Notes under the pieces: generated by a model
What the model was told of the DNA's origin: nothing
Seen by the model: only the letters and a program-made list of their open reading frames with translations
The model's database searches: none
Shown here: piece after piece, positions 1 through 25,675 of the stretch
Layout: every line of letters begins with the position of its first letter
Numbering within the stretch: position 1 is the first letter of the stretch
Virus record (IMG/VR): IMGVR_UViG_3300010376_000124
Coordinates: 1-25,675 of that record
Reading direction: 5' to 3' (one strand)
Origin: a virus
Taxonomy: Duplodnaviria > Caudoviricetes
Length of the DNA: 25,675 nt
Translations under genes and position numbers: made by a program

Positions 1-123
1 ATGGCGGCGTAGAGAGGCCCGGACTGGTCGGTGCACATCTGGTTGATGTCGCGGCGCAGGGCTCGCATGCCGACCACCGCGACGGTCGGCGCGGCCACTA
101 CGGCCCGGAGGGTGTGATGTTGC
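1..123 (+). repeat. Terminal direct repeat (left copy), assembly overlap of a circular contig
   Basis: 1-123 is identical to 25553-25675 and lies within coding sequence. Confidence 0.95.
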
Positions 124-574
124 GGGTCGGGGCGCCGGTCATGATCCAGTCGACGTCGACCTCAGAGGCGGTGCCGGCGTCACCTCCGAACACGGTGTAC
201 GGCTGGGGGATCATGTTCCCCTCAAACTGCGGGTTGGTCGCCCCGATCGGCCGGCTGGTGAAGGGGCGCACTTTGAACGGGCATTCGGTGCCGGCCGACT
301 GGTAGGCCTCGAGCGCAGTGTTGAGCGCGTCATCAACGCCGCCGGTCCCGAACGATTGCACGAACTTGGCTTTGAAATGCCATTTGACCGGGCCGGGGTA
401 GTCCTCGACGCCGCAGAAGGTGGTTACCTCGATCGGCTTGTTTTCCGGTTCGAGGGTGACCGATTCGCATAGGCATTTAAGGTTGATGTCGTTGACCTCG
501 ACGTAGGTGTCGGTCATCATCACTTTTTCGGTGACGACTTCGGGGACGTCGGCTCTCGGTTCGGTCATGGTCAT
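98..574 (-). CDS. Major tail (tube) protein
   Basis: 158 aa, beta-rich (IEVTTFCG...VKWHFKAKFVQSF...NPQFEGNMI...EVDVDWIMTGAP); AAGGAGG RBS upstream; lies between the neck genes and the tail chaperones. Confidence 0.8.
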   Translation of the reverse strand: MTMTEPRADVPEVVTEKVMMTDTYVEVNDINLKCLCESVTLEPENKPIEVTTFCGVEDYPGPVKWHFKAKFVQSFGTGGVDDALNTALEAYQSAGTECPFKVRPFTSRPIGATNPQFEGNMIPQPYTVFGGDAGTASEVDVDWIMTGAPTRNITPSGP

Positions 575-584
575 GTGGTCCTCC

Positions 585-968
585 TTACAGGTCGATACGG
601 ATGATCAGGTCGGCGGCCCGGTATTCGGCGCCGCCGATGGTCAACAGCCGAAAGTTGCGGTACTCGATGGGGGTGGCCGCCCACACCGTTTTGCCGAGGG
701 TCGGGTCGGCCATGACCGCGCTGTCGGCGGTGTCGAGCAGGGCGGACAGCTCGTCGGCCTGGTCGAGCGCGACGATGGCGGTGACCGCGAAGTCGGTTTG
801 GTCGACGCTCATGGCGGATGTGCGTTTGGTGACTGTGACCGGGTCGACGCAGACCAGGGCGGGCGGGTTGACCGTGGCCGGGCTGACCTTGAACACGGCC
901 ACGTGTTCGGCCGCCTCGGAGAAGGCGGCGACGAGCGCGGCCACGACCGGGGCCCGCTGCCAGCTCAC
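585..968 (-). CDS. Tail terminator / neck protein
   Basis: 127 aa directly upstream of the major tail gene; PATVNPPALV...ADPTLG...AADLIIRI pattern typical of actinophage tail terminators. Confidence 0.65.
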   Translation of the reverse strand: MSWQRAPVVAALVAAFSEAAEHVAVFKVSPATVNPPALVCVDPVTVTKRTSAMSVDQTDFAVTAIVALDQADELSALLDTADSAVMADPTLGKTVWAATPIEYRNFRLLTIGGAEYRAADLIIRIDL

Positions 969-1345
969 CCGAATACCACCGGGCCCCGGGCTGCGTAGAG
1001 CGCCTCAACGTCGGCGTCGACCCGTCCGACCCGGATGACGCCGGTCTCGCCGAATCCGAGGGTGCCGTCGATCGAGTCCCGCCTCCGGTACAGGCGCGCC
1101 GCATGTAGCAGGCACGCCTGATGTCCGGAGTCGGGCAGGGTTTCGGTGTCGGCCGGGTAGCGGTACTCGAGCGTGTATGTGGTGTTGCCCTGGCCGTCGT
1201 CGCCGACGACGAGAACCTGGCCGTAGCGGCTGACGCCGTAGTCGACCGCCGCGGCCAACGCCGTCTGGATGATCTGGTCCTCGGTCGGGTCGGGCTGCAA
1301 CCGGAGCAGGGAGCGGACCTCCTTGAGCGTCGGCCAGGCGGCCAT
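965..1345 (-). CDS. Head-tail adaptor (gp6/gp15-like)
   Basis: Probable start is ATG 1345 (MAAWPTLKEVRSLL), overlapping the upstream stop; QACLLHAARLYRRRDSIDG...DADVEAL motif of actinophage adaptors; 126 aa. Confidence 0.8.
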   Translation of the reverse strand: MAAWPTLKEVRSLLRLQPDPTEDQIIQTALAAAVDYGVSRYGQVLVVGDDGQGNTTYTLEYRYPADTETLPDSGHQACLLHAARLYRRRDSIDGTLGFGETGVIRVGRVDADVEALYAARGPVVFG

Positions 1346-1758
1346 CACACGTAGGTGAACTGGTCGGGCGAGTTGGCGTTCCCCCGCGGGTTTTGGACCA
1401 CCACCGCCGCCGCGCCGGCCGCATGCGCCGGTGTGGTGGCATGTACCTCGGCGTCGGAGACGACCGAGAAGGCGGTGCCGGCCGTGCCCCCGAAGGTGAC
1501 CCCGGTGGAGCCGGTCAGGCCGGCGCCGGCCACCACCACCGCTGTACCGCCCGCCGCGGGGCCGGTGGTCGGCGCGATCGACTCGACCTCCGGGGCGGCG
1601 GCCAGCGCCCCCCACTGGTCTTTGCGGACCAGCAGAGTGGTGGCGCCCGGAAACCAGTGCCAGCTTCCCGGCAGCGCCAGCACGGCCGGGAAGTCGGTGG
1701 CCGGGGCGGAGCTGGTCGCCGCCCCCCACGACCCGAGCGGTTTGAGCGTCCAGGTCAT
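1345..1758 (-). CDS. IPT/TIG immunoglobulin-like domain protein, probable virion decoration
   Basis: C-terminal about 82 aa (PEVESIAPTTGPAAGGTAVVVAGAGL...VTFGG...FSVVSDAEVHATTP...FTY) matches the IPT/TIG consensus; ATGA-coupled to the capsid gene. Confidence 0.85.
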   Translation of the reverse strand: MTWTLKPLGSWGAATSSAPATDFPAVLALPGSWHWFPGATTLLVRKDQWGALAAAPEVESIAPTTGPAAGGTAVVVAGAGLTGSTGVTFGGTAGTAFSVVSDAEVHATTPAHAAGAAAVVVQNPRGNANSPDQFTYV

Positions 1759-3122
1759 GTGGACGACTTGGAGCTGCTCCGGCTGTGGCTGGTCGACGCC
1801 TCAGCTGGCTCGGCCTGCTCGGCGGTGCCGCCGCCGTCGGGCTCGATTTCAGCCATGGTCGGCATGCCGGCCGGCGGGGTGAGCGGCACGATGCCGGTGG
1901 CCGACAGCGTGCCGTAGGCGACATAGCCGCCGTAGGCGACGGTCACGCCGAGTATCGACGGCTCGACCACCGACAGCAGTCCGATGACCTCCTCGTACAC
2001 CTCGTACAAGGCCGAGTTGCCGACGAACGCGGTGCCGGCTACAAACGTCGGGACCACGATCCGGGGCACGCCCAGCAGGTCGCCCATGAACGAGGCCAGC
2101 TCGGAGGTGCCGGGGGCGCCCATCTCGCGCATGACGTCGACGGGCAGAACCACCCGGGACACGTCGACCAGCGAGCCGAGCGCGGCCCACACGTCGAGGC
2201 TGCACCAGATCCGGTCCGGCATTTTGAAGCTGGCCTGATAGGAGTGCATGGCCGCGGTGTAGAGGGCGAGCACCCATCCCTTCAGGTCGTTGGTGGCGAC
2301 CACGACCGGGGTGGCAGTGGATGCGGCTTTGAACGCGGCCGCCACCGCGGTCTCGGTTTGCACCGAGTACACGTCGGCCAGGTCCCGGATCAAGATGTCC
2401 CACGCCGACGGGCTGGTCCAGTCGATGTCCTGGCGGGAGATGTCGACCACACCGCCGTAGGTGTTCTTGGTGAAGGTGACCGGCTGTATGGTCATCTTTT
2501 GCGACGGGAGCTGGGTCTTCTCCCCCACCTGGGGGCCGACGGTGGTGTGCTGGGTGACCTTCGGCCGGGAGAACGTGACGCCGGGGATGCCGCCCATAGC
2601 CTTGGCCCCGCCGAGTGATGAGATGAGCGGCCGGTTGGCGTCGATCAGGCTGATGACCGGCCCGACGATCGGGGTGGGCAGCACACCGGGCGTGTCGCCG
2701 GTGGTCTGGTTCGCGACGGCTCGCACCTGGGCCACCCGGGCCGCCGCCTGCGGGTCGATCTCGCTGTTGAACAGACCCCGGGCCCGGATCAGGTCGACCA
2801 TGTAGGCGCCGGCCGACGCGTAGCGGGGCCCGCCGTCCATGCCGTCGGCCCGGCGGGGCTGAGCCGGCGTCCGGTCCGGTGCGACGCCGGGCGGGGCGGG
2901 CAGATCCCGGACCGTGTCGCGATGGGCGGCGGCCACCCGCTCGTACTCCTCGAGCGGCTCGATCTGGTGGTCGATCTCCTGGATACGGTTGCGGGTGTGG
3001 TCGAGGACCGACTGCTCGGCGTCGGTCAAGTCGCGACCCTCAACCTGGTTGAGAATCGACTCGATGGTGTCAATCAGCTCCTGGCGCTCGGCGCGCAGAC
3101 GGACGAGAACGGCGTTAGGCAT
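1755..3122 (-). CDS. Major capsid protein, HK97 fold with N-terminal coiled-coil delta domain
   Basis: 455 aa; N-terminal heptads; GVLPTPI...QVGEKTQL...TYGGVVDISRQDIDWTSP...LLGVPRIV; follows the protease; GGAGG RBS. Confidence 0.93.
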   Translation of the reverse strand: MPNAVLVRLRAERQELIDTIESILNQVEGRDLTDAEQSVLDHTRNRIQEIDHQIEPLEEYERVAAAHRDTVRDLPAPPGVAPDRTPAQPRRADGMDGGPRYASAGAYMVDLIRARGLFNSEIDPQAAARVAQVRAVANQTTGDTPGVLPTPIVGPVISLIDANRPLISSLGGAKAMGGIPGVTFSRPKVTQHTTVGPQVGEKTQLPSQKMTIQPVTFTKNTYGGVVDISRQDIDWTSPSAWDILIRDLADVYSVQTETAVAAAFKAASTATPVVVATNDLKGWVLALYTAAMHSYQASFKMPDRIWCSLDVWAALGSLVDVSRVVLPVDVMREMGAPGTSELASFMGDLLGVPRIVVPTFVAGTAFVGNSALYEVYEEVIGLLSVVEPSILGVTVAYGGYVAYGTLSATGIVPLTPPAGMPTMAEIEPDGGGTAEQAEPAEASTSHSRSSSKSST

Positions 3123-3287
3123 TCGGACGGGACCTCCGCGGTAGTTGGACAGCTGGGGGCTAGCTAGGTGCTGGCACCGGCTGTCCGCCCGGTGGCCCTG
3201 CGGGCGAGCGCCGGAGGTGTCCTGGCACGCTCGGCCCGTGACCGTGCCGGCAGGCGGGTCGGTCGCGTACTTCGCTGGTCGCGGAGA

Positions 3288-3884
3288 CTAGCGCTTCAGC
3301 TTCGCCAGCTCGCGTCTCCAGGCGTCCACCTTGGTCTCACCTCGCGGTCGGGCCTGGGCCATGGTGCGCACCATGGTCACCTGCGCCTCGGCGAACGCCG
3401 GGGTCGGAGTGAGCGACACCTCCAGGAGGCGGCTCTCGAGGCGGGTCACCTTGTCCATGTGCTCGGGCCCGAGGCTGGGGTTCCAGTCGTCCACCCATTC
3501 CCACTCCGATCGGATGTCGGAGAACCCGATCGACATGTAGCCCAGGTCGCCGCCCTCGGCCAGTTTCGCCGCGGTCTGGGCGTCGGCGGTGTCGTTGAGC
3601 CTCCACAGGCCGTGCAGGCCGTCGTCGCGGTGATCCCATGACTCCGACACCCCGACCGGGAAGGAACGGTTGTTGTGGAACAGCAGCAGCGGCAAGCCTT
3701 TGGCCGCCTCCTTGGTGGTCCGATCCAAAGACCCTTTCTGGTGTTGCTCCAGATACCAGCCGACATCGGCCCACGTGTCATAGGGCACGGCCCGGCCCTC
3801 CAGGTACCGGTACGGCTTGCCCACCACCTGGGCGTCGCGGACCAGCATGACGGTGTCATACAGGCGGCCTTCGGAGGCGATCAT
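3288..3884 (-). CDS. HK97-family prohead maturation protease
   Basis: Probable start ATG 3884 (MIASEGRLY); LEGRAVPYD, PLLLFHN (catalytic His), MSIGF (catalytic Ser), LLEVSLTPTPAF motifs; 198 aa. Confidence 0.92.
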   Translation of the reverse strand: MIASEGRLYDTVMLVRDAQVVGKPYRYLEGRAVPYDTWADVGWYLEQHQKGSLDRTTKEAAKGLPLLLFHNNRSFPVGVSESWDHRDDGLHGLWRLNDTADAQTAAKLAEGGDLGYMSIGFSDIRSEWEWVDDWNPSLGPEHMDKVTRLESRLLEVSLTPTPAFAEAQVTMVRTMAQARPRGETKVDAWRRELAKLKR

Positions 3885-5116
3885 GGCTGGGGTGCTCCTT
3901 CGGGTTCGATAGCGGTCGGCTCGCCGCTGTCGGCGGGCTCGCCCTGCTGCAGTTCGGCCGCCGGCGCGACCGGCTGGGAGGTTTCGCCGGCCACGATCGG
4001 CAAACCCAGATAGGCCTGGGCCTGGACGGGAGTGATGATCTGCGCGTCGACCAGAGTGGCGAGCGCGGTGGCGGTGGTGGCCAGGTCGTCGCGCAGGAGC
4101 TGGTTGCGGTCGAAACGGACCGCCGTGCCTCGAGGCAGCCAGGCGAAGCTCCAGATGTCTTCGATGTCGGCCAGGACCGGTTCGAGTGATGTGCGCAGCA
4201 CCTGCTGATATTGCGGGCCGGCGGTGCGGTAGGTCATGCCCGCGACCGGGGCCCCGAGCCAGTAGCCGTCGAGGTTGAACATGTTGGCCACGTCGAGCAG
4301 CGTCATGTGGCGGGCGTCGATGAGCTGGGTGTCGGTCGGCGACCAAGCGAGCGGGATGACCTGGGTGCCGTTGGGCAAGATAACCGGCTCGCGCATCGGC
4401 CCGCCGAACTTGAGCATCCATTTCTCTTTGGCCTCGTCCGCCACCTCGGGGGTGACCGACGCCTGGGGTGTGATGACCGCCACCGATGGCACGGCCGACC
4501 CGGCCAGAGTGGACCGCTCGTACTCCTCCTCCATGGCCGCTCGGTCGAGTGTGGCTAAGTACTCCTCGACCACGCCGACCCCGCGCACCGGGTACATCCG
4601 ATCGGCGCCGCGGCGGATGTGGACCACATCGTCGAAGGGCAGCTCCTGGCCGAGGTAGAAATACCGGACGTCCTGCTCGTCGTAGGGAATCCACATGATG
4701 TAGCACCACGTCGCCGGCAGCCACGTGGTGGCCAGCGGCCAGCCGTCCGCCCCACGGGCAGTGATCAGGTTGATGGAATTCCCATTGAGCAGATAGTCCT
4801 CGACGTTGACATGAACGAACCAGCTCCGAGCGCGGTCGGGATCCGGACGCGACAAAAGCCGGGGTCGGGGTTGGGGCTGGATGCCCTTGTAGGCGTCCAT
4901 CGGCATCTGCTTGACCAGTCCCGAGTAGAGCTGGATGGCCCGCCCGACCGCCGGCACCCGCCGCGCCGATATGGCGTCATACACGTACGGGCCCGGTATG
5001 TTGCCCTGGGCGAGTGGTGTGCCGAAATTGCCGGGCGGGCCGATGACGCCTCTGGCCGTCAACGTCACCGGACCCTGGCTGGTCGCAACAACGCCGGGCG
5101 CGGCAGCCATCGACAT
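3881..5116 (-). CDS. HK97-family portal protein
   Basis: 411 aa; VPAVGRAIQL, YLLNGN, DDVVHIR, VANMFN and LLRDDL motifs; between terL and the protease. Confidence 0.93.
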   Translation of the reverse strand: MSMAAAPGVVATSQGPVTLTARGVIGPPGNFGTPLAQGNIPGPYVYDAISARRVPAVGRAIQLYSGLVKQMPMDAYKGIQPQPRPRLLSRPDPDRARSWFVHVNVEDYLLNGNSINLITARGADGWPLATTWLPATWCYIMWIPYDEQDVRYFYLGQELPFDDVVHIRRGADRMYPVRGVGVVEEYLATLDRAAMEEEYERSTLAGSAVPSVAVITPQASVTPEVADEAKEKWMLKFGGPMREPVILPNGTQVIPLAWSPTDTQLIDARHMTLLDVANMFNLDGYWLGAPVAGMTYRTAGPQYQQVLRTSLEPVLADIEDIWSFAWLPRGTAVRFDRNQLLRDDLATTATALATLVDAQIITPVQAQAYLGLPIVAGETSQPVAPAAELQQGEPADSGEPTAIEPEGAPQP

Positions 5117-5173
5117 CGCGCCAAAGGCTACAGGGCGAAAGTGCTGGTCGGAGGTATCGCCCCCGCCGAGTGG

Positions 5174-5260
5174 TCAGACTCGGCGCAGGATCAGCAGCAG
5201 GGCGGCCAGCGCGATGACCCCGACCTCGATCAGTAGGGCGATGGTTTCGGCGTCGCTCAC
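5174..5260 (-). CDS. Small membrane peptide (28 aa, MSDAETIALLIEVGVIALAALLLILRRV)
   Basis: Not in the ORF track; GTG start with AGGA upstream, fills the terL-portal gap, one hydrophobic helix with a basic tail. Confidence 0.6.
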   Translation of the reverse strand: MSDAETIALLIEVGVIALAALLLILRRV

Positions 5261-5269
5261 CGAGTGGTC

Positions 5270-6709
5270 CTACCCAATGCGAAAGTCGCCGTCGCCCGCT
5301 TTGACCAGCCCATAGCGGGCCAGGGTTACCGCCACCAGCGGGCAGATGTCGCCGCCGGTCTTACGAGCCCACGCCCACGCGTCGCCGAGCGGACGTTTGC
5401 GGGCCGCTGCCACCGCCGAGTTGAGGACCGGCTGATCCAGGTGGGCGAGGGTGGGCAGCTCGGCCATCACCGCGTCGAAAAGCTGCCCGCACGCCGCCGC
5501 GTAGTCGCGGGCTGTGATCGGCTCGGTGGGCACTTCGAGCGCGGTGAGCTCGGTCACCAGTGAACCGGCCGGCGACGCCGGATCCACGATCGTCGGCCAC
5601 ACCGGCCGCCACCGTCGCACCAGCTCGACCATCCGGCCCGGCACCCAATCCGCGCCCGGCCGGTGGTCGATCACCTCGACATGCACCCGCCGGTCGGGCC
5701 GCCAGCCGGCCACCCCGATCGCCGCCCACGTCCGGGCCGGGGTCACATCGACAGCGAACCGCGGTGTCGATGCCATATGCGACCCGGTATCGGCGGCCGC
5801 CGACCAATGGCCCGGGGCGATCACCGTGGCCCCGGTCGGCACCCGCCGGTTCAGGTAGTAGCGGGCGAAGTCGGCCGGGTCCATCGACTCCTTGTCAGCC
5901 CGGATCGTGTCGAGCGTGATGGTGTGGCCAAGCGCTGGCATGCATCGGATCCAGGTGGCCGGGTCGTCGGGGTCGTCGTCGTCGCCGGCCGACCACTCGA
6001 AGTAAGCGACGCCATAGCGGTAGTCGTCCTCGACCCGGGCCCGGCCGTCGGCCACCTTGGCGTTGAAGTACTCCGACATGTCGGTGCCCTCGGTCGAGCA
6101 GATGTAGAGCTGGGCGGTGGGCCGGGTCAGCATGGCCGGCCGGAACGCCCCTTCGAGCCGGCTGTCTCGCTGCGCCCACGCCTCATCGATGATGCCCAGA
6201 TCCAAGTAGAACCCATGCCCGGAGGTCTCCTCCGACGCGGTGATCCCGACCGTCGAGCCGGTCGGAATGAAGATGGTTCGCTCCAGGCCGGTCTGGCGGC
6301 GCACGTCGACCATCGGCCGCAAAGGTGTGGTGAGCAAATACTCGGCCTGCTCCTCCCATTTGAGCCTCGAGTTGTTGCGGTCCTGCGCCGCGTACACCGT
6401 CCGCTGCGAAGGCCCCCAATACAGCGACCGGTCCACCTCGAGCACGAGCTCGAGGGTGGTCTTGCCGCTCTGCCTGGGGACTTTGAGGCGGACCTCGCGG
6501 TAGACCGGCAGATGGGTGGCCGGGTCGATCTCGCCGGCCACGTTCAACACCTGGGCCTGCCACGGCATCAGCGGCTTTCCGATCAGCTTGGCCAGCTTGG
6601 CCTGCCGTCCGGCGACAGTGGGCCGCTCAGGACTCCGGGGCGTCGCCCATCTCGGCCGACAAACCTGCGAGGACTGCGGCGAGATTGTCGTTGTCTTCGG
6701 TTTGGCCAC
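5270..6709 (-). CDS. terL: Terminase large subunit
   Basis: Walker A VPRQSGKTT, Walker B LGIIDEAW, YFEWSA, nuclease AVDV; start uncertain (GTG 6709 or 6745), overlaps the terS 3' end. Confidence 0.93.
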   Translation of the reverse strand: MAKPKTTTISPQSSQVCRPRWATPRSPERPTVAGRQAKLAKLIGKPLMPWQAQVLNVAGEIDPATHLPVYREVRLKVPRQSGKTTLELVLEVDRSLYWGPSQRTVYAAQDRNNSRLKWEEQAEYLLTTPLRPMVDVRRQTGLERTIFIPTGSTVGITASEETSGHGFYLDLGIIDEAWAQRDSRLEGAFRPAMLTRPTAQLYICSTEGTDMSEYFNAKVADGRARVEDDYRYGVAYFEWSAGDDDDPDDPATWIRCMPALGHTITLDTIRADKESMDPADFARYYLNRRVPTGATVIAPGHWSAAADTGSHMASTPRFAVDVTPARTWAAIGVAGWRPDRRVHVEVIDHRPGADWVPGRMVELVRRWRPVWPTIVDPASPAGSLVTELTALEVPTEPITARDYAAACGQLFDAVMAELPTLAHLDQPVLNSAVAAARKRPLGDAWAWARKTGGDICPLVAVTLARYGLVKAGDGDFRIG

Positions 6710-6938
6710 GCAGCATCTTGAGCGCGGCGAGATGCACCCGGGCAAGCGACGCCATCGGCGCCGGCGAGGTCATCGGGTCGAGGGTGTCGAGGGCCCGGGC
6801 CACGGTCCGCACCAGGGCCACTGTGGCCTCGTCCACCGGCTCGAGGTGGCCGAGCTGGCGCAGGCTGGCAATCGTCCGCTCGGTCGCCGCCTGGTTGCGA
6901 TAACGCTCGCTCGGCGCTTTTCTGGCCATCCCATGCAC
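6627..6938 (-). CDS. terS: Terminase small subunit
   Basis: About 100 aa helical protein (VALVRTVARALD...ARVHLAALKML) immediately upstream of and overlapping terL. Confidence 0.7.
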   Translation of the reverse strand: MHGMARKAPSERYRNQAATERTIASLRQLGHLEPVDEATVALVRTVARALDTLDPMTSPAPMASLARVHLAALKMLRGQTEDNDNLAAVLAGLSAEMGDAPES

Positions 6939-7223
6939 CTATCTCGCGTATCGGCTGCGATCTGAGCGAATCTCGGCGCATCCGGCGCCAGGCCGAGCGT
7001 ATCGGTGCGATCAGCGCCGATCCCGGCCAGGTTTTTCCCCTCCGCGCAAAAAAAGGACGTTCGAGTTGCGCGGCCTGCCCCCCACCAAAAAACGGGCCGC
7101 CCTTCGGCGGCGACGGACCGGGTCGATCGGTCCGAGGACTGGCGGTGCCTCAGTGGTCATGTACCCCCGCCGGAAACCTGCACCCCTGGCCGTGTGGCGG
7201 TCGTCAGTCGATGACAACCCCGG
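6939..7223. other. Putative packaging (cos) region
   Basis: Gap between HNH and terS containing a cluster of A/T homopolymer tracts (about 7032-7092) that is rare in this GC-rich genome, plus imperfect direct repeats (6946-6968, 6997-7016); HNH plus HK97-type head is usually associated with cos packaging. Confidence 0.5.
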
Positions 7224-7505
7224 TCACCACCGTCTCGAACGGCGCCCCAGCGACCGGCCAGCCCGGGTCGCGTTGGCCAAGTAGGCCGCCTCTCGTGAGT
7301 TGCACGGCCCGCACGCGGCCCGCAGGTTGTCCGGATCATCGAAGGACCCGCCGAGCGATCTCGGCTGGGTGTGGTCGACCGAGGTGGCAATGCGGGTGCA
7401 GCGCGGTCCTCGGATCTGACAGGTGTAATGATCCCGTTCGAGTATGGCCAGGCGCAGTTCTCGCCACGCTCGGGTGGACAGAAGAGCGTCGCTGGGGTGG
7501 GTCAT
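7224..7505 (-). CDS. HNH endonuclease (HK97 gp74-like terminase cofactor)
   Basis: WRELRLAILERDHYTCQI...C...VDH...GG..DDPDNLRAACGPCN; adjacent to terS. Confidence 0.92.
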   Translation of the reverse strand: MTHPSDALLSTRAWRELRLAILERDHYTCQIRGPRCTRIATSVDHTQPRSLGGSFDDPDNLRAACGPCNSREAAYLANATRAGRSLGRRSRRW

Positions 7506-7792
7506 TTGCGGGCGGACTTGAACCCGGCCCTGGCTGTGGTTCCGCGGGGTCCGTGGATGGTGGCGATACCGGACCCGCGGATCTTCACCACCCGGGCGAC
7601 AGTCGAGTACGACCCCCGAGTGGTTCGTTGGGCGGCTCGGCCGAGCGCGTTGCGATGTATACCCTGCCGTTGCCGTTCTGATATCCCGGCCCGTCTGGCT
7701 TGCGCCTTGGTCGGCACCGGGTACTTGCGAGTGGATGGGTAGACGAACGCCGAGTTAGATAGTGCGTTGCGTTGATTGGCGGTGAGTGCCAT
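7502..7792 (-). CDS. Highly basic 96-aa protein (DUF6582-like N-terminus)
   Basis: ATG 7792 with GAGGAGG RBS; LTANQRNALSNSAFVYPSTRKYP...RNALGR recalls DUF6582; 20 K/R versus 1 acidic residue. Confidence 0.6.
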   Translation of the reverse strand: MALTANQRNALSNSAFVYPSTRKYPVPTKAQARRAGISERQRQGIHRNALGRAAQRTTRGSYSTVARVVKIRGSGIATIHGPRGTTARAGFKSARK

Positions 7793-7874
7793 GTGGATCG
7801 CCTCCTCGATTCGCCGGTGGTGGTTCCGCCCGCACCAGACGACTGGACGCTGGGCGGATGAGCGACGCCCTGGG

Positions 7875-8951
7875 TCACCAGGAGACGACGACGACATAGC
7901 CGTCGCCGCCCCGGCCGCCCGCCCCGGACATGCCGGTCCCGTTGGTCGCGCCGCCGCCGCCGCCGCCCGAACCGTTGACGCCGTTGCCGCCCGTACCGCC
8001 ATTACCGGTGCCGCTGTTGGAGGCGCAGCCGCCGCCGCCGCCGGCCGCGGCCACGGTCAGTCCGCCGGTCGGGGCGTTGCTGCCGTTGCCGCCGGGCGGC
8101 TGTCCGGCCGTCCCAACCCACCCGGTGACCGCACCGCCAATCTTGGAGTAGTTCCCGGTGCCGCCGGCAAAGGTGGCGTTGGCCGCGCTCACCCCGCCGC
8201 CACCGCCGCCGCCGCTGGCAAACGATCCGACCGCGCTGGCCGCGCCGGCCGCGCCGGCACCCCCGGCGCCGCCGTTGCCGCCCGGCCACAAAGTGAAAGT
8301 CGTGTTAGCCGTGCCGGCCGTGGCGCCGACCGAGGCGGCCCCGTTGACGGCTTGCACAAACGGCTGGTTCGTCGGGCCGAACAAACTCGGGCCGGAGGCG
8401 TTACCTCCGTTGTTGGCCGCGCCCGAGCTGGGCGCGCCACCGGCCCCGCCCGCTCCGACCACGAGCGCTACGGTCGCGGGCAGGTCGGAGGCGAGGAAGG
8501 TCTGAGCTGACAGCCCGCCTGCGCCGCCGCCCCCACCACCCGAAGCGGCGGTACCGAGAGCGGCGGCCACCCCGGACGAGCCGCCGCCGCCGGGCCCGCA
8601 GCAGGTCACCTGCACCATTGTCACCCCGGCCGGTTTGGTCCACGTGAACGAGCCGGGCACCCGGAACACCTGGACGTCGGCGGAGCCGGCCGGGCCGGGC
8701 GGGCCTTGTGCGCCCTGGTTGCCTTGTGGTCCCGGGTTGCCTTGCGGTCCGGCGACTCCGGGCGGGCCTTGTGCGCCCTGGTCGCCTTGTGGTCCCGGGT
8801 TGCCTTGCGGTCCGGCGACTCCGGGCGGGCCTTGTGCGCCCTGGTCGCCTTGTGGTCCGGGCGGGCCGGGCAGTCCGGTGAGGACGGTGGCGTCAACGAT
8901 TACCTGGGGCGGTCGCACCTCGAGTACGTCGATGACCGCGATGTCGGTCAT
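7875..8951 (-). CDS. Collagen-repeat, glycine-rich fibre protein
   Basis: Probable start ATG 8951 (MTDIAVIDV); Gly-X-Y run, then [23 protein letters not shown]...[16 protein letters not shown] glycine-rich domain typical of phage fibres; 358 aa. Confidence 0.8.
8695..8858 (-). repeat. 63-bp tandem repeat (about 2.6 copies) encoding collagen [21 protein letters not shown]
   Basis: Near-identical units begin at 8695, 8758 and 8821 on the + strand. Confidence 0.9.
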
Positions 8952-9331
8952 GGGTCGAGGACTGTGATGTCGGGGGTGACGATGACCATGCCGGCGAGGA
9001 CGGTCACCACCCGGCCGTCGCTGTAGGTGAGCTGCAGGTCCCATCCGCCCGAGGGGGCGGTCTGGCTGTCGGCGGCGTCGAGGTCTACGGCGATGGTGTT
9101 GGGCAGGGTGACGGTGCAGGTCATGTCGATGACCGGGGTGCCGCCGGGCCGGTCTCGGATCTGGGCGGCCACGGTGACGTCGGTGAGGTCGACGGGCTGG
9201 GTTTTGTCGGTGTCGGACCAGAGCACGAATTGCCAGCCGTAGCTGTCGCCGCGGTAGAGGCGCAGCGTGTAGTTGGCCGGCCCGACCGATGTGGAGCTCG
9301 ATGTGGTTGCTCGCGGCGCGGTCCGAACCAC
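8948..9331 (-). CDS. BppU-like / fibre-attachment beta-sandwich protein
   Basis: [11 protein letters not shown]...[14 protein letters not shown]...[27 protein letters not shown] pattern of phage BppU-N-like adaptors; ATGA-coupled to the collagen fibre gene. Confidence 0.65.
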
Positions 9332-9378
9332 GGAACCGGAACGCTACCGCCCCCGAGCTGGGGTATCTACGGAACCCG

Positions 9379-9636
9379 AATTCGTGCACAATTCGTGCAC
9401 ACTCCAAATGAATCGGGGCCTCTCAGAGTCCATCTGGGCACCCCGAAATCAACAAGCGTGTCGGGGTGTTTTCGCAGGTCAGCCCGTGTTTCCGCAGGTC
9501 GGGGCATCAGACCCGAAATTGGGGTGTCTCGTATCCCGCCTACAGGCTGACTCACCGTCACTCACCCTTCTGACCAGCACTTATACGCCGGAGGGTGTCC
9601 GTTTTGCCCCTCGCTAGTGCACAATTCGTGCACACT
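9379..9636. other. attP: arm-type integrase sites flanking a central core
   Basis: Exact 20-bp direct repeat GTGCACAATTCGTGCACACT at 9384-9403 and 9617-9636, each built from tandem 11-mers; CGCAGGTC twice and TGACCAGC motifs of the type common near actinobacterial att sites; abuts the int stop codon. Confidence 0.85.
9533..9557 (+). ncRNA. rnpB: Fragment resembling the 3' end of RNase P RNA (P4 and P1 3' strands) in the attP core; not a full gene
   Basis: ATCCCGCCTACAGGCTGACTCACCG resembles the actinobacterial rnpB 3' terminus (recalled mycobacterial form ACAGAATCCGGCTTACAGGCCAACTCGTCCG). Confidence 0.65.
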
Positions 9637-10776
9637 TCAATTGAACGCCGACGCGGCTCGGCGCGTCTGGATGGCGTTGGTGACGGCCTGGCGGGTGCGG
9701 TCGTCGGCCGCTTTGAACAGGTGCCCGTAGCGGGCGGTCACCTCGGCCGAGGAGTGACCGAGCCGGATGCCAAGTTCGCGTTCGGAGCAGCCCGCGTCGA
9801 TGAGCACCGACGCGTAGTAGTGGCGCAGATCGTGAAAGCGGGTACCCGCGGGCAAACCGGCCCGGGTGACGGCGGCAGCGAAGGCGGCGTCGATGGCCTG
9901 GCGCCGGGCCGGGGTGTGGTAGCGGGTGGCGAGCACCAGTTCGACCTTCTCCTCGCCTGACACCCGGTCGGTGACCGCGGGCCGGCGCGGGAAGCGGGCC
10001 AGGTGCTCGGCGATCGTGTCGCCCAGCGATTCGGGGATGGGCACAGCCCGGCTCCGGCCCCGTTTGGGCAGGGCCAGGTGGAGCGGGATACCGCCGAGCG
10101 ACACCAGCTGGCGTTCGACCATGAGCAGGCCGCTGTGAAGCTGGCGCAGCCCGACCCGGCCGGTGGCCAGTCCTGCGGTCTCAGAGACCCGCAGACCGGC
10201 GTCCGCGGCTAGGTATCCGGCCAGGCGGTACCAGGCCGGCAGGCAGGCGATGACGGCCTCCACCTGGTCACCCTCGAGCGGGCTGACCATCGGCTTGGGC
10301 GCCTTGGGGGGGGCCAGGCCGGCGGTCGGGTTGTCGGTCAAAAGCCGGGCCCGCATGGCCGCCGCGAACAGTCCGGTGACCCACGCCCACACCCGCTCGA
10401 CAGTGGCCGGTGCCAGCCGGTCGTTGAGCCGGTCGAGGAGGTGCTGCAGCTCGAGTTCGCTGATGCGGCCGATCCGGGTGTGTGCGCCGAGGGTCGGGAC
10501 GATCCAGTTGCGCAGGTCGCTGTCACGGGTGGCGGCGGTGGCCGGGCCGTGTTTGGCGGTGGCCTGGTAGCGGCCGACCAGATCGACGAGGGGGGTTCGT
10601 GGCCCGGCCGGGTCGATGTAGCTGCCGGCCCGCCGGTCGTTTTCGACCTTGGCCGCGAACTCGCGGGCGTCGCCGGCCCGGTCGAAGTTGCGGGCTTTCT
10701 GGCGGTTCTGCGGGTCGCGGTAGCGGACCTGCCAGCGCGGACCGCGAGGGCCGTCCTGGCGTTTTACAGTGGCCAT
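9637..10776 (-). CDS. int: Tyrosine integrase
   Basis: N-terminal arm-binding domain (RWQVRYRDP); catalytic GLRVSE, FHDLRH, LGH and terminal Tyr (TARYGH); AGGAGG RBS. Confidence 0.96.
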   Translation of the reverse strand: MATVKRQDGPRGPRWQVRYRDPQNRQKARNFDRAGDAREFAAKVENDRRAGSYIDPAGPRTPLVDLVGRYQATAKHGPATAATRDSDLRNWIVPTLGAHTRIGRISELELQHLLDRLNDRLAPATVERVWAWVTGLFAAAMRARLLTDNPTAGLAPPKAPKPMVSPLEGDQVEAVIACLPAWYRLAGYLAADAGLRVSETAGLATGRVGLRQLHSGLLMVERQLVSLGGIPLHLALPKRGRSRAVPIPESLGDTIAEHLARFPRRPAVTDRVSGEEKVELVLATRYHTPARRQAIDAAFAAAVTRAGLPAGTRFHDLRHYYASVLIDAGCSERELGIRLGHSSAEVTARYGHLFKAADDRTRQAVTNAIQTRRAASAFN

Positions 10777-10805
10777 GTCACTGCCTCCTGGTTAGGTGGT
10801 GGCCA

Positions 10806-10837
10806 TGCCCCGGGCCGTCCCACACGGCGCCGGGGCA
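10806..10837 (-). terminator. GC-rich hairpin between repressor and integrase
   Basis: TGCCCCGG-GCCGT / ACGGC-g-CCGGGGCA, 13-bp stem with one bulge and a 5-nt loop; no U tract. Confidence 0.45.
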
Positions 10838-10862
10838 CATCTTGTGTGTCAGTGGGACAAGT

Positions 10863-11267
10863 TTAGGTGTCACCCCGGCGGGCGATCTGGCGGGCCAGGT
10901 ATTCGAGGGTCTTCTTCTGCTCGAGCATCTCGCGTACCGCCGCCTCGAGCGCCTCGAACGCGGCCCGAAGCTCTTGAAGCTCGGCGTAGGTCTGGCGGGT
11001 CAGGTCTTCGGGGCGGGCCACCTCGAGCGCCCGGGCCCGGCGCAGGTCATCGACCTCGGAGTCGCTCAAGTCGAGACCGACCCGCAGTTTTTCGAGGCTC
11101 TCGTCGGTCATGGGGCGATGGTTTGGGCCCTGCTGCTCGAGCTTGGAGGCGGCGCTCTCGGACAGTCCGGCCCGCCGGGCCATCTCCCTCTGGGTGAGCG
11201 GCCGACCACCCTGGCCGCGGGCAGCCCGGATTCTTCGTAGCACCTGCCCGACGCTCTCGGTGACCAT
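10863..11267 (-). CDS. XRE-family HTH immunity repressor
   Basis: VGQVLRRIRAA...LTQREMARRAGLSESAASKLEQ HTH_3 signature with a C-terminal coiled coil; divergent from xis/cro; start ATG 11267 or GTG 11288. Confidence 0.85.
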   Translation of the reverse strand: MVTESVGQVLRRIRAARGQGGRPLTQREMARRAGLSESAASKLEQQGPNHRPMTDESLEKLRVGLDLSDSEVDDLRRARALEVARPEDLTRQTYAELQELRAAFEALEAAVREMLEQKKTLEYLARQIARRGDT

Positions 11268-11288
11268 CCACAGATTCTTATTTCCCAC

Positions 11289-11449
11289 CAGTTACAGGTA
11301 CGTTCACCTGTGTTTATCCAGGTCAACTGACGTGACCACAGTGTGTGGTAACACACATTTTCCATAACATTGTCCCACTATTGACACAAACGCTGTGGGT
11401 GACGCTAAATAGAGGTCCTTAGCCTTTGAGCCACGAACGGGGGGTCCAC
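11289..11449. promoter_or_regulatory. Divergent lysis/lysogeny control region
   Basis: AT-richer intergenic region; palindromes ACAGGT-N6-ACCTGT (11294-11311), GGTCA-N7-TGACC (11321-11337), TGTGTG-N4-CACACA (11342-11357); TTGACA at 11381-11386. Confidence 0.7.
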
Positions 11450-11650
11450 GTGACGACCAACTCCGCGGCAGCCAAACGGCTGCTCAGCCCGACCGAGGCC
11501 GGCGAACGATACGGCTTCACCGCCGAACAGCTCCGCTACCTGGCCCGCACCCGCCAGATCCCGTTCATCCACGTCGGCCGGCTGATCAAGTTCCGCGAAG
11601 TGGACCTCGACGCCCACTTCGAAGCTCAGACCCGCCCGCCGCTACGCTGA
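11450..11650 (+). CDS. Excisionase/Cro-like HTH_17 DNA-binding protein
   Basis: RLLSPTEAGERYGF...LRYLARTRQIPFIHVGRLIKFREVDLD; GTG 11450 with a G-rich RBS. Confidence 0.85.
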   Translation: MTTNSAAAKRLLSPTEAGERYGFTAEQLRYLARTRQIPFIHVGRLIKFREVDLDAHFEAQTRPPLR

Positions 11651-11970
11651 TGCGCCCGGACCTGCGCAAGTTCGAGGGGCTCAAGGTGGAGGGCGCCGCG
11701 CTGCGGGTGACCGGGAAGATCGCCGAGCGGATCGGGGAGCTGGCCAAGGGCGAAGTGGTGTACTTCGTCGGGGTCGGCCCGGTAACCGAGGTGGCGTTCA
11801 AAGAGGTGGACGACGCCCTGGTCCGCTTTCATGTGATCAAGGCGACGTCGGTGGTGTTGATCGAGCGCAAGGACGGCGAGCGGATGCTGACCGAAGGGTC
11901 GATGCTGGCCGACGAGCGCTTCGGGGTCCAGAACCTGTTTAGCGGGGGTGACGGTGAAAGCCCGGATTGA
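11650..11970 (+). CDS. Hypothetical protein
   Basis: 106 aa, TGATG-coupled, typical codon usage. Confidence 0.75.
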   Translation: MRPDLRKFEGLKVEGAALRVTGKIAERIGELAKGEVVYFVGVGPVTEVAFKEVDDALVRFHVIKATSVVLIERKDGERMLTEGSMLADERFGVQNLFSGGDGESPD

Positions 11971-12049
11971 CCGGCCCGGCATGTACGGCCTGGCCCTGGT
12001 GGCAGTGACGGTGGCGATAGTGGTGCTGCTGGCGGTGGGGATCAGATGA
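11954..12049 (+). CDS. Small membrane peptide (MKARIDRPG-MYGLALVAVTVAIVVLLAVGIR)
   Basis: Not in the ORF track; start GTG 11954 or ATG 11981; its stop overlaps the next start (ATGA); single hydrophobic helix. Confidence 0.55.
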   Translation: MKARIDRPGMYGLALVAVTVAIVVLLAVGIR

Positions 12050-13035
12050 CCGGCCAAGAGGTCGAGGTCCTCTCGGGCGAGGCGCGCCGGGCGGTCGCCT
12101 GGTGGACGGCTTCGCCTAATCTGCCGGCCGCCTACATCGGCAAGCAGGGCGTGATCGACGTGGAAGGTTTGCGGTTGGCCGCGTTCGCGCTGCAGCGGCT
12201 GGATGTGGATCCTTTCGACACGCTCGGTGACACCTTCGTCATCACCGACAGCTACGGGCGTAAGAGTCTGGGGTTTAAGGCCGACCTGCAGCGGGCCCTG
12301 TTGACCCGCCATCCCGGCTACGACTTCGAAGTGCTCGAGGTGGACGACGAGCACATTGTGGCCCGGCTGCGGACCCCTTCGGGCTGGAAGACGCCGCTGA
12401 CCAAGAAGCTGACCGACCGGGACATGGTCGTGTACGCGGCGCGGGGCGCCAAGGACGGCGAGGAGATCAACGCTAACTATCGCGACAAGCCGCGGCGGAT
12501 GCTCGAAGCGAGGATCACGACCGAGCTGATCGACCTGTACGCCAAGGGTGTGCTGCGCGGCATCGTCGCCCAGGCCGCCCCCGATGTGCTGTTGATCGAC
12601 ACGCCGGACGAGGATGCGGCGTTACGGGCTGTGGAGGGCCGGCTGCGGGCGACCGCCCCGGACGGCACGACCATCCCTGAGCATCTGCGCGAGCCGGAGG
12701 TGACCGACGAGGTGCGGGCCGAGCTTTTGGCCAAGCTGGGCCGGCTGTCGGATGAGTCGCGGCAGTCGTTGAATCACAAGTGGTTCGTGGATTTGCACGC
12801 CCCGAACCCGAAGACGAACCGTTTTACCAAGGCGCATGGCGAGCTGCTGTCTCGGTTGATTGTGGAGACCGGGCCGCCTGAGATCCCCGGGCCGGCGCAG
12901 GCCGAGAACCCGCCGCCAGACGAGCCCCCGCCCGGCTCGTCACCGGCCGCCGGCCCGGGGCCCACCGTCGACCGGGAGACCGGCGAAATCCTCGACCAGC
13001 CGCCGCTGTACGGCCCCGACGAAGAACCGTTCTAA
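12046..13035 (+). CDS. RecT/Red-beta-like ssDNA annealing protein
   Basis: SLGFKADLQRAL and NYRDKPRRMLEARI...LYAKGVLRG resemble the RecT/Bet core; acidic tail VDRETGEILD...DEEPF. Confidence 0.6.
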   Translation: MTGQEVEVLSGEARRAVAWWTASPNLPAAYIGKQGVIDVEGLRLAAFALQRLDVDPFDTLGDTFVITDSYGRKSLGFKADLQRALLTRHPGYDFEVLEVDDEHIVARLRTPSGWKTPLTKKLTDRDMVVYAARGAKDGEEINANYRDKPRRMLEARITTELIDLYAKGVLRGIVAQAAPDVLLIDTPDEDAALRAVEGRLRATAPDGTTIPEHLREPEVTDEVRAELLAKLGRLSDESRQSLNHKWFVDLHAPNPKTNRFTKAHGELLSRLIVETGPPEIPGPAQAENPPPDEPPPGSSPAAGPGPTVDRETGEILDQPPLYGPDEEPF

Positions 13036-13530
13036 GTGATGGGCTTGTCCGAGCGGTTGGCCGAGCTTCGCCGCCAGGCCGCCGATGTGGTCGACCCGAA
13101 CCCGGCTGTGATCCCGGGCGGCCGCCAGTTCACGCTCGCCGCGGTGGATGTGGGCTGGCGGATCGCCTCGACCGAGAGGCATTACGCCAACGACGAATTC
13201 CAGCCCGAACCGCGGGGCGGGATCGTGGTCGAAGTGATCCGCCGCCGCCTCGATGACGTGGAGACGGGGGAGGTGTACGAGCAGACCCGATACCGGTGCC
13301 TGAACACCAGCCGATGGACCGTTACCAGTCCATGGGAGCTCCTCGACGCCGGCGAGGTCGACCGGGCGATGTTGGCGGGTGTGGATCGGCGTGGCTGTGA
13401 GGTGGCCGCGCTGTGGTGTGTGCGGGCCGCGATCTACCGGCCCCGCGGCAGCCAGACTGACCGGCTGAAAGACGACGAGCTGCTCCATGACGCGTGGCGG
13501 CTGGCGCACGCCTGGGCCGGCCGGCGGTGA
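13036..13530 (+). CDS. Hypothetical protein
   Basis: 164 aa, fills the operon without gaps. Confidence 0.7.
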   Translation: MMGLSERLAELRRQAADVVDPNPAVIPGGRQFTLAAVDVGWRIASTERHYANDEFQPEPRGGIVVEVIRRRLDDVETGEVYEQTRYRCLNTSRWTVTSPWELLDAGEVDRAMLAGVDRRGCEVAALWCVRAAIYRPRGSQTDRLKDDELLHDAWRLAHAWAGRR

Positions 13531-13724
13531 GCGGGGAGCCAGTCGAGCGAAACAAGGCGCTCACCCGCGCCGCCGCGCTACGAGTGATCGACCGGTGCCC
13601 GACCGAATACACCACCGACCGCGACGGGGTGCGTTTCACGGTGCGATGCAGACTCGACGCCGGGCATGCCGGCTGGCACCGCGGTTACACCGAAGTGAGC
13701 TTCGCCCCGATGGTCACACGGTGA
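13527..13724 (+). CDS. Small putative metal-binding protein (C...CxLxxGHxGxH)
   Basis: GTGA-coupled at both ends; RC...CRLDAGHAGWH motif; 65 aa. Confidence 0.65.
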   Translation: MSGEPVERNKALTRAAALRVIDRCPTEYTTDRDGVRFTVRCRLDAGHAGWHRGYTEVSFAPMVTR

Positions 13725-14044
13725 GCCCGCCGCGCAGTGTGCCGCGGGCGGTGCTGGCGCCGATCAACGAGAAGACGTTTCAGGACAAGCATGTGATCCC
13801 GCTGGCCGAGATGTTCGGCTGGTGGGTGTACCACCCGACATTGTCTAGATGGTCGGCTCGGGGCTGGCCGGACCTGGCGATGGTGCGCCCACCACGCCTG
13901 GTCCTGGCCGAACTCAAATCCGAGGCCGGTGTGGTGAGCGCCGACCAGCAGTACGTCCTCGACCTGCTCGGGCAGGTGCCGGGGATCGAGTGTTACCTGT
14001 GGAGACCGAGCGACCTCGATGAGATCGCCCGGCTCCTGCGCTGA
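13721..14044 (+). CDS. VRR-NUC (PD-(D/E)xK) nuclease / resolvase
   Basis: EKTFQ...GWPDL...LAELKSEAG.VSADQ...WRPSD; start GTG 13721. Confidence 0.88.
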   Translation: MSPPRSVPRAVLAPINEKTFQDKHVIPLAEMFGWWVYHPTLSRWSARGWPDLAMVRPPRLVLAELKSEAGVVSADQQYVLDLLGQVPGIECYLWRPSDLDEIARLLR

Positions 14045-14131
14045 CCCATCCCCGACCCGGGGCAGGCCGCCAGAACATAGCGAGAGGGGAGCTGACGCCG
14101 TGTCCCAGCAACCACGACAATGTAGGCGGCG

Positions 14132-14323
14132 GTGATGGCAACCAAGCGGATGCTCGACCGGCTCGATACCATCAACCGCCAGCTGGCCGACCGGGGGGCG
14201 GTCCCAGACTTGCCGACCGAGGACGCCCGGCGGGGCGACTGGTCGGACCGGGACCTGCGGTTGATCATCGAGGCGTCCCAGCATCGTCTGGCGGTGCTGA
14301 TGTCCACCAACGGCCGGCTGTGA
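14132..14323 (+). CDS. Hypothetical protein
   Basis: About 62 aa, helical, GTGA-coupled to the next gene. Confidence 0.6.
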   Translation: MMATKRMLDRLDTINRQLADRGAVPDLPTEDARRGDWSDRDLRLIIEASQHRLAVLMSTNGRL

Positions 14324-14928
14324 GCGGCCAGGCCATGCACCGGGTGATCCTGTACGGCCCCGAGGACGGCCGGCTGGCCTGGATGCTGGTGGTGATAGCG
14401 GATTGGATGAACGCGGAGGGCCGGGAGGCGAGGGTGGGGCAGCGGACCATCGCGGAGCGGGCGAGGACATCCAGGACGACGACACGGCGGCTACTGAATC
14501 GGGCGGTGAACGAGGGCTGGCTGAGTGTGGATAACCCGGGCGGGCCGCGCCGCCAGGCGGTGTATTCGCTCGGCCCGACACTGGTCGCGGAACAAGTTAT
14601 GGGCCAAAAGTGGCCCGCTGAGGGCCAAACCCCCTTAGAAAATGGCCCAGATACGGGCCAAATCCGTGAGGAAAATGGCCCACAGACGTCCGACGTAATT
14701 GGACGTAGCAGTCGCGCCGCCCGCACCCATGTGAGGCGGGCGGGCGACGCTGGGGACAAGGCTCCCCCCCGTGTTGCGCCGCACCCCCCCTCATGTGGTC
14801 TGTGCGAGGGGATGGGTATCCGGTCTACTGACGGAGGAAAGACCTACGAGCCATGTCCCGGCCCTACTGTCCCCGACGAGCCCGAGGCGGAGCCTTCGCC
14901 CCGCTCACGACGCCGGAGGCGCAAGTGA
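14320..14928 (+). CDS. HTH replication-initiator-like protein with C-terminal Cys cluster
   Basis: IADWMN...VGQRTIAERARTSRTTTRRLLNRAVNEGWL winged HTH; internal DNA iterons; CGLCEGMG...YEPC. Confidence 0.7.
   Translation: MSGQAMHRVILYGPEDGRLAWMLVVIADWMNAEGREARVGQRTIAERARTSRTTTRRLLNRAVNEGWLSVDNPGGPRRQAVYSLGPTLVAEQVMGQKWPAEGQTPLENGPDTGQIREENGPQTSDVIGRSSRAARTHVRRAGDAGDKAPPRVAPHPPSCGLCEGMGIRSTDGGKTYEPCPGPTVPDEPEAEPSPRSRRRRRK
14601..14707 (+). repeat. Iteron-like repeats, putative replication origin
   Basis: GGGCCAAA three times (14601, 14622, 14655), GAAAATGGCCCA twice (14638, 14671), palindrome GGGCCA-N4-TGGCCC (14601-14616), all inside the initiator gene. Confidence 0.65.
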
Positions 14929-15110
14929 GGTACCGCCGGTTCGTGCCGTCCGATCCGACCGTGCCGGCGGGGCCGCAGTACACGAAGGCGTGGCGGGAGT
15001 ATGTGCGGGCGGTTTTGGCCGCGAAGCATGAGGGGCGGGTGCCGCCGCCGCCGCCGGCTGCGGGCGGCCAGTTGCGTCTGATTCGGGGCGACGACAGCAA
15101 GGAGGAGTGA
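14925..15110 (+). CDS. Hypothetical protein
   Basis: GTG 14925 coupled to the upstream stop; 61 aa. Confidence 0.55.
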   Translation: MRYRRFVPSDPTVPAGPQYTKAWREYVRAVLAAKHEGRVPPPPPAAGGQLRLIRGDDSKEE

Positions 15111-15331
15111 TGGCCAAGGTGAAGGCTCCGTTGCGGAGCGTGAAACATTCGAGGGTGGGGCCGCGGTCGCAGCGGCTTCGGATGCCTGACGGGGGGGTGG
15201 CGATTGTGTGTGGTCCGCCGCCGCGCTACGACACGCTGGAGTGCGGCCACGAGGTGGTTACGTGGGGTGGTCGGGCGTCGAAGAGGCGCTGCCAGGAGTG
15301 TCTCGACGTTCAGGGGGAGCTGCCGTGTTGA
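15107..15331 (+). CDS. Small zinc-binding hypothetical protein
   Basis: AAGGAGGAG RBS; LECGH...RRCQEC. Confidence 0.7.
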   Translation: MMAKVKAPLRSVKHSRVGPRSQRLRMPDGGVAIVCGPPPRYDTLECGHEVVTWGGRASKRRCQECLDVQGELPC

Positions 15332-15420
15332 ACCTCTCGGAGCTGGAGCGGGCTCTGACGCCGATGCCGGACCTGCCGGCGCCGAACACTGAGGCCTTCC
15401 CGATGCGGACGATGCTGTGA
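15325..15420 (+). CDS. Tiny hypothetical peptide (about 30 aa)
   Basis: GGGGGAG upstream of GTG/TTG; fills the gap and couples to the next gene. Confidence 0.35.
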   Translation: MLNLSELERALTPMPDLPAPNTEAFPMRTML

Positions 15421-16004
15421 TGGGCGCGGGCGGTGGGAGTATCAACGTTGGCCAGCCGTACCGTTACGGCTACGTCGGTCCGCCGGGGCCGCCTGGGCCG
15501 GCGGGGCCTGCTGGCGAGCGGGGCGAGCCTGGTCCGGCCGGCGAGCGCGGCCCGGCCGGCGAGCCGGGTCCGCCGGGTGCGGGCGCGTCGCTGGAGTCCT
15601 ACGCGGTGGAGCTTGACTATGACGGTGATGTGCTGGTCGGCTCGGTCGGGCTGGTCGAAGTGCTGAGCGTGGATGTGCCGGCCGGGGCGTTTCAGGCGTC
15701 GGCGAATGTGCTGCTGGCGAACCGGTCCGACAATCCGCACAGTGTGGTGGTGTCGCTGTCGGCGGTGCCGCCGCCGCTGTCGTTTGGTGGGCCGCGGTCG
15801 GTTCAGGTGGCGCTGGGTCCGGGCGAGTTGCAGTCGGTGGCTATTGGTCCGGCGGTGGCTCAGATCGGCCCGGCCGGGTCGCGGGTGGTTCTGGTCGCGC
15901 AGCGCGATCCGGCTTACCCGGCCGATCAGGTGTGGGCGCTGGCCGATACCGATAGCCCGGCGCGGGCTGGGGCGACTGCGCTTTTGGTGTGGGGAGGCGA
16001 GTGA
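15417..16004 (+). CDS. Collagen-repeat protein with C-terminal beta-rich domain
   Basis: GPPGPPGPAGPAGERGEPGPAGERGPAGEPGPPG followed by a Val-rich beta domain. Confidence 0.75.
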   Translation: MMGAGGGSINVGQPYRYGYVGPPGPPGPAGPAGERGEPGPAGERGPAGEPGPPGAGASLESYAVELDYDGDVLVGSVGLVEVLSVDVPAGAFQASANVLLANRSDNPHSVVVSLSAVPPPLSFGGPRSVQVALGPGELQSVAIGPAVAQIGPAGSRVVLVAQRDPAYPADQVWALADTDSPARAGATALLVWGGE

Positions 16005-16363
16005 TGTTGGACGGGGTGCGTAAGCCGGATTCGGATCGGGTGCGGATCTGTGAGCATCCGTGGCACAAAACTCAGCCGCCGACGACGTACCGGGAGCGGG
16101 TGTGGTTGGGCCGCTATCCGATTGTGGTGGTGTCGGAGTTGGCCGGGAATCGGGGGGCGTCGGTGACGAACAATGCGGAGGCGATTTGGTTTCAGTCTCG
16201 GGGCGAGTGGTCGGGGGCGACGGTGATCGAGCATTACGGGCCGGAGTCTTATGACAAGCCGGACGGGCATGTGGAGACGTTCGATTTGCTGTTCGTGGAG
16301 GAGGGTGTGGCCCGGTGGCGGGCGCTGACCCCGCTGGTGGAGCTGCTCACCAATGGCCGATAA
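16004..16363 (+). CDS. Hypothetical protein
   Basis: GGGAGG RBS, TGATG coupling; 119 aa. Confidence 0.7.
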   Translation: MLDGVRKPDSDRVRICEHPWHKTQPPTTYRERVWLGRYPIVVVSELAGNRGASVTNNAEAIWFQSRGEWSGATVIEHYGPESYDKPDGHVETFDLLFVEEGVARWRALTPLVELLTNGR

Positions 16364-16610
16364 TGACGTTTATCGGGATCTCACCTTTGTTGATCCCATC
16401 CGGCAAAGGAAATGCGTTCTGGTGATCCCCCCGGAGGGCCGGGTCTATCCCACCGCCGGCGAGCCGAAGATCGGGATCGCCCACCCGGACTGTGACGAGC
16501 TGGCCGACCTGTCGGTAGAGCTGGACGCCTTTTACTGCCCCGCCTGCGGGTGGAACGGCCGCGTTAGCGGCGCCTGGTGTATCGACATGATCGAAAGGAG
16601 CAACCGATGA
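16353..16610 (+). CDS. Small zinc-ribbon-like protein
   Basis: HPDC...FYCPACGWNG; 85 aa. Confidence 0.7.
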   Translation: MADNDVYRDLTFVDPIRQRKCVLVIPPEGRVYPTAGEPKIGIAHPDCDELADLSVELDAFYCPACGWNGRVSGAWCIDMIERSNR

Positions 16611-17239
16611 AGGTCCGCCAGTACGTCACCGCCGAGAAGGCAATCGTCGGAGCCGATGGGAGCGGCATCTGGGAGCGTTGGCACTACGGCGGACGCCTCC
16701 TGGCCGACCCCGAGGCGACCACTCAGAACGGCAACGGCGGCAGCCTCCGAAACGGGGTCCTAGAACGGCTCACTGAGGCAGCGGCGCGCATCGGCGTCAC
16801 TCTCTCTCGACGCGAGATTCAGTACCGGCTGCAGGCAGCGCGTACCTACTCGCAGGACTCGCAATTGCGCAATGCCATTGCGCAATTCCCTACCTGGTAC
16901 GACCTCACTCAGGCTGGTTTTCCGCCCTTCGACGGCGACCCCGACGAGCCACCCGCCGACCATCGGACCAGGGCCGAGCGGGACCATGAGCGCGCCCAGC
17001 AGATGATGCTCGCAGTGGGTCAGCAGGGCTCCCTCTTCGAGGACTTCGAGCCCCATGAGGCAACCCTCAAGGATCTCTTCCTATACGCCGACGAGCAGCG
17101 GGCGATTACGGAGCGCTTCGTCGCCCAGGATCGCAAACGCCAGAGCTACCTGCGCGACCTAAGCGTCGCGGTCAACTACGACTTGTCGAGAACCTGGCAA
17201 GAGGCACACCGCGCCGCCTACGGCGAAGACGTGTCGTGA
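16607..17239 (+). CDS. DUF1016-N/DUF3102-like helical DNA-binding protein
   Basis: ATG 16607 with AAAGGAG RBS; RWHYGGRLL...VLERL...LSRREIQYRLQAARTY...QFPTWYDL resembles the YhcG/DUF1016 N-terminal pattern; 210 aa. Confidence 0.5.
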   Translation: MKVRQYVTAEKAIVGADGSGIWERWHYGGRLLADPEATTQNGNGGSLRNGVLERLTEAAARIGVTLSRREIQYRLQAARTYSQDSQLRNAIAQFPTWYDLTQAGFPPFDGDPDEPPADHRTRAERDHERAQQMMLAVGQQGSLFEDFEPHEATLKDLFLYADEQRAITERFVAQDRKRQSYLRDLSVAVNYDLSRTWQEAHRAAYGEDVS

Positions 17240-17346
17240 CCTCTGACCAGCCACTCCCTCATAATCCCGCTTATCAGCAACCCGGCCCGGCGACGGACGC
17301 CGGGCCGGGTCTAGATCCACAACCTGAAAGGGAGGTTGCAGACCCA

Positions 17347-18228
17347 ATGACCGATTCAACCGTAGAGACCTCGCCCGTAGCCGTCGTCACGGCGTCGGGA
17401 CTGGAACTTGATCACCGTTACTACCTGGTGGACATGACCCCGGACCTCGCCGCTCTGATCCTCAGCGTGAACCGTCAGAATCGCAAGATCAAGGCGGGCC
17501 GTCTGACCATGTACGCCCGCGATATGTCGGCCGGGAAGTGGCGGCTCAGCCCGCAGCCCATCGTGCTAAGCGAGTCGACGCTATGGGACGGACAACACCG
17601 ACTGAAGGCCGTTATCTCAGCGAAGGTCACCGTCCCGATGATCGTGGTCATCACGACCGACGAAATCTGGCAGGACGTGTTGCAGGTAGTCGATACCGGC
17701 GCACCCCGGACCCTGAACGATGTGCTTTACATGCTCGGCGTGGCGAACGCGGCCGTCGTAGCCGCTGCGATCAAGCAGACCCTCATACTGATCTACCACG
17801 ACGACAACGACGAGCTAGTCCGCGCTCCGGCGAACTGGACCCGCAGCGAACAGGTCGACTTCTGGGAGGACCACAAAGACCTGTTCGGCTACGTAGCCGC
17901 CCTAGCTCGTGAACGTGGGACGCGGTTCGCTGTCAGCAAAGAGAAGTGGGCGGGGTTGCACGCTCGGTTGCGCCTACTAGGAAGCCCCGACTACGCCGAT
18001 CAATTCATGGACCGGCTCATGGAAGTACCCAGCGAAGAGGACGGGTTCGCTACCTTGCGGAGCTACCTACTGCGCCAACAGTCGGAGCTACGAACGCTCT
18101 CCGACCACCAGTTCACGCAGATCATGGCGAAGGTCTGGAATGCGTGGATCAGCGGGGAAATCCGCACGGTGAAAATGCTTAAGTACCTACCGGAACAGCG
18201 CGTCGGGTTCAACCGACCGCCTGTGTGA
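17347..18228 (+). CDS. ParB-N-like (DGQHR) phage protein
   Basis: MTPDLAALILSVNRQNR...YARDMSAGKW...PIVL...DGQHRLKAV...DTGAPRT; ATG 17347 with GGGAGG RBS (alternative GTG 17236). Confidence 0.75.
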   Translation: MTDSTVETSPVAVVTASGLELDHRYYLVDMTPDLAALILSVNRQNRKIKAGRLTMYARDMSAGKWRLSPQPIVLSESTLWDGQHRLKAVISAKVTVPMIVVITTDEIWQDVLQVVDTGAPRTLNDVLYMLGVANAAVVAAAIKQTLILIYHDDNDELVRAPANWTRSEQVDFWEDHKDLFGYVAALARERGTRFAVSKEKWAGLHARLRLLGSPDYADQFMDRLMEVPSEEDGFATLRSYLLRQQSELRTLSDHQFTQIMAKVWNAWISGEIRTVKMLKYLPEQRVGFNRPPV

Positions 18229-18411
18229 ATGGTGTTATCCCAAGGTGTCTGACCGCCCTATTCCGGATAACCCCGGATATCGGTTTGTCCCCCCGGAGAT
18301 ACTCCAGTTGCTTCACGACTTGGCCGTGGCCCTCGAAGCCGAACGCGACAGTGGCGGCGCGCCCCGGACGCCAGGAGGTGGAAGTCGGGGACGACGCCGC
18401 CGATGTGCGGG

Positions 18412-18519
18412 CTAGTGGAGGGCCCGGACGATCCAGTAGATCAGCTCGGCCAGGCCGATAGCGGCGGTCCCGATGGCCGCCCAGATAATGAACATGATGG
18501 CCCGTTTGTCATGGTTCAA
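18412..18519 (-). CDS. Small membrane peptide (35 aa, MNHDKRAIMFIIWAAIGTAAIGLAELIYWIVRALH), last gene of the lysis cassette
   Basis: Not in the ORF track; TTG start overlapping the holin end; one long hydrophobic segment. Confidence 0.55.
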   Translation of the reverse strand: MNHDKRAIMFIIWAAIGTAAIGLAELIYWIVRALH

Positions 18520-18751
18520 GCTCGGCCGGGAATCGTGGCTGTTCGGGTGGCTGTGGTGGGTCGCTGGAGCGGGTGCCGAGGTAGGTGGCGACCGCCCCGA
18601 CCGCGGCGCCGAGCGCGGTGGACAGCAGCGTCGATTCTGTTTCGGTGATCGACCCGCTGTGGAGGGCGGCGCCGAGGGCGGTGATGATCAGGGTGGCGGT
18701 GACTCCGAAGGCGAGGATGATGGCGGCGTAGTGGCGGGCGTGGCCATTCAC
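18509..18751 (-). CDS. Holin (2 TMD)
   Basis: GTG 18751 coupled to the endolysin stop; YAAIILAFGVTATLIITALGAAL and LLSTALGAAVGAVATYLG helices; 80 aa. Confidence 0.7.
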   Translation of the reverse strand: MNGHARHYAAIILAFGVTATLIITALGAALHSGSITETESTLLSTALGAAVGAVATYLGTRSSDPPQPPEQPRFPAELEP

Positions 18752-19512
18752 TTTCCGGAGCCGTCGCGAGGAAAGAAATAGCGGCGGTAGTCGTCGTTGC
18801 CCCACCGGTGGACGGTGACATAGCCGACGCCGCCTGGGCCGTTGCGGGCGGCGATGCCGACGCACGGTTTGCCGGCGGTGCCGAATTTGGCGCCGTTGGA
18901 TCCGCCCAGGAAGGGGGCGCCGTCGTAGGCGAGTACGGCCCCGTCTGGTTTGACTACCCAGATGCCGTTGGTGGTCGGGTCGGTGGCGACCATGTTGTCC
19001 TCCTGTGCGGGCTGGTCGGGTGTGGTGGTGGTTTGGCCGCCGGCGCGGCGCAGGATTTCGGGGCGGGCGTTAAGACGGACGTCGCAGGGGCAGGCGGTCG
19101 GGAATCCGCCCTGGCAGCGGTGATAGTTGAGGCCGGGGGTGGTGGCGGTCTCGGACAGGAGGAGTGGTATGCCGTGCGCCTGATGCGCCCAGGCCATGAG
19201 TTCGGCGAAGAGGTTTAGCTGGTGTTCGTTGAGCGGGTCGGCGTGGGGTGGGCTAGCGCATCCTTCGGTTTCGACTCCGATGCAGTTGCCGTTGAGTCCT
19301 TCGGTGCCGCCATGCCAGGCCCGGTGGGCGGTGTCGACGTGCTGTACCGGCTCGCCGGCTCTGGGGATCCAGAAGTGGGCGGACACCCCCCGGGCGGCGT
19401 AGATGGGGGCGGGGTTGCCGTTGCCGGCCTGGTGGTGCAGGGTGACCGCGATGGGGCGCAGGGTGCCGGAGTGTTGGGCGACGGGCTGCCAGACGGCTCG
19501 AGGCCAGCGCAT
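18748..19512 (-). CDS. Endolysin, N-acetylmuramoyl-L-alanine amidase (Amidase_2) with C-terminal wall-binding domain
   Basis: Start ATG 19512; VTLHH, SAHFWI, AWHGG, N..IGVETEG, H...TACP zinc-amidase motifs; 254 aa. Confidence 0.92.
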   Translation of the reverse strand: MRWPRAVWQPVAQHSGTLRPIAVTLHHQAGNGNPAPIYAARGVSAHFWIPRAGEPVQHVDTAHRAWHGGTEGLNGNCIGVETEGCASPPHADPLNEHQLNLFAELMAWAHQAHGIPLLLSETATTPGLNYHRCQGGFPTACPCDVRLNARPEILRRAGGQTTTTPDQPAQEDNMVATDPTTNGIWVVKPDGAVLAYDGAPFLGGSNGAKFGTAGKPCVGIAARNGPGGVGYVTVHRWGNDDYRRYFFPRDGSGK

Positions 19513-19514
19513 CG

Positions 19515-19649
19515 TTAGTCCTCGTCGGGCAGCTCGGCGTCGGTCAGGTCGGTGTCCTCGCCGTCGTCGCCGTCGGGGCCGCCCATGCCGGTCGTGTCCA
19601 GCTCCGGCTCCGGCTCGGGTTCGGGTTGGGTGGGTGTGGTGTCGGTCAT
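19515..19649 (-). CDS. Very acidic 44-aa peptide
   Basis: Not in the ORF track; ATGA-coupled; MTDTTPTQPEPEPEPELDTTGMGGPDGDDGEDTDLTDAELPDED. Confidence 0.6.
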   Translation of the reverse strand: MTDTTPTQPEPEPEPELDTTGMGGPDGDDGEDTDLTDAELPDED

Positions 19650-19954
19650 GCGGGTGTGATCCCTTCGGGGTAGAGGCTGGCGACGATCGGCCAGTTGGCC
19701 TGGGTGAGAGCGAGTAGGTCGTCGTCGGTGATTTTGGTGTGGTCGACGGTGCCATCGCCGTTGTCGGCTTTATCGGCGATGCCGGGCCCGGCCGCGTTGA
19801 GGCGGGTGAACGCGGCGGCCGGTCCGCGGTCGTCGCGGCGGATCTGCGCGGAGAGCTGGTCATCGAATTGGGCGGCTTGCTGGATGGCGGCCGCCCGGCT
19901 GCGCACCTGAAACCAGTAGTCGGTTTCGAGTTGGGCCTGACTTTGATATGACAC
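19646..19954 (-). CDS. Hypothetical protein following the tail fibre (possible chaperone)
   Basis: AAAGGA RBS; 102 aa; ITDDDLLALTQANW C-terminus. Confidence 0.7.
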   Translation of the reverse strand: MSYQSQAQLETDYWFQVRSRAAAIQQAAQFDDQLSAQIRRDDRGPAAAFTRLNAAGPGIADKADNGDGTVDHTKITDDDLLALTQANWPIVASLYPEGITPA

Positions 19955-19969
19955 GAGTAGTTTCCTTTC

Positions 19970-20857
19970 TTAGCCGGTGCCGATCAGGTCGAAGGCGAGA
20001 AAATTTTGGGCGGCGTTGATGTTGACGCCGGCCACCTGGGCGGCCGCCCACAAGGCGAGAGTGTCGCCCGCCGCGCAGCGGATCGGGAACCCGCCGTAAA
20101 GCGGGGCGCCGCTGCTCGCGGTGGGGGCGGTGAAGTATTGGGGGGGCGACACCGGCGCCGCGTTGCGGGCGAATTGCATGCCGAGCCACTGGCCCGCGTT
20201 GAGCGGCGACCCGTTGATAAGCGCCTGGCATTGGTAGAACCCGGCGAGCGGGCAGGTGAACAGTCCGGTGGCCGGGTTGTAAAGGCCCAGGGCGTCGTCG
20301 TCGCGGGCTTGGGCGGCGACCAGGCCGAGCACGGTGCCGAACACGCCGCCGGTGAAGTGAACCCGGGCGTGGACGCTGCGGGCCACGGCCAGGCCGAACG
20401 GGCGGCGATCGACGATGTTGCCGGCAGTGATGGCGGCGGAGCCGCCCGGTATGTAGATCTGGGCGAGGGCGACGGCGCCGGCCGGCACCGCCGGAGGGAC
20501 GGGCGAGGCGACCGCCACTCCGGTGACCGATGTGAATATGAAGTCATTATTGGCGCCGCCGTCGAGGTCGTTGCCTCTGGCCTGGCAGGTGACCAGGTCG
20601 TAGCGGTTGACGCCGGAGGCGGGGGCGGCGGCCAGTACGACTTGTTCGACCGCGTCGGAGGTGCAGAGGACGGAGCCGGTGTTGTTGGGGGTGGGCACCG
20701 CGATCTGGCCGGGCGCGACGTTGACGGTCATGCCCGAGGCGACGGTGACAGCGGCTCCGGCGGCGGCCGGTGAAGGCCATAGGGCGCCGATGAGGTCGCG
20801 GTCCCAGGCGGCCGAGTACTGGCCGGCTTGCAGCCAGTTGGGCGTGTGTCGGGTCAT
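19970..20857 (-). CDS. Minor tail / receptor-binding protein with C1q-like C-terminus
   Basis: Start ATG 20857 with GGAGG; GMTVNVAPG...NRYDLV...PPAVPAGAVALAQI...IVDRR actinophage minor-tail domain; YNPATGLFTCPLAGFY C1q-like motif. Confidence 0.8.
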   Translation of the reverse strand: MTRHTPNWLQAGQYSAAWDRDLIGALWPSPAAAGAAVTVASGMTVNVAPGQIAVPTPNNTGSVLCTSDAVEQVVLAAAPASGVNRYDLVTCQARGNDLDGGANNDFIFTSVTGVAVASPVPPAVPAGAVALAQIYIPGGSAAITAGNIVDRRPFGLAVARSVHARVHFTGGVFGTVLGLVAAQARDDDALGLYNPATGLFTCPLAGFYQCQALINGSPLNAGQWLGMQFARNAAPVSPPQYFTAPTASSGAPLYGGFPIRCAAGDTLALWAAAQVAGVNINAAQNFLAFDLIGTG

Positions 20858-20862
20858 CGGGT

Positions 20863-22095
20863 TTACCTCCGGGTGAGGGCGTCGACGTCGCGGTCGGCCC
20901 GGGTGAACAGGTCGGCCAGGGTGGACAGGGGCCGGCCCACGGTGAGAGTGACATCCTCGGCGCCGTCGTCGGATATGGCGTATGTGATGCCCAGGACTCT
21001 GATGGTGGTGTTGACGTTGAGCCGGCCGGCCAGGACGATCAGCGGCACGGTGTCGCCCAGGTTCGGGTTGCCGTAGCTGTAGGCGCCGGGCCGCATGGTC
21101 AGGCTGTAGGACGGGACGAGCAGGCCGGACAGGTTCAAATCGCCGTGGGCTTTCTGGGCCAGTGTGGCCTGGTCGGTGACATCGGCGGCCGAGTCGGTGG
21201 CCTGCCACAGACCGACCGAGCCGACCACGCCGGGGGTGGCGTTGTTGTCCCAGGCCTCGGCGGCGAGCTGGGGGACTGACGGGTCGGAGTTGCCGTTGTT
21301 GCCGAGTACCCGCTGGTAGTTGGCGTAGTCGGTGGAGGCGACGGTGCGAGTCAGGGCCGACACGGTGGCCCCGTACATGAGGACGATGTCGCTGCGGGTG
21401 ACGCCCTGGGTCGGGTAGAAGACGCGCAGCGCGTCGACGGTGTCGCTGAAGAGAGGCCGGATGTCGTAGTCGAAACCGCCGATGACTTTGGCCAGGTCGT
21501 CCACGCTCTGGCCGATGGCGGTAGACCCGGTGTAGGTGCGGTCGCGGAGCTGGCCGGAGTACTGGCCGCGGATCGTGCCGTCCGGGTTGGTGATCGAGGC
21601 CGACACTGCCAGCCAGGAGCCGGGCAGGAAACTGGTCCCGTCTCCGGCGTGGGCGTTGACGGCGAGGGAGAGCAGGTTGGCGACGATGAGGTCCTGGTCG
21701 GTTTGGGTGTAGGTGACGGTGCCGGTCAGGTAGCGGCGGCCGATGATCCCGAGAAGGTCGTGGGCTACGAAGTTGATGGTGTAGGCCTGTTCGGACAGGG
21801 TGTCCTCGCCGTGGTCGATCACCCCCCGGAACATGGGCCGGTCGGCGCCGATCTGTTCGTCCCACCGCCAGGCGATGACTTCGGTGGCCAGCTCTTGGAT
21901 GAGGGCGGCCTGTGAGGAGCGGCCGTCGATCGAGAAGGAGAGTTGGGCCGCCGCATTCCATCCTTGCTCGAGGCGGCGGGAGCGAACGTCGGTGAGCACC
22001 GCCACAATGGTTTGCTGCCACGGGGTGGGGGTGTAGACCCGCTGGTGCAGCGTGAACCGCCACCGGCCCCGGTCGGACGGCACCGGTGTGGTCAT
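20863..22095 (-). CDS. Minor tail (hub/Tal, Gp37-like) protein
   Basis: Start ATG 22095; follows Dit; GGFDYDI, NLGDTV...RVLGITYAI motifs. Confidence 0.8.
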   Translation of the reverse strand: MTTPVPSDRGRWRFTLHQRVYTPTPWQQTIVAVLTDVRSRRLEQGWNAAAQLSFSIDGRSSQAALIQELATEVIAWRWDEQIGADRPMFRGVIDHGEDTLSEQAYTINFVAHDLLGIIGRRYLTGTVTYTQTDQDLIVANLLSLAVNAHAGDGTSFLPGSWLAVSASITNPDGTIRGQYSGQLRDRTYTGSTAIGQSVDDLAKVIGGFDYDIRPLFSDTVDALRVFYPTQGVTRSDIVLMYGATVSALTRTVASTDYANYQRVLGNNGNSDPSVPQLAAEAWDNNATPGVVGSVGLWQATDSAADVTDQATLAQKAHGDLNLSGLLVPSYSLTMRPGAYSYGNPNLGDTVPLIVLAGRLNVNTTIRVLGITYAISDDGAEDVTLTVGRPLSTLADLFTRADRDVDALTRR

Positions 22096-22988
22096 GTGAG
22101 GTACCCGTCGTTCCAGGTGGCCTGAACCTGGGAGACTGCGCTGGTCGACTGGCCGCTCATCGACAGGATGGCCGATTGCGGCAGCGGCGGTATGTACGGC
22201 CACGACGAGACCGACCAGTCGACCGATGACAGCACCGACTGGGCCGGGTCAGAGTCGCGCCGCACGGTGTGGTTGAGCCCGTCGATGTCGACCCAGTGGC
22301 CGGCGTCGACCACGAAGCTTTGGGCAAAGTTGATCTGGCTGGAGGTGCCGTCGGGTTGGAGTTGCAGGCGGACATGCGGGGCGGTGACCGGCCCGTAGAT
22401 GCGCAGCAGCGGCCGGACGGCCACGTCGCCGGGCGAGGCGATTACCGCGGTGGACGGGGTTGACGACCCGGGCGGGTAAACCCGGTTGAAGGTGAGCGGG
22501 TAGGTTCGCCCGATCGGGGTGGACGCCCCCGACCGGGCGGCGACGGTGTGGGCGGCGGGGTCTCTGACGATGGGGTCGGCGGCCACCCATTGCAGCTGTA
22601 TGTCGCGCTCGAAGGGGCCGACGATCGGCCAGGTGTAGGCGGCGGCGCGCAGGGTGAGGATGCGTTCGGCCGTGCCGGGCCGGTCGAGGATGTAGTGCAG
22701 CACCGGGCGGGCGGAAGGGACCATGAACGGGGCGAAAGAGGCGGCCACCTGGTCGACCTGGGCGCCGGCCCCGGCCAGGGCGGTGATGTCGGCGGAGACC
22801 ACCCGGGAGGCCATCAGGGTGGTGCGGTCGTCTACGCCGTCCATGTCGGGCCGGTTGTTGACCACTTCACGTACCGCCGGGTAGCCCAGGTCGAGCTTGG
22901 AGCAGAAATAGCCGAGGGCCCGGTTTTCGAGGTACACGGTGAGCGCTCCGAGGGTGAGCCACGCTTGGCGGATGCACGGCTCGGTCAT
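22092..22988 (-). CDS. Distal tail protein (Dit)
   Basis: Start ATG 22988, directly after the tape measure gene; DLGYPAVRE, WVAADP, PGDVAVRPLLRIYGP motifs. Confidence 0.8.
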   Translation of the reverse strand: MTEPCIRQAWLTLGALTVYLENRALGYFCSKLDLGYPAVREVVNNRPDMDGVDDRTTLMASRVVSADITALAGAGAQVDQVAASFAPFMVPSARPVLHYILDRPGTAERILTLRAAAYTWPIVGPFERDIQLQWVAADPIVRDPAAHTVAARSGASTPIGRTYPLTFNRVYPPGSSTPSTAVIASPGDVAVRPLLRIYGPVTAPHVRLQLQPDGTSSQINFAQSFVVDAGHWVDIDGLNHTVRRDSDPAQSVLSSVDWSVSSWPYIPPLPQSAILSMSGQSTSAVSQVQATWNDGYLT

Positions 22989-24793
22989 GTCTGGCCGGTC
23001 CGTACCGCCCACGCTGTTTTGCGCATGAGCATTTCCAGGTCGGCGTCGTCGGTGAAGGTGGCGTTTTCGATGTGCACGGCCGGGCCGGCGGCGACGGTGG
23101 TGGCACCGCCGCCGGCCGCCGAGCCGCCCGCCGAGGACAGTGACGGGATTGCGGGCATGGCGGCCGCGATGGCCGGCTGCACCGCCCCCGACATCTGGGC
23201 GATGCCGTTGATGTAGCCCTGTACGGTGTCGCGGCCCATCTGGGCGAACACCGTCGAGGGCGACCCGATCCCCAACACCGATTTGGCCGCGTTGATGGGG
23301 GCGGTGACCACCGATTTGATCTTGTCGGCGACCGCCCCGGCCAGTGATCCGATCCCGTTGAGGAAGCCCTGCACGACGGCCTGGCCGGCGCCGTAGAGCA
23401 GGCCGCCGAGGTCGCCGATGGCCCGCAGGATGGCGCCGGGCAGGCCAGCGAAGAACGAGATAACCGAGTTCCATGCGCTCACCACCGCGCCGGCCGCGGA
23501 CACGATCGGCGACACCAGAATCGAGTACACCGACGCCCAGGTGCCGCGGATCCAGTTCCACACCGCGGCCAGCCCGTTGAGGATCTGATTCCAGTAGTTG
23601 ACGATCACGTAGACCGCGATGCCGATCGGGCCGGTCAGGATGGCGAGCAGCAGCGGCCAGTTGTGGGCGACCCAGTTGAACACGTCCAAGATGACGGACT
23701 TAACCCAGTTGAACGCGGCGACCATGGCGGCCGAGAAGGCCTGCCACATGGTTTGGAACACTCGGGTTTGGGTGGCCAGGTAGATGATCCCGGCGACCAG
23801 CGCGGCGACGGCCAGCACTACGAGCATGAGCGGGTTGGCGTCCATGGCCGCGTTCCAAAGCCATTGGGCGACGGTGACCAGCCGCTGCCAGGTGGCCAGC
23901 GCCATCAGCTCGATACGGGTGCCCAAGGCGGCGGTTTGCATGGCGGTGAGCGCGGTGGAGGCGATAGACATGACCGCTCCGAGCCCGGTGACCGCGGCGC
24001 CGGCCGCGGTGATGGCCGGCCCGAACCGCTGGCCGAACTCGGCGGTGCGGTCCTCGACGGAGGCGCCGAGCGCTTTCATTTTGCCGGTGAAGGTGTCGGC
24101 CGCGGCGGACGCCTGCCCGCCGACCACGCCGGCCAGGGCTTGCATGGCGGTCTGGCCGTTCTTGGTCTGGCCGGTGGACTTGTCGATGGTGATGCCGAAC
24201 TCTTTGAGAAGTTTGGTGTTGCCGTTGTAGACCCGGCCGAGCTGGGTGGCGGCGGTGCCGAGATCCTCGTGTTTGGCGGCGGCGACGTCGGTGGCGGTGG
24301 AGAGCAGGTCGAGCGCTTTTTGAGGGTCGTGGGTGGCCTGGGTCAAGATGCGCAGCGCGTCCTGGGTGGACACCGCGGTCTGGCCGAAGTGCTCGTTGTG
24401 TTTGATGGCCTCGTCCACCTTGGCCGAGTAGTCGTCGTAGGAGGCGCCGGTCGCCTCGACCGCCTGCTGGAGCTGCTGGTGGGCGGCCTGGTCTTTGGAG
24501 CCGAGCGCGGCGAGACCGACGCCGATGCCGGCCATCGCCCCGCCCACCCCGATCATGGCCAGCCCGACGTCTTTGCCGTGCTTGCCGATCTGGTCCAGGG
24601 CCTGGTCGATGCCGTCGAGGGCGGCGCCGAACGGTCCGAGCACCCCGGTCTGGTTGAGCGAGCCGAGCACTCCGGAAAACACGGTGTGCATCTTCGAGGC
24701 GGCCGACGAGGCGGCCGACCCGGCGTCGGTGGCCGACTTGGCGAACCCGGTGAGGTCGCCGAGGACCCGGACCAGGATCGACGGGCCGGCCAT
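22985..24793 (-). CDS. Tape measure protein
   Basis: 602 aa, Ala/Gly-rich helical protein with AQWLWNAAMDANP and aromatic-spaced repeats; follows the tail chaperones. Confidence 0.93.
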   Translation of the reverse strand: MAGPSILVRVLGDLTGFAKSATDAGSAASSAASKMHTVFSGVLGSLNQTGVLGPFGAALDGIDQALDQIGKHGKDVGLAMIGVGGAMAGIGVGLAALGSKDQAAHQQLQQAVEATGASYDDYSAKVDEAIKHNEHFGQTAVSTQDALRILTQATHDPQKALDLLSTATDVAAAKHEDLGTAATQLGRVYNGNTKLLKEFGITIDKSTGQTKNGQTAMQALAGVVGGQASAAADTFTGKMKALGASVEDRTAEFGQRFGPAITAAGAAVTGLGAVMSIASTALTAMQTAALGTRIELMALATWQRLVTVAQWLWNAAMDANPLMLVVLAVAALVAGIIYLATQTRVFQTMWQAFSAAMVAAFNWVKSVILDVFNWVAHNWPLLLAILTGPIGIAVYVIVNYWNQILNGLAAVWNWIRGTWASVYSILVSPIVSAAGAVVSAWNSVISFFAGLPGAILRAIGDLGGLLYGAGQAVVQGFLNGIGSLAGAVADKIKSVVTAPINAAKSVLGIGSPSTVFAQMGRDTVQGYINGIAQMSGAVQPAIAAAMPAIPSLSSAGGSAAGGGATTVAAGPAVHIENATFTDDADLEMLMRKTAWAVRTGQT

Positions 24794-24945
24794 CAGCGGC
24801 CCTTGTTGGCGTCGCGGATGACCCGCTCCCGGTAGGTCAGGAACGCCCGGTAGGTCTCGTCATCGAGGGCGTCGACCTCGGCCGGGGTCATTCGCCAGAA
24901 GTGGCAGAAGGCGGCGAGGTTGTTGAGGATCCGTCTTTTAAAGGG
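24793..24945 (-). CDS. Tail assembly chaperone -1 frameshift extension (gpGT-like)
   Basis: C CCT TTA AAA at 24945-24936 shifts into PFKRRILNNLAAFCHFWRMTPAEVDALDDETY... Confidence 0.8.
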   Translation of the reverse strand, partial: PFKRRILNNLAAFCHFWRMTPAEVDALDDETYRAFLTYRERVIRDANKGR

Positions 24946-25217
24946 TCGATGTCCTCCACGATGAATTCGACCTCGACCGCGCCGGCCGCCTCCCACAAGG
25001 TGGCCGGGTCGGGCATGTGGCCCATCTGGTTGGCCCGGCGCCACAGGTGGGCGAAAGCCATCACCTGGAACCGGTTGGCCTCGTCCTCGTCGTCCTGTAA
25101 CAGCTCGGTCATGGCCCGGCCGGTCGCCTTGCGCAGCGATCGCATGGCGTCGGCGGACAGGCGCATGGCGCCCGGCTGGATCTGTACGGGTTCGGTCAGA
25201 TAGTCGCGTTCAGTCAT
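24888..25217 (-). CDS. Tail assembly chaperone (gpG-like)
   Basis: 109 aa upstream of the tape measure gene; slippery site near the 3' end. Confidence 0.8.
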   Translation of the reverse strand: MTERDYLTEPVQIQPGAMRLSADAMRSLRKATGRAMTELLQDDEDEANRFQVMAFAHLWRRANQMGHMPDPATLWEAAGAVEVEFIVEDIDPLKDGSSTTSPPSATSGE

Positions 25218-25650
25218 GCACGCTCCCGGGGTCGGATCCGGTGTTGGTCCACACCAGATCGGAATTCAGGATCTTTTCGAGGGCCGTCGAGTAGCGGTCG
25301 GCCGCGACCGAGGCCAGGCCTTGGGCGGCGGGGAACATGTAGCGGCCGGAGGCCATGTACTGCCGTCCGGGCGGGTAGCCGCCGAAATCGACGGCGCCGG
25401 CGTAGGGGACGCCGGCTGTGCCCATGCGCACGTTGCCGCCGGTGCGGGTGCCCGAGGTGCGCACCGTGGCGACCAGGGCGCCGGTGTCGACGGGCAGCGA
25501 CGCCCGCACCCGGGAGGCGACCGGTTCGACCGCGTCTTTGCCGGCGGCCCGGATGGCGGCGTAGAGAGGCCCGGACTGGTCGGTGCACATCTGGTTGATG
25601 TCGCGGCGCAGGGCTCGCATGCCGACCACCGCGACGGTCGGCGCGGCCAC
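25210..25650 (-). CDS. HK97 gp10-like tail completion protein
   Basis: VVGMRALRRDI...PVDTGAL...VPYAGAVDFG...YMFPA motifs. Confidence 0.8.
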   Translation of the reverse strand: MAAPTVAVVGMRALRRDINQMCTDQSGPLYAAIRAAGKDAVEPVASRVRASLPVDTGALVATVRTSGTRTGGNVRMGTAGVPYAGAVDFGGYPPGRQYMASGRYMFPAAQGLASVAADRYSTALEKILNSDLVWTNTGSDPGSVHD

Positions 25651-25675
25651 TACGGCCCGGAGGGTGTGATGTTGC
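25553..25675 (+). repeat. Terminal direct repeat (right copy)
   Basis: Identical to 1-123. Confidence 0.95.

Follow-up and report, generated by a model that had tools for sequence, protein, structure and literature searches.

The window, meaning the whole 25,675-nucleotide stretch of DNA analysed here, carries a 123-bp terminal direct repeat (1..123, +, recurring at 25553-25675), which implies a circular, complete genome of 25,552 bp. Structural and lytic genes are encoded (terminase, portal, protease, capsid, tail, tape-measure and amidase), together with a lysogeny module composed of a tyrosine integrase, an HTH repressor-like gene and an excisionase-like gene. On sequence grounds, the whole stretch is a complete circular temperate phage. 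Because the genome is circular and complete, and because phage genes flank the attachment site on both sides, that site is read as an intact attP and not as a prophage end. Its features and the adjoining lysogeny genes are as follows.

9379..9412 (+): left arm-type repeats, two tandem 11-mers plus copy 1 of a 29-bp repeat (repeat analysis; integrase arm binding predicted)
9466..9500 (+): two 15-nt direct repeats ending GCAGGTC, 20 bp apart (repeat family D7)
9531..9543 (no strand): core dyad GTA-[7 nt]-TAC (sequence, mirror test and left edges of displaced copies)
9533..9559 (+): identity block, 21-27 bp shared with host rnpB (the RNase P RNA gene) at its 3' end (exact search, Rfam, pairing counts)
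9534-9541 and 9546-9559 (+): P4 3' strand and P1 3' strand within the identity block, separated by joining bases (pairing)
9570..9578 (+): TGACCAGC motif, in opposite orientation to the GCAGGTC motifs on the left (sequence; putative function)
9617..9645 (+): right arm-type repeat, overlapping the integrase stop codon (repeat analysis)
9637..10776 (-): tyrosine integrase, 379 aa, converging on the core (PF00589, E=3.7e-18; phrog_1, E=1.4e-43)
10863..11288 (-): HTH repressor-like gene (PF13560, E=2.2e-5, below the curated cut-off; phrog_5823)
11426..11650 (+): excisionase-like HTH gene (PF12728, E=7.9e-7; phrog_66)

The attP spans 267 bp (9379-9645), with arm repeats on either side of the core. 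The two repeat copies, at 9384-9412 and 9617-9645, are identical over 20 bp and 93% identical over 29 bp, and their 11-mer occurs in the window only at 9379, 9390 and 9623. A preliminary description had placed the core GTA-TCCCGCC-TAC between two 20-bp arm repeats and had seen no tRNA or tmRNA signature there. Both points hold: the core lies at 9531-9543, followed by AGGCTGACTCACCGTC, and no tRNA or tmRNA was found in the whole window. The GCAGGTC-ending repeats are likely sites for an accessory protein, either Xis or a host factor. Similar motifs flank the core in four related phages (L001, L002, L061 and L062), each of which has left and right arm repeats of its own at matching offsets of ∼-150 and +80 to +90. 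The TGACCAGC motif is also found 3' of the core at many chromosomal attL sites. In the integrase, R196, K238, H315, R318, H341 and Y350 fall in conserved alignment columns, and we take these residues to be the catalytic set.

To identify the origin of the core, its 21 nt at 9533-9553 were searched exactly against 185,579 species genomes, one per species. This returned 19 matches, where ∼0.27 would be expected by chance (596 Gb, both strands, uniform composition assumed). All 19 lie at the 3' end of an RNaseP_bact_a gene; the host loci score 178-259 bits as RF00010, against a gathering score of 100. The record titles name Acidimicrobiia groups in 16 cases, and the other three say only Actinomycetota or Actinomycetes. 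The resemblance to an rnpB 3' end noted in the preliminary description is thus an exact identity. The leftward break that it reported, where ACAGA should stand, is equally constant: identity ends at 9533 in 19/19 hosts, each with ACAGA directly before the core. To the right it extends by 0-6 bases, for a maximum of 27 bp in total (L008).

Pairing counts are in agreement with this placement. The predicted host P4 5' strand, GAGGAAGGTCGGGA (AGG(T)CGGGA), is present in 18 of the 19 hosts, the remaining one being N-masked, and by eye it pairs with TCCCGCCT at 8 positions. The start foreseen for the host gene was likewise recovered: phage positions 9546-9559 pair with the host P1 5' strand at 14/14 positions in 14 of the 18 parsable hosts and at 11-13 of 14 in the other four. 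The helices are named P4 and P1 as in bacterial RNase P RNA. The host P4 5' strand departs from the Rfam consensus, which accounts for the narrow host range of the core match. When the entire window was scanned against Rfam (cmscan), the fragment was missed even at E<=10, only 6 weak unrelated matches appearing, and no full-length RF00010 gene scored above the gathering score; the window holds a 3' fragment and no phage-encoded RNase P RNA. An nhmmer profile built from 15 host rnpB genes had a sole match in the window, at 9532-9557 (E=2.7e-4).

Among the viral contigs (viral_contigs), the exact 21-mer had no match, and a degenerate form of the core had five: L001, L002, L057, L056 and L059. 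In L001 and L002, whose integrases are 61% identical to that of the window, variant cores occupy the same place, and their changes fall in the P1 strand, where hosts vary too (L058 repeats L001; L023 and L060 repeat L002). L057 carries the core with a converging integrase at 31% identity, and in L056 and L059, which also carry it, distant integrases lead away from the core. L061 (57% integrase identity), a sister of L001 with the same arm layout, has a variant core with CAGAA before a variant 7-mer. The prediction that this core would fit an rnpB variant failed: none of its 7 matches in a 401-genome sample is rnpB, nor is its single one-mismatch match in a 381-genome sample. This region (L061:3119-4019, downstream of int) may reflect an unsampled host variant or a target switch. 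L062 (52%) has the same attP arms around an unrelated core with no rnpB likeness (L062:3116-4016, downstream of int), which suggests retargeting within the phage clade.

The nearest integrase is that of L024 (68% over 302 aa), on a contig that lacks the 5' side; there a gene converges on the int 3' end, and the int/attP cassette seems inverted relative to the window layout. The converging gene (L024:850-1378) is repressor-like by eye. The L025 contig ends inside int, and neither L024 nor L025 is informative about the core. The canonical core motif is absent from all 55 viral integrase loci L061-L115, most of which are distant (22-47%, short matches). A loose P4 3'-strand pattern occurs ∼1.9 kb upstream of a partial integrase match at L111:112 and L113:117, and these motifs may be due to chance.

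Chromosomal relatives of the integrase are 29-39% identical to it and often flank an intact rnpB. Two overlapping samples were examined, G378 being in both. For the class of G002, 401 genomes were sampled and 59 gave an integrase match; the three best matches and L040 converge on an intact rnpB (4 of the 30 loci listed among the matches), 15 of the 30, all weaker matches, lie beside tRNAs, and 11 lie beside neither. In the order sample, alignment A1 was run against 401 genomes of the order of G378, of which 59 matched. Of the best 30 loci, 11 have rnpB within 1.5 kb (seven identified by Rfam among 20 loci scanned, one earlier as L027, three by the host-built profile only), another 3 show the 3' fragment by itself, and a tRNA is absent from all 30; 15 show no rnpB link in the available DNA, L136 being counted as linked with rnpB 1.7 kb away. 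A search of 25 genomes at the family level added two more loci, L185 and L186. No claim depends on the unpublished genomes G259, G217, G428, G603 or G508, whose loci L050, L151 and L155 count as misses in the scanned totals. No chromosomal integrase above 39% identity to that of the phage was found in the genome searches, so no lysogen of the phage or its clade was recovered. The proposed search for attL/attR junctions came back empty for the phage itself: in the contigs of one phage-holding run (∼68% of it), which may be the source of the window, a single contig contains the whole stretch and shows no break at the core.

Duplicated rnpB 3' fragments beside integrase homologues, which had been anticipated, were found at these chromosomal relatives. 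Displaced copies occur in 11 genomes, 3-128 kb away or on another contig, with up to three in tandem. In the first set, three of five genomes have a second exact copy of the tail (G378 at +10.3 kb, G069 at +10.1 kb, G089 on another contig). In the second set, ten genomes chosen for their integrase matches, eight have 2-4 copies and a reversed-pattern control gave 0; the other two, G594 and G727, have single copies only. G593 has the gene and three tandem copies, G574 the gene and two, and G749 a displaced copy at +3.1 kb. In G593 (C31:96527-224640), rnpB is followed by three displaced tails bounding segments of ∼10, 103 and 14.5 kb, with a second integrase match at 96627-97529.

The contents of these elements vary. 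At rnpB in G378 lies a 10.3-kb element (L116, C177:20217-30487) that carries genes for capsid, terminase and portal; the ORFs scanned yielded no tail gene, and the element is satellite-like. In G069, the element carries genes for a methylase, Vsr, an HSP90-like ATPase and an HNH protein. The contents of these two elements indicate that the rnpB site is used by satellite-like and defence elements too. In G001 (L014), where a distant integrase leads away from rnpB, a search of ∼80 kb yielded no displaced copy above 12 nt. The far end was not found in G057, where the variant lies outside the search pattern and the contig ends. The second copy in G710 is not identical to the rnpB of that genome and was excluded from the 14 displaced copies; in G722, one copy of three was counted as displaced, because the genome has two full rnpB genes. 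These two full genes (G722:C12:171060 and C13:366892) share one genome bin and have different downstream flanks, reflecting either a strain mixture or a real duplication.

A tree of 69 integrases (quick search, SH-aLRT support, no bootstrap) places that of the window in a mostly-phage clade (7 rows, support 97; 8 rows, support 99). The enclosing 47-row group (93) has no tRNA-adjacent member; inside it, all the near chromosomal rnpB-adjacent integrases fall in a 29-row clade (99) that stands apart from the phage clade. The L014, L056 and L059 integrases sit far outside this group on long branches, a placement that suggests a second origin of rnpB-site use. They lie at L014:4812-5891, L056:3391-4635 and L059:3241-4686, all leading away from the rnpB tail.

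Three things are directly observed: the sequence identity with host rnpB, the make-up of the attP, and the presence of related integrases at rnpB together with displaced copies of its 3' end. The combined evidence makes it very probable that the locus is the attP of a circular temperate phage whose core, an exact copy of an Acidimicrobiia rnpB 3' end, marks the likely attB of its tyrosine integrase. Integration by this phage is what the anatomy, the exact identity and the relatives point to; the 61%-identical phages L001 and L002, with variant cores at the same place, argue for rnpB as the target, and the L061 core unmatched to rnpB and the L062 core unlike it argue against. Also against it count the lack of a lysogen in the genome searches, the position of the phage clade apart from the chromosomal rnpB clade, the 15 order-sample loci with no rnpB link, and a whole-site dyad score that prefers another centre. 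Under this model, Int would occupy the arm repeats, and strand exchange would take place over the 7-bp TCCCGCC, which forms the 3' strand of helix P4. The host side would contribute rnpB through ACAGAA, and the phage would bring the P4 3' strand and the P1 3' strand. As a result, attL would hold a complete ribozyme gene with int pointing towards it, and the original host tail would end up at attR; Xis-aided excision would reverse the integration.

Two other accounts of the core were considered. The phage might integrate elsewhere or persist unintegrated, with the core as an inherited, disused site. The sister phages L061 and L062 lend this some weight, as their other cores within the same arm layout show that the clade changes target, and so does the lack of a lysogen in the genome searches or in the contigs of the one phage-holding run. 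We nonetheless consider it improbable, given an intact integrase with conserved residues, arms that are perfect over 20 bp, and a core 100% identical to living hosts over 21-27 bp that is the sole host-matching block between the arms. Still harder to credit is a match that has nothing to do with integration, be it a piece of host DNA picked up by the phage, a coincidental resemblance, or a small RNA directed at RNase P as a decoy or antisense. All that favours such accounts is the shortness of the stretch (27 bp); 19 matches all in one gene far exceed the chance expectation, and in three related phages the block sits between arm repeats beside int. No promoter-like or terminator-like site was found at 9300-9700, the predicted fold is unremarkable (z=-1.44), and chromosomal attL/attR pairs largely refute such an origin.

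The position of the crossover is a separate matter. Eight of the 14 displaced copies (11 genomes) share their left edge with the 7-mer, and the rest reach 1-9 bases further left. Because the original patterns included the 7-mer, the search was repeated with it omitted; in 10 genomes this added one site only, a chance-like 16-17-nt match. When only the element-derived bases of 12 attP/attR sites were scored, mirror symmetry was best about the 7-mer (35/78, p=0.001; p ∼0.03 after correction for the 30 centres tried), a modest support because the sites are related. These edges and the mirror test make TCCCGCC (9534-9540) the probable 7-bp strand-exchange overlap. A cut in the same gene centred further right, in 6-8 bp around CTACAG (9540-9545) between P4 and P1, with TCCCGCC as the left binding site only, appears rather unlikely. 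The whole-site dyad scores do favour this centre, a GCC-TACA-GGC palindrome right of the 7-mer (its best scores are 50/72 and 41/72; the 7-mer reaches 40/72). Moreover, shared identity normally reaches past the overlap, as in lambda, in which case the left edges would merely bound the cut. The palindrome, however, is host rnpB sequence in every site and so is uninformative on element adaptation; element-derived mirroring there is 21/78 against 35/78 about the 7-mer, and the left edges cluster where the 7-mer starts. The earlier proposal of a cut within P4 with replacement of the 3' end is supported, all of its sequence predictions having been borne out; the cut positions themselves we infer.

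A comparison with known systems places the phage close to the Islander class of tRNA/tmRNA integration (PMC4383910). According to the accessible part of that source, the class is characterised by a tyrosine integrase and an attP of ∼250 bp with a target fragment, both shared here, and by regeneration of the target, which is predicted here; the displaced 3' fragment at the far end and the tandem arrays are shared by the chromosomal relatives. The phage has an integrase beside the att site, an arm-flanked attP (binding predicted) and a putatively gene-restoring core fragment, but its probable target is the RNase P ribozyme gene and not a tRNA or tmRNA gene. The integrated form, an intact gene and a displaced fragment with the element between them, was seen in related chromosomal elements and was not found for the phage itself. 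The probable overlap here is a helix strand, as opposed to an anticodon loop, T loop or T/acceptor junction. The available text of PMC4383910 names tRNA and tmRNA targets and contains neither 'rnpB' nor 'RNase'.

The nearest published parallel found, as far as the accessible part of PMC12540744 describes it, is Enterococcus phage phiEf11, which integrates in ffs, the SRP RNA gene. There too, a 27-nt core near the integrase end corresponds to the 3' part of a housekeeping non-coding RNA gene that is neither tRNA nor tmRNA. The gene and the phylum differ, and in phiEf11 the ffs 3' end is altered and the site confined to E. faecalis lysogens (same source). For the present phage, by contrast, restoration of the tail is predicted, and many Acidimicrobiia genomes show use of the rnpB site. 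Cultured actinophages (Corynebacterium phi16, Gordonia Finkle and Schmidt, Rhodococcus Sleepyhead) share the integrase family and the int/repressor layout, with at most ∼29% integrase identity among the best 15 of 109 matches and less than 60% in all 109. The preliminary description did not know rnpB as a commonly described phage attB. In keeping with this, no report of it as an attachment site was found in the mostly open-access literature searched; it is absent from the accessible parts of PMC12540744, PMC4383910, PMC2818188, PMC5771137, PMC9569102, PMC2705793, PMC2864759, PMC2516327 and bioRxiv 10.1101/2025.09.16.676606.

The proposed mechanism is familiar gene-restoring integration, and the novelty is the target. 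On balance, we lean towards ranking rnpB with the tRNA and tmRNA genes, as a third general kind of target for integration. It would form a hotspot in Acidimicrobiia for phages, satellites and defence islands in tandem, with at least two distant integrase lineages having converged on the same 7-bp P4 strand and with clade-specific P4/P1 sequences limiting the hosts that can be lysogenised. Island finders built on tRNA and tmRNA genes alone would overlook all elements at such a site. rnpB is essential and usually single-copy, which makes it an ideal landing pad present in almost every host. The P4 helix of RNase P RNA is catalytic; if the cut lies within it, a lysogen's phage would encode part of the active-site helix of the host ribozyme. 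The core also yields a host call, Acidimicrobiia, for an uncultured phage, and the integrase and attP form a candidate pair for site-specific vectors in that class.

Elsewhere in the window, an IPT/TIG-domain gene (1345-1758, -) immediately follows the capsid gene. An LtfC-like tail-fibre assembly gene and a glycine-rich fibre-like frame (7875-9331, -) sit between attP and the HNH/terminase genes, apart from the other tail genes. The tape-measure protein is short (602 aa; 22985-24793, -), in a very small tailed phage genome of 25.6 kb.
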